Positions 1-64,000 of a stretch of DNA of 64,000 nt are shown here, one piece after another. This DNA is from Vicugna vicugna. Its lineage: Eukaryota. Position 1 is the stretch's first letter, and every line of letters starts with the position of its first letter. The stretch lies in NCBI GenBank assembly GCA_013265495.1, contig MU057651.1, positions 2,210,948-2,274,947 of the forward strand. Reading direction: 5' to 3'. Position numbers and translations under genes: made by a program. Below the pieces are notes generated by a model, which was not told the origin of the DNA, made no database searches, and saw only the letters and a list, made by a program, of their open reading frames with translations.

Positions 1-1789
1 ACGCGGCTGCTCCCCAAGGCCTGAAACCTGCTCTAGAAAACCGGGTTCTCTCCGAGAAAAAGTAAAGGCGAATTACAATTCAGGTTTTGAAATTATTAGA
101 GATCTAAACTGTGACATTAAGGTGTTCAAAGCAGCGTATTTCAAATCGGAGAAAGCAGAAAGGGAGCGGGAGGACAGAAACGACACTTAAAGATGCAGAC
201 GGTGTCACATCTGCAACCACACGGTGGGCCAGAGACTCTGAAGGATCCTCCTGCTAAAAAGCACCCAACTGGACAGAACAGAACAAAGATCTTGTGTAGC
301 TACGTTTCAACGACAAGAGAGGAAGAAAAGCAGCAGAAGGGAAAAAAGGACAAGGGGAGAGAGAGAGAGAAAGAGCAAAGGGCATTAAAAATGAAGAGGA
401 AATTACAGACCGAGCACTAGCCAAGTGCCCATTTCATTTCACATCAGTCTGAGTACTCCAGCGCTGTAATTTACCAGCCGAAAGAGACAAGGAAAAAAAG
501 CCTTGAACCTGTTAAAAAACAGGCAAAGCAAAGCACTGAGCAAGACACTAAGTACAACAGCAGAGCGAGAGGCGATGAAGTTCAGTCACAAAAGGGAAAT
601 AACAAGACACCTGAGAGGGGGAGCCCAGACTCCTCCGTGAATTCCTACACAATGGCTGCCTTGCAGGGCAGGCGTGGGTATCGTTACTGTGTTTGCTGTG
701 TGGCACAAGATGCCCTGGTCAGAAACTACCGTAACGTTTGGCTTTGCTGGGGAACAGCCGTGGACCGTCAGGCCACGCTGCGGAGAAGCGCAGACCACCT
801 AAGCCAAGGGGGCGCACCTGCCGACAAAGTGCTGCTGGTGAGAGAGGCCGCGGCGGCCAGAGTTACGAGGAAGGGGATGGAGTGAGAAGCAACAGGAGGG
901 ACAACAAGCCGCGAAGTCAGACCGTCAGCGGCACCTCGGCTACCCACACTGGAAAATGATACGAAGCACATCCAGACGTAAGAGTGGTTAAGGAAACGCA
1001 GGACAAGAAATTTATACACCACAATAAAAGAAACGGTGTATCTGAAAAATAAGCCACTTAAACCACAATTCATGGAGGGAGTGGAAAATGGAGTGAAATT
1101 TAAAACGCACTGGACAGACTGAACGTCAGATGAGACCCAGCTGGGCCAGAAATATTGAACACTATAAATGACTGGAGAAACTACTCAGAATAAACAGCAC
1201 ATAAAAGAAGGGGGGAGAAAAAAGCAGGAGACATGGAGAAATCGAGATAATCTAAAACTGAACTAAATGGAAGTTCCAGAGAAGCAAATGGAGCCAAAGG
1301 CAATTTTCAGAAGTGTTCTGGCAGAAGAATCTCCAGAACTGATGATGAAAGCAACGAATCCTCAGACTGCAGTGGAACAGCACGTACTGGAAGAGGAAGA
1401 ACGACCTGACAAGAAAGGCTGGGGTGCAAGGAGGAGCGGAGAGCAGAAGGAAAGAAAAAACGGGCAAAACTCTGGGGAAACCTAGATGGACACTGACACT
1501 CTGAAACAATCTAAAGAATAAGTAAAAAAAAATTTTAAAAAAGGACTACAACACTAGAAAACCAAAGCTTGAAAGACTGAAGCAGGTCCTAAGAGTAAAA
1601 GGTCTTTATGGTCTTTGTTGGTTTCTGGGGGGCGCCGTGAACTATGGAACTTTTGGTTCTGTTATCAAGAATGGATGTTACAATTCGAAGCAAATCCACA
1701 AAAAGAGTAAAAAATATATACACAAAACAAGAAAAAGTCAATTTAAAAACCTTTAATCAATCCCCAAAAATAGGGAAGGAACAAAACCT

Positions 1790-2195
1790 GAACAGAAAAC
1801 CTGTAAATGATATGATGCATAATCTCACCTACAAACAGAATCATAAAAATATCAAACTCACAGGTACAGAGAACAGACTGGTAGTTGCCAGGAGCAGGGG
1901 TTAAAGGGTGGGTGAAGTTAATCAAAATGTAGTCACAAGGTGCAAACTTCCCGTTGCAAGGTCAGGCCGTCCGGGGAACGTGATGCACCGCACGGCGACT
2001 CTCGTTAATACTGCTCTGTATATCTGAAAGTTGCTCAGACAGCAAATCGTAAAATTCTCATCACAAGGAAAAAGATGGCTAACTACACGTGGTAACCGAT
2101 ATTAAGTGACTGTGGTAACTGTATCAGAATATATACATAAATCAGATCATTACGTTGCACACCTAAAACTAATACAGTGTTACCACTTACATCTT
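1790..2195 (+). mobile_element. L1 3' UTR fragment (L1MA-like)
   Basis: ACAGAGAACAGACTGGTAGTTGCCAG...CTGAAAGTTGCT...TTCTCATCACAAG...CACACCTAAAACTAATACA, typical of L1 3' ends. Confidence 0.75.
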
Positions 2196-2329
2196 AGTAT
2201 AAATAAATACATAAATGAAACTCTAAAAATACTTTTAAAAACTGAGTAAGAGTGGCATAGGAAACAGAGGAGGAACAAAATAACAAAAGAAGAAGGAAAA
2301 TGAGGAAAAAGGAGGAAAATACTAGGTAT

Positions 2330-5020
2330 TTACAGCCAATCATATCAAGAGTTACATTAAATGTTACTGAAGTAAGTATTTCAACTAAAGAGTTTTTTAC
2401 TGGGGGAAACGGGGTCAACTGCATGCTTTCTACAAAAGACATGCATTTAAAATATGAAGACAGACACATTGAAACTAAATGGATAGAAACACACAGCTCT
2501 TGTGAATAGTAACCATCAGAAGACAGGTAACAATATTAATTTGAGACGCAATTTGAGAATAAGAGATAAAGGGGGCGTTTATGAGGATAAAGGGATAAAA
2601 GGATAAGGGAGGCACAAGACTTTTAAGTGTACATGTGTGCAATGAGCAGAGCTTCACAATGAATGAGATGAAAACTGACAGAAGTGAAGGAAGAAGTAAG
2701 TAATTCCACAATCATAAATACAGATTTTAACATCACCTTTTTTTAGCAAATGATAGAACTACACCTTTCAACAAAAATCAGCAAAGACATGGAACAGGTT
2801 TGACAAACTATATACTGCCCACTTGCGAGCCACCTGTTTCTGTAAATGAAGTTGTACTGAAGCACAGTGACACGCACTCATTTACGTGCCATCTACTGTT
2901 GCTGCTGCACAATGATGGCAGATTTCTTGGTTGTGAAAAAACTAGTTGGTTTTGTCTGAAATATTTACTGTTTGGCCCTTTACAAGGAAAATTTTATCAA
3001 CCCCTTAAAAAAAACCTAACAACTGGATTACTCACCTTTATCTGATGACAAAACATTACGCCCAGCATCTACATAACACTCATCCTCTCAGATGTACATA
3101 GTACATTTCACAAAACTAGGCCATGTGATGAATAAACTTAGAAAGACTTAACATACACAGTGTTTTGACCACAATGGAATTAAACTAGAAATCAGGAACA
3201 ATACAACATAAAAAATGCAAAATATTTAGAACTTAAGCAACCTTTTACTAAATAATTTATGGGTCAAAAAAAAGGGAAGCTAGAAAACATTTTGAAACAG
3301 AGAACACACACAACTCAGCAATGCAGAAATGAGAGATTACCAGTACAGATGCTACATACGTTAAAAGCGAAATGAGGGGATGCTGGGCAAAGAGCACAAA
3401 GGTCCAGGGATGTGGGATGAATAATTTCTGGAGATCTAACGTACAGCCCGGTGACGCCAGTCACCCAGACTGCACTGTACACTTGAGATCAGCCAAGAGA
3501 TGATCTCAAGTGTGCTCACCACTCCCACGATAAAGCAAGCACATGAGGTGACAGATACTTTAGTTAGCTGAAGTGTGCTATTATCTGCATATATCAAACC
3601 ATTCTGCTGTACACCTTAAATATATACAATTTTTACCAAGTGTATTTCAATAAGGCAATCAAAAATATAATTTCTAAAAATGATGCTAGAAACAATTTTA
3701 TGCCCATACAGTTTGACAGTCTGGATGCAATGTATGATTACCTTGTAAAGTATAATTTACCAAAACTGAACAAAATGAAAACAAAAATCCGGATAGACCT
3801 ACATCTAATTAACAAATGTCACTGCTGACGAAAATGTGCCTCAAAAGGACACTGTAAGCCGAGGTGCTGTCGCTGGTGAACTTCACCAAACATTTAAAGA
3901 AAAAGAGTAATCCGATCATTAAAACCTCTTTTGGAAAATGTGAGCAAAGAGAATGTTTATTAACTCACTGTGTAAGGCCAGTGTTCCCCAATAATCAAAA
4001 CCTGACCAAGTCATTACAGAAATAATAATGTAACTATTCACACAGACACAAAATACGTAACAAAATTTTAATATAATGAGGATATGTCTTTTTTTCAATA
4101 GAAGCAGAGAAAGTATTGGACACAACTGAACGAACATTCATAACATAGTCTCTCAGGAAACTAGGAATAACAGGGAACTTCCTGGATTGCATAAAAGTCA
4201 TCAGCGAAAAATTCAACTTAATATCTCACTTAATGGTGAAAGACTAAAAGCCTTCCCCTCAGATCAGGAACAAGAAAAGGGTGTCCACTCTCACTGCATC
4301 TGTGCAGCATGACGCTGTAGGCTCTAGCCATTCCAACAAGATCAGGCAAGAAACATCAGAAAGAAGAAATGCTGTCTGTTTGCCCGTGACAGGATGGTCC
4401 CACAGAAAATGCGAAGTATTCCATAAAGCAGCTACGAGGAACTAACAAATGAACTGAACAAAATGGCAGGATACAATATACGAATACACAACACGCAGAC
4501 ATTCGCTGGGAATCGAAACAGTTTGGCAGACAAATGACTTCTTTAAATATTCCACTTATGACAGCACCAAGAAACCGCACAGAACACTGAGGAATGAATT
4601 CAGCAGAAAACATGTAAGACCTTCAAGCCAAAAAATGCAAACAAACAAGCAAACAAACATGGTGAATGTTTTTTAAACCTAAATAAATGGAGGGAGACAC
4701 CATTTTCAGGTATTAGAAGACGAGATACTTAATGTCCCTTCTCACCAACTGACCCGCAGATACACTGCCACTCCAATCAGAGGCCAGGGTTATTTTTAGA
4801 AAAATGACATGCTGCTGCGGATTTTCAAAAAGTTTTGGAAGTGGAAAGGATCCAGAACACCCAGAACAACCTCGACAGAGAATTAAGATACAGCGTTTGT
4901 ACTACTTGAGATTATTACTAAACTTGCTGCAGAGGTGCGGAAGTGAAACAGCGGGGCCCTGGCATGAGCACGAACAGATCAATGCAAGAAGACAGCGCAG
5001 CCAAGAGGAAATATACACTA
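2330..5020 (+). mobile_element. Ancient decayed L1 ORF2 remnant, interrupted by MER58 and an L1 3' end (~3370-3660)
   Basis: A-rich; remnants such as TTTGACCACAATGGAATTAAACTAGAAATC and AAAGCCTTCCCCTCAGATCAGGAACAAGA. Confidence 0.75.
2795..3005 (+). mobile_element. MER58-type hAT-Charlie DNA transposon remnant
   Basis: CAGGTTTGACAAACTA...AAATATTTACTGTTTGGCCCTTTACA...CAACCCCT. Confidence 0.7.
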
Positions 5021-6797
5021 TTTGGGTCAAATCCCCAAAGAGCCACACAGATCTTCACTGGGGCAAATATGCCCAAATAAATTTGGACTTAGTTTAGGGG
5101 AAATTTCAAATTACTTAAGTCTTGCTAAAATCAAAGAAACGAATTTAGTAACAGACAGGAGCTAACGCCAGATGAAAAAGCCCTAAGGCAGAAAACTGAA
5201 CGAACCCAACAACAAGGCAGACAGATACATTCAATCGTCTTTTAAGTCCCCAGAATGCTTCTGTAAAAACACTCTTGCCTGTAACTTCTAAACTGTTTTT
5301 ATTATGATGCTAGACATTTATAATGTTATTATATTGGCAACAAGCCAGAAAGCATCAATCTTTGTTTTGCCCTAAGAAACCAAAAAGAGACCATTTTATG
5401 CCAAGAAAAGAAGGAAAGAAAAGAGGAGGAGGGGGAAGGGAAGGGGGAAAAAAAAGAAAGGAAGAAAGACAGGTATATAGCAAAACAAAACAAAACCCCA
5501 AGCGACAGAAAGTCACAGGGAAGAATGTTCCCAGAGCAACGTAATATAAGCACGTAAAGTTCTAAAGGAACCAACAGAGTTAACACGACTGCAGACCTTT
5601 CTCACTGAAAGCTTCACGATTTGGACAGTTGCATTTTTAATTCTGCGCTTCTATTTAACAAGCAGATGGGAAGCTGGCTCTCAGCGTCACAAGCGACCTA
5701 AGAAAAGTGCGCGAACACCTCTACGAGACCATCCTGGGGTCGACCACACGTGGCACGTCCTCTCCCTGCTCCCAACTGGGAGGCTTCAACACACGCTCCC
5801 ACTCCTCCAGCACAGACATGACATCAGTTGAGGGTCTGTGACTAGAAGTTTAAATATTGGCAGGAGGCTAAAAGGTACACTAGGTAGCAAGTAAACTACG
5901 ATTAGTAAGGTTAATAAAAAGTCTTAGAAAAATAATGTGACCTTCTATTCTTGGTGCCCCGAATTTAAGTCTCATTTCGAAAGTAAAGGAAAAAACCTGT
6001 CCTGGGAATGGGATGTTTTTCAAATGAAAACACCTTGCAACATATAAACAGACAATTTAAACCGTATTTCAGAACGCTGAGCGAGTACGAATTAAGAAAC
6101 CACCCCTCCGTCAGTTTCACCGGGCAGAACGTAATGGACGCTGACCTGAAGGCGTTACCTGTAGTTTTAGCAGGAGATTTTCACACTCATCATGATGTAA
6201 ATTATTTCATATTCCAAATATGTTAAAGTGCTGTTTTTAACAAAATGTTCAGGGTCCCTGAACAGTAATCTGAGATGGGAAGGTTTGCCATAGATTTACT
6301 GAACATGAAAACGATGTTCAGCATAAGGTAAAAGAGAGACTAAATTTAAGTGCGGCTGGGAATCACAGGGAAATCTCCATCCTGAGCACAGATACGCCGT
6401 GCTGGGCATCGAGCAAGATGAAAAGAGCAAACGCACGTCACGGATCAAGTTTAACATCCAGGACGAGAAACAGCAACGTGGAGAGAACCTTGCCCAACTG
6501 TGATTAAACTACTTCGCAGCAGCCAACAAGGCCGGATAAATGGGAAAATTATCTTTCTTAATACGGTTACAGAATGCTCGATTTCAAAGCGTTTCATAAA
6601 AATAGGAACTCTACTAAACCCTTATCATTTACTGCTTGATGTCATTTGATACAGTTTCACTTCTATTGTCGAGTTCCCTAAATGTGTTGGGGGGGCAGTG
6701 GGGGTAGCGTATTTCACAAATATCTAACGTGCTTACCTACACACTGAGCATGTTCTTTTTTTTTTTTTCCCCTTTTTTCTCACCTCACATAACATAC

Positions 6798-6874
6798 CTT
6801 AGCTAGTCTTTTGGAAGATTCACAATTATGGCCTGTACATGGCTTGGGTCCTTTGTCAGTGTCTACAGAGGAAA
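6798..6874 (-). CDS. ZPBP: ZPBP exon 6 ([26 protein letters not shown])
   Basis: 77 nt, tcag|TTTCC...AAG|gtatg, phase 1-0; matches recalled human [26 protein letters not shown]. Exons 7-8 not found in 1-6700. Confidence 0.93.
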
Positions 6875-7899
6875 CTGAGAAAATACGATATATTTATCAT
6901 GGGCATAGGTACCACACCACAATATTTAAATTGGTTTTTGAAATATAAAACAGATCATATGTCTAATATTTCTATTCCACTAAAAATAAAGCAATTTTTC
7001 TAATGTTACATCACCCTTTTCGGCTAAAATCTAAGTCAAAAATTATTTATACAAATCAGGAAAAACTCACCATCACAGTGAGCTTAAGAATTAAGCAACC
7101 ACGTTGGCAGTATTTGGCAACTGTAACAATGGAATTACTTTGACTTTTATACCATATTTATGTATATGTATGTATAAATGTGTGTATTCACTCAATATTC
7201 GACTTAACTCTACCCATATTAATACAGTGTCTATCATTTGACCAACTCACTCAATTCTTGATCTCTACAAAGAGATAAACCATTGTAACACCGGGCGGAG
7301 GAGGAGGTCGGACTTTAGTCGCGGCCACGGTAACCACAATCGTGAACACATTCATGTGTGCATGCGTCTATACACCTATTCACTCCACAGGTAATTACTG
7401 AGCACCTACTGCATACTAAGAGTCAAGCGAGGAGCCCGAGGTACACGAGCGGGCAAAGCCGGCAAGCTCCCGGACTTTCTGAAAACTGTGTTCTAATGCA
7501 GAAAACCAAAATAGACAGTCAGACACAGAAACAATAACCCACGGTCACCGCAGAGACACACTGTAGGGCGAGGTGCTGCGTCCTAGAAGAGAGACAGAAG
7601 GGGAGACTGCCATCACCTGCAAACTGTCCTTGGAGAGCGAGAGGGCAGCGAAGACTTCCCGACACGCACACAAGCTGAGGGCTCCCGCCTCTGCACCTGC
7701 CTGAGGGAGCTGCTCGGGGGGCCTGCAGGGCAGGGAAGGGCCACGAGACGGCCGCGTGGGGCGGAGGAGGAACACGGGCCTCGACAGAGGGAGGCAGGCG
7801 GGCGACGCGGAAGAGCCGCCAGCACTGCGAGACTGGGTCCTGAGGGCAACTGCTCCACACGTGATTTAAGAGCCTCACACGCTCGAGGGAAAACAGTTC

Positions 7900-9430
7900 G
7901 TCCAAGAGCCCGTGTTACTGCAACTCTGGCTTGTCACTCCACGCTCTGCTCGCTACATAATTTAAGAAATCGGTTATTTGGGGGCACACAACGTGTAAAG
8001 TGGCAGTTTACGCCACCGAACAACAGAAAAGTGGGAACAGAGCTGTGAAAGGAGAGCGTGCTACTGGACAGAAGTTAGGCGGGGAGAGATTCAGACCAGA
8101 GTGCTCTAAAACGAGGGTGCTCAGTGTAATTCCCTCGCCAGCCACAGGGAAAATCACTACAGAGTACACACAAAAGGAAATGAGAGAGACCGAAGCATTC
8201 AACTACAAAAAAGACCGCAGTGAAGCAAACGAGGAACAAAGCTGCTGTAAAGCACAAAGAAAACAAACAGCAAGATGGCACAGGTGAGCCCTGCGTCACC
8301 CATGATCCTTTTAACAGAAAGGATGAATTTATCATCCATCCAAAGACCGAGATTTCCGAATGAATCACAACTAGAATCCAACGGTATGCTGTCTACAGGA
8401 CTCACTCTAAATACAAAACCAAGAATACACTGCAAATAAAAGGATGGGAAAAGAGACTCCATGCAAACTAACTAAAGCAGAGCAACAGACAAAGGAGGAC
8501 ACTGTAAACTGATAAAAGGTTCAATGCAGCAAGAATCTGCAACAATCATCAACACTTGCATACCGAATACAAGACAATAAAAAGGCTTGGAACAAAGAGC
8601 CAACAGAACTCGGAAGAGAAATACGCAGCTCGACAGTACCGTCTGGACACTCCGATACCTCACGATGACGGACAGAACAGTCAAACTGAAGACAAGGAAA
8701 CAGAGGACCTGGCAAACAGCTGGTTTCAAGCGTGAGGTCTAGCAACAATCAAGAATCAACACCAATCCTCTCAAACGCTTCCAGAAAGCTGAAGAGGAGG
8801 ACACACCTTTAAACTCATCTGTTGAAGCCAGCATCATCCGGACACAAAAGCCAGACAAAGACACGATGAGGAAACTACAGATTAATATCTCTAATGGACA
8901 CCGATGCAAAAGCCCTCAACGAAACACTGACAAACCACACCCGGGAGCTAATTAACAGAATTATGCACCATGACCAAGTGGGACTCACCGCCAGCATTCA
9001 GTGCTGGGTCAGCAACAAAACGAAACCCATTACTGTGGCTTTGAACATACACGTGAAAAAGAATGAAAAGGGAAAAAAGCCCACAGGAACATCTCGTCTG
9101 ATGCAGAAAAAGCATTTTACAAAATGTAACATCCTTTCATGAAAAAAAGCTAAGAAACATAGAAATTGGAGGGAAATAACACAACCTTAAAAAAAGCCAT
9201 CTATTAAAAAATTCCACGGTGAACGTGACAGTCAGCGGTGAAAACCTGAAAGCCTGTCCTCTAACCCGAGGAAGCAGCAAGAACGTGCACCGTGCCGTTT
9301 CTCCCCAGCACAGGAACGGGCGTCCCAGCCGGTGCACCACGGCCAGGAAAGGACGTCGTCAGGAGCGTCCAAGTCGGAGAGGAAGGCGTGAGCTCATTTC
9401 TGCTCCCAGGTAGCATGATCGCACGCATAG
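7900..9430 (+). mobile_element. Old L1 ORF1/ORF2 remnant, GC-shifted
   Basis: Endonuclease/RT-like remnants (GCTGTCTACAGGACTCACT; GATGCAAAAGCCCTCAACGAAA; GATGCAGAAAAAGCATTT). Confidence 0.7.
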
Positions 9431-9556
9431 GCACTAAGATTCCACCAGAAACGTGTAGACTTACACTCTACAAGAGCTCCGAGGACTTGACAACATGGCT
9501 TTAAAAACAGTCTCGCATTGTCAATGTGTTCCCTTTAAGGAAGTGCATATAGTTAC

Positions 9557-9775
9557 CTGAAAACGTGAAGAACAGCTCATTTTGCAGACCAGCTCTTTGC
9601 ATCTTAACGCGATGGCACTCAGACTTCAGCAGGGACACTTCACAGGAAAGTTCAAGAACCAATTTGCTTAAAAGCTGAAGCAGTTTCTTCTCAAAAGAAA
9701 TGTTATAAATACTATTGCAGGGGGCCGCGTGGTACCGGGCCGTGAACTGGTAGTAGCTATGGGGCTCCCGGTAAG
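9557..9775 (-). CDS. ZPBP: ZPBP exon 5 ([34 protein letters not shown]...[23 protein letters not shown])
   Basis: 219 nt, tcag|CTTAC...TCAG|gtaac, phase 1-1; highly conserved Sp38-family sequence. Confidence 0.96.
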
Positions 9776-10149
9776 CTGAAAGACAGGGACCACAGGACGA
9801 CAGTCAGGGTTATTTCGGCAACGCAAACATACCGATACACCGCAGCGGTTCGAGAGAAGCCACTATTTGGAGTAAATTCACCGTGCAGCTGACCCCTGAA
9901 CCACCCACGGTTAGGAACGCCCACCCCCAGCTCGGCTGAAAGTGCACACCTGACCCCTGCAGGGCCCCCCTCACCCGGTTCCTCTGCCCCCGGGGTTCCG
10001 CACCCGGCAAGGCACGTCGCGTGCTACTGCAGAGCGGCCACGTCCAACCGGAGCCACACAGTTCAAGCTCACGTTATCCAAGGGTCAGCTGTGTACGGTT
10101 TTCTGTACAACGGCATATATTCTCTTCTGTTTGGTCGGCTTTGTTGGTT

Positions 10150-10335
10150 TTTTTTTTTATATGTTTTTACTGAAGCATAGTCAGTTTACAATGTGTCGAT
10201 TTCTGGTGCTCAGCACAGTGCTCCAGTCATACATGAATATACATATATTTGTTTTCACATTCTTTTTAACTGTAAATTACTACAAGATATTGAATACAGT
10301 TCCCTGTGCTGTACAGTATAAACTTATTTATCTAA
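10150..10335 (-). mobile_element. Short lineage-specific L1 3' end
   Basis: TGAAGCATAGTCAGTTTACAATG...TTTCTGGTG..CAGCACA; same family as the copies at 10500, 29080, 44940, 46995, 53265 and 60545. Confidence 0.8.
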
Positions 10336-10502
10336 CACATTCTTTTTAATTTACCACTTATTTAGCAATTACTAAGTGACAAATACTTTAGGCACTTTAC
10401 AAATGGTAACTCATTTAAATCTCCTAAAATTATTACAGATCGGACCTTCACATCTATTGCTAGGAAACTGAGATGCAGGGGTGAGGTCACACGCCCCACG
10501 CC

Positions 10503-10660
10503 TATGCTATGAAAAGGAACATACGTGTGTGCATGTGTGACTGAAGCACTGTGCTGTGCACCAGAAATTGATACAGCATTGTCAACTGACTATACTTCAA
10601 TAAAAATATATATAAACAAACAAACAAAAAAAACCCAAAACAAAAACAAAAACACCAAAC
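10503..10660 (+). mobile_element. Short lineage-specific L1 3' end with A-rich tail
   Basis: GACTGAAGCACTGTGCTGTGCACCAGAAATTGA...CTATACTTCAATAAAAA. Confidence 0.8.
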
Positions 10661-12954
10661 AAGGTTAAAAATGTAATGATACGTTTGGAGACCAAGTGAT
10701 GCATTCTCACTCGGCACAGAGCGAAATCAGACACAGAACAGTACGAAGGACAGAGGGCGAGCCCGGATGTGCAACGTGAAACGGAAGGAGCTGCAGAGGG
10801 AGAGGAGAGAGGGCAGGGCCGGAGGCAACTGAGGGGCAAATGGAAAGCATTCTGCAAGCTAGAGAAAGAAGCCTGTCACCGCACCACAAAGGCCCACGAG
10901 ACTGTCAATAAGCACGCTGAAAAGAAGCGTCACACTGAGACACAGGCGGCACAGCCCTAGCACGCGTTTCCCAAGGCACCCATCGGCACCTGCGCGTGCA
11001 CACCGACCCGCACGTCGACCGTGTCATGACCGATCACACCGAAGCCCGTGATGGGTCCACACGCGGCACACAGAGGAGGAGCCTTGGCAGACGGGGCTGG
11101 AAGCTGGGGCAAGGCTCACAGCAAAGCCGCAGCACAGAGCACGTGCTCCTCTGCTCATGGGATTGGAAAACCCCTCTTCTCTCCGGAAATCTGGCACGTT
11201 ATCAAGCTAACAGCTTTGACAGAAAGGAGTCTGAATATAAGGGAAAATATTGGCAAAATGCCCTCAAACCTGTTTCAGATGCATCCGCCTCTGACAGAGC
11301 CCCAATCTCCGGGGGACGCTCCCCACACACAGCAGCCCAGGGCCAGCCACAGCGGGATGAGGGTCACAGAACAGCGGTGTGGGAGGGAACGCGGAAGGCT
11401 GGAGGCCGCCGAGGGGACGGGCCCGGGGCCGGCAGGCGTTTCCGCACACTGACTGGCACGGCTCCCCGCGGGACAAAACTGCTCCCCGCCCGAGGAGCCG
11501 CCCCTCACCGCGGGGCGCCTGCGGCTCCTGCCCGGCAGAGGGAACCGGCGTGAGCTGGAACCTCGGTGCCGAGTCTCTCCGGCTCCCCGAACACACACAG
11601 AAGCCTACGGGGGCTGTTCTCAAGGTCTGGCTCTCAGGGTCCCTTTACACCCTTGAAAATTACCGACGGCCGCCAAAGACCTTGCACATAGGCTGCATCT
11701 AACAATACCTGCAGTGTTCGAAATCCAACCTGGGAAACTTCTTAAATGTTTACTAGTTCATTTTAAAATGAGAAAAGCCCATGAGACATAAAGAATCATG
11801 AAGGAACAGACCTTCAGGCACAGTAACACGCTTTTCGGTCAGTGGCAAGAGCGACACCGCTTGATGCTTTGGGAAGCTCTGCCCTGTGCGGCTCGGGAGG
11901 AGACAGCGGCCCCCCGCTCCTGGGCGCCCAGTGACGGCGAGGCGTGGCCCCTCAGACACGTGCAGCTGGCTGGAGGGACAGCGTTCTTAACAGTCCTTTC
12001 AAGTGACTGTGGAGGACTGTTCCACAGCGGTTCACCCACCAAAACTGTAAATCTCAACACAGTGGAAATAGTGAATTATATCACAGAATAGTTACAGAAA
12101 TAGTGTTCACCTTACTGAGCCCTCGGGACGGACTCAGGGTCCCCCAGGAGCCCACGGACTACACCTTGAAAACTACTCATCTATGTTCGGTGAGAGTATT
12201 TGAACTTACTAGAAACTGACAAGAACACAACTTAGAAAAATAGGGTAAACCAAAATGAATAGAAAACCTCAAAAGGAGTAATAAACACAGGAAAAGCTGC
12301 TCTAAGGGAAACGCAATCCTAACAGTGGCGCAGAATTTTACACCTGTTTTCGCATGCACTGCTGGATGAACAGAGAATTTATGTGAAGTTTACACACACA
12401 CGCACACGCACACAAAACACCCACTTCGTGCCTGTTTCCTCATCTCTACGGGGAGGAGAACTGCCCTGTCTATTAAATAAGGTAAATAATAAACAGAGCA
12501 CTTCAAAAAAAAAAGCCTCGCAAAAACAAGCAGTGCATGTGTTTCGCTGTAATTACACGTGAAACAGCCAGCATCGCCTGGTGAGCCCGGCCCACGGGAA
12601 ATGCTCAGTAAATACCAGCAATCGTCTTCATTGTTATAAACCAGCATTCACGCCATGCAATTACATTTGTGAGCACACGAGTGTCCCCTTATGAGAGATT
12701 CCAAGGCGTATTCGTCATGAACTGCATGAAATAACATATGTCCACGCCCGTATCGTGCAGTACAGGAAAAATGAAGTGTGACTGACGGCAAAGTTTAAAC
12801 AGATTATTTGCCTCCCAAAGTTAACACAACTTGTCACAAAAATGACGTCTTTCTTCGGATGTCTGGGGTGGTGCGTGTCAGGGACCCGCAACGCTCGGGA
12901 AACCACTCATAGTTCCGCCACCTGCTCTGCATCCAGCTGCGACAGCAACGCCTG

Positions 12955-13378
12955 TCAGCTTCCTACTGCTACTGTAAGAAGTTACCACGAACTCAGTGGC
13001 TTAAAAGAGCACAGACTGACTGTCTTCCAGTTCTGGGGATCAGAGGTCCGAAACAAGTCTTACAAGGCTGGTGTCATCCTTCTGGAAGCCCCAGGGGCGA
13101 ACCCACTTCTTTGCCACCTCCAGGCTCCAAGACCTGCCGCGTCCCTTGGCTTGGGGCCCCCTCCTCCGTCTTCAGAGGAAACCACTCCAGCCTCCCCTTG
13201 CACGGCCACGCTTCCCTTCCTGCCTCGGGCCCGCCCGGGTGACTCAGCGTAGGCTCCCCTCCTCAGGATCCTTGACCTCACTATCTCTGCAAACCCCTCT
13301 GCCCTGGCAGGGCCACGCATTCAGGGCTGCTGGCGGGTAGACACGGCCATCCCTGAGGACCCTTCCTCGTCTACCACA
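12955..13378 (-). mobile_element. MaLR (MLT1-type) solo LTR
   Basis: CTGCTACTGTAAGAAGTTACCACGAACTCAGTGGCTTAAAA...CAGTTCTGGGG.TCAGA..TCC...CTACCACA. Confidence 0.75.
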
Positions 13379-13861
13379 CGCGGGTCCCACCAGGGGCACG
13401 GAACTCTGCTTCGGGCTGTCCTGGCCGCTCCATTAGCAACTCAGCTCTCCAGTCTCAAACCTCAACTTGTCAAACTGCTTGTAGAAAAGGGTTCTGCAGA
13501 CAGCGGCCGCTCCTGCCCCTGCATGGGGGGGATGGCAGCGCACCATCAAAGATATGCAGACTTTAAAAGCAGTGCAGACTACGGTATCAACACCTCAATC
13601 TGAACACAGGACTCCACATCGCTCTGTTTTTATGCATTGTCTTAAACTGACCCGTGCAAGTCAATCCTTCCCTGAAGAGAAAAACGGCCTTCTCTGACCA
13701 CGAACCCCTTACACAGCGCTCTGCAAGATGCAGGCAGCCAGTGACTCTTCTTTGATTAAAAGAGACTAAAAACAACAGACCCCCTTTAATACAAACCTGT
13801 TAAAATGTGCAAATATTTGAAAACAAGAAATGTTAAAAAAGCAAGCGGCAGCACTTCTCAC

Positions 13862-14011
13862 CGTAGATGACGTACTTCAGCGGCAGCTTTCTGACCACCG
13901 CCTCCACAGTCGGCTTGTACTGCAGGAAACACGTGTACACGCCGCTCATGCTCTCCTCGAAGTCCTGGAACACCAGGCTCCCCGTGGATGTGATCTGCGT
14001 GGTGCTGTTCT
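13862..14011 (-). CDS. ZPBP: ZPBP exon 4, second half of Ig-like domain ([50 protein letters not shown])
   Basis: 150 nt, ctag|AGAAC...TACG|gtgag, phase 1-1; Ig SGxYTC motif. Confidence 0.96.
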
Positions 14012-14719
14012 CTAGTACAGGGACAAGGAACGGCCATCAGCTGCTTAGGTTACGTTAAGAATGGAGACAAAAACCCAAAATATTCTCTAAACAGAGAAAG
14101 TCCTTCAAAACTGACTTGCAGAATCATTAAAGGATCTGGGGACAGAGTCGTGACGTGTGGCATTTGTTGACGGTGGGTCCCAGGACGAACTTCTTAGGGT
14201 CAGGATTTCACTAACCGCAGTTCATCAAGTGTGTGGCTGTCCAGGCGCTGGGACTAACAAGTCCACGTGCACAACGTGCTCCTGACCGGCTCACGGGGCC
14301 GGAATGGGCACCACCAGATACTCGCGCATGTATGAAATAACATCGATTCACACAAACTACAAAGTAATCGGATACACACGTGTATATGTACTTATTGGTG
14401 AGTTACGTTTTCAGCTAATGTACAAACTATCCATGACAGGGAGGGAGCAAGGTACCCAGAACAAAGGCTACCTCAACACAGTCACCGGCAGCCGGGGATT
14501 TCTCGTCATGACACACGGCACTAAGGAATACCCGGGCTACGGCCCTCAGGGCTGCAGAAGGCAGACGGAGGTGGTTAGAGCACTGGAATTGCCCAGAGCC
14601 ACACAGTCAGACCCGCGGCGCTGGGCGTCAACGCGGGACGGAAGAGCCCTTTTCACGTCAACGTGCTCCGTGACTTAGGCACCACGCCAGAAGGCGACAA
14701 GGTGGGACGCAAAAGCAGC

Positions 14720-14930
14720 CCGACTTAGAAGCACGAAGACCTGGATCTGAGGGACACCTTTCTTTCTCACAAACTGTAACGTTACCTGGGGTAATCACTA
14801 AATCTTTCTGAAGTCCAGCTCCCTTGTTTGTAAAACAAAGAACCCTAATATACGATAACGTGTCTCACAGAATTGTCTCCATGTAACAAACGCCATGAAC
14901 GTTAAAGTACTTGAAAAAGCTATGAATCAT
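14720..14930 (+). mobile_element. MIR SINE remnant
   Basis: Core-like AATCACTAAATCTTTCTGAAGTCCAGCTCCCTTGTTTGTAAAAC. Confidence 0.55.
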
Positions 14931-15899
14931 TAAGCTTAAATTCAAGTTGTTAATTCTGAAAGTGCCATGGTTTTCCACCAGAAAAAATTATTAGGTATTA
15001 AAAGTCACTCAATAAACCACTCTTTATAACTGAAAGTATTATCTTAGTAAATAACTGCTTTTCTTTTTCAATTTTAAGAAAATGACTCATTGCTTATAAA
15101 TCTCAGGCTGAAATTCACTCTGAAGTTTGTTTCTTCAAGACAAAACAGAAGACGAATGTTCTTAGTGATGAAATGTTCGTGAGTAATTTTTTCACGAACG
15201 ATTTGCTGGGTTTCTAGCGAACGGAAGCCCGTTTCAGATGCTGAAGGAGAAATGAACAGATGGACACCCGACCCCCAAGGAACTTACACAGAGCCTGGTG
15301 CCTTGACGACCCCCATTTCTATGCCCCGGACGAAGCTGAGAAATGTGATACACGTTTAGAACGCATTTCTATTGCATTGCCCGTTTCTTCATGAGTATCT
15401 TTTGATGAAAGATTACATATTTATCAGTAACATGCCTCTTTTTTAGAACAGAGTAGGAGGTTTTCAAGTGTTTGCAGACACAGAAAGAAACATTGCAGTA
15501 ACGCGATAAAAGGTGCCACAAACTGTAAAGAAGGTTTAGAATATCACGTAAGCAACGAGGCTACGCATTCCTTGGCGATAATCTGCAATAGAAATTTCCC
15601 AAACCGGAAGCACCAACCAGGAAGCGTATTAATATACATCTCAGTGCCTACCTCAGTGTTAAACAATACCACAGCCAGAACCTCTAGCAGCATGTACTTT
15701 GTAAGAACACACCCTCTGGCTACTTCTTATTTTAAAAAGTTTAAACGTGGCACACTTTGAAGAGATGCCCAGAGGGCTTCACAGCCAAGCAAGAGAAGAA
15801 CCCACTTAACAAATCAGATCTTTAAATAACTCAGTTAAGTGGGAATTTCAGGATGCCAAGGTTTAACAGTATTAAAAAAGGTGTTCATCTCAAAGCATA

Positions 15900-17150
15900 A
15901 AAACACTTATCTCAATTCTATGGTCTTATTCAAGATGTCCAACACTAACAGCAAATTAAGAAGCATACAGGAAAGCTAGAAATGGCACATTTCCTCAATA
16001 CCAAGCAATGCTCGAGGTCAGACTTTTAAATGAGACAGACGTCAGAAGTCTGAGTTAGTTTAAAACAACTGTGAATAATGTATTAAAGAATGCAGTGGAA
16101 AATGTAGGCAGCAGGCAAGATGAGACAGGAGATTTCAGCACAGACTGAAACTATAAGAAAGAATTAAATGGAAATGTTAGAACTAAAAACAAAACAAAAT
16201 GAAAAGAAACTATAAAAATACAGTAACACAGACGGAGCCTTGCTTCAATGGGCTCATAAATTAAGAAAAGAATCAATGAACCTGAAGACGGGTCAAAAGA
16301 AATTCACCCAGCCAGAATCAGAAAGAGAAAAAACAAAACAACAACAAAAAACACCAAGAAGAAAGACTCCAAGATCCGTGCAACAATATCTAACAGTGTC
16401 ACCCACGTGTGACAGGGATCTCAGAAGGAGCAGACGGACAGGACGGAGCAGAACCGTGTCAAGATACAACGGCGGAGAATTTTCCAGAATTAATGACAAA
16501 CCCAAACTGCAGACCCAAGAAGCTTATAGAACACAAGCAGAATAATACAAATAACAAAAAAACAAAAAATAAGCATTTAATATCCGAATCACTGAAAACG
16601 AAAGGCCAAGAGGAAATCTTGACATTAATCAGAAAAAAAAAAAAGCACACTGCCCCAAGAGAGACAGGGATGAGGTTACAGCAGCCTTCTCATGAGAAAC
16701 TCTCCAAGCCAAAAGAACACAGGGGGTCACCTTTAGCATGCTGAAAGAAAAAAACCTGCCAACCCAGAGTTCTACAACCAGCAAAAGAAAAAGATGAGCA
16801 AATTTGACCCAAAGCAGACAGAAGAAAGGAAATAATAAAGGTAAATGCAGAAATCAACGAAACTGAAAAAGGAAAAATACCAGAGGGAAATAAATCAAAC
16901 CAAAAGCTGGTCCCTTGAAAAACGGATAAAATTGTTAGCCAGAGACCAAAGTGAAAGAGAAGTGACACGACCAACAGCAGGAGTGAATGAGGGCACATCA
17001 GAGAGGTCCTGAACATTGCGAAAAGACAGCAAGAAGGCACCACAAACCGCGTTACACGTCAATTCACCAAGTCCAAGAAAATCAAAGCTGGGCAGATTCC
17101 TTAAAAGACACAAAGCATGAAAACTCACAGACGGCGTGAGAGGAAAACCC
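15900..17150 (+). mobile_element. Old L1 (ORF1 and ORF2 fragments)
   Basis: GAAAGAATCAATGAACCTGAAGA; GAGAATTTTCCAGAATTAATGA; GCAGAAATCAACGAAACTGAAAA. Confidence 0.7.
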
Positions 17151-20100
17151 GATCGCTTCCTCATTTAGGTTATTACCTGTGAAGTCTGAGACGAGACTCC
17201 AAAGGCACATGACCTCATTCTCTCCACGCCTCTATTTTTCATGGAGGACATGGCTGTACTTACTGCAAAGAACTGCTATGAAATTTAAATGATGAGCACG
17301 TGCAAATTGCTCAGAACGGTGGCTGACGTATGATTCAATTCAGATGTGTTTACTGTTTTTATAAAATTCAAAATAAAAATGAAATAAAAATACGCTCTTG
17401 TGGAATACAAAATACATACAGATCTGTATTTATTTACATAAATACGTGCATTTGCTATACGTGTGAACACACAGATACAGATATGCATTTACACACACAC
17501 AAACACATCTATGACACAGGTCACAGAAATGTACTTATGTATTCATGAGCATGGTAAATGCACGTATGTGTATATAACGTGTTTATATGTGTAGCATTAT
17601 ATATAAACACGTTAATTATATATAACATAAATAATGTGTATCATGTGTTTAATGCATGTAGTAAATGCATTAAAAAAAAAGCTACGGAATAATGTTGTAA
17701 AAGCTCGGCACAGTGTTTCCCTGCCAGGGGCCTGGGCTCAGAAGAACGGGATTTTTAGACACGAGAAGGTTCAACAGTCTTGATGACGGTGTATCTTGCC
17801 GTCTTATTATTAGGGAGTTTTATGATGCCTCAGACCTTACCTCCATCTCACGTAGGTCTGTGCATATCAGACGCTTCACAGTAAAAACACTGAGGGAGAG
17901 TAAGATATAACCTATGATCTCTTTTTACAAAACATAGTGAGGATGCAGGCACAGGGTACAGGTCAGCGTATGTGCGGGCCCGAGTCTGTGAGAACATTTA
18001 GAAAAGTGGTACCGCCAACGTACCAGAAAGAGTTCACTCAGCAGGACGGCATCAGGGCTGGAGTAAGAGGCACAGGCCCTGTGGCCATAAATGCACCACC
18101 CCGTAACTAAAAGCCACCGAGGGAGAGGCACACGGCGGGGGGCGGGGGGCAGACAGATGCCGTGTCTAAGGCTTGGACCCCACACTTCGCAGCCGCCCAA
18201 GCCACCCGACCATTTCTCGCCAAAGCAGCGTGCAAGTACGTAACTGCATGTTCCTTTGGTTCAACTTCAGGGGATCTACCTTTGGGACACCCACAGAAAG
18301 ATACCTAAAAGACAGCGTAGTTAAACCTAGGGTCCAAAAGGGTTCTCTGTTTTCCAAGCGGTAAGACAATCAGACATTTCCTCAGGTCTTCCTGAAATAA
18401 CTGAGAAGACTAACGAGCTTTCAAACGGCCGACAGTGAACCAGGATGCGATACCACATTGAATACCAAAACAGAATCATGATGTCAGAATCCCAGGGTTT
18501 TCTGGGAACAGCTTTTATAAATATTTATAAATTACAGATACAAAAACGATTGCATTAATATGATTTTATCCTTACCTGGAAACAGCTACATTTCTGAAAA
18601 TCTATTTTTCCATTATGAAAGTAAGTAAAAAAAAAATGTCACTTCCAGTTAAAGGATTCAAAATCCACTTACACACTATATTTCGCAACACTGGCATGGC
18701 ATCTTGGAGGAGAAAATGCTTCAAGTTCCAATTTCCAAATCAAAGGAGCAGCAAATTACAGCAGAGCAACGTAATACTTAAACGCTTCTATTTCTGAACT
18801 CAGAGTTTCAGTATCAAATGCAAAATAGACTTAATATCCCTGTCTGTATTATGTTCTGTGTTTTCGGGGAGCAATGAAAATAGAATTTGGTTCTATTCTC
18901 AGCACCGGATGCCTTTACACCCGGCCCACTGCACTGACTTGTGCTAACGGCCCAGCCTGTCGGGGTTCCCGTTCCTGGCCTCTGCCGGCTGCTCCCCGCC
19001 GCTCTCCGGCTGCAGTCGGCTCCCCGGGCCTCCCGCGATGCACAGCACCACGTGGTCACCCCCTGAGAGCTGAAGAAACCCTGAAGAAACGCCACCTCGC
19101 GTATAGCGTGGAGTCACTCTCTAAGCCTTGAGTTGTGTTCGAATCAACATAAATATTAGAATAACGTACAAGGGATCGTTCAACTACATACAATGTGAAT
19201 TGAAACGTAAAATATTTCTTCAGCAAGTCTTTGTGTGAATATACTGTTTTTCTCTGTTCCAGTTTACTGGATGAGCCGGTGGGAGGAAATATTTTGGACG
19301 AAAATTCATTAATCTGAAGGCTGGAAACAAAACCAGCCAAGCTGATTTATATTTGTGAAACAACACTGCAAAAACAAACCAGCTCTTAGCCAACAAAAAA
19401 ATTCAGAATGGAAGTAAGATAGGCGTTTCAAAATAGCAAAATAAGACAGTGAATGGAGAAAAAGTTGATCAAATCAATCAGACCAATAGTAGTCCCCCTG
19501 TGGAAAAAGGCACCTTCAGGGGAAGGAGAGCTTGCTTTCTCAAAAATCTGAAAACCCTAAGGCTGCCGTTAGGGTGCATCTCAAGTCCCCCCTCTCTGGC
19601 TGAGCACACAAGCACTCAATTTCCGCTTTTGCAAGCACAGCATTGATACCGTGTCAGTACATGGCCACTGCCAAACCACTCAGGGTATTTAATAAAAACC
19701 ATGTTCTTAACACTAAAATATGTTAAATTTAGTCCTTTTTTCAAAATGGATAATAAGACTTCAGTTAAATTCACCTACAATCCATATTGTGCGGTCAGGA
19801 TTTTGGTCGGAATGAAACAGAAGTTCAAATACACACAAGACCGTTAACTACTAATAAAAGCCTCGAGCTGCCCATGTGGGGCGGTGTAAAACACGCACCG
19901 CCACGGTTACAGATCCAGAGCTCAAAGCGCTCGCTGGTCTTCTGACCAAAAGCCAGAGTCACATGCGTGTCTTCATACACTCTGTGCGGACAGAAGTCTG
20001 ACTCAAGTAACCAAAATGATTTTATGAACTTTACAAAGAAAAGGCAGCACCGTCTTGAAATAAGGATGCTTAGAGAATTTTCCACTTTAATCATCCTGCA

Positions 20101-20290
20101 CGTGTCTATCTCAGACTGAGATCTGTGAAGCGTGGCCGCGCCACGTACACTGTGAGACCCCGACTCCAGAAAGAAATCACGAGTAAGGGACTGAGTTAAC
20201 AGATGAATGTGGACGAGATACAAGGATTCCTTCTGTTCTGAGCACAGCTCACACGGCTCACTTTTAATCACAACTGACACCGAGTCCTAC

Positions 20291-20416
20291 CTGAAACAAT
20301 TTTCCCCTTCGGCCCGTGCCACTGGAACGACGGGTCCACCAGCTCGGAATTCCGGAGTTGCTGCGTGACACACAACACGTGCGGGCTCTTCCGATGGAGC
20401 GGGACGTACACCTTCA
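20291..20416 (-). CDS. ZPBP: ZPBP exon 3, first half of Ig-like domain ([42 protein letters not shown])
   Basis: 126 nt, gcag|TGAAG...TCAG|gtagg, phase 1-1; near identical to recalled human ZPBP. Confidence 0.96.
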
Positions 20417-21769
20417 CTGCGAACACAATGTTAACATGTTCCCATAACGTTTCAGGCTCATTCACGTTCCACAGTGGCTTACATTTTGCACTCTGGGCTA
20501 CACGTTTCCGTGCGTTTTCTTTGGATTATTGCTATTACTTGATGAGAACTCAATGTCACTGCGCTCCACGTAACTCACATTCAAAAAGACACACTTATTT
20601 GGGTGTGAGAATGTATCTCAGTCTCAGCATAATGCATTGGTCTTTTTATTCAGAGCTCACAAACACTAACTTATTTTATTCTCAAAAACGTATTTTAATT
20701 ACAGAATACTAATTAATTCTATATCTAGACTTCATCCGTTTTGCGAAGACCAAACCTGAAAGAAAGTGACAAGATAAATTTGTTGATTAGAGGAGTAACA
20801 GATAGACTGAAGATAAGAAGGCAATCGTTATTTAAATAAAATATAAACTAGTACTTTATATCTTTGGGATATGGAATGATTCTTAATGTAAAAAGCATAT
20901 AAACATAAAAAGAAAAACACCGAACGCAACTCCTTAAATAATAACAATTTCTGTTCAGTCCTACGACACAGACAAAGTTGACATCTGGGACCAAAAGCAC
21001 AACCAACTTGGCATCTGGGAGAAGCTGTCTGCAAAAAAGACAGTCAATAAGGAATTTATAACTGGAGTATAAATAATATGAAACTGACTCCTTCGAGGAC
21101 AGCAAGAGAATGATGGGCAGAGGTAACTTAACTTTCAGTTTAGCCAAAATGGAAAACCTGGACAGCGTGTCACGCCGTGAGGGTGTGGGGACAGCACCAG
21201 TGCGTGAAGCGGAAACTGCGGAGCGGCTCTCCTGAGGCTGAGAACGCCCCGTCCTGCGACGAGGAGCTTCTACTCCTGCGTATCGCAAACCCAGAAACCT
21301 TGTCAACAGGCACAGGATGAAACCGAGACAAAGGTCTTCACACACAACAACAACAACAAAAAGAAAAGAATTCCAAGTGCAACAAAGACGTAAAGAAATA
21401 ATTACTGAATGAATGGAAACATGAGGGATGAAACTAGGAGACCAGCTGCTCTGAGAGAAGAAGTAAAAAGGGAACAAGGTAAAGAGGTCACAGCACGGAA
21501 AGCCGGCTGACCTCGTGTGACAGAAGAAACTGAAGAGGTTCTAGGCGAGAAAAATCAGGCAGCCAGCATTTTACACAGGGACAACTAGCAAAATTTATAA
21601 CAGCCTACTCTGGGATATGAGAAATACATATCAAGGAAAACTAATGAGTTTTAAGGATAAATGTAAGCATATCCGGTAGAAGAAAGCAACAAAAAGGGAA
21701 ATTAGTTTCATGTAACTTTTATAATTTATGTTTAAAAGCTATATAGTTTTTTTAAAAAAGTTGTGATGA

Positions 21770-24700
21770 TCAGTGAAAATGGCAGAGTAAAGAATTCCAA
21801 AAATCACCCCTTCATAAAGGTAATAAGAAAAAATGGCATAAACTGCCAGAATTAGTATTTTCAGAACTCTGGAAATTAATCAAGACTTGCAGCAACCCAG
21901 CAAAAACGTGTTCAACAAAAGCAACCGGATCTGGGTGTGACGGGTTAACGATCTTCATTCAGTTACCAATGATAACTCAGCCACCCCACTCCCATCACCC
22001 CTCCCCAGCTCTGTGTAACCCTGAAAACCACCTGCCGCAATGGCTCCAAGAACCAGCAGCCTGGCAGCCGCCGGCGGGCAGACGGCCTTCAGCGCCTCCC
22101 TCCTGGGGCACCGTCATCACCCGACCTTTCTGGCAGGGTCCTGGACGGCACCCCTCACAAGGCGGGCTTCACTGGATCTAGCTCGGAGCACGCCCACCGT
22201 AAAAAGCCTTTTCCACAAAGGGCATTTGTCAGAAACCACAGTGGCAGAGGCCGCCACTGAACGATGTAAATGCCTGGCGCCGTGGGCACAGCCGGGGGAG
22301 CATCAGGCTACCGAAAAGCTTACGAGGAAAAGTGGGGCGTGACATGCCAAGGGCGCTCTGCAAGGCCTGGCACATCCCTGGGGGATAGAAGGCCAAGTGC
22401 CCGCGGTGTGCGGCACTCGGCCAAGACCAGGCGAGCTCAGGGAACGAGAGGCCTTGCCGTCCCCTCCTCGGGCTGAAACCAAGGCCCTGCCTGCACACGG
22501 CAGAGCTGTCAAGTGATGACTAGACGTGGAGGGTGTGCCACGGCGGGCACGCCCAGCGCCTCCCAAGAAACAGCAGACTAACCGTTCCAGGCATTAAATG
22601 AAATGTCTGCCGAGCCATCAGCCCAGCTAAGCCACCTGAGCGGACTCGCCAGTGGCTACACAAGACAGAGAACACATAACGTAAAGAGCTAGCTCAGAGA
22701 AGTCACTCAACAAACACCACAGGAACACCTCGGCTCACTGCGCCTCACTTTATTGTGCTTCACAGATACTGAATTCTTTTGACCTTCAGTGGTTTATAGC
22801 AAGCCTGCATTTCAGATGACGGTTAGCATTTTTTAGCAACCAAGCATTTTTAAATTAAGGTACGTACATTGCTTTTTTAAGCTGCGATGCTATTGCACAC
22901 TTAATAGTACACAGCACCGTGTAAACATAACTTTCACAGGCTTGGGGAAACCAAAAAGCTTCATGCGACTTGCTTTACCGTGACACTGGCTTCGCCGCAG
23001 TGGTCTGGAACCGGCCCTGCAGCGAACTCCGAGCTGTGCCTGTACAACCAGCAGTGACGACATGAATCCCCAGGGAGGGGGAAGAACGCGGTCTCCCGAG
23101 CACGGCACAGTATCACCTACAACGTCCAGTTTTCAGCCAAAAATAGGAGTCGTGCAAAAAACCAAGGAAGTATAACCACAGTCAAGGGGGAAAAAAAAAC
23201 AAACAACAGAAGTGTCTCTGAGGAAGGCCGAATTTCCGAGTCACTGGACAGTGACTTTAAATCAGTTATTTTAAGTATGGTCAAAGCACGTCATGAAGTA
23301 CCAAAGAAAGGTATGCAAACAATGTCTCTCCAAAGACAGAACATCAATAAAGCATCAGAAACTATAAAAAAGAGCCAAAGAAAAATTCTGCATTAAAAAG
23401 CACAACAACTGAAGTGAACGCTCGTTCTATTCACAATAGCATCAGAAAGAGTAAAATATTTAGGGATAAATTTAACAAAAAAAGTACAGGACTCATACAC
23501 TGAGAACTTTAAAACATCACTGAGAGAAGTCAAAGAACACCTAAATGAATGAAAAGGCACTCCACGTTTATGAACTGGAAGACATTACAGTGTTAACGTG
23601 GTAATATTCCCAAACCGACTGCATGCAGTCCCTATGAGGATCCCAGAGGGTTTTTTTCCAAAAATTGACAAGCATGGACTCTCAAAGGACCCAGAATGGC
23701 CAAAACAATCTTGAAAAAGAGCAAATTTGAAGAACTCACACTTAATACTTTCAAAACTGGCTATAAAGCAACAGCAATCATGACAGCATGGTACTGGCGC
23801 AGGGGCAGACATACGTATCAATGGAATTTAGAGTCCATTAAAAAAATACATCTATGGCAAAATGCTCTTCAACAAGGGCACCAAGACCACTCAACAGAGG
23901 GGGAAACGTCTCTGAAACACACGGTGCTGGAACAAGCAGCTCTCCACACGCAAAAGAATGAAGGTTGGCCTCTACTTCACACCACGTGCAAAAAAATTCA
24001 AAATGGACCAAACACCTAAATGTAGGAGCCAAAGCTATAAAGTTCTTACAAGAAAACAGAAGGTAACACTATGTGACGGTGACTGGGCAAACATTTCTGA
24101 GACACGGCTCCTACAGCAACAGTACCAAAGGAAAAATAGAAATGAGACTTCATCACTGTTTAAAATGTGCTCTTAGAGAACACTATTAAAAAGTGAAAAC
24201 ACAATCCACAGAATAGAAGACAGTATTTGCAAATCCAACATCTGACAAGGGTCTAGCATCCAGAGCGTATTTTAAAAAGCTCTTCCAACTCAACAATATA
24301 AAAGACAACCAAATTAAAAATACGCAAAGGACCTGAACAGGCATTTCTGCAGAGAAATTTGTTTATTCAAATAGTCAATAAACACATGAAATGAAATTCC
24401 AAGTATCAGTCACCGGGGAAATGCAAATCAAAACCACAGTGAGAATCCACTTCACACACACTAGGATGACTATGATTTAAAAAGATGGACAATAATAAAT
24501 GCTAATATGGATGCTGGGAAATTTGAATCCTCATACATTTCTGGCGTGAAAGTACAACAGCTCGGGCTCTCTGAAAAATAGTTTGTCAGTTCCTGAAAAT
24601 GTGAAACACAGAGCTACCATATGTCCCAGCAATTTCACTCACAGAAAACACAGGCTCACACAGAAACCTGTACAGGAATGTTCACAGCAGCACTCTTCAA

Positions 24701-25130
24701 AATAGTCAAAAAGTGGAAACTTTCTAAATAGCCATCAACTTGATGGACACACAATTATGGTATATCTATACAGCGGAATATTATTCAGCCATAAAAAATG
24801 AAATATTGATACATTCTCTATAACACAAATGAACGCTGAAAACATCATACTAAGTGAAAGAAGCCAGACACTAAACACCACACAGTGTATGATTCCATTT
24901 ACATGAACTGTCCAGAATGGGTGAATGCAGACAAACAAAGTGGATCAGTGGTTTCCAGGGGCTGGAATGTGACTGCTTAATGGGTATAGTGCTTCTTTTT
25001 GGAGCGATGAAAATGCTGTGAAATTACATATTGCTGATGGTTTCACAAGCTGGTCAATATACCAAAAACTAATCAGGTGTATACATTAAAGGAAGAATTT
25101 TAAGGTACGTAAATTTACCTCAATAAAAAT
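21770..25130 (+). mobile_element. Old L1 (5' region, ORF2 C-terminal part and L1MB-like 3' UTR)
   Basis: AAAATGGCAGAGTAA start; MAKTILKKSKFEELTL...TAWYWRRGRH ORF2 remnant; 3' end TTTACCTCAATAAAA. Confidence 0.8.
22720..23042 (+). mobile_element. Tigger1-type DNA transposon, internally deleted, nested in L1
   Basis: Ends CAGGAACACCTCGG...CCGAGCTGTGCCTG|TA; internal TTTTTAAATTAAGGTACGTACATTG...GCTATTGCACACTTAATAG. Confidence 0.8.
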
Positions 25131-25535
25131 AATATATATACATAATATATACAAAAAGTTGTAGACGCTCATGTAACTACTGCGAAATCTCATTAATCCA
25201 AAATCTGTATGATTTATAGCTCTCATCTGAAAAAAGTTTTAGCATACTGAGCTGCATACATTTAATGTTTATTATATAACAAACAAAAACACTATAGACA
25301 AATTTAATTAGCTAATCTTTAGAAATAATTATTTTTTGCACACTTAAGCAGTTACAGGAAACAGAATTTTATGAATCTAACTCTACGGAAATAACTTTAA
25401 TCAACTTCCCTAGAAGGAAAGGGGCCATAGGAGAGGAGGATAACTGGGGAACAGCAGCCTTTTGGAAAGGATTGACAAAATTAAGCCAAATGCTAATTAC
25501 TTTCTTACAGTCACTGCAAATCTACTTATTAATAC

Positions 25536-25616
25536 CTGGAAAAGTTGGTGATCCCACTATTTTCACTGAATCCTGGGTATAGCGGAAACCTCTTGGTAAT
25601 CGAAGCAAATTTCCAA
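25536..25616 (-). CDS. ZPBP: ZPBP exon 2 ([27 protein letters not shown])
   Basis: 81 nt, atag|TTGGA...CCAG|gtatt, phase 1-1; matches recalled human [27 protein letters not shown]. Confidence 0.93.
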
Positions 25617-26081
25617 CTATCAAAAAGAAGAACAGAAATGATCAACAATCTGCCTCATCAGAAATTTCGAATTATTTAAAGAGCACAGTGTCACGGTATA
25701 TTGGTGCCTGTTGAGGGGGAGAGCCATGAATCAATATCCTCTGATGTCTGGTATCTCGGTCCCACCTCTACCCCCTCATACGCCCCAATGAATTTAACAC
25801 ACTCACTGCTCCCGTCATGCCTCACCTCTGGCTTTTCCTACACCCACTTAGAATACTCTCTTCATTTTTAAAACTTTAAATCTTCACCCTCCAAAACTCA
25901 AACCACAAATCCCTCCTCCCCCAAGCTTCGTCCTTATTTCTTCCTCTCCACAGAGCACTACTCTCTCATCACACTCACTCTACATTGTATTACAGTTCTT
26001 TATACACTTATACAATTCACCTTATTTGATTATAAGCTCAATTGATAGCAGAATCCATGTTTATGTCAACTTATCAAAATG

Positions 26082-27212
26082 AGTACCTTTTGATTGCCTT
26101 CTTCCAACTCCCTTACCCCCCACCCCCACTCCCACCTCTGGCAACCACAAGTCCAATCTCTTTTCCTGAGTTTGCTTTTGAAATAGAATTGACCTGCAAT
26201 GCTGTGTTAGCTCCTGTTACACAACACGATGATTTGCCATTTCCATACACTTCAAGATCATCACCGTGGTAGGTCTACTTACAACAGCTCACCACACAAA
26301 GACACTGCACAGTTACTGACTACATTCCCCACACTGCGCATTTCCTACCTGTGGCTCATTTATCTCGCAACTGGAACTTTGTACCTCTTAATCCCTCTGG
26401 CCTACTTCTTTCCTCTGTATGTTCTCTGTATGTATAAATCTGCTTAAGTTTTGATATGTTTGTTCATTTGTTTTTTTTTAATTCCATACGTAAGTGAAAA
26501 CATGCAGTGTTTGTCTTTCTCTGATGTATTTCACTTAGCGTAATACCTCTATTCCCAACAATGTTGTTGCAAAAGGCAAGATTTCATTACTTTTTATGGC
26601 TGAGTCCACTGAATGTAAGTGTAATCTGTATACACACACACACATCTTTTTTATCCAATCATCTACTGGTGCACACTTAGGGTGCTTCCACATCTTGGCT
26701 ATTGTAAGTAATGCTGCTATGAGCACTGGGGTGCATGTACCTTTTCTAATCAGCGTTTTTGTTTTCTTCGGGTAAATACCCAGGAGCAATGTTGTTGGAT
26801 CACAGGGTAGTTCTATTCTTAATTCTTTGAGGCGTCTCCATGCTGTTTTCCATAGTGGTTGCACCAATTTACATCCCCGCCAACAGAGCACAAGGGTTCC
26901 CTTTTCGTCACATCCTCAACACACCTGTTCTTTGTCGTCTTTTTGATGATAGCCATTCTGACAGGTGGAAGGCGGTATCTCATTATGGTTTTGATACGCA
27001 TTTCCCTGACGATTAATGTGCTGAGAACATTTTCATCTGCCTGTTGGCCATCTGCATGTCTTCCTTGGAAAAATGTCTATCCGATCCTTCACTCATTTTT
27101 TAAATGTTAATAGTTGGTTTTTTGATGTTGAGTTGTATGAGTTCTTTGCATATTTTGGATATTAGCCCCTTATGAGATATATTGTTGGCCAATATCTTCT
27201 CCCACTCAGTAG
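26082..27212 (-). mobile_element. L1 ORF2 end and 3' UTR, inverted segment
   Basis: [21 protein letters not shown] and [25 protein letters not shown]2 C-terminal peptides on the minus strand. Confidence 0.88.
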
Positions 27213-27530
27213 GAGGTGGCAGTCAAAGGTACAAACTTCCAGTTATAAGGTAAATAAGGGCTAGGGATGTAATGTACAACATGATAAATATAATTAACAC
27301 TGCCGTATATTATACAGGAAAGTTGTTGAGAGTAAACCCTAGAAGTTCTCAACACAAGAACATTTTTTCCTATTTCTTTAATTTTGTACCTATGAGACGT
27401 GGATGTTCACTAAACTTACTGTGATAACCACTTCACGATGTATGTAAATCAAACCGTTATGCTGTGTACTTTAAACTTACACAGTGCGCTGTGTCAATTA
27501 CAACTCAACACAACTGGAAGGAAAAAAGAA
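27213..27530 (+). mobile_element. L1 3' terminus, forward segment of the same element
   Basis: CAAAGGTACAAACTTCCAGTTATAAG...AACTGGAAGGAAAAAAG. Confidence 0.82.
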
Positions 27531-28042
27531 TGTTCCTTAAACCTGGAGGAGAGAGAAGGGAGGCAGAGGAGGAAGGTAGGGTGAGACTGGGGAGGTCTTT
27601 GTAAGCCATGCCTTCACTCTGCAAAAACCAGAGTAAATAAAAGATTTACTCAAAAGAAAAAAATCCGTAACAAGCACTACACCTTGCACACAGCAGATAG
27701 CACACAGTATCTGCTACAGACGACACACCCTGGTATTGCTCGGTCGTTGCTGAATGAGCCAATGTGACCGACGTGGCAGTGTACACAGAACACGTGGGAG
27801 AAGCAGCATGAGAAATGCAATGACGCTTACACCCAAGCAATCTCGGTTAACAGGGAGGGAGCGCCGCACAAAGAAAGGCGTACGTATTCAAAGCCAGGGG
27901 ACCTGGGTCTAAACCTCAGTGGCCGCTCTCTGCTCTTAGGACAGTCTTGTCAGTTTTCTCATCTGCAAAATGAGACTAAATTGCAGCCTCAGGGCCACTG
28001 GAGGAACTGAACGGACTATTGTATGAACAACACTGCAAACCA

Positions 28043-28488
28043 TGCCAGTAAACGAAGAATGCTGAAGCCATCAAGGCACCAGTGGCTGCCACCACCCCAC
28101 AGTGAAGACCAGCCTGCAGCCTGGCTCCTGCAGCCACTCACAATGGTGCCCTCTGAGGGGACTCAGAACAAGAAAGGACAGGACACTGGCCCTAGACAGC
28201 TGAGTGCTTCTCCAAGGAATGAATTCAGTGAGCCCAAATGCTTGCTCCCTCCCATACACAGAAAAGCACTCAGTTCTTTAACTTGAAATGTCTATTTTTC
28301 TTTACATAAGTAATCTTTCACTGTTCCGACTCCCTGGTCTTTGCTGTAAAGCTGCTGTAGTCCTAGCTCCTCCCCTGCCTATTCGGAGCGGTCCCTCGGA
28401 GCCATCTGAGAGGCTGTCATCCCGGCCCGAGTCCTCCCGCCAAATAAAACAGAACCCTCAACTTTTAGGCCGTGTATTCCAGTCGACA
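28043..28488 (+). mobile_element. ERV solo LTR (ERV1-like) with 5-bp TSD
   Basis: TG...CA termini, AATAAA at ~28443, AACCA on both flanks (28038-28042 and 28489-28493). Confidence 0.78.
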
Positions 28489-29077
28489 AACCATAAAACG
28501 CTACAGGAACGCCCCCTCGCTACTCGTAAGGTTTCGCCTGCTTATTCTGCACCTTATACCTCACGTCTGATCTTACTCTTACATCAGACAGTGCACGCAC
28601 GCGCGCGCGCACACACAGCTTCAAGTCTAGTCCAAGGTCACGGGCACGGTCAAGACGCACCCTCCTCCCACAGGGCAACGCACGGCTGTTCCTGAACGAT
28701 CCTTGGGCCCCCGGTGCCTGGCCTTGGCGCGTTTCGCACCGTTTCCTTTGGTTCTCCCGCACATCCCACGCCTGCCTCCACGGCCCTTCCCCACTCACAT
28801 TCCGGGGCGGGGGACTTCTCTTCCCCATGCGCCCCCTTCCCTGAACAACTCTCACTTTAAACAAACCTCTCCTGTGCCTCCTGACTATTCAATTCCGGGA
28901 GACTCTTTCGTTTTGAAAAAGGTCTAAAACGGGGCACACAAAATGATGCAGCCAAAGCCTTTCTAGTCAAGCGACAACCATTTAAACTCTCACTTCTGAA
29001 TTATCACTTGTATTTCAGACACATAAAACAGCCTTTCAGATCTCTGGATCCAAAGGAGGAAACATAATTATACGCAG

Positions 29078-29412
29078 AATCTAAAAAAAAAAAAAAAAAA
29101 AAAAAAGACAAAGGAACTTATTTACAAAACAGAAACACTCACAGACACAGAGAACACTCGGTTACCGGGGAGAAAGGAGGTGGGAAGGGATAAATTGGGA
29201 GTTTCAGATTCGCAGATATTAATAAATATGAAATAGAGAAACAAGTTTATACTGTAAAGCACAGGGAACTATATTCAGTATTTTGAAACCTATGGTGAAG
29301 AATATGAGAACGGATGCATGTATGTCTCTATGTGACTGAAACGTGGTGCTGGGCACCAGAAACTGACACAACATTGTAAACTGACTATACTTCAATAAAC
29401 ATATGTTAAAAA
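29078..29412 (+). mobile_element. Lineage-specific L1 3' end
   Basis: GAACTTATTTACAAAACAGAAAC...GTAAACTGACTATACTTCAATAAA. Confidence 0.85.
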
Positions 29413-29829
29413 ATATTATTAACATAATAATAATGACACAAGTGGACTGATTATCATTTTGCTTTCTTGAATATGTGTAAGCACATCCGACTGTCCTTTA
29501 TAATTGGATTACCGCATTGCTCTTATTTTGCGGTTGGCTTTATTCCTTTGATAACTAGGTAAGTTTAAAAAGCTATACATGTATTTTGTTCTTAGAAACA
29601 ATAATTAAGACATATATGAAAACTAAAGAAAGCGCAGTATACTCTATATTTACATGCAGTATAATGTGTATGTGCAGTAGAACTGTAATAATTACAGCTA
29701 ATAAAACTGAAAAGGGGGAAATAAAGTAGTGAAAAGGAAAAATTTAAGTTAAAAAAGAAAAAGTAGTGAAAAAAATACAGTAGTGAAAAAAATAAAGTAG
29801 TGGAAAAGAAAAAACCAGTAGCAACAAAA

Positions 29830-30800
29830 CGGGCAGCGTCTGGAAGCCCCGCCCCCTGCACTTCCCGGCCAGCCCGGCAGGGGGAGCCCCCGGCCGCGGG
29901 AACCCAGGCCGCCGCGGGAAGTGCGCCCGTTTTGAAACGCAGGGGCCGTCGTGCGGGGCGGGCCGGCGGGGCGCTCACCTCACGGCTCGGCTCGACGAGA
30001 GCGGGGAGCCCGCGGCCCGGGCCCGCCGCCAGCCCCGCCGCGCCCGGCCGGGAGCCGAGGCCGCCATCCTCAGCCGCCGCCTGCCCACCGTCAGCGCAGA
30101 AGGTCGTTAGGCGGCGCGCGCCCACCGCCCGCCGGAAGTCGGCGCGGAGGGCCGGAAGTCGGCGGGCGAGGGCGGAAGGCCAGGGGCCCGCCCACTTCCG
30201 CCCGGCCGGGGGCGGGGCAGTGCGGCCGGAAGAGAGGCGCGCGCCCCGGGCCCCCGCCGCCGCCCGGGGACGCCTGGGGCGCACGGGCGCCGGGGAGCGG
30301 GTTCTGCAGCCGGAGAAGAGGGCTCGGCCCTCGGAGGGCCCGCGCGTCGCGGGGCGGGGCGGGCGTGTGGAGCCCGCGCGCGGGGCCGAGCTGGGGAGGC
30401 CCGGCGCCCGGAGACGCGCTCCGCCCGGAGGGTCGCCCGGCCCCGCGCGCGCGGGTAGGCGGAGCGGCTCGGGGAGGAGCAGCCCGCCTGTGTGCGGCTG
30501 GGAGAGTTCACGGCGTGTGGACGCTGCACGCCCGGTGCTCAGGGCCCGGCCGAGGACGCTGCGCCCTGCCGCCTTCGGGAGGAAGGAGCGGGCGGCCCGG
30601 GTGCGCTGGTCCCGGGCGGGCGGGCGGCCTCCAGCCGGCGGGCCCCCGCCTGCGTGCGCCCGGGTGTCGGGGAGTCGGCGCCGCTGGGAGCGTGCGGGCC
30701 CCGCCCCGGAGGGCGTCGCCCGTGCTGCCCTGGTGGACGCGCTGCGCGCCCGGTCCGCCCGCCCAGCGGGGGCCCGGGCCGCTTCGCCACCGTTGTAACC
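29830..30800. promoter_or_regulatory. CpG island / ZPBP promoter with clustered ETS(GABP)-type motifs and GC boxes
   Basis: Very GC- and CpG-rich; CCGGAAGT at 30132 and 30152, ACTTCCG at 30194, CCGGAAG at 30226; several GGGGCGGGG boxes; contains ZPBP exon 1. Confidence 0.88.
29979..30067 (-). CDS. ZPBP: ZPBP exon 1 coding part (MAASAPGRARRGWRRARAAGSPLSSSRAV); appears truncated/frameshifted
   Basis: ATG in good Kozak context (AGGATGG) inside the CpG island; resembles the recalled human N-terminus [24 protein letters not shown]; donor GAG|GTGAGC. Its 89 nt end in phase 2, but exon 2 needs phase 1. Confidence 0.8.
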
Positions 30801-30854
30801 TCAGCCTCGTAGGGTGGCTTCTGGCAGACTGCAGGCATTCGGATGGTCAGATTT

Positions 30855-31375
30855 AAAAAAGGAAGGGAAAGGGGCGGGGGAGGAAGGAGACAAAGAAAAG
30901 GAAAAAAGGGAAGGAAGAGGAAGGAAGGAAAAAGGGGAAGGGAAGAGAGAAAGAAAAGGAAAAAAGGGAAGGGAGGAGACAAAAGGAAAAAAGGGAAAGG
31001 AAGAGGAAGGAAGGAAAAAAGGGAAGGGAAGAGAGAAAGAAAAGGAAAAAAGGGAAAGGAAGAGAACGGAAGGAAAAAGGGGAAGGGAAGAGAGAAAGAA
31101 AAGGAAAAAAGGGAAGGGAGGAGACAAGGAAAAAAGGGAAAGGAAGAGAGATGAAGGAAAAAAGGGAGGGGAAGAGAGAAGGAAAAAAGGGAAGGGAAGA
31201 GAAGGAAAAGGAAGGGAAGAGAGAAGAAAAAAGGGAAGGAAAGAGAGAAAGGAATAAAGGGAAGGAAAGAGAAAGAAAAGGAAAAAGGGAAGAAAGAAAA
31301 GAAAGAGAAAGAAGGGGGAAGGGAAGAGACACAAAGAAAGAGGGAAAAAAGGGAAGGGAAGAGAGAAGGAAAGGG
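30855..31375 (+). repeat. Polypurine (GA-rich) low-complexity tract with internal repeats
   Basis: ~520 bp almost entirely A/G; the block GGGAAGAGAGAAAGAAAAGGAAAAAAGGGAA recurs. Confidence 0.95.
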
Positions 31376-32816
31376 CCCACCGAGCGGGACCAGGATGAAG
31401 GCGTTTCTCAAGCATTATGTAAATGTCCTCGGAAATCCTTAGTTCTTATTAACAAAGAAATTGAAATTTCTGCATTTCCCTGGAGGGTTTTTTGGCTACA
31501 ATTATACATATGTTAATTAGTAAGATGTATGCAGTACAGTTTATTGTACTGAGTAGATTTACTCCTTCAGGACTTGGAATCTGCATGAAGTCCTGCATTA
31601 ATGTAGCTTGTTCCGGCGTGTTTAGTAAAGAGAGACCTGGAGGACTTCGATCCAGCTGGCACTTTGGCCAAGGTCTTGCTGTTCCTTTGAACACATCTGG
31701 TAAACATACCTATTTACTTGGAAGTGCATAGTCACTACGTTTGTCTAGGCACATACTCTACTAAAACTTTAATTTTTATAAGCAAGTGAACCTGCACGAT
31801 ACAATTTTTATCAAATCAGTGTTGAGCTGTGGGCTTCTAGTGAATAAAGGGTACAGGGGACTATTCAGGCCGTGCTAAATCCTGAGGCCTGTGTTTTCTG
31901 TCATCAAGAATTGGCTTCAGTTCGTCAGTCCATCCCCTCCCCCCCGACCTCGGTCTGCTGTGCAAATTCTAAATAGTCAGCCTGAGAATAGGAAGTAATA
32001 CTGGTGACCTCAGTTAATGGGTGGTGTGAGTCCGAAGGGGGAAAGCTTGTGGCTGAAAATCAGAAAGACAGTAGGTCTGCGTTCATGTTCACATTTCGCA
32101 CCCCAGTCGGGATGCTGTGAGCTGTTGCGCCCAGATCCTATGGCCTGGAGTTCCTTCGGTAGCAGTTTTCAAGCAAGACCAAGTTAATCTAGTTGAAATG
32201 AGCTTTTAAGTGGACAGTACATTGATTTCTCTCTCTCTCTCTCTCTTTTTTTAAAAAAAAATTTTTTTTTTTTTTTTTTGCGCATGTGAGCTAATAGCTG
32301 CTACATGCTGCAGTTTCCTGAAATGACTTAGGGACCTCCTTGCTCTCCCTCTGGACGTCAGGGTAGCGAAAAGATGAGTAAGGACAGTTTAGGGCACGTG
32401 AACAGGGAGTCTGCACTTTGACTATAAACTGCAAAGTGCTTCCCTTAAAAATTAGATTCACTAGTTTAACTACTGTGTAATACACGTTCATTTTTTTTTG
32501 CCCTGCATTTAAATGTACATTTATTTAGGTAGTGTGTTTTGCGATTTATTATAAGGTAAATAACTAATTACAGTCAGATACATTTTAAAAAATATATTGT
32601 CACTCGGTTAACTGCTTTAACTTAGACTCTTTGCCGACTCTCACTTGCCCAGGAAATATCAACTTCGGGAAAAATTAAAAAAATAACACGGGCACGATTT
32701 CCCTGAGCATTGGTGAGGAGACCGTCATGGGGGTGGTACCCACAAGACTGCTTTGTTCTTCCTAAGAATTAAATTATGATGTGCATAATAAATGGTCCAG
32801 TGTGGTACAGTTCTAG

Positions 32817-32831
32817 CCGTTGCCAAGCAAC
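32817..32831 (+). promoter_or_regulatory. RFX X-box overlapping a MYB motif upstream of SPATA48
   Basis: GTTGCCAAGCAAC (32819-32831) and CCGTTG (32817-32822), ~260 bp 5' of the ATG. Confidence 0.6.
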
Positions 32832-33025
32832 AGGGCCTCTTGTTTGTTTTGTTTCTGTTCTGGTCCCTAGTAAGGACCTATCCTTCCTTTGGTGCAGGAA
32901 AAATACCTTAAAAATTAAAAGAAAAAAAAAGGCAACCTTCTCTATTGATATTTAGAAAGCCAGATCGAAAACTATATTAGATTAACCCATCCTCCTTGAT
33001 GATTGGAAATCCAGGAGTTTTATAG

Positions 33026-33823
<798 letters not shown>

Positions 33824-36663
33824 TGAACCTATTTGTAGCAGAATATTGGTTTTCGTGAGTGTAAGTAAGTGATCAACACGAAGTGTGTATCGGATAACTT
33901 ATTCTAAACATGGAAACAACCTAAGTTCACCACAAGGGGATTTACGTTTGATTTTAATAGTTGTGTATCATGCCTCCTTAGCTGTCCGTCTCCCTTGAAA
34001 GAATAAATCGGCTGGTGATTATGAGCGAGTTAGGTTCCAGGGCCTGAAACGGAAGGGGGAAGTCGTCGAAAGTGAATTGCTGGGGTCTCATAAGAACACC
34101 AGCTGAAGGATGGGTGGGTAAGCCCAGCACAGCCCTGGGCGCAGGGTTGATAACTGCTCTCTGAGAGCTGCCCCTTGTGGGGTTCTCTGTAAGGACCCCC
34201 AGGGGTGTCACAGGCCTGGCCCGGAGGTGGCGGGAAACACTTCCAAAGCAAAGCCCCAGGCAGTGTGCCTGTTAGAAACGTGTCTGGCAGGCGGGGAGCG
34301 ACAGGTGATGAACCTGTGCTGGCCAGGTGCTGGAGGAACAGACGCGGAGCTGGCCTCCTCAGTGAGAGACCGCGCCCGCCTCCACCCCCTTCAGCACCCT
34401 GCCAGGCCCGACGGGCCCACGAAGGGAGCAGCAGTTGGCATCCCCACTTTATGGAGCAGTGGCGATCCGTGGTTCCTGCCACTCCTCCGAGAAGAGAGGC
34501 CATCGGCACTTGGGGCCAGGAAGGGGGTAGGAATAAAGGCACGGGTCGTAGGACTGAAAAACCCCACAAGATAATGGTCCCCATCCCCACGCTCCAGATA
34601 CCCAACCTTTGAATTAGAAGGAACAACTTGCTGAGAGATGAGCACAGAATAAGAGTTAACGCTTTTAATAGACCTCCAGCAGGTGGTCTCCGGGAAATTC
34701 CTTAGTTTGGAATTTTCAAATAATATAGCTGAGGTTCAGCGACCTATTTTAAAAAATACTTACTTTATAATCCATCGGCAATGCCGTCGAGGGACATACG
34801 GTACCGCTGAGAAGCAAGTGCAATTCATGCTGAGGGAGCCCTTGGTGAGTTCAGGTCCGTCTGGCAGATACAGGACGTTTTTCATCGATGCTGAGCTACC
34901 GACCAACTTCCGAACCTGTCGGGAAGGGAGCTCGAGCTCGGCCTTTCGCTAAGGTTTCCATGGACAGTAATCGTCGTTTCAAGAACATGTCTTTGAAGAA
35001 TGCAACGCATTTTCCACTGGAGTCCGTTTTAGCCCAGGGTGTCACTTCGTAAGCAGCAAATCCCAGCCTCGTCCGATGTTCAAGAGCAATCTTGTTGGTT
35101 TGTTTTTGGGAGTTTTTCCAAGGGTGGACTGTGAAAAAAAATGATTCCAGCAAATTAGAGGTTGCAGAAATCATTTCTTGAAGCTAACTTATGGATAGAA
35201 GTTACTAGCTTAGGGTCAACTTTAAAGTATTAACTTAGGTTTAACAGGCATTGCACCTGCAGATTAGAACCAAGTATAGAGTTCGTCCAGCCTCTGTTTC
35301 ATTGCCTAGGTCAGGACAACAGAATCCACTCAAATGCTAGCAGAAGGCTTCCTGTCTAATGTAATTCGTGTAAAAATATTTACGACAAGGGAACGAGCCA
35401 GTAACGTTTGTTAGATGTGGAAATGAACCAGTAACGTTTGTTAGAAAGTCCGCAATGTTCACTTCCTTCATGTATAAATTCTCTTATAAAATCGTAAGAA
35501 TTCAATGAATCAAGATGGTTAAAATACTTGGCACAATTTGTGGAACCTGGTAAAGCATTTAATCAGTCGTAGCTGTTAACTAGCTACACCTGCAGTGCAG
35601 GGACTGGGTTCAGTGTCATTTCCTCTGGGCCTCCAGGGGTGTTGTGGACTCTGGAAATAATCATTAATTGTAAGTGATAAGTGTGTACAGTTTTTAGCCA
35701 GACCTGAATACGCATAGTTTCTCATACATTCTGATAAAAAAAAAAAAGCAGGCTGTTTTCTCAGAATGAAGTATGTTACACACCAGCGTGCTTGTCAGAG
35801 GGCTTTTGTAAGTGTCAAAACACGATCCTAAGAATAAAAAATAAAGAAATAAAAATAAGAAACGCACGGTCCTAAGAGATTGCATTGCTGACGTCCATGC
35901 AGCCAAGCCCAGCTCACCTCACCTCTGCTTAGACGTCTCTGTGCTGCCCTCCTGTCTCCCAAAACTGTAACTTTTTGTTCATCTTTTGCTGAGTTAGACT
36001 GATTCATGGGGCAGAGCTAAAAAGCAGGGGCCCGAGTCACAGGCCCCCGTGGAGGAGGGGAAGGACGTCTGTGGTCCAAGAGTCATCCTCACCGACACTC
36101 GTCCCTGGTCCAGACCAGAGGCATCAGCCAAAGTCGTCAGTCTCTCCAATTAAACCTTGCCCAGGGCGGTCTGTCTGGAGCTTAAGCCCGTGGCCGCTTG
36201 GCCCTGACTTTGGCCTGCCTCTTGTTCATCTTCCGCCGTTCCCTGCAGTCTCACGATGCAGCCGTGCGCATCCTTGGGTCAGTCCTCATGGGGGTTGTGA
36301 CGTTGCTGTCACGGGGCAGGCCTACCGTCCGCACACCGTTCATGAGCATCTCAAAACCAGGAAACCTGTTTTCCGTCTTTATGCGTCATCTGCTTCCCTT
36401 TGTCGTGCAGTAAATACTTGTTTAAGGCAACCTTCATATTTCGTAGTCTGCTGTATCAGCAGGTGAGTTGCTACATAGTAAACTCTGTGTCTCACCAGCC
36501 CCAGCACATCCCCCCCCACACACACACGCAGATTCACGGCACCCAACAGGTCTCTTCCATTAACGCGTAATAAACAACAAATAATTCTGCACTATTGCAA
36601 TTACCCCAACACGTAAATTCCAGAGCTATTCTGTTCTCTCTGCTGAGACAAGCTGTCAGATAG

Positions 36664-36903
<240 letters not shown>

Positions 36904-37584
36904 TAACCAGTCTGTGTCATTGTCAGTGATTTTGGTATTTTATGCCCTGTAAAATATAGCTGCCATTCACGAAGTGCTTCCTACGTGCCCGGCACTGTGG
37001 GAAACCTCGCTGTCATTGTGTATCGTGTCCCGACAACGTTGTGGAAGAGGAGTGAGTGGCGGGTGGTGGTGGGACCCAACCCAGGCCCCCTTTGCTGACC
37101 AGTGCGCCTTCCCCGGTGGCCGTGAGCAATGGCCACCAAGTGTGTGACGGCCACCCGCTGGAGGACAGCTCCCTCCCACAACGTCCCCCGCAGAACCTGG
37201 CCAGTGACTGACACCCTCGAGGAAACAGAATCAGGCCAGTCTTTAGCTGAAACCACGTTCCCGTGTTATCTTTTTCCGTCCTATCCTCCGCTTCACCCCG
37301 GCATGAAATGAACAAAAGCTGTGTTCCAGGCCCTGCTTCCAGGCAAGACGGTGGTGTTAGCCCCATGTTATTTGAGGAAACTGAAGCCGAGGGATGAGGG
37401 ATGTCAAGGAACTGGCTTTACTATCACCAAGATAGTAGATATCAAATCAGACATTAGACATAGATGCGTTTCTGGATTGAAGGATTATGTTATTAACCAT
37501 TATCCCACGTGGATTTCATAGACTAAACCCTTGGTGTTTGAATTACTTGAAGACTTCCCAGGGGTCCGTGGGTATGACGACTTT

Positions 37585-37752
37585 GTTTTTTTATTTTTAA
37601 AGAACATCTTTATTGAGATACATTTTGCATACCATAAATTTTACCCACTTGAAGTGTGCAGTTCAGTAGTTTTAGGCTACTTACAGAATTGTACAGCCAT
37701 CACCACAGTCTGATTTTTGATCATTTTCATCACCCCAAAAAGAAACCCCGTG
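37585..37752 (-). mobile_element. L1MB-like 3' terminus
   Basis: CTTTATTGAGATA...CATACCATAAA...CATCACCCCAAAAAGAAACCCCGT. Confidence 0.75.
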
Positions 37753-38599
37753 AAGATACGGATGCTTTCAAAATCAGTTTCCACGTGTTACTCTTACATG
37801 ACCTCCTTCCTAAAGTTGATCTGCCTGATAATTCATCTGCAGTTAGACACTCAGATGTTTTGAAATGCTCAAAAAGTAAAAAAGATGAGCTCACAATTTT
37901 TGTAAATAAAGTTAGAAATTAGAAAATGCAAAATTAGGAAATTGGGGGGTGGGGGGAGTAGTTCCAGAACTGAGAAAAACAGTAAACGAAGAACATGGAA
38001 ATGGAGTGCAGCAGCAGATGAGACAGTTAAAGCGAGAACTGGGGGACTGGTTGATGAAAGAGAGGAGACTACACAAATTTACAAAAACAGAAAATGCCTC
38101 AGTGAGAGTAAGAAACATGGACAATACGGCAAAAAGAAGAACATACGTTTATTTGAAATCCCAGATGTGCAAAAGAGCAGGACAGAAGCAATATGTGAAG
38201 ACACACTTGGTACCCCCGCTGCTGTGTTTGTTTCTGGGGCTCCCCGAGGCGTCCCCACATGTTTTCTGCTGCACATTCAGGATTACTCACGGTTCCACGC
38301 AAGTGAGCCAGACGTGACCCCCACAGCAGGAGTCTCGTGAGACAAAGCCCGGAGGACACAGAGATGCAAAGAAGCAGGATGTTTCTGAAAGTTACTTTTC
38401 ACGTTGTCTACTGCAGTGTTTGGAATCCAGGCATCAGTTGTCCTCTATTGTTAGGTTTTGTGGAAATGAAGAAATTCTAGGGAACTGAGGAATTCATGAC
38501 AATGATGGTGATGGAGGATCTTCCTGTGAATAATGCCGAGGTGTCAGGACGTAAAGGAAGGACCCTTCAGTGTCGTTATTAAGACTCAATATGGTGGAA

Positions 38600-41500
38600 T
38601 AAAAGTGCAATTAACAATCTGGCCTAAAAGACATAGTTAAATAAATCCTTTTGCAAGGACCGTTTATAAAAATGACCACAGACTATGCCATAAAACAAGT
38701 GTACATTTTTTTCCCAAATGTTTCAATCATACGTAGCAGATTCTTTGTCCACGAGACAATTATGACAGATCACAGCATCCTGGGAAATCGTGTGCTTAGA
38801 AATGTGCGCATATACTTATGAATGAGCTTCGGGCCAAAGAAATCCTAAAGTAGAAACGAGAAAATATCTTGAACTAAATAATAATAAAAACTATTAATAG
38901 CCGCGTGTGTGAAAAATGCAACTATAATGACACCCTGGGGAAAATGCATAATCTTAAATGATATGTTATAACAGAAGAAAACCTGAAAATTTTCAGAACT
39001 GAGCAAGTATCCATCTCAAAAAGTGAGAAAAACATGCCAAAATATATATATATTTTTTAGGTGGGAGGGAGGAAATGGTAAAGATAAGATAAGAAATTAA
39101 GGAAATGGAAAATAACCATATTTTAAAAGACTACCAGTGCCACAGGTTAGCTCACTGAGGAAAAAATTGATACATACCTGCCAATGCTGATAAGAAGAAC
39201 AAAAAAAGAAAAAAAAATGACTTTAGGGGAGCCAGATGCAATGGTGCCTGCATACAGCTATGCTTCCCCACATGCCTAAAAAACAATGTCAAGCAAGACA
39301 AGACGTAGCATATGAAAACTGTGCCACCAACATAGCTAGAAGACAGAGAAACCCTAAACTTCAAATTACTGCAAGTTTAAAAAAAAAGAAAATATGAAAT
39401 CCTAACAAGTCAAGTCTCAAACTTTCAACAGAAATTTTTTTTTTTTTTGGTAAATGAGAGCAGTATTGGAAAACGAGTAGACAGAAGCCAGCCTAAACTT
39501 GGTTAAAAAAAAAAACAAAGCACTGATAAAAAGAGAAATAGACTCTAATTCTGCAGAGAAGGAGTGGAAACATTTGATTTGAGTGTTTGAAAGGCGCTGA
39601 TTGTGCAGGAGAAGCAGGTTAAACAGAAGGATAGTCACGCTTTGGAGGTTGGGTGGTATGTAAAGGGAAAAAAGAAAAAGGAAAATTTAAGATCCTGAAA
39701 GACGGAAAAATTAATTAATGGGGGTTACATAACTTCCCTGGTGGCAGTCAACTAAGACAAGGAAAAAACGTTATTAAAGAAACTGTACTTGGCGGCCCTG
39801 GCAGAAGAGGGCGCCACTGAGCTATGGACGTGTGAACCACAGCACGTTCACAGAACGAAGGCAGAGCACTGAGTAGGTCTGCAAAGAAACTGAAAACAAG
39901 ACTCCAAATACTTTAGTGAAGGCTCTTCACCCCCAACCAACTATAAAGCAGGAGAAAAGTGCAATATAACACTCCAGGGTGAATTAATGTATTTTCAAAC
40001 AAGCATTTGGGGATATGGAAACCTGCCTTCAGACAGAGTTTCAGCAGTTAACTACTAATACAATTGTAGGTGAAAGAAAATTCATTCAGAAATTAAGACT
40101 TAATTACATGATGTCCCAAGGGGAGGAGACTGAAGTGAAAATTTAATGAGGGATCCTGAGGTTTAAAGACAAGACAATAAAAAGAAAAAAGCTACAAAAT
40201 GAACAGTGTAATAAACCCCGAAAAAGCACAAAAAAGAGAAAAAAAGATTAGAGAAAAAAATAATTGGGGGGGTGGAGGGTAGAGCTCAGTAGCAGAGCAC
40301 GTGCTTAGCATGCACAAGGTCCTGGGTTCAGTCCCCAGCCCCTCCATCAACATACATAAATTAATGCCTAATTACACCTCCCCCAAAAACAGAAGCAAAA
40401 AAAACCAAGATTTTAAGTTAAAAACAATCAATGAAGTAGAGGAGACGGAGCGTCGCACGCTCAACATACCTTCTTGCTCTAAACAAACAGAAAGCTGAGC
40501 AAATTAGTATCTGGACTGAAGGCTCAATGTTTTTCAGAAATTTAGACTTTTCTAAGTTGACTTCCGGTTTCAGGGCAATTCCAGCCAATATCCTAGCTGT
40601 GTTTTTGTGGAAATGGAAATTTTCTTTATAGAATCAGAATAAACCAAGATTATTCTTAAGAAGAGGGAAAAATGAATATTTATTAGTAATAAAAACTCTC
40701 AACAGATTAGGGAACTTCCCCAACCTGATATAAGATATCTATGAAGAACTAAGGCTAAATTAATGATGAAAGGTTGAATTTTTCTTCTGTAAAACCAGGA
40801 ACAAGACAAAAATTCCTGCTTAACTCTTTTATTTTCTACCTGATGGAGGTGATGGCTATTGCAGTGAGGTAAAGGAAAGAAGTCATAAATAATTGAAAAG
40901 GAAGCAATGAATCCATCTCTACACAGAGATGACCTAATATTTGTAGAAAATCCTCAGCTACTTACAAAAGAGCTACTGAATGTAATAGTTGAATTTATTT
41001 AAAGGCATAGGTTTATTGCTAATACGCAAAAACCAGTTGCATTTTCACATATCAGAAGCAAACAATTAAAAAATGAAATTGTGAAAGTCTGTTTACAAGC
41101 GTTAAAACCAGCATACAACATAATGAAACACATGCGCATTTTCCTCACCGACAACCACAGTACGTGACTGGATGAAATAAGTTAAAGACCTTAAATAAAT
41201 GGAAAGCAAACCCGATTCATGGGCTGAAAGACTTATTCTAGCTAATATGTTAATGGTTGCCCAGTTGATCTACAGATAGTTTCAACTCAAACTCCATCAA
41301 AAATCCGAATTATAAAATCTGTGTAAAATGGAAACCTAAAAAAGCTAAACCAAGTTTGAATAAAAAGAATAAAGTTGGAGCATTTTGCCGTCTGATTTCA
41401 AGCCTTCCTATAAAGTTTACAATAATCAGTACCAGTTGGCAAAATGATGGACAGACAGGGTAATGGGACATAAAATAGAGCCACTTACATAGCCATTTGA

Positions 41501-41740
41501 TTTTTCTAATATGCCAAGGCATTTTAGTAAAGAAAGGAAAAGTCTTTTAACGTACTACTGAACAGCCGGATATCCTATGGGGAAAAAAACCAAGCTTCAG
41601 TACAAAAACATCTACAAAAAATTAACCTCAGAATGGATAATGGGCCTTGGTATAACATTAAGATGATTAAACTGTTGGAAATATTTAGATTTTCAAAACG
41701 CATCATTAAGAAAATGAGGCGGCAAGCCACATGAAGCGCA
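38600..41740 (+). mobile_element. Ancient, highly decayed L1 ORF2 remnants
   Basis: A-rich; fragments such as GAAAATATCTTGAACTAAAT, GGGAACTTCCCCAACCTGATA and AATAAAGTTGGAG. Confidence 0.6.
40268..40405 (+). mobile_element. tRNA-derived SINE (camelid vic-1 type)
   Basis: GGAGGGTAGAGCTCAGTAGCAGAGCACGTGCTTAGCATGCACAAGGTCCTGGGTTCAGTCCCCAG: A and B boxes, tRNA-Ala-like head, A-rich tail. Confidence 0.8.
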
Positions 41741-41950
41741 AATATTCTGTAAATTTTAACTTAATCACCAGGAGAATGTAAATTTGCCAGACAACAGAGG
41801 AGGGTAGGAAAGCTTTTAATCTGGTTGATCCAAGAGATGCTATGAAAGAAGGACGCTGGAGAGGAAGAAAGGAAAGCATGGTGAATAGAGAGCGTTAACA
41901 ATTCCCTTTTATATCTAAATCGCTTTTAACGTACTGTTCACCCCTTCTAG

Positions 41951-42027
41951 GATGATGGAGAGCCGCTTTTACAGCCAAACAAGAAATCTAATGCCAAAAG
42001 CTCATTTTACAAGTCCTCTACACAAAA
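41951..42027 (+). CDS. SPATA48: SPATA48 exon 3 (DDGEPLLQPNKKSNAKSSFYKSSTQK)
   Basis: ttctag|GAT...CAAAA|gtaagc, 77 nt, phase 0-2. Confidence 0.92.
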
Positions 42028-43874
42028 GTAAGCATGGGTTTCCCCGTAGAATTTGATTTAAAAAATGTGTTTATTTTTCTCTTTAAGAACACCTCCCCTT
42101 TGTGTCCACAATATCCTGGGTCCTGTGAGGAATTCAAAGAACATCAGACACCAGTCTTTACTCACTTACTTGATGGCTAGAAAGAAGCAGCTCAGGGAGG
42201 AAGACCTACGTTTACTAGCTGCAGGCTGGCTTCACGTTTCAAATGGCAGCTCCAGCTACGTTTTTATGAAACACACACATGCATAAATAGTACCCCGAAA
42301 GGTCAGGAAAAACATAAAGACGTATATGATGCAGAGTTGCAATTCGGAATCTTAGAACAATCTTAGAAAAGAGCACATATTCAGAAGTGTTGGGTTCTAG
42401 TTAAATTTTGCTAAGGAATTTTTTTATTTTTTGGTCTGTTCTGTGCATATTAGACTAATTTTTCTTGCGACAGTTTTTTCACGGTTTGGCAACAGGATTC
42501 TTTTGTCCTCAAATATGTCATTTGCGTTAACGTGACATTATTTCTTCCTTAAATTTGACTTTGGCATCCTCCAATAATTTGGGCCCTCAGTTTTTCTCAT
42601 CGTAAAAATGAAGGATTGTAACTGAAAGGCCTTGAAAGTCCTGTCTGGTTTTTCAGCTCATTCCCTGTTGTATTCTTATCTCGGTTTTTAGCAGGAAAAC
42701 ATTCCAGTGGTCATTTTAGAAACAGTTAATAATGAGTTGGTTAAATTTATTCTTTACTCAGAATGCAGTAGTCGTTTTTACAGAACAAAGTGTGAAATTA
42801 CGCCATTTACTCGTCTCTTTTTAAAGTAGTTTGTAAAAGTTTTCTTGGTGAAAAAACTTGTGTAACTGCTATGGAAAGTCCGTGAAATACTCATGAAATA
42901 CACAAGGCTGAGACGGTAACTTGCCTTTCAAGCTCTGGTTCAACTCACAGATTAACTTCTTAATACGAACTAGTTAAATGTGTCAAAAGAAAAATGCAGC
43001 ATTTAAGTCTCGAGCACAATTAATTATATTTTATTAGGTTTTGCTTCTCCTTAGGATACTGGTTTCAGAATGAGCAACGTTCGAAATCCATACACAACAG
43101 TGAAAACAAGGTGGACCCATCACTGTGCTATTTACTGTTACTAATACTATTTTATTGAATCCTTACAACATTGCTGTGGAAACTGTAATTTTAATTTTAG
43201 TCTGTATTCATTCCTCTTATCCTAAGCACCTAGCACAGTGCTTGAAATACAGTAATTGCTCAGTAAATGTTTTCTGAGAGACTGAAGGTCACAAACAGAC
43301 TTTGACTAACCCTGAGATTGTTTGAAAGGTAGTGGCTTGATCAAAAGATCAGCTCCGGCACCACCTTTGGGTGGGGCAGGAGGGGGATCCCTGCGTCCAG
43401 GCAGCAGGAAACAGGGCATGTGTTCACCGGTCCCGTCAGAGGAGTCTCTGAAAGGCGGAGTTGTTGGTTATTTTATTTGGGACCACACCGGAGTGTATCT
43501 CACTGCGTCTGTCATGTACGTCCGTCAAAAAAGAACAGCCCTCAAAACTCTAAACACAAGAGGATCCCTTAAGATTCGAGTCCTTACGTATGTGGTGATT
43601 GCATTTGCTAAGATGCATGGGGTCCTCGCTCCACACTCATGATTTTTACAAATGGGCTGCACTGGTGTGGAACAGTGGGCGTCCTTCAGACTCTTCACAG
43701 GCAGATAATCAACATCTGAGTCCTGGCCTCCACCGTCAGTAGCCGAGTGACCATAAGCCAACGAATTCAATTTTCTAAGCCTTAATTTATTTGTGAATCA
43801 GTGGTCTTCCAGCCCAGCTGCAAAGGCCAAATTAATTTTTTTTTGTAAAGTGTAAGATGTATGTAAGTCTACAC

Positions 43875-44408
43875 ATTGGGTTTCTAGTGCTGTAGCAGAT
43901 TGCCACACACATGGCAGCTTTAAAGTGCACTCATTTATTGTCTCAGAGTCCCACGGGTCAGAGTGCAGGGACGTCGCAGCTGGGCTCCATGCTCAGGGTC
44001 CCTCAGGCTGGAATCAGAGTGTCAGCTGTCGTCCTCATCTTCCACGGTCATCCTGATTGTTGGCAGAGTCCAGCTCAGTGCAGCTGAGGGACTCTTGGGC
44101 TCTGTTTAAGGATAACAGAAGAGTATCTGCTGCTGGTTGCTTTTTTGCCTCATTTTAGGGCTCACCTGCTTAGGTCAGACCCACTTAGGATAGTCCGCCT
44201 TTCGAGCAACTCAAGTTCAGCTGATTAGGAACCGTAATTACAAGCACACAAAACCATTTATTATGTAAAATTGCCAGGTACACTGTCATGAGAGTGACAT
44301 CCTATCATAGACATTTGCTCTGCGCACACCTGAGGGGAGGTGATTACACACGGAACGCACACCAAGGGGCAGGAATCTTGGGAGTCACTGTCGAATTCTG
44401 CCTACCAC
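43875..44408 (-). mobile_element. MaLR (MLT1-type) solo LTR
   Basis: TGCTGTAGCAGATTGCCACA...CATTTATTGTCTCA...GAATTCTGCCTACCACA. Confidence 0.78.
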
Positions 44409-44482
44409 AGAAAATGGTCTTGTCAAGAACGGTACCAGTTGAATATGTGGTTTTTCTCACAATGTGTGTCATGAGTTAATAA

Positions 44483-44641
<159 letters not shown>

Positions 44642-44935
44642 TAACCTTAATTACATATGCACAGTCCCTTCTACTGTGTGACGTTACAGTTTTGCAACAA
44701 TGCATTTGTTACTGCACCAACCTCCAAACTGTATGTCTCGGTAGTACTTCTTTTATTGTTAAGAATTATGGAAAGGACAAAGTGAATATATGCATTTATG
44801 GAAATGTTTATGAAAATGCCATAATCATAAAAGTCATCAATGACCTTAAATACATTAATATCTATACTGAAATTTTAAAAGTTTCATTTAAAGACTACCT
44901 TTTGCTCAAGTCATTTGCAAAGACTTGATTTAAAA

Positions 44936-45450
44936 AATCTAAATGTCCATCGACAGATGACTGGATAAAGAAGCCGTTGTATATTTATACAACGGAATAC
45001 TACTCAGCCATAAAAAATAATAAAATAATGCCATTTGCAGCAACGTGGATATCCCTGGAGAATGTCGTTTTAAGTGAAGTAAGCCAGAAAGAGAAAGAAA
45101 AATACCATATGATGTCACTCATATGTGGAATCTAAAAAAAAAAGACAAATGAATTTATGTATAAAACAGAAACAGACTCACAGGCATAAAATACAGACTT
45201 ATGGTTACCAGGGGGGAAGGGAGTGGGAAGGGGTGTGAGACTTGCAACTACTGACTGGTATATATAAAACAGATAAACAAGTTTATACCGTAGAGCACAG
45301 GGAAATATATTCAAGATCTTGTAGTAGCTCTTGGTGAAAAAGGATATGAAAACAAATATATGTGTATTCATGTATGACTAAAAAACTGTGCTGTACACCA
45401 GAAATTGACACAATATTGTAAACTGACTATATCTCAATTAAAAAAAAGAA
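44936..45450 (+). mobile_element. Young lineage-specific L1 3' end, ~55 bp upstream of SPATA48 exon 5
   Basis: AAATGTCCATCGACAGATGACTGGATAAAGAAG...GCCATTTGCAGCAAC...AACTGACTATATCTCAATTAAAAAAAA. Confidence 0.9.
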
Positions 45451-45504
45451 ATTACAGTATCTTGTTTGTTAAATATCTGAAATTCATTTTGGTGATGATT
45501 GCAG

Positions 45505-45572
45505 ATGGCCGGTGGACTCTGGGACAGGTTTCAAACGAGATCTTTCTTGGCCCCGGTGAAACCAGTTAACTT
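45505..45572 (+). CDS. SPATA48: SPATA48 exon 5 ([23 protein letters not shown])
   Basis: tgcag|ATG...ACTT|gtaagt, 68 nt, phase 0-2. Confidence 0.92.
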
Positions 45573-46089
45573 GTAAGTTGTATCTGCTAACCTTCTCATT
45601 ATCACTAGACTTCTCACGTCTTTATCTTAAGACTCTGCTGCTCTGGCCCCGGGCTACAGAAAGGGTGGGGCTGTCCCAGGGTCCTCAGACTTCCATCCCC
45701 GGGACCAGGAAGAGAACCCAAATCCAGGTTCACACTCAGCATTGCCAGCTTTCTCTTGTCTTCCCTCAACCCTTCCTAGAATTTAGACCATTAAATACAC
45801 CACAACCATTTAAAAATAAGTAGTGTTTTATAAATAATTTGAGATGAAGAATTATAATGTTGTAACATTCATAGACTTCAATGGGTTATACATTATTTTC
45901 TGTCAACTTTTGTCCCACAGAGTTATTTTGTGTTCTATTCATGCTAGAAACAATGACTCTGTTACTAATCTTCCCACATAAGTAATTTTGTGCATTTAGT
46001 CTAAAAAATTTAGTGTTTCTGTCTTTGAAAATGTCACAATTTTGTCTCTTTTTTTGGTTCTCATTTTAACCGACCATCCAGCCATCATC

Positions 46090-47600
46090 TCTGTTTTTAT
46101 TTTTTTAATTTATTTTTGAATATTTCCTGTATAACAGTGTGTCAGTAAAAATGTGGTATAATCTGTGTATCTACTTCCCAACTTCAAAAATAGACCATTA
46201 TTAACACCAGGGAAGCCCCGAAGTACGTCCCTCCAAGCACAGGTGCCTCGCTAAAGGGTCACTGTCATTCTGGACTTGATGTTTCACATTTCCACGCACC
46301 CCTTTGATCCTTAAAACGTGTGTGTTGTTCTTAACCGTGACTTGGAATTGTGTTCCATGTTTATCAGCTCATTATAAGTGACATCAAACGTGTATTTATC
46401 ATCCAACATAACATTTCTATTCAGTACTGGTGTGCATGAGATTCACACATGCTGGCACCTCTCGGTGTTCATTTTCCCGGATGCACCGGCTTCCGTGAAT
46501 GGATATACCGCGATCGATTCATCCAGTCTCATAACTTAAAATTTTTTTCTATTCCAGTTGGAAACAGTGTCCCCATATCTTTATGCACCCAAGTATAAAA
46601 CTCTTTCTGGGTTTTATATGCACACTCTTACAGCTACAATTGCTGTGTCATGAGGTGTGCACTCTTTATTTATGTCCTCAGTGTGGTACGTCATTCTCCA
46701 GTTTTGCCAGTGGACTCAACCAACGGCAACATGGGGTTCCCACTACCACACATCGGGCCCAGTTTGTGGAATCTTCGAATTGAAAAAAATTCCAATCTTA
46801 GAAGTATGAAATTGTGCTTCATTATAATTTTAACTTACATTTACCTGGTGGCCAATAAGCATTTTTTTGGGAAGTTATGACTTACTTGGGTGTTCATCTG
46901 TGTAACTTATCTGCTCTTATATTTTGCCCCTTTTCTAGTTAGTTTGCTTGTCTATTATGTATTGATTGCAGAAATTCTTACGTCTCTTATTCTGGATGGG
47001 AAGGGACAGACTGGGAGTTTGAAATTTGCAGATACTGACTGGTGTACATAGAATAGATAAACAAGTTTACACTGCACAGCACAGGGAAATATATTCCAGA
47101 TCTTGTAGTAGCTCACGGTGAAAAAGAATATGAAAATGAATATATGTGTGCTCATGTATGACTGAAGCATTGTGCTGTGCACCAGAAATTGACACAACAT
47201 TGTAAACTGACTATAACTGAAATAAAAAAAAAATTCACACAACACACACAAGAATCCTTTATTCGTAATATGCATCAAAATATCTCCTTCTAGTTGGTGA
47301 CTTTCTCTTTTATGGTGCCCTTTGCTGAGCTGAAGTTTTGAATTTTAATATAACTGAATTCATCAACATCTTCCTCTCTGTCTTGTTATTTTTGTGGAAT
47401 TTTAGAAATAGATCTTCTCCCTATCCAGAAGTAGTAAACATACTATTCCTCTTTACTTACTTTTTTTTCCCTAAAAATTTCAAAACTTTGCTGTGCATAC
47501 TTACCTCTATAAACCACGCGAAACCCGCTCTTGCTTTCGGTGTGACCCAGGGTTCCATTTCTCAGCACGGCAGGCAGTTATCCTGGTCCAGTGTAATGAG
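46090..47600 (-). mobile_element. Ancient L1 3' remnant with a nested younger L1 3' end (~46995-47235, + strand)
   Basis: T-rich decayed L1 3' motifs; the nested copy matches the young family. Confidence 0.6.
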
Positions 47601-48739
47601 CAGCCCGTTCTGAGTCATTGAATGAGTGCTTCATAGCCTATGGGTTGCAGCCCATTATTGGGGAGTCACAGTCAGCATTTTGTGAAAATTAAATAGAACA
47701 GAAAATCTAAGAATGACTCACGTGGAACTTTAAACAGATATGCGTATTCTGCAACAAATACTGTGGCCAGTTATGAAGAACAGCGTCAGACAGACAGATA
47801 AAGCATAAGAAAAATGTAGGTGACCAGAGTGAAGTTACGCCATCTTTTGTTCCCTGGAGTTTTTCCTGATTTTCTGGTTTGATGATGGTCAAATTGATCA
47901 TTGCCTCAATGGGAGAGTTTTTAATCTTGCACATTTAATTTTATATTTACTTAATTCACAGTTAATTGCAGAGCAAATATGGGAGTTTTTTTAGTCTTAG
48001 CAAAATTAACAAGTTTTTGATAAAATTTCAATTACGGAAAAATGACATCAAAGATGACACTTTTAAAATCTTTCACACTTGTATGTATCACGTCAATAAA
48101 ACCAGCATAACTTGCCCTTTAAACAAGGATTTTTTTTAATTATTAGAAGGAAAAAGAACAAAAAGTGGAAACATGGAAAATTATAGTCAAGTTTAAATCC
48201 TGAATCTGAAATTGAGAATAATGACAACATTGAGAAAAAATACTAAGTTTCGTCAGCAAACAGATTCCATTGAGCCATATTCTAAAAGTAGCATGTAAAG
48301 TTTTTGATAAAGATTATTTAAAAAAATCATTTTGGCAAATATGTAGAACAATCTCGATATAAATAGTAGATTCCAAAGTATAAATTGAATGGTAATCATT
48401 TAATAAAAGATTAAAACATTCAAAAATAAAAGATCCTTGTAAACCCAGCAAGCTGAGATTATTGGTAATCCCGTTCAAATGTCTGGTAAAAGAATAAACA
48501 TGTAAATTATTGACACTAACTCAGTATTACGTGAGTGCTAATAAAAAAATGTCATCATCATTTTTTCATTTACGTAGCATGTGGTAAAATAGCACCCAGC
48601 TCACCCCGTTTATATGAGTCCATGGCACTTACTGTTTCAGTGATTAATCATCCAATGAACTAAAGCTAAATGTCTGTGTTCTGCCCCATCTCTGAGGTCC
48701 TGAGGGTTCCACACACCCTGGTGCCTTCCTCTGTCAAAT

Positions 48740-49215
48740 GTTGCTCCCATGAGCAACAAAACCTATGTGTGAATGCTTGTAACAGCTCCATTCACAGTCT
48801 TCAAGACCTAGAAACAACCAAGCCATCTTTCACCAAGGGCCTCTGGACAGAGGCATGAGGACACACCCGTGTGGTGGAATACTAGTCAGCAGTGAAAAAG
48901 GACAGAGGCGACACCAATAATGCAGGTGCATGTTAAATGCATTTTGCCCAGTGAAAGTGGCCAGACCCCAAAGGTCACATAGTGCACAATTGCATTTACA
49001 TGACATGATGGAAAAGGCAAAACTACAGAGATGGAGATAGATCAGTGGCTGCCGGGATTTGGGGGATGGGGAAGAATTGACTACACAGAGCCTGGAAAGG
49101 AAAATGTAGGGGATGGAACAGCTCTGTACAGATCTGTGGTGGTGATCTTTTTATTTGTCAAACCCTTAGAACTATACACTACAGGGAACAAACTTTACTT
49201 AAATGCAAAGTAAAA
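48740..49215 (+). mobile_element. Old L1 (L1MC-like) 3' UTR
   Basis: GTGGAATACTAGTCAGCAGTGAAAAAGG; GGAAAAGGCAAAACTACAGAGATGG; TTTGTCAAACCCTTAGAACTATAC. Confidence 0.7.
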
Positions 49216-49219
49216 ACAT

Positions 49220-49494
49220 AAATGAATGGATGGATGGATGGATGGATAGATGGTTGGATGGATAGATAAATAGATAGGATGGATGGATGGATGGTTAGAT
49301 AGATAAATAGATTGGATGAATGGATGGATAGATGGATAGATAAATGGATGGATGGATGGACAGATAGGATGGATGGATGGATAGATAGATAAATAGGATG
49401 GATGGATGGTTAGATAGATAGATAGATTGGATGAATGGATGGATAGATGGATAGATAAATGGATGGATGGATGGACAGATAGGATGGATGGATG

Positions 49495-49528
<34 letters not shown>

Positions 49529-49530
49529 TA
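49220..49530 (+). repeat. Compound (GGAT)n/(GATA)n/(GACA)n microsatellite
   Basis: Visible directly, with a ~115-bp higher-order duplication. Confidence 0.95.
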
Positions 49531-49949
49531 ATTTACCAATGAGTTGGGAAAACCCAGAATGGAATGCAGACACGACTGACAAGTGTTTCTGTGTTACAAA
49601 TGATGTAACTGCATTTAAGTGGATGGGGAGATGGGAGCGGTCCTAAATTAATTTGGACCTTCATACATTTGGAAACAGTATTTCGACCAAAAACTGTCCG
49701 CCAAAATTCAGAAGGAACTGTCTGTGAGCACCGTGCACTGCTCAGTAAATGCGTTTCTCGCCAGGAAATGGCCACAATTGTAAAACTTCTTGCATGCATT
49801 CCAGGTTTGAGCAGAAAAGTTGATGGTCGGTAGGAGGCGGGTTTCGCACTGTCCTAGAAGGAAAGCATAAATAAATGGGGCGGGGGGAGGCTAAGCGTGG
49901 ACCTTGCGGTGCTGGATGGGTTAGGAGAGGTCCCGCCAGCTCATATTTG

Positions 49950-50424
49950 CAGGCAGACCTCGTTTCACTGCGCTTGGCAGATATGACGTTATTTACAGGC
50001 TGAAAGTTTGCGGCCGCCCTGCCTCGAACAGGTCTGTCGGTGCCATTTTCCCAGCAGCCCTGGCTCACTCGTGTCTCTGTGTCCCATCTGGGTAGTTCTC
50101 CCAGTATTCCCAACTTCCCCATTATCATCGCACTTGCACTGGTGACCCGTGATCAGCGATGCTTGATGTCATTGCTGTGACAAGTTCACAGCCCACTGAA
50201 GGCCTACACGATGGTCAGATTGCTTAGCATTAAAGTATTGTTTAATTGAGGTATGTACTTTTCCTTAGACATGATGCTCTTGCACGCTTAATAGACCCCA
50301 GTGTTGTACACACATAACTTTTATATGCACTGGGGAACCCAAAAATTGTGACTCCCTTTACTGCGGTGTTGGCGTTATCGCTGTCGTCTGGAAGCGAACC
50401 TGCAACATCTCCGAGGCATCCCTT
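49950..50424 (+). mobile_element. Tigger1-type DNA transposon, internally deleted
   Basis: CAGGCAGACCTCG...GGAAGCGAACCTGCAACATCTCCGAGGCATCCCT; 3' part homologous to the copy at 22720. Confidence 0.8.
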
Positions 50425-51324
50425 TACGAACATACGCAGAAAGTGGATACAAATCTCTGTAGATATGTGTGTAGACACGGGCACGTGTACACCCACATAT
50501 TCCTAGTTCTGGCCACGGAGAGCACCTGGCGTTTAAATGCCATTCCACTTAAAAAATCACGTTGAGACCCTTGGAGAAGTGGCTGGTTCCAGGATGGAAG
50601 CAGGGAGAACACGGTCCGAATGCCCTGAGTACCTGCAGTCTTTGAGTTTCTGCATTTCCTTGGGCCACGGTGGTGGCTTCAGCTCCGGGGCATCCCTTTG
50701 TGTGGACATACTGGCTCTCTACCCTGGAGGACCACACCGGCTGGTCAGGGAGATCCAGTCAGACGTGAGCATCCTGTGTGTCTGAGAAAAGGGGAGGTCA
50801 GCCCCGCCAAGCATCGCCTGCTTGCTCACTGGGGACCAGGCACAGAAACGCCCGGGAGGAGGCGGCTTTGAAACGGAAGCGCCAGCAAAGACGTATGTGC
50901 CGTCGGTCGCTTGCAGTCAATTTGTTCTGTGTTTGACTTTCATTTACAGCGACATCTTTCTCATTTCACTTTAGCTTTAGTTTTTTTTAATGCCTTTGCC
51001 AAATATGTACAAAAGTTTCAAAATTATTTGGGATCAGACTGTTGGCAAGATTTTAAAATTGCTACGAATCAGCGAGAGAAATAACAGAAATAATGTGACC
51101 CCCACGGGTCTTAAACCAAGGGGATGGATGCTAAAAGGAAAGTCAAGTTTTCACCAGGGATAAACGGCGTCATTTCTCTTTTAAAATCACCGCCTTCGGG
51201 AAGCCAATTCCTGTGCGGTATCTCGGAATATTTGTTTTAACTTTAACAAGAGAAATACTGAAATCGTCTGATGTGTAGGAACCTAATGCCAGTGACTCAG
51301 TTGGCCTGTATCTTCTCTTCTCAG

Positions 51325-51366
51325 TGTGAGTCCGAGTTCCAGAAGCAAATACATTCCCCTCTATAC
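51325..51366 (+). CDS. SPATA48: SPATA48 exon 6 (VSPSSRSKYIPLYT)
   Basis: ttctcag|TGTG...ATAC|gtaagt, 42 nt, phase 2-2. Confidence 0.9.
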
Positions 51367-51789
51367 GTAAGTAATGTTTCTTAACGTCCCCAAAATGACT
51401 AGATTTACATCTAGTTGTCTTGGCTTTCGGCTCACGCATGTCTGTAATTCACTTTTTGGAACAACTTCTGCTTTCTGACCGACTTCTGGTGTCTTCCTAG
51501 CGTGGTACCTGCTGAAGGTCAGGAGTTTCATCAAAGATTTGTTGAAAGATTTTGATGAAAGAAGGAAAGGGGGAGTGTGTTTTCAGTTTTCCCAAATTGG
51601 TTATTTTTATGAAATAAAGTACCTTGGGTGCGACTAACCCTGGGTGTTGTCAACCAGAAAGACTTATTTTTGACGTGGAAATGGGGCCGCCTGCTTTTCT
51701 AAATTTCAGTCTGGCTGTCCATGGATGGCAGAGATGTGAATCTCCCACCACGTGGGGTCTTCTCGGCCATAAATAGAAGGAAAAAACTT

Positions 51790-52083
51790 ATTTTAGTCTG
51801 TCGGCTGCTACAAGAAATGTCACAGACCGGGCCAGTTACAAGCCACGGACGTGTCTATGTCACGGCTCTGGAGGGTGGAAGTCCCAGACGGCCGGGTGAT
51901 GGGGCTCTTCTGGGTCACAGTGATGGAGCGGGGAGCTCTGCGGGGTCTCTTTTGTAAGAGCACAAATTCCTTTCCTGGGGGCTCCCCCCCATGACCTAAG
52001 CACCTCCCACCTCCAGGTACTGTCACCTTTGGGCATCAGGATTTCAACCTGGGGGAGGGACACAAACAATCAGATCATGGTAC
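51790..52083 (-). mobile_element. MaLR (MLT1A-type) solo LTR
   Basis: TTAGTCTG..GGCTGCTA...CTGGAG..TGGAAGTCC...CATGACCTAA.CACCTCCCA...GGGACACAAACAATCAG. Confidence 0.75.
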
Positions 52084-52492
52084 CTTGGAAGAAAGCAAGC
52101 CAGGAAAGTGGGGGGATCCAGGCCCTTCATCCTTGCCCCCCATCACTCCCGGCTCTCTGCTCCACTGCGGAGCAGATGCCTCGTTCTCCTAGTGGCCCCA
52201 GAAGGACCTCAAGGACACCCCCTGACTGGTGTCCCCTAAGCGGACCCTCTCTTAGGATCCAGAGCCGCATCACTGGTTGCCCAGCATCGCCAGCGCCTGC
52301 CAGGTTTCCAGCTCCACAGGAGCCCCCTTGGCCCTGGGAGAGACCTGTCCCTGCCTGGCCCCGGACCGCCTCCCCGTGTCCAGAGGAGGACTTAACTCAG
52401 GGCTGCAGGATAGCTGCCTCTCTGCTCAGAATCTCAAACCAGCTCTCACTCTGGCTCAAATGTAAGATCAGCTCTTACTCTGAAAAACCTGA

Positions 52493-52759
<267 letters not shown>

Positions 52760-53261
52760 TGAGTTGCTCTTATGGTGACTCCCCTTTATTTTTAGGGGGG
52801 AGACGCGGCGACCGGCTTTGCTAAGCAGGAAGGAATCAGCAAAGTCCTCGTGCTGAGCTGGGTTAGAACGGAAGCTGCCCGTCCCCTGAAAGAGCTGTAG
52901 CTGGTCACAGAGGAGGGGGCAGCTTCCAGCATTAGCCTGGGCCCCTGTATCGTGACATTCTGTGTTTACCAGTGGAGACCCCGAGGCTGGGAAGTCACTG
53001 CCCAGGATTCGCAATGACCCACGACCACAAGCTGAAGTCCTGGGTTCTCGTCCTTAAACCACTGGGAAGTTGATACCGTCGATTTCTGCAATGACTGAAA
53101 AGCCCTCAGGAAAGATCTTGCAGGACTGCAGTGTGAATCTCGAATGTATTTTAAGTATTAATTGATTTCTTTTTGTTTTAACCATCAGTTGAACCTACAG
53201 AACCAAGTAGCTGAATTCACATTGGCTGTCCTTCAGACCTAGTCTGTATCCTATAATAATT

Positions 53262-53745
53262 GATTATTTTATTTTATTGAGTTACAGTCAATTTACAATG
53301 TTGTGTTAGATTCTGGTGTCCAGCACAGTGATTCAGTCATACATATATATATATATATATTCCTTTTCATATTCCTTGTCATTACAGGCCATTAGAAGGT
53401 ATTGAATATAGTTTCCTGTGCTGTACAGTATAAGCTTGTTGTTTATCTATTTTATATTTAGTAGTTAATATCTGCAAATCCCAAACTCCCAATTTATCCC
53501 TTCCCACTCCCCTCCCCCACTGGTAACCATAACCTTTGTTCTCTACGTCTGTGAGTCTGTCTCTGCTTCGTAAATATGTTCATTTGTGTCCTTTTTTTAG
53601 GTTCCACGTATAAGTGACATCATATGGTATTCTTCTTTCTCTGTCTGGCTTACTTCACTTAGAATGACATTCTCCAGGTCCATCCATGTTGCTGCAAATG
53701 GTGTTATTTCATTCTTTTTTATGGCTGAGTGGTATTCCACCACCA
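53262..53745 (-). mobile_element. Young lineage-specific L1 3' end with TSD
   Basis: Reverse complement of the 44936 family; CTATAATAA on both flanks (53251 and 53748). Confidence 0.88.
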
Positions 53746-55852
53746 TGCTATAATAACTTTGAATTTTTCCCCTTGTGTATTCTGACTCTGATTCTTTGGA
53801 CTCCTTAGCTAAACTAAAGTATGTTTCAAAACTAACTTTTGTTTCAAAGTATATTTCTGTAACTTATTGCTCTGATGAATTAAATAAGTTGATCTATTTC
53901 AACCAAAAAAAAAAAAAAGAAAAAGAAATGGATACATAAATATTCCAGGCACTGTGCCAAAGACTTTGCCTTCACATAGCTTAAAAATCTGAAGGGCCGG
54001 TAAGCTGTGCACACCAATAATTTTAACACAATGCAGGATGGAGCGGGTCTGAGGAAGAGTGTATTGGTTTGGTCCTTCTGTAATTTCTGCAGGGAAACTG
54101 GTAGTGTTGAATGTAGTAATTCTGAAAAATTTTTAAGAAAGGACATGACGATGAAACCAATTCAAAATATGCCCCCGGCATAAAAATTTAGACAGTTTCT
54201 TCTTTGCAATGTGCATCTGAATTTTGGAACGTTTTATGAAACATTTTTAAAAGACTCAAAAGGTATTCTTTCCGATCATTCTTCAAAGAGAGTAAAGAGC
54301 AGTCTGGCAGCTGCTTTACAATCTGAGTAAATCTGGAAGCAGGCCCTCCCACCCCGCCTGTGTTTTGGAAAATTGTGCGTGGACCCTGCGGAAGAATTGA
54401 AGACGCTAACTGTACTTACCCAGAGTGGACACTAGAGGGCCCCCGAGGCTGCAAAGTTTTCTTCTTGGGACTTAAGTTTTCAGTTTTTAACGGGATCTTA
54501 ACCTCGTAACACAAAGAAATGCTTTCCATTTTTGCTGTGAGATATTGGGACAAAAATATGCATAGTGTCATATGTAAAATACAAAGTAAAATAGATGTAA
54601 ATTCCTATGTGGCCCGGGCCTGGCGAGGGGAGTGGTATTTTATTAAAATCTCACTGCCTCACTCATCACCTGGGCCGCCTTCCCTGCTGGATTTCAAGCC
54701 TCTCCCTGGCTTGCTTTTCTCCCTGAATCTCTGGACGAAATGTCCTGTCTTTTCCGCGGTTCCACACTGAGCAGATTACGGAAGAATGCACACAGTGCGA
54801 TGCCATTTGCATGAAGTCCAGAACCCAGAGACACAAATGTCCTAACTCTGGGCCAAGCAGCGTATAGAGGACCATCCTATTCAAAACCAAACGTGAGTCT
54901 TTCTCTGCTTCCTCCTCTTAAACTTCCTTAAAGGAAAAGATCTTCACTGTATGATCTTTAAGTTTCCGCTCATGATCATGACATTTATTCGTGGCGGGGG
55001 AGCCGTGCCCGCCCCACCGCCTTCAGTGGAGGTCCCATTTCAGAGTCCAGGCTACTGACTCCTTGGGCTTACGTGGTTCCCCTGTCGGAATCACCAATTT
55101 CCCCAAAAGGCAAATGTTTTCAAATTTTCCTCATTAACCGATTTTGTATTCTGGCCACCAAGTCATTTGATTATACTAAATTTTTAAAATAGCCTTTTTT
55201 TTTTTAATTGCAGAACTGAATCTGATTATTGGAGGGGGGGAAGCACAGAAAATAATCAATACCAATAAAAACATAGCCAAACTTCCACACAGAAGCATAA
55301 TCCATCACCATTATTAAGATTTTGGCATATTTCCATCTGTTGTATGCGTCTTGAATCTTTCTTGCATATGTTCACACAGCCTGATCCGTGTACCCTTTTT
55401 ACTGCCTTCACATTACAGTGTCATCCTGGGTGCATCTAATTGTAACTCATCCTAATTTTTATTCTTGTAGATGTGCTGTCATTGACTATTTCATTTATGT
55501 TACATGTGTAAATTCTCTCCAGTTTTTAAATTTTTGCTATGATCCTGTCAAACACTTTTTAAGTGAATCTTCTGCACGATTTGGAATTACTTATTTACAG
55601 GGGAGACCCCTTGAAATGCATTAAATGGGGTCAAAATATATCAACATTCTAAAGCATGTTTCTAAATATTTTCCTGAAAGTATTATGTACGTTTACAATT
55701 AGGTTTTAATTTTTAACGGGATCTTAACCTCTTAACACAAACCCAGAATTTACGTTCAACGTGGATGCTCGGACACCTTCGATAATAGCGTTAAAACTCA
55801 CCAAGTATCATATTTTTTTTCCTTCCAAGTGTGTTCATTGTAAAAAAACAGT

Positions 55853-55968
55853 TCAAGTACGTTTGTACAAAGTAAAATACTTCTTTAAAAATAACTCAAA
55901 TACGTTTGTAAAAAGTAACATAGTTCCTTAAAAATCATTCAAATACGTTGGTAAAAAAAGTAAAACAT
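55853..55968 (+). repeat. 43-bp AT-rich tandem repeat, ~2.7 copies
   Basis: TCAA(G/A)TACGTT(T/G)GTA... units start at 55853, 55896 and 55939. Confidence 0.85.
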
Positions 55969-58184
55969 GTCTCTCATTTTAAATCCCAATATTGAAAGTT
56001 GATACATGATATGTCCTTTCAGACTGTTGCTCCCAGCGTGCCTGGCTGGCTGCAAGGTGGAGATAGCGGCCCTTCGTGGTGTGCGCATGCGCATGCGGGC
56101 TGTGTGGGTGGGGCTGAAACAGAACGTTTTCTGTGACTCTTAACGTCTGTTTTCAGTGGCTGCATGCTATCTCACTACGAGCTATGTTATGATTTACACA
56201 GTCCAATTCATTACAAAAAATATTCCCTATTATTTAAAAATACAGCCATGAACAACCCCCACATAGATCTTTGCACAGTTATGCATCCGTTTCTGTAGAA
56301 CGTCCCTAAAAACAGAGCTGCTGCACAAACTGTCTCATTCAAATCAAAATGTTTCCTGATTTGGCAGGCATGCCCAGTTATTAAGAGATGTTTAGAATTA
56401 AGGAACTGAAGGGATTAACTCCGTTTCCACTGAGTTTTCTAACTGGGACCTAACGCTGGGGACCAGCTTAGGGACTGGAATCCACAATCTCCATTGGATT
56501 CAAGAGGAATTCGTGAAGCTCGGGGCATTGTGTAAGCATTACAAAAAAATAAAAATAAAAAAAGAGAGATACGAATCACTCCTCACTTACAATCTGTGCC
56601 AAGCAAACAAGTTAAAGTCAAACTGACGTAAGGATTTCCCCCCCCCATTATTTTTTTTTCCAAATCTGATTTTTCTCTTTCTCTTAAATACTAAGGCTGT
56701 ATTCTTTGCAGGAGCTTAACGGACCAGGGTGAGGCGAAGTCTGTTTCCTGTTGGTGTTTGTTTTGTGGTTCCATGTAGTTTCAGAATGCCTTGCGTTCAG
56801 GCATCGCCACGGCGAAGCACTGACCTCTGCCGCCAGGACCCCAGGGCACGCAGCCTCGCCCTTCCCTTGGAAAATGGTATCTGGCTTTTCTTTTGCGATG
56901 GAACCCCAGGATCTCACGTCCGTGCATCTCAGCTGGTCTGGATCCTTTTCTTGACCAGCGAGGCCCCTGGGGCTCCGAGCTGGACAGGGGCCCATCCAGG
57001 CGACAGAGCAGATTGACATGCAAGCTCCCGGACCCGCCCCCGGTGCTTTCCAGACTCCGCTTGCCCTTTGGTTTCCCAAAGCAGCCCGGCCCCTTCCATC
57101 AAGCCGTCCGTCATTTCAGCACTTTGCACGGATTCATCTTCATCTGTGCCTTCCCCTCAGTCGTCTCTGACGAAGCATCTGCAAATGATGAGGACTTGTC
57201 CCACCTGGGCAGCGGCTGGCCGAGGTCGCAGGCGGGAGGGGGGTCCTCCCCGGCCATCAGCACCTTTAAGAACATCTCACCACACCCCAGGTCTAGGACG
57301 AGAATGTGAACAGGAGGTCCCTTCCCCAGGGCCACTTCTGCCTTTTCAGCGGACTTTCACAACAGTGTGATGAGGCCAGAGCTGCTGGAACAGGCTCGAA
57401 CCCCCAGGTGACCGATAGGAGGCTGGGGTGGCATCCGTGGTGTCCGGAGCCCAGGTCACTCATTCCGGGAGCCGTAGGAGGACGGTGCCCTGTCCCCAGG
57501 GCGAGCCGCCGGCCTGGGAGCGCTTGCTGGGGTTCAGCCTGTGGCTCGTTTCTGCGTTCCCTTCCAAGAGCAGAGGAGGGGACGAGGCCTGCGAGAGGAA
57601 ACCAAGTCCCAAACAGATCCGGGGCCCCAGCATCTGATCACATGCCGAGAAACGCAGTTGCACCCCACCTTAGTGTGCCCTGCCGCCCCCTTCCCTCAGC
57701 CCTGCCCCCCACACCTGCACGATGCCAGCAGGCGACCCGGCCCCCAGCCCCTGTGCAGGGAGCTGCAGGCCCCCCGATGCGGGCAGAGCGTGGCTCGGAG
57801 GGTTTCAGCTCTGGGCCCGGGCTGTGCCGGTCGCTGTGACCCTCTGCACCCGGCCTCCTCTGTCCCCCTCCGACGGCCCCCTCCTCCTCTGCATCAGTGA
57901 TCTGTGCCCCACGCGGGTCTGCAAACCTCTAGTTGTGCGTTTAACGAATGCACTCGTTGATGGGAGCTCTCGGGAGCCAGGCCTGCTCAGTTTCCACCCT
58001 CAGTCTGCCGCTGGCAGAGAACAGCTCTCAGTAAATGGGGGTCAGAATGAGCTGAGCTTAGACAAACCTACACCCGCCGTCAGCTCTGACCTCGCAGAGC
58101 TCCCCTGTCTGGGCCTGAGGGGCGCTTCCCCCCCGGGCCCGCTGGGTAGGGCTCCATTCTGCCACCAGCCAGCTCAGGGGTCTC

Positions 58185-58290
58185 CGGGCACATCACTTGG
58201 ACGTTTACTAGAGCCTCAGTTTTTGCATCTGCAAAATGGGCAGGACACCGAGACCTACAACGTGGGTGTTGTGAGATTAAGTGAGCCACC
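58185..58290 (+). mobile_element. MIR SINE remnant
   Basis: GAGCCTCAGTTTTTGCATCTGCAAAATGGG...GTTGTGAGATTAAGTGAG. Confidence 0.7.
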
Positions 58291-60539
58291 TCGTGTCTGT
58301 GTGATAAAGGGTGCTGGGCTGCAGGGCGCACTGGGTGGGGGGTCACATCTGTAGCACCGACAGATGTCGCGTGCACGCTGAAATTCTAATGCGCGCGTGC
58401 GTGACCCACCTTCCACCTATAACGTGCTTTTCCCGTGTTCTCTGCATTTCCTGCTTAGCTCTTAATCCCACACCACCCGGGCCCCCTGCTTCTAACTGAT
58501 GCACTTCCTTATACTCTCAAGGCATTTAATTTCTCTTTGATTATGCTTTGATGAGCAAAGCCGATTAGTTGCAAACCGAGGCAGTGATTGAGTCAAGTTT
58601 ACCCCCAAGTTCGCACCATCTCGGCTTCTTTGTGGCAAGCGGCCACGAAAGGAGGCGTTCAGAAGGCTGGGAGCCACGGAACAAAAACAGAGGGGAAGGC
58701 TCCTCCGGTTTGCAGAGGGCTTCCTGATCCTCTTGGTTTTCCGTAAATGGGAGAGTGGGTTTGAAGCGACAGCCGGTCTGGGAACAGTGTCTTTGGGAAC
58801 ATTGATTGCTTCTGCCATTTAAAAAAAAAAATGCCATGTCACGTCGCAGCAGCAGGTGGGCAGGTGGAGCCCAGAGGCCCTTCCCTTCCTGATGCCAGGC
58901 CCAGGCGGAAAAAAGTCCCCTTGTGATGTCGCTGCCAAGGGGTTGCAGGGAACAGGGTTTAGGAGCAGCGTGGGTGAGGACTTTCGTTTTCAAACACTTG
59001 GCAGTTGGTTACACAACTGAATTCGTTTCTCAAGCCTGAGCTGCTCGCCTGTAATCCAGATGCCTGGCTTGTGCGTGTTGTTTTTTTAGATGCAAAGTGA
59101 TATCATGTCATTATTCTCGTGTGACGTGCGATAGCGGTTAGTGTCGGTAACCTGCATGCCACGCGGCACGGGGAACTGTCTTGACGTCGCACGTCGAGCC
59201 CTTCTTGTGATCTTGGCAAATCTCCTGATTCCGTCTGTGACTCCTTAGCGGCTTCCCGAGAGCCGTTTTCACCCTGCAGGTGTTTTAGGGGCAGTGGAAA
59301 AAACCTGTCACCCAGAGGAAGGGGATTTCCTTTGTAACATGCATGGAAGCTTTAATGAATCTTAAGGGGAGAGACAGACGCCTGGATGATTTTGCCCCAT
59401 TTTTTTTTTTAATTGCTTCTCTGACACACAGCTGTGATTCTTCGAGAAAATTCCAAGGAGCCCCCTGGAAAGGGACAGCGGTGGTTCGCTCCCCCGGCTC
59501 CCTCCACCCAACCTGAAACAGAGACTTCCAAGCTTTGATGCCCGCTAGAATTATCCAGAGCGATTTGAAGAAAGCCCCTGATTCCCAGGTCACACCCCTG
59601 ACCGATTCAGTCAGTGTCTGGGGATTGGGGTGGGAGCTGGGCATCGCGACCTTTGAAAAATCCCCGTGAGTTTTCAGCGCTTACTTTGCAGACCACCTGC
59701 CTTCCCATCCTTCCAGCGGCCCGGGCTGGACGCACGCTGCGTTCTCCACCCACCGGGCTGCTGTCTTGGCAACTTCTTTTTCCTTTCAAGGCTTGTATTT
59801 CAGCCAAGTTTAGTTGAGCAGGTGCTCAGCTACTGCGTGCTTTCCCGTTCGCTGACTCCCTCTGAGCCCAGGGTGCCCGGAGAGGCAGTGTGCTGTGTCC
59901 CGGCCACAGGTGACCCAGTGGAGTGCTGCCCCCGTGGCCAAGGGGTCGGTAGAGCCAACTTGGAAGGGAGGCCGGCTCCCTGAATTTGCTGGTCTCACAA
60001 GATCCGTTAACTCCTGCGGCATTGGGGTCCCCTGTTTCATTGCGCACAAGCCAGTGGGTCACGGACACGTGGAGGGCCTGTCTTCCCACCCTTAAGCTTG
60101 GAATTATGACCCTTCCGTAGCCAAGGTCTGGGGCCCACGGGTCCAGATTAGAGCCCCAGCCCTCAAACACTCGGCTGTCCGTGCCCTGCCCTCTGCCGTC
60201 TGCCTGGCCCCTGACGCTGCAAGGGCCAGCCTCCCTGGAGCGCCCTGTTTGGAAATTTCCTCCTGAGGGAAGTGGTCCCTGGAGGTTTCCTTGGCTTGGG
60301 GGGGTGTGGGAAGGACGCGAGGGGACTAAGGGACCCACAGGGGAGCTGTCCCCTGGCCTTCCACAGAGTCTCGGTTGTGTCTGTGCGTCACCTGGGAAGA
60401 GGGACAGGCCGAAGTGATGCCCGGCTCCCGAACAGAGGCAGCCCTGAGGCACGCTGACACCTGGCCCTGCCCTCCCACCAGAAGGCCAGCGACGGCGGGC
60501 TTCTCTGCCGCTGGGAGCTGGGCTGGCGCACCGGCAGGA

Positions 60540-60705
60540 TTCCCATGTTCTTTTTCATTACTGGTGACTACGAGACATTGAATGCAGTTCCCTGTGCTGC
60601 ACAGTAGGACCTTGTGGTTTATCTGTTTTATATGCAACAGTGTGTGTCTGCAAATCTCCAACTCCCAGTTTATCCCTTCCAGCCCCTTCCCTGTGTGTGA
60701 ACACA
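60540..60705 (-). mobile_element. Lineage-specific L1 3' fragment
   Basis: TTGAATGCAGTTCCCTGTGCTGCACAGTAGGACCTTG...CTCCCAGTTTATCCCTTCC. Confidence 0.75.
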
Positions 60706-60819
60706 GGCCTGCCCTTCTGTACAGGACGAGGGTCCGCCTCCATCAGGAAACAGAGCCCAGCACTGAGCCACGCGTGCAAAACACATGCACATGCAAACAG
60801 CGGAATAACATGGACTTGA

Positions 60820-61149
<330 letters not shown>

Positions 61150-62839
61150 TAAGTGTGGGTCCTGTTACTCAACGTGTTCAGATTTGTTGCGGGGTTGGGG
61201 GCGTGCGGGGAGGGGACCCTAATTACGGTCATTCCATTAAAGAACAATTAAGTCCTAAGAGTAAATTTACATGGTTTAAAAAATTAGGGTGTCAAGTCCA
61301 AAAAGACAGGCGAGTCCATCTTCCCACTTAAGGAGCATTTTCAGATATTTAAAGCGTGTTAGGTGAGTGGCCTCTTTGCATCTCGGACTCACAGCTCCCT
61401 CTGCACCATCATCCGAACACACAACCGGGGACACGAAACACACGTTCATGCCTTGTGAATAACCACCTGATTTTTCATAAGAAACAATCTTGGATCGGAA
61501 GCCATATATATATGTATGCGTTAGACACCATTCTGCAAACTGAAAACAGGAGACGTTAGCTGGGAGGGGGGGGGTCACCCAGACCCCGTTCCCCGAAGCT
61601 GCTGGGGGGGGGCAGCAAGGCACCGCTCATTGTGACTCACATTTGAAAGCGTCGGATGGAAGCCTCGGCCTTGCAGACGAGATGACATGGCTCTGAAAAT
61701 GCATGTGCAGGCTTAACCAGGTCCAGACGCCGGGCCGGTGCAAGGAAATCAAGTGTCTTGGTGGGTTGCTGTGTATCTGGGAAGGGGAGCCGGGCAGCAC
61801 CCCCCTCCCCCCCAGGGGTGCCGTTTCTCCTTTTTGGTAGAGAATCCATTTCTTTACCAGATGCCGATGGTGCATCCACTCTGGACCAGGCACCATTTAA
61901 GGCACTGAGCGCACAGGGTTTGAACAGAAAAGATCCAACAGCAGAAGGGACTCAAGCAACTCAGCGGGGTGGTGGGCATGGCTTTGGAAGGAGACAAGGC
62001 AGGGTGACCATGAGCTTGGCAGTCAGGGAGGGCTTCCCGGTGGTGACCTTCAGGCCGAGTCGGACCTTGTGCCCCAGTGGACTTTTCTAAATGCTCCGCG
62101 AAGGGCCCCCTGGACCAGGGCTTGTGGTTCACACAGCCGTTCCCTCTCTTGCTCACTCATCTGTTTGTCCGCTCACTCATCTGATGTTTCACTGGCTCGG
62201 CCATGTGTTTACGGCGCCCCAGGAGTTCGCAAGGATTAGACCCAGCTGGCGAGGGGCTCACAGTCTAACCGTGAGCAGGGGACACGCAGCTGTCCGAGAG
62301 GACGCCGAGGTCATCGGGGCGCCAGCCAGTGTCTGAGGCCGCCCCAGATGCCGGGGCTTCTAGCGAGGCAGCAACTTGTCATTCCGGGGACGGACGAGGA
62401 AACCGCGTGCCAGGTCGCAGGGGGCGCACATGGGGCACCAAAGGGGACTGCACGGAGGAGGTGGTTCCGCCGTGAATCTGGGACGAGGGGACCTGGTCCC
62501 ACGGGAGCTTGAGGCCAGGGCTCTGCTCCCTCCCGGGACCCACGGCAAGCAGCCCCTCACCACCCAACTGTGGGGTCCCCGGAAGGCGGCTCCGGGTCCT
62601 GCATGCCCGCCGTCGTGGGAGCTGCGTGCAGAGGGCCCTCCGCCCCGGCGCGCGACCTAGTTCTACCGGCGGTGACCATCGGGGGCTTCCCGCTGACGGT
62701 GCCGTGTCCCCTGAGCTGAACGTGGGTTTGACAACCGTCTGGTCTAGGCCGTCGGATGAAAAACGTCTGAGAGGAGGTCGCTGGCTTTCAAGGCTAGTGC
62801 TTTGCATTCAATGAGTTTTCTCCCAAGACACATTATTAA

Positions 62840-62960
62840 GTTTCTTTTGGGGGTGGGGTAATTAAATTTACGTACTTATTTTTAGTGGAGGCATCGGGGA
62901 TCGAACCCAGGTCCTCGTGCGTCCTAAGCACACGCTCTACCCCTGAGCCACACCCTCCCC
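62840..62960 (-). mobile_element. tRNA-derived SINE (vic-1 type) with target-site duplication
   Basis: Reverse complement of the same head, with B box GGTTCGATCCC; CAAGACACA on both flanks (62824 and 62962). Confidence 0.8.
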
Positions 62961-64000
62961 ACAAGACACAGTTTTCAAATGTCACAAATTTGTTTGCAAA
63001 GGCAGGGCTGCTGGAAATTTAGACAACGTGCTTTATTTCAGGCAGAGGACCCGGAGAAACCATGTCAAAAGTAAATGCAGCCTTTTATCTGTCGTGGAGA
63101 CTTACTGTCCAGAAAGAGCCGGGAGGACGCTGGGTCTGGACCATTCACGACGGGGGAGGGAGCAAACTCAAAAGCCCCTTTCTCGGGGCGAATGCCAGTG
63201 CTCCTGATGCCTGACCTTTTGGTTCACAATCCACTGTCCCGCCCCAAATATCTCAGACCTCCTCCCCGACGGCCTGTTGGCCTAGAATGTTTCCACAGTC
63301 ACCAGACCTCTATGTACCCAGTGTCCCTGTGCATTTGAAAGAAATCTTTATTTCTGCAGAAAACCCATCCTCCCCATCACTGCAACTGTTACAGGAGAAC
63401 CTGAGCGTTGAGGCCACAGGTCCACGTCCATGGCTGACCCGCCCTCACCCCCAGGCCCTGCGCACACAGCTGTCACCCACTGCCCCAGGGAGGGGACTGA
63501 GAACCCCCTGAGCTGTCTTCCCCGGGGTCCTCGTTCTCCGGGTGCACGTCGGCTCTGGAAACAGTGACAGCATCCCAAGGGCCACCCACTAAGTGACAGT
63601 AAGCGATGGGGTCGTGCTCTGCCGGGTGCCCCGGTCTCCGCCCCCACCTGCGGACGCGCACCCCGGGCAGCGGCTCCTGGAGGGCGGGCGGCTCAGCCGC
63701 GAGGAGGCCCCGGGGACGCTCCGGCTGGACGAAGCCCTGTTCTAGCGGAGGGACGGCAGCCTGGAGCAGGGAGGCCCGGGCTCTGCGTCCCTCCGGCCCT
63801 GGGACCAGAGGCCTCTGAGGCTCTCCATCACGAAGCTGTGCTCTGATTTTGTTTTTTGGTGACACTATACTGTTTTCTGGCTAAAAATTTCCAGTGGAAG
63901 TGGGAGTCTATGTCTGTCTCTGGTGAGTCTCACGAGAACCCAGCGAGGGAGCCTCCTCTTGGTCGTGGCTGCCGGGTCTCCCGTGATGCGCCCGGCTGTT

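Follow-up and report, generated by a model that had tools for sequence, protein, structure and literature searches.

A break in ZPBP exon 1 of a South American camelid assembly is most likely a mis-join in a GC-rich island

Intact ZPBP is already known from camelids, and false losses of sequence at GC-rich first exons are known as well. The alpaca protein model XP_072811582.1 (P0131) and a single model common to camels (P0122, which is at once XP_032332172.1, XP_064338436.1 and XP_074214741.1) each have a full 42-residue exon 1 product, with a hydrophobic segment after residue 24 that we take to be the signal peptide. As far as the available parts of two studies go (PMC9516821, and PMC7980453 on canine gaps at transcription starts), the sequence that assemblies lack is found above all in promoters and first exons rich in GC. 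The locus described here is like those losses in that it affects a first coding exon in a CpG island, that the missing sequence is present in independent data and that the rest of the gene is intact. It is unlike them in that no Ns separate the two sides of the join, and the result is a convincing false exon end. Furthermore, whereas those studies could check reads of the same individuals or libraries, the runs used here are not known to come from the source animal.

Described defects of ZPBP itself form the other point of comparison. In the available parts of PMC6993856, a man homozygous for ZPBP p.Gln311* is reported with globozoospermia, and Zpbp1 knockout mice are cited there with the same phenotype. 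The lesion in the present sequence, if real, would likewise be a recessive, male-limited null of ZPBP, but unlike p.Gln311* it is so far without a supporting animal, read or phenotype. The portions at hand of the alpaca and camel literature on ZPBP (PMC6598621, PMC12631973 and PMC7381958) do not describe a deletion of exon 1, a question on which subscription papers and supplements may also bear.

The window, by which we mean the whole 64-kb stretch of DNA that was analysed, carries ZPBP on its minus strand with the ATG at 30067 (Table 1). When exon 5 was used as a protein query, 183 of 206 candidate proteins were returned, and among the matches listed (at least 120) camel ZPBP1 stood at the top and accounted for the best four, at 97% identity; the alpaca model P0131 belongs to the same protein cluster. 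Exons 2-6 have AG/GT ends throughout, each start in phase 1 and give 217 codons without a stop, in agreement with the sequence-only reading, a first interpretation made from the letters of this DNA, which had called these exons intact and had assigned phase 1 to the exon 2 acceptor at 25616. Their product (residues 44-260) is identical to P0131 at 216 of 217 residues and to P0122 at 209 of 217, with 8 differences. The matches of exons 3 and 4 to PF07354 exceed the curated cut-off, and the Sp38 N-terminal Ig domain is therefore present; the frame of exon 5 gave no match in a Pfam scan. Residues 261-350 were sought within the 64-kb window and were not found, so that the last ZPBP exons lie beyond position 1. 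In ZPBP1 these last exons hold the C-terminal cysteine-rich part (PF20626). The single difference from the alpaca model is N128D, where the window has Asp and both the alpaca and camel models have Asn. Asp is also found at this residue in P0117 (bat) and P0150, and the substitution is thus probably tolerated.

On the plus strand, two frames matched PF15073 (SPATA48), at about 52649-52759 and 61039-61149, in a scan of 129 of the 133 frames that left out 4 frames inside the CpG island. These two SPATA48 exons are arranged head to head with ZPBP; the first exon of SPATA48 was not found. The presence of SPATA48 beside ZPBP fits the neighbour order listed in the available part of PMC6598621. That paper assigns ZPBP to alpaca chromosome 36. 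The gene had been named ZPBP from its letters, and the Sp38 domain matches, the near identity to alpaca ZPBP1 and the adjoining SPATA48 bear out that name. We conclude that this is a normal ZPBP gene (ZPBP1/sp38) and, from the 1 residue difference to the alpaca model as compared to 8 to the camel model, that the window comes from a South American camelid.

Table 1. Coordinates of ZPBP features and of the surrounding CpG island in the window.
Feature	Position	Strand	Details
CpG island around ZPBP start	29830..30840	.	GC 0.82, CpG observed/expected 0.97
ZPBP exon 1, kept part, coding nt 1-72 (codons 1-24)	29996..30067	-	Translation equals residues 1-24 of P0131 and P0122
5-nt filler at join, in place of 164 nt	29991..29995	-	X4 contig; loose ends of X1 and X15
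Intron 1 sequence brought beside exon 1 by join	29973..29990	-	Holds donor-like GTGAGG (29983) and GTGAGC (29978)
ZPBP exon 2	25536..25616	-	81 nt, phase 1-1; 27/27 residues equal P0131
ZPBP exon 3	20291..20416	-	126 nt; Sp38 Ig domain, Pfam PF07354 E 7e-17
ZPBP exon 4	13862..14011	-	150 nt; Sp38 Ig domain, PF07354 E 2e-14; has N128D
ZPBP exon 5	9557..9775	-	219 nt
ZPBP exon 6	6798..6874	-	77 nt

The break lies in exon 1. Residues 1-24 are identical to those of the alpaca and camel models, but unlike P0131 the window is without the codons for residues 25-42 and without the exon 1 donor. From the ATG to GAG|GTGAGC at 29978 there are 89 nt (phase 2), to GCC|GTGAGG at 29983 there are 84 nt (phase 0), and reading through leads to a TGA after 30 codons, whereas the exon 2 acceptor needs phase 1. 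These letters are just as they had been described. The absence of a hydrophobic segment, also remarked from the letters, was confirmed as well: no hydrophobic N-terminal segment is found in the window's 30 exon 1 codons, whose best 11-residue Kyte-Doolittle mean is 0.17 as compared to 2.71 in the alpaca and camel models. The window contains no N letters.

Neither another donor nor exon skipping rescues the frame. The GT sites at 71, 84 and 89 nt are in phases 2, 0 and 2 and their frames meet stops after 148, 45 and 154 codons, and the first GT in phase 1 lies 289 nt from the ATG, beyond the stop. Skipping is ruled out, since exons 2-6 all start in phase 1. With the 89-nt site as donor, no stop is met in exons 2, 3 or 4 and the frame ends 17 nt into exon 5, a long open frame that is probably the result of chance.

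Sequencing runs were searched with 29200-30850, which gave 24 runs; the stretch, or a part of it, was in 20 of these, and the contigs of four runs (X1, X4, X14 and X15) were aligned to 29830-30840, a span that ends short of exon 2. X1 and X4 are DNA of organism A from separate studies, X14 is from organism C, and X15 is recorded as RNA. In X4, a single contig of 1,452 nt with a depth of 20.5 spans the site and contributes 164 letters, against 5 in the window (29991-29995). At all 1,006 other positions, 161 nt from 29830 to 29990 and 845 nt from 29996 to 30840, this contig equals the window. X1 has two contigs, one per flank, with 1 difference from the window. They continue for 74 nt (from 29996) and 77 nt (from 29990) into sequence absent from the window, leaving 13 nt uncovered if the stretch is 164 long. 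Similarly, contigs of X15 continue for 28 nt (from 29996) and 19 nt (from 29990) into the missing stretch. By hand translation, the 30 letters of X1 past 29996 encode PAAVVLLLSA, residues 25-34 of P0131, in frame, and the 28 letters of X15 past 29996 encode residues 25-33 with one synonymous change. The first 10 and 9 residues of the hydrophobic segment missing from the window are therefore present, in frame, in X1 and X15, respectively, and P0131 has the segment as a whole. X14 has no contig on the site; its single record, a match under 90% at 30417-30450, belongs elsewhere, so that this run counts for neither side.

Together, the missing sequence is present in all three covering runs of the four that were aligned, as well as in the alpaca model P0131. 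The window's join is in none of the three (X1, X4 and X15), a count that comprises only two close-matching animals, that comes from contigs, which drop rare variants, and in which the source animal is not known to be included. The kept part of exon 1 is covered by X1 and X4 with no differences, and in X1, X4 and X15 letters other than exon 1 codon 24 precede the sequence of 29973-29990.

Apart from the missing stretch, X15 differs from the window at 14 letters over about 390 nt, which suggests that it comes from a more distant camelid. Since this more diverged run also has the missing stretch, the stretch is old. X15 also covers intron 1 and thus may hold unspliced RNA or DNA, so it is no sign of expression. 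One of its contigs (contig 6) repeats the letters of the hydrophobic segment at its upstream end, at 30230, which is probably a template-switch or graph chimera. The same contig has 10 extra letters of a CCG repeat at 30072, just upstream of the ATG.

The X4 contig gives a net loss of 159 nt, 164 letters against 5. We infer that 55 of the 164 nt belong to exon 1, including the hydrophobic segment, and 109 to intron 1, with the true donor between them, a split that is arithmetic from the 42-codon exon 1 of P0131. The real exon 1 would then have 127 coding nt, of which the window retains 72, and would end in phase 1, encode the hydrophobic segment and splice to 25616. The window's 89-nt "exon 1" is a composite, in which 29979-29990 would be intron from 110-121 nt beyond the true donor and the GTGAGC at 29978 an intronic site 121 nt past it. 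The sequence-only reading had taken this GTGAGC for the exon 1 donor and, by subtracting 89 from 127, had arrived at about 38 nt missing inside the exon. The comparison with X4 replaces that figure with 159 nt net, the real donor included, and the GTGAGC would no longer serve as the exon end. It follows as well that the TGA seen right before this site in the phase-1 frame would be intron sequence and not a mutated codon, given that 29979-29990 is intron. Of the checks proposed at that time, a search for the missing nucleotides found the stretch in contigs of other runs, with a size of 164 nt and not about 38, and a comparison with other camelids found a full exon 1 in alpaca P0131 and camel P0122.

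Other mammals suggest why the false site was convincing. P0152-P0155 are exon 1 of other mammals read into the intron, and in these P-P-S is directly followed by G-E. They indicate only that the donor directly follows the P-P-S codons, as a G|GTGAG donor would give G-E. Because the true donor in other mammals would be of the G|GTGAG type, the false GTGAGC site looked right. The join itself has a 3-nt microhomology, with CCG starting both the lost stretch and the right flank. In 4 of its 5 letters the filler agrees with the 5 nt that follow it; 75 of 956 local 5-mers are as alike by chance, and the likeness of the filler to its neighbours is not significant.

Protein models provided a further view of exon 1. 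In 153 proteins, 90 of which were usable, we looked for a hydrophobic segment, counted as an 11-residue hydropathy mean of 1.6 or more among the 22 residues directly ahead of exon 2. By this criterion the segment precedes exon 2 in 85 of the 90 proteins with a recognisable exon 2 start (isoforms counted, rows not independent); the five without it are P0004, P0073, P0087, P0099 and P0124. Several older camel models are defective at exon 1. XP_031300824.1 is garbled across it, A0A9W3GPI5 begins part-way through it, and EPY85502.1, KAB1253724.1 and KAB1253725.1 are without it. Two protein searches with the alpaca N-terminus (34 and 2 matches, cluster representatives) returned no further South American camelid protein. 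Most of these matches had their sequences compared, and among these cluster representatives none was seen with the residues specific to the window's junction. Additionally, according to a ZPBP1 row in the supplement of PMC12631973, 6 out of 9 sperm samples from alpaca have between 3 and 7 peptide matches.

The surroundings of the join are extreme in composition. The 100 nt on either side are 86% and 79% GC, so that they rank within the most GC-rich 0.5% and 1.3% of all 100-nt segments in the 64 kb. Within the island, at 30131-30170 (+), two tandem 20-nt copies lie 60-100 nt upstream of the ZPBP ATG, each with CCGGAAGT, which we take to be an ETS/GABP-type motif. Motifs of this type are common in bidirectional promoters. 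A purine-rich tandem array of 490 nt (30882-31371) lies directly beside the CpG island, and a block of ATGG/ATAG microsatellite is found at 49222-49528.

Based on these results, we conclude that the exon 1 break is most likely not a real feature, and we assign a probability of roughly 0.8 to an assembly mis-join in the 82% GC island. In such a mis-join, a very GC-rich stretch of 164 nt that spans the boundary between exon 1 and intron 1 would have been lost from the assembly, and the two sides would have been joined by 5 stray letters with no N gap. Coverage or contig continuity may have failed in the stretch, after which a short false overlap, or a molecule that skipped the stretch, may have bridged the gap. 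The lesion is in extremely GC-rich 5' sequence, as expected of false gene loss. The contigs of X1 end inside the stretch, and thus a second animal's short-read assembly fails at this place too. A mis-join is favoured by the window's join being in none of the covering runs while X4 bridges the site with 164 letters, by the failure of older camel models at exon 1 where P0122 and P0131 are whole, and by the lack of a second lesion in exons 2-6 together with ZPBP1 peptides in alpaca sperm. An assembly error in GC-rich DNA, one of the options offered by the sequence-only reading, is therefore the best supported of them. Counting against a mis-join are the clean flanks, with no differences from X4 and 1 from X1, and the lack of both Ns and any cluster of small errors that would point to poor consensus. 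The microhomology and filler fit end joining in vivo as well as they fit a skipped molecule or a false overlap.

It is unlikely, though well short of negligible, that the sequenced animal has a real, rare deletion-insertion allele (164 nt to 5), in which case it would probably be heterozygous or female, and we consider it slightly less likely still that such an allele segregates in South American camelids as a recessive ZPBP null. The flanks are free of errors, and a join with microhomology plus filler is found in real end-joining deletions. Furthermore, seeing the allele in 0 of 4 chromosomes still gives a 95% upper bound of 0.53 on its frequency, and carriers can be fertile, as were two heterozygous brothers of the ZPBP nonsense homozygote according to the available text of PMC6993856. 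These points are set against a join that none of the three covering runs has, and against junction-specific residues that were not seen among the N-terminal matches (most sequences compared, cluster representatives). Also against such an allele, the break falls in a stretch in which short-read contigs from another animal end and older camel models fail. An allele of this kind, if true, would be easily missed by short-read mapping, since it sits in an island of 82% GC.

If real, the allele would be null, as the true donor is gone. Use of GTGAGC would shift the frame to a stop at nt 463 inside exon 5, and nonsense-mediated decay is predicted, as is expected by the established rule for a stop so reached. 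Use of GTGAGG would lead to a stop after 45 codons. The first in-frame downstream Met is residue 133, and a protein started there would lack the hydrophobic segment as well as most of the Ig domain.

A fixed loss or remodelling of exon 1 in the window's species, with an alternative first exon or a small additional exon to compensate, is very improbable, and so is a true loss of the gene in the lineage. X4 shows no difference from the window over 1,006 nt and yet carries the stretch intact. Just 1 of 217 residues of exons 2-6 departs from the alpaca model, and 85 of 90 proteins (isoforms counted) have a hydrophobic segment ahead of exon 2. In favour of a fixed change, the window is placed no more finely than among the South American camelids, and of the three organisms (A, B and C) among the DNA runs with the stretch, the covering DNA runs are of A, with no cover from C. 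The dromedary models P0124 and P0125 do have alternative first exons, which correspond to sites in intron 1 of the window at about 26756 and 27744 (-). At both sites the window has ACG at the models' start Met and no hydrophobic segment is encoded, and the P0124 site (about 26756) is presumably inside an antisense LINE-1 remnant. The earlier suggestion that an alternative or extra exon might restore the frame is thus not sustained, skipping being useless as well. A lineage-specific loss would be common to all individuals and accompanied by further decay and an absence of protein; the join is in 0 of 3 covering runs, exons 2-6 are open, and sperm peptides are reported in the part of PMC12631973 at hand. 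Globozoospermia in knockout mice, as cited in the available parts of PMC6993856, also argues against a fixed change.

If the break is an artefact, as we conclude is most likely, it matters only as a warning. There is no N at the join and a convincing donor-like site follows 17 nt downstream, so the truncated exon has the appearance of a clean biological loss. The extent of the loss was underestimated four-fold (38 as compared to 159 nt), and mapping reads to the window would produce an insertion in ZPBP exon 1 that is false. A real allele would instead be a candidate recessive defect of male fertility in a farmed animal, in a gene with precedents in human and mouse. Homozygous males would be expected to have round-headed, acrosome-defective sperm, and a single PCR would then provide a test for one cause of male subfertility.
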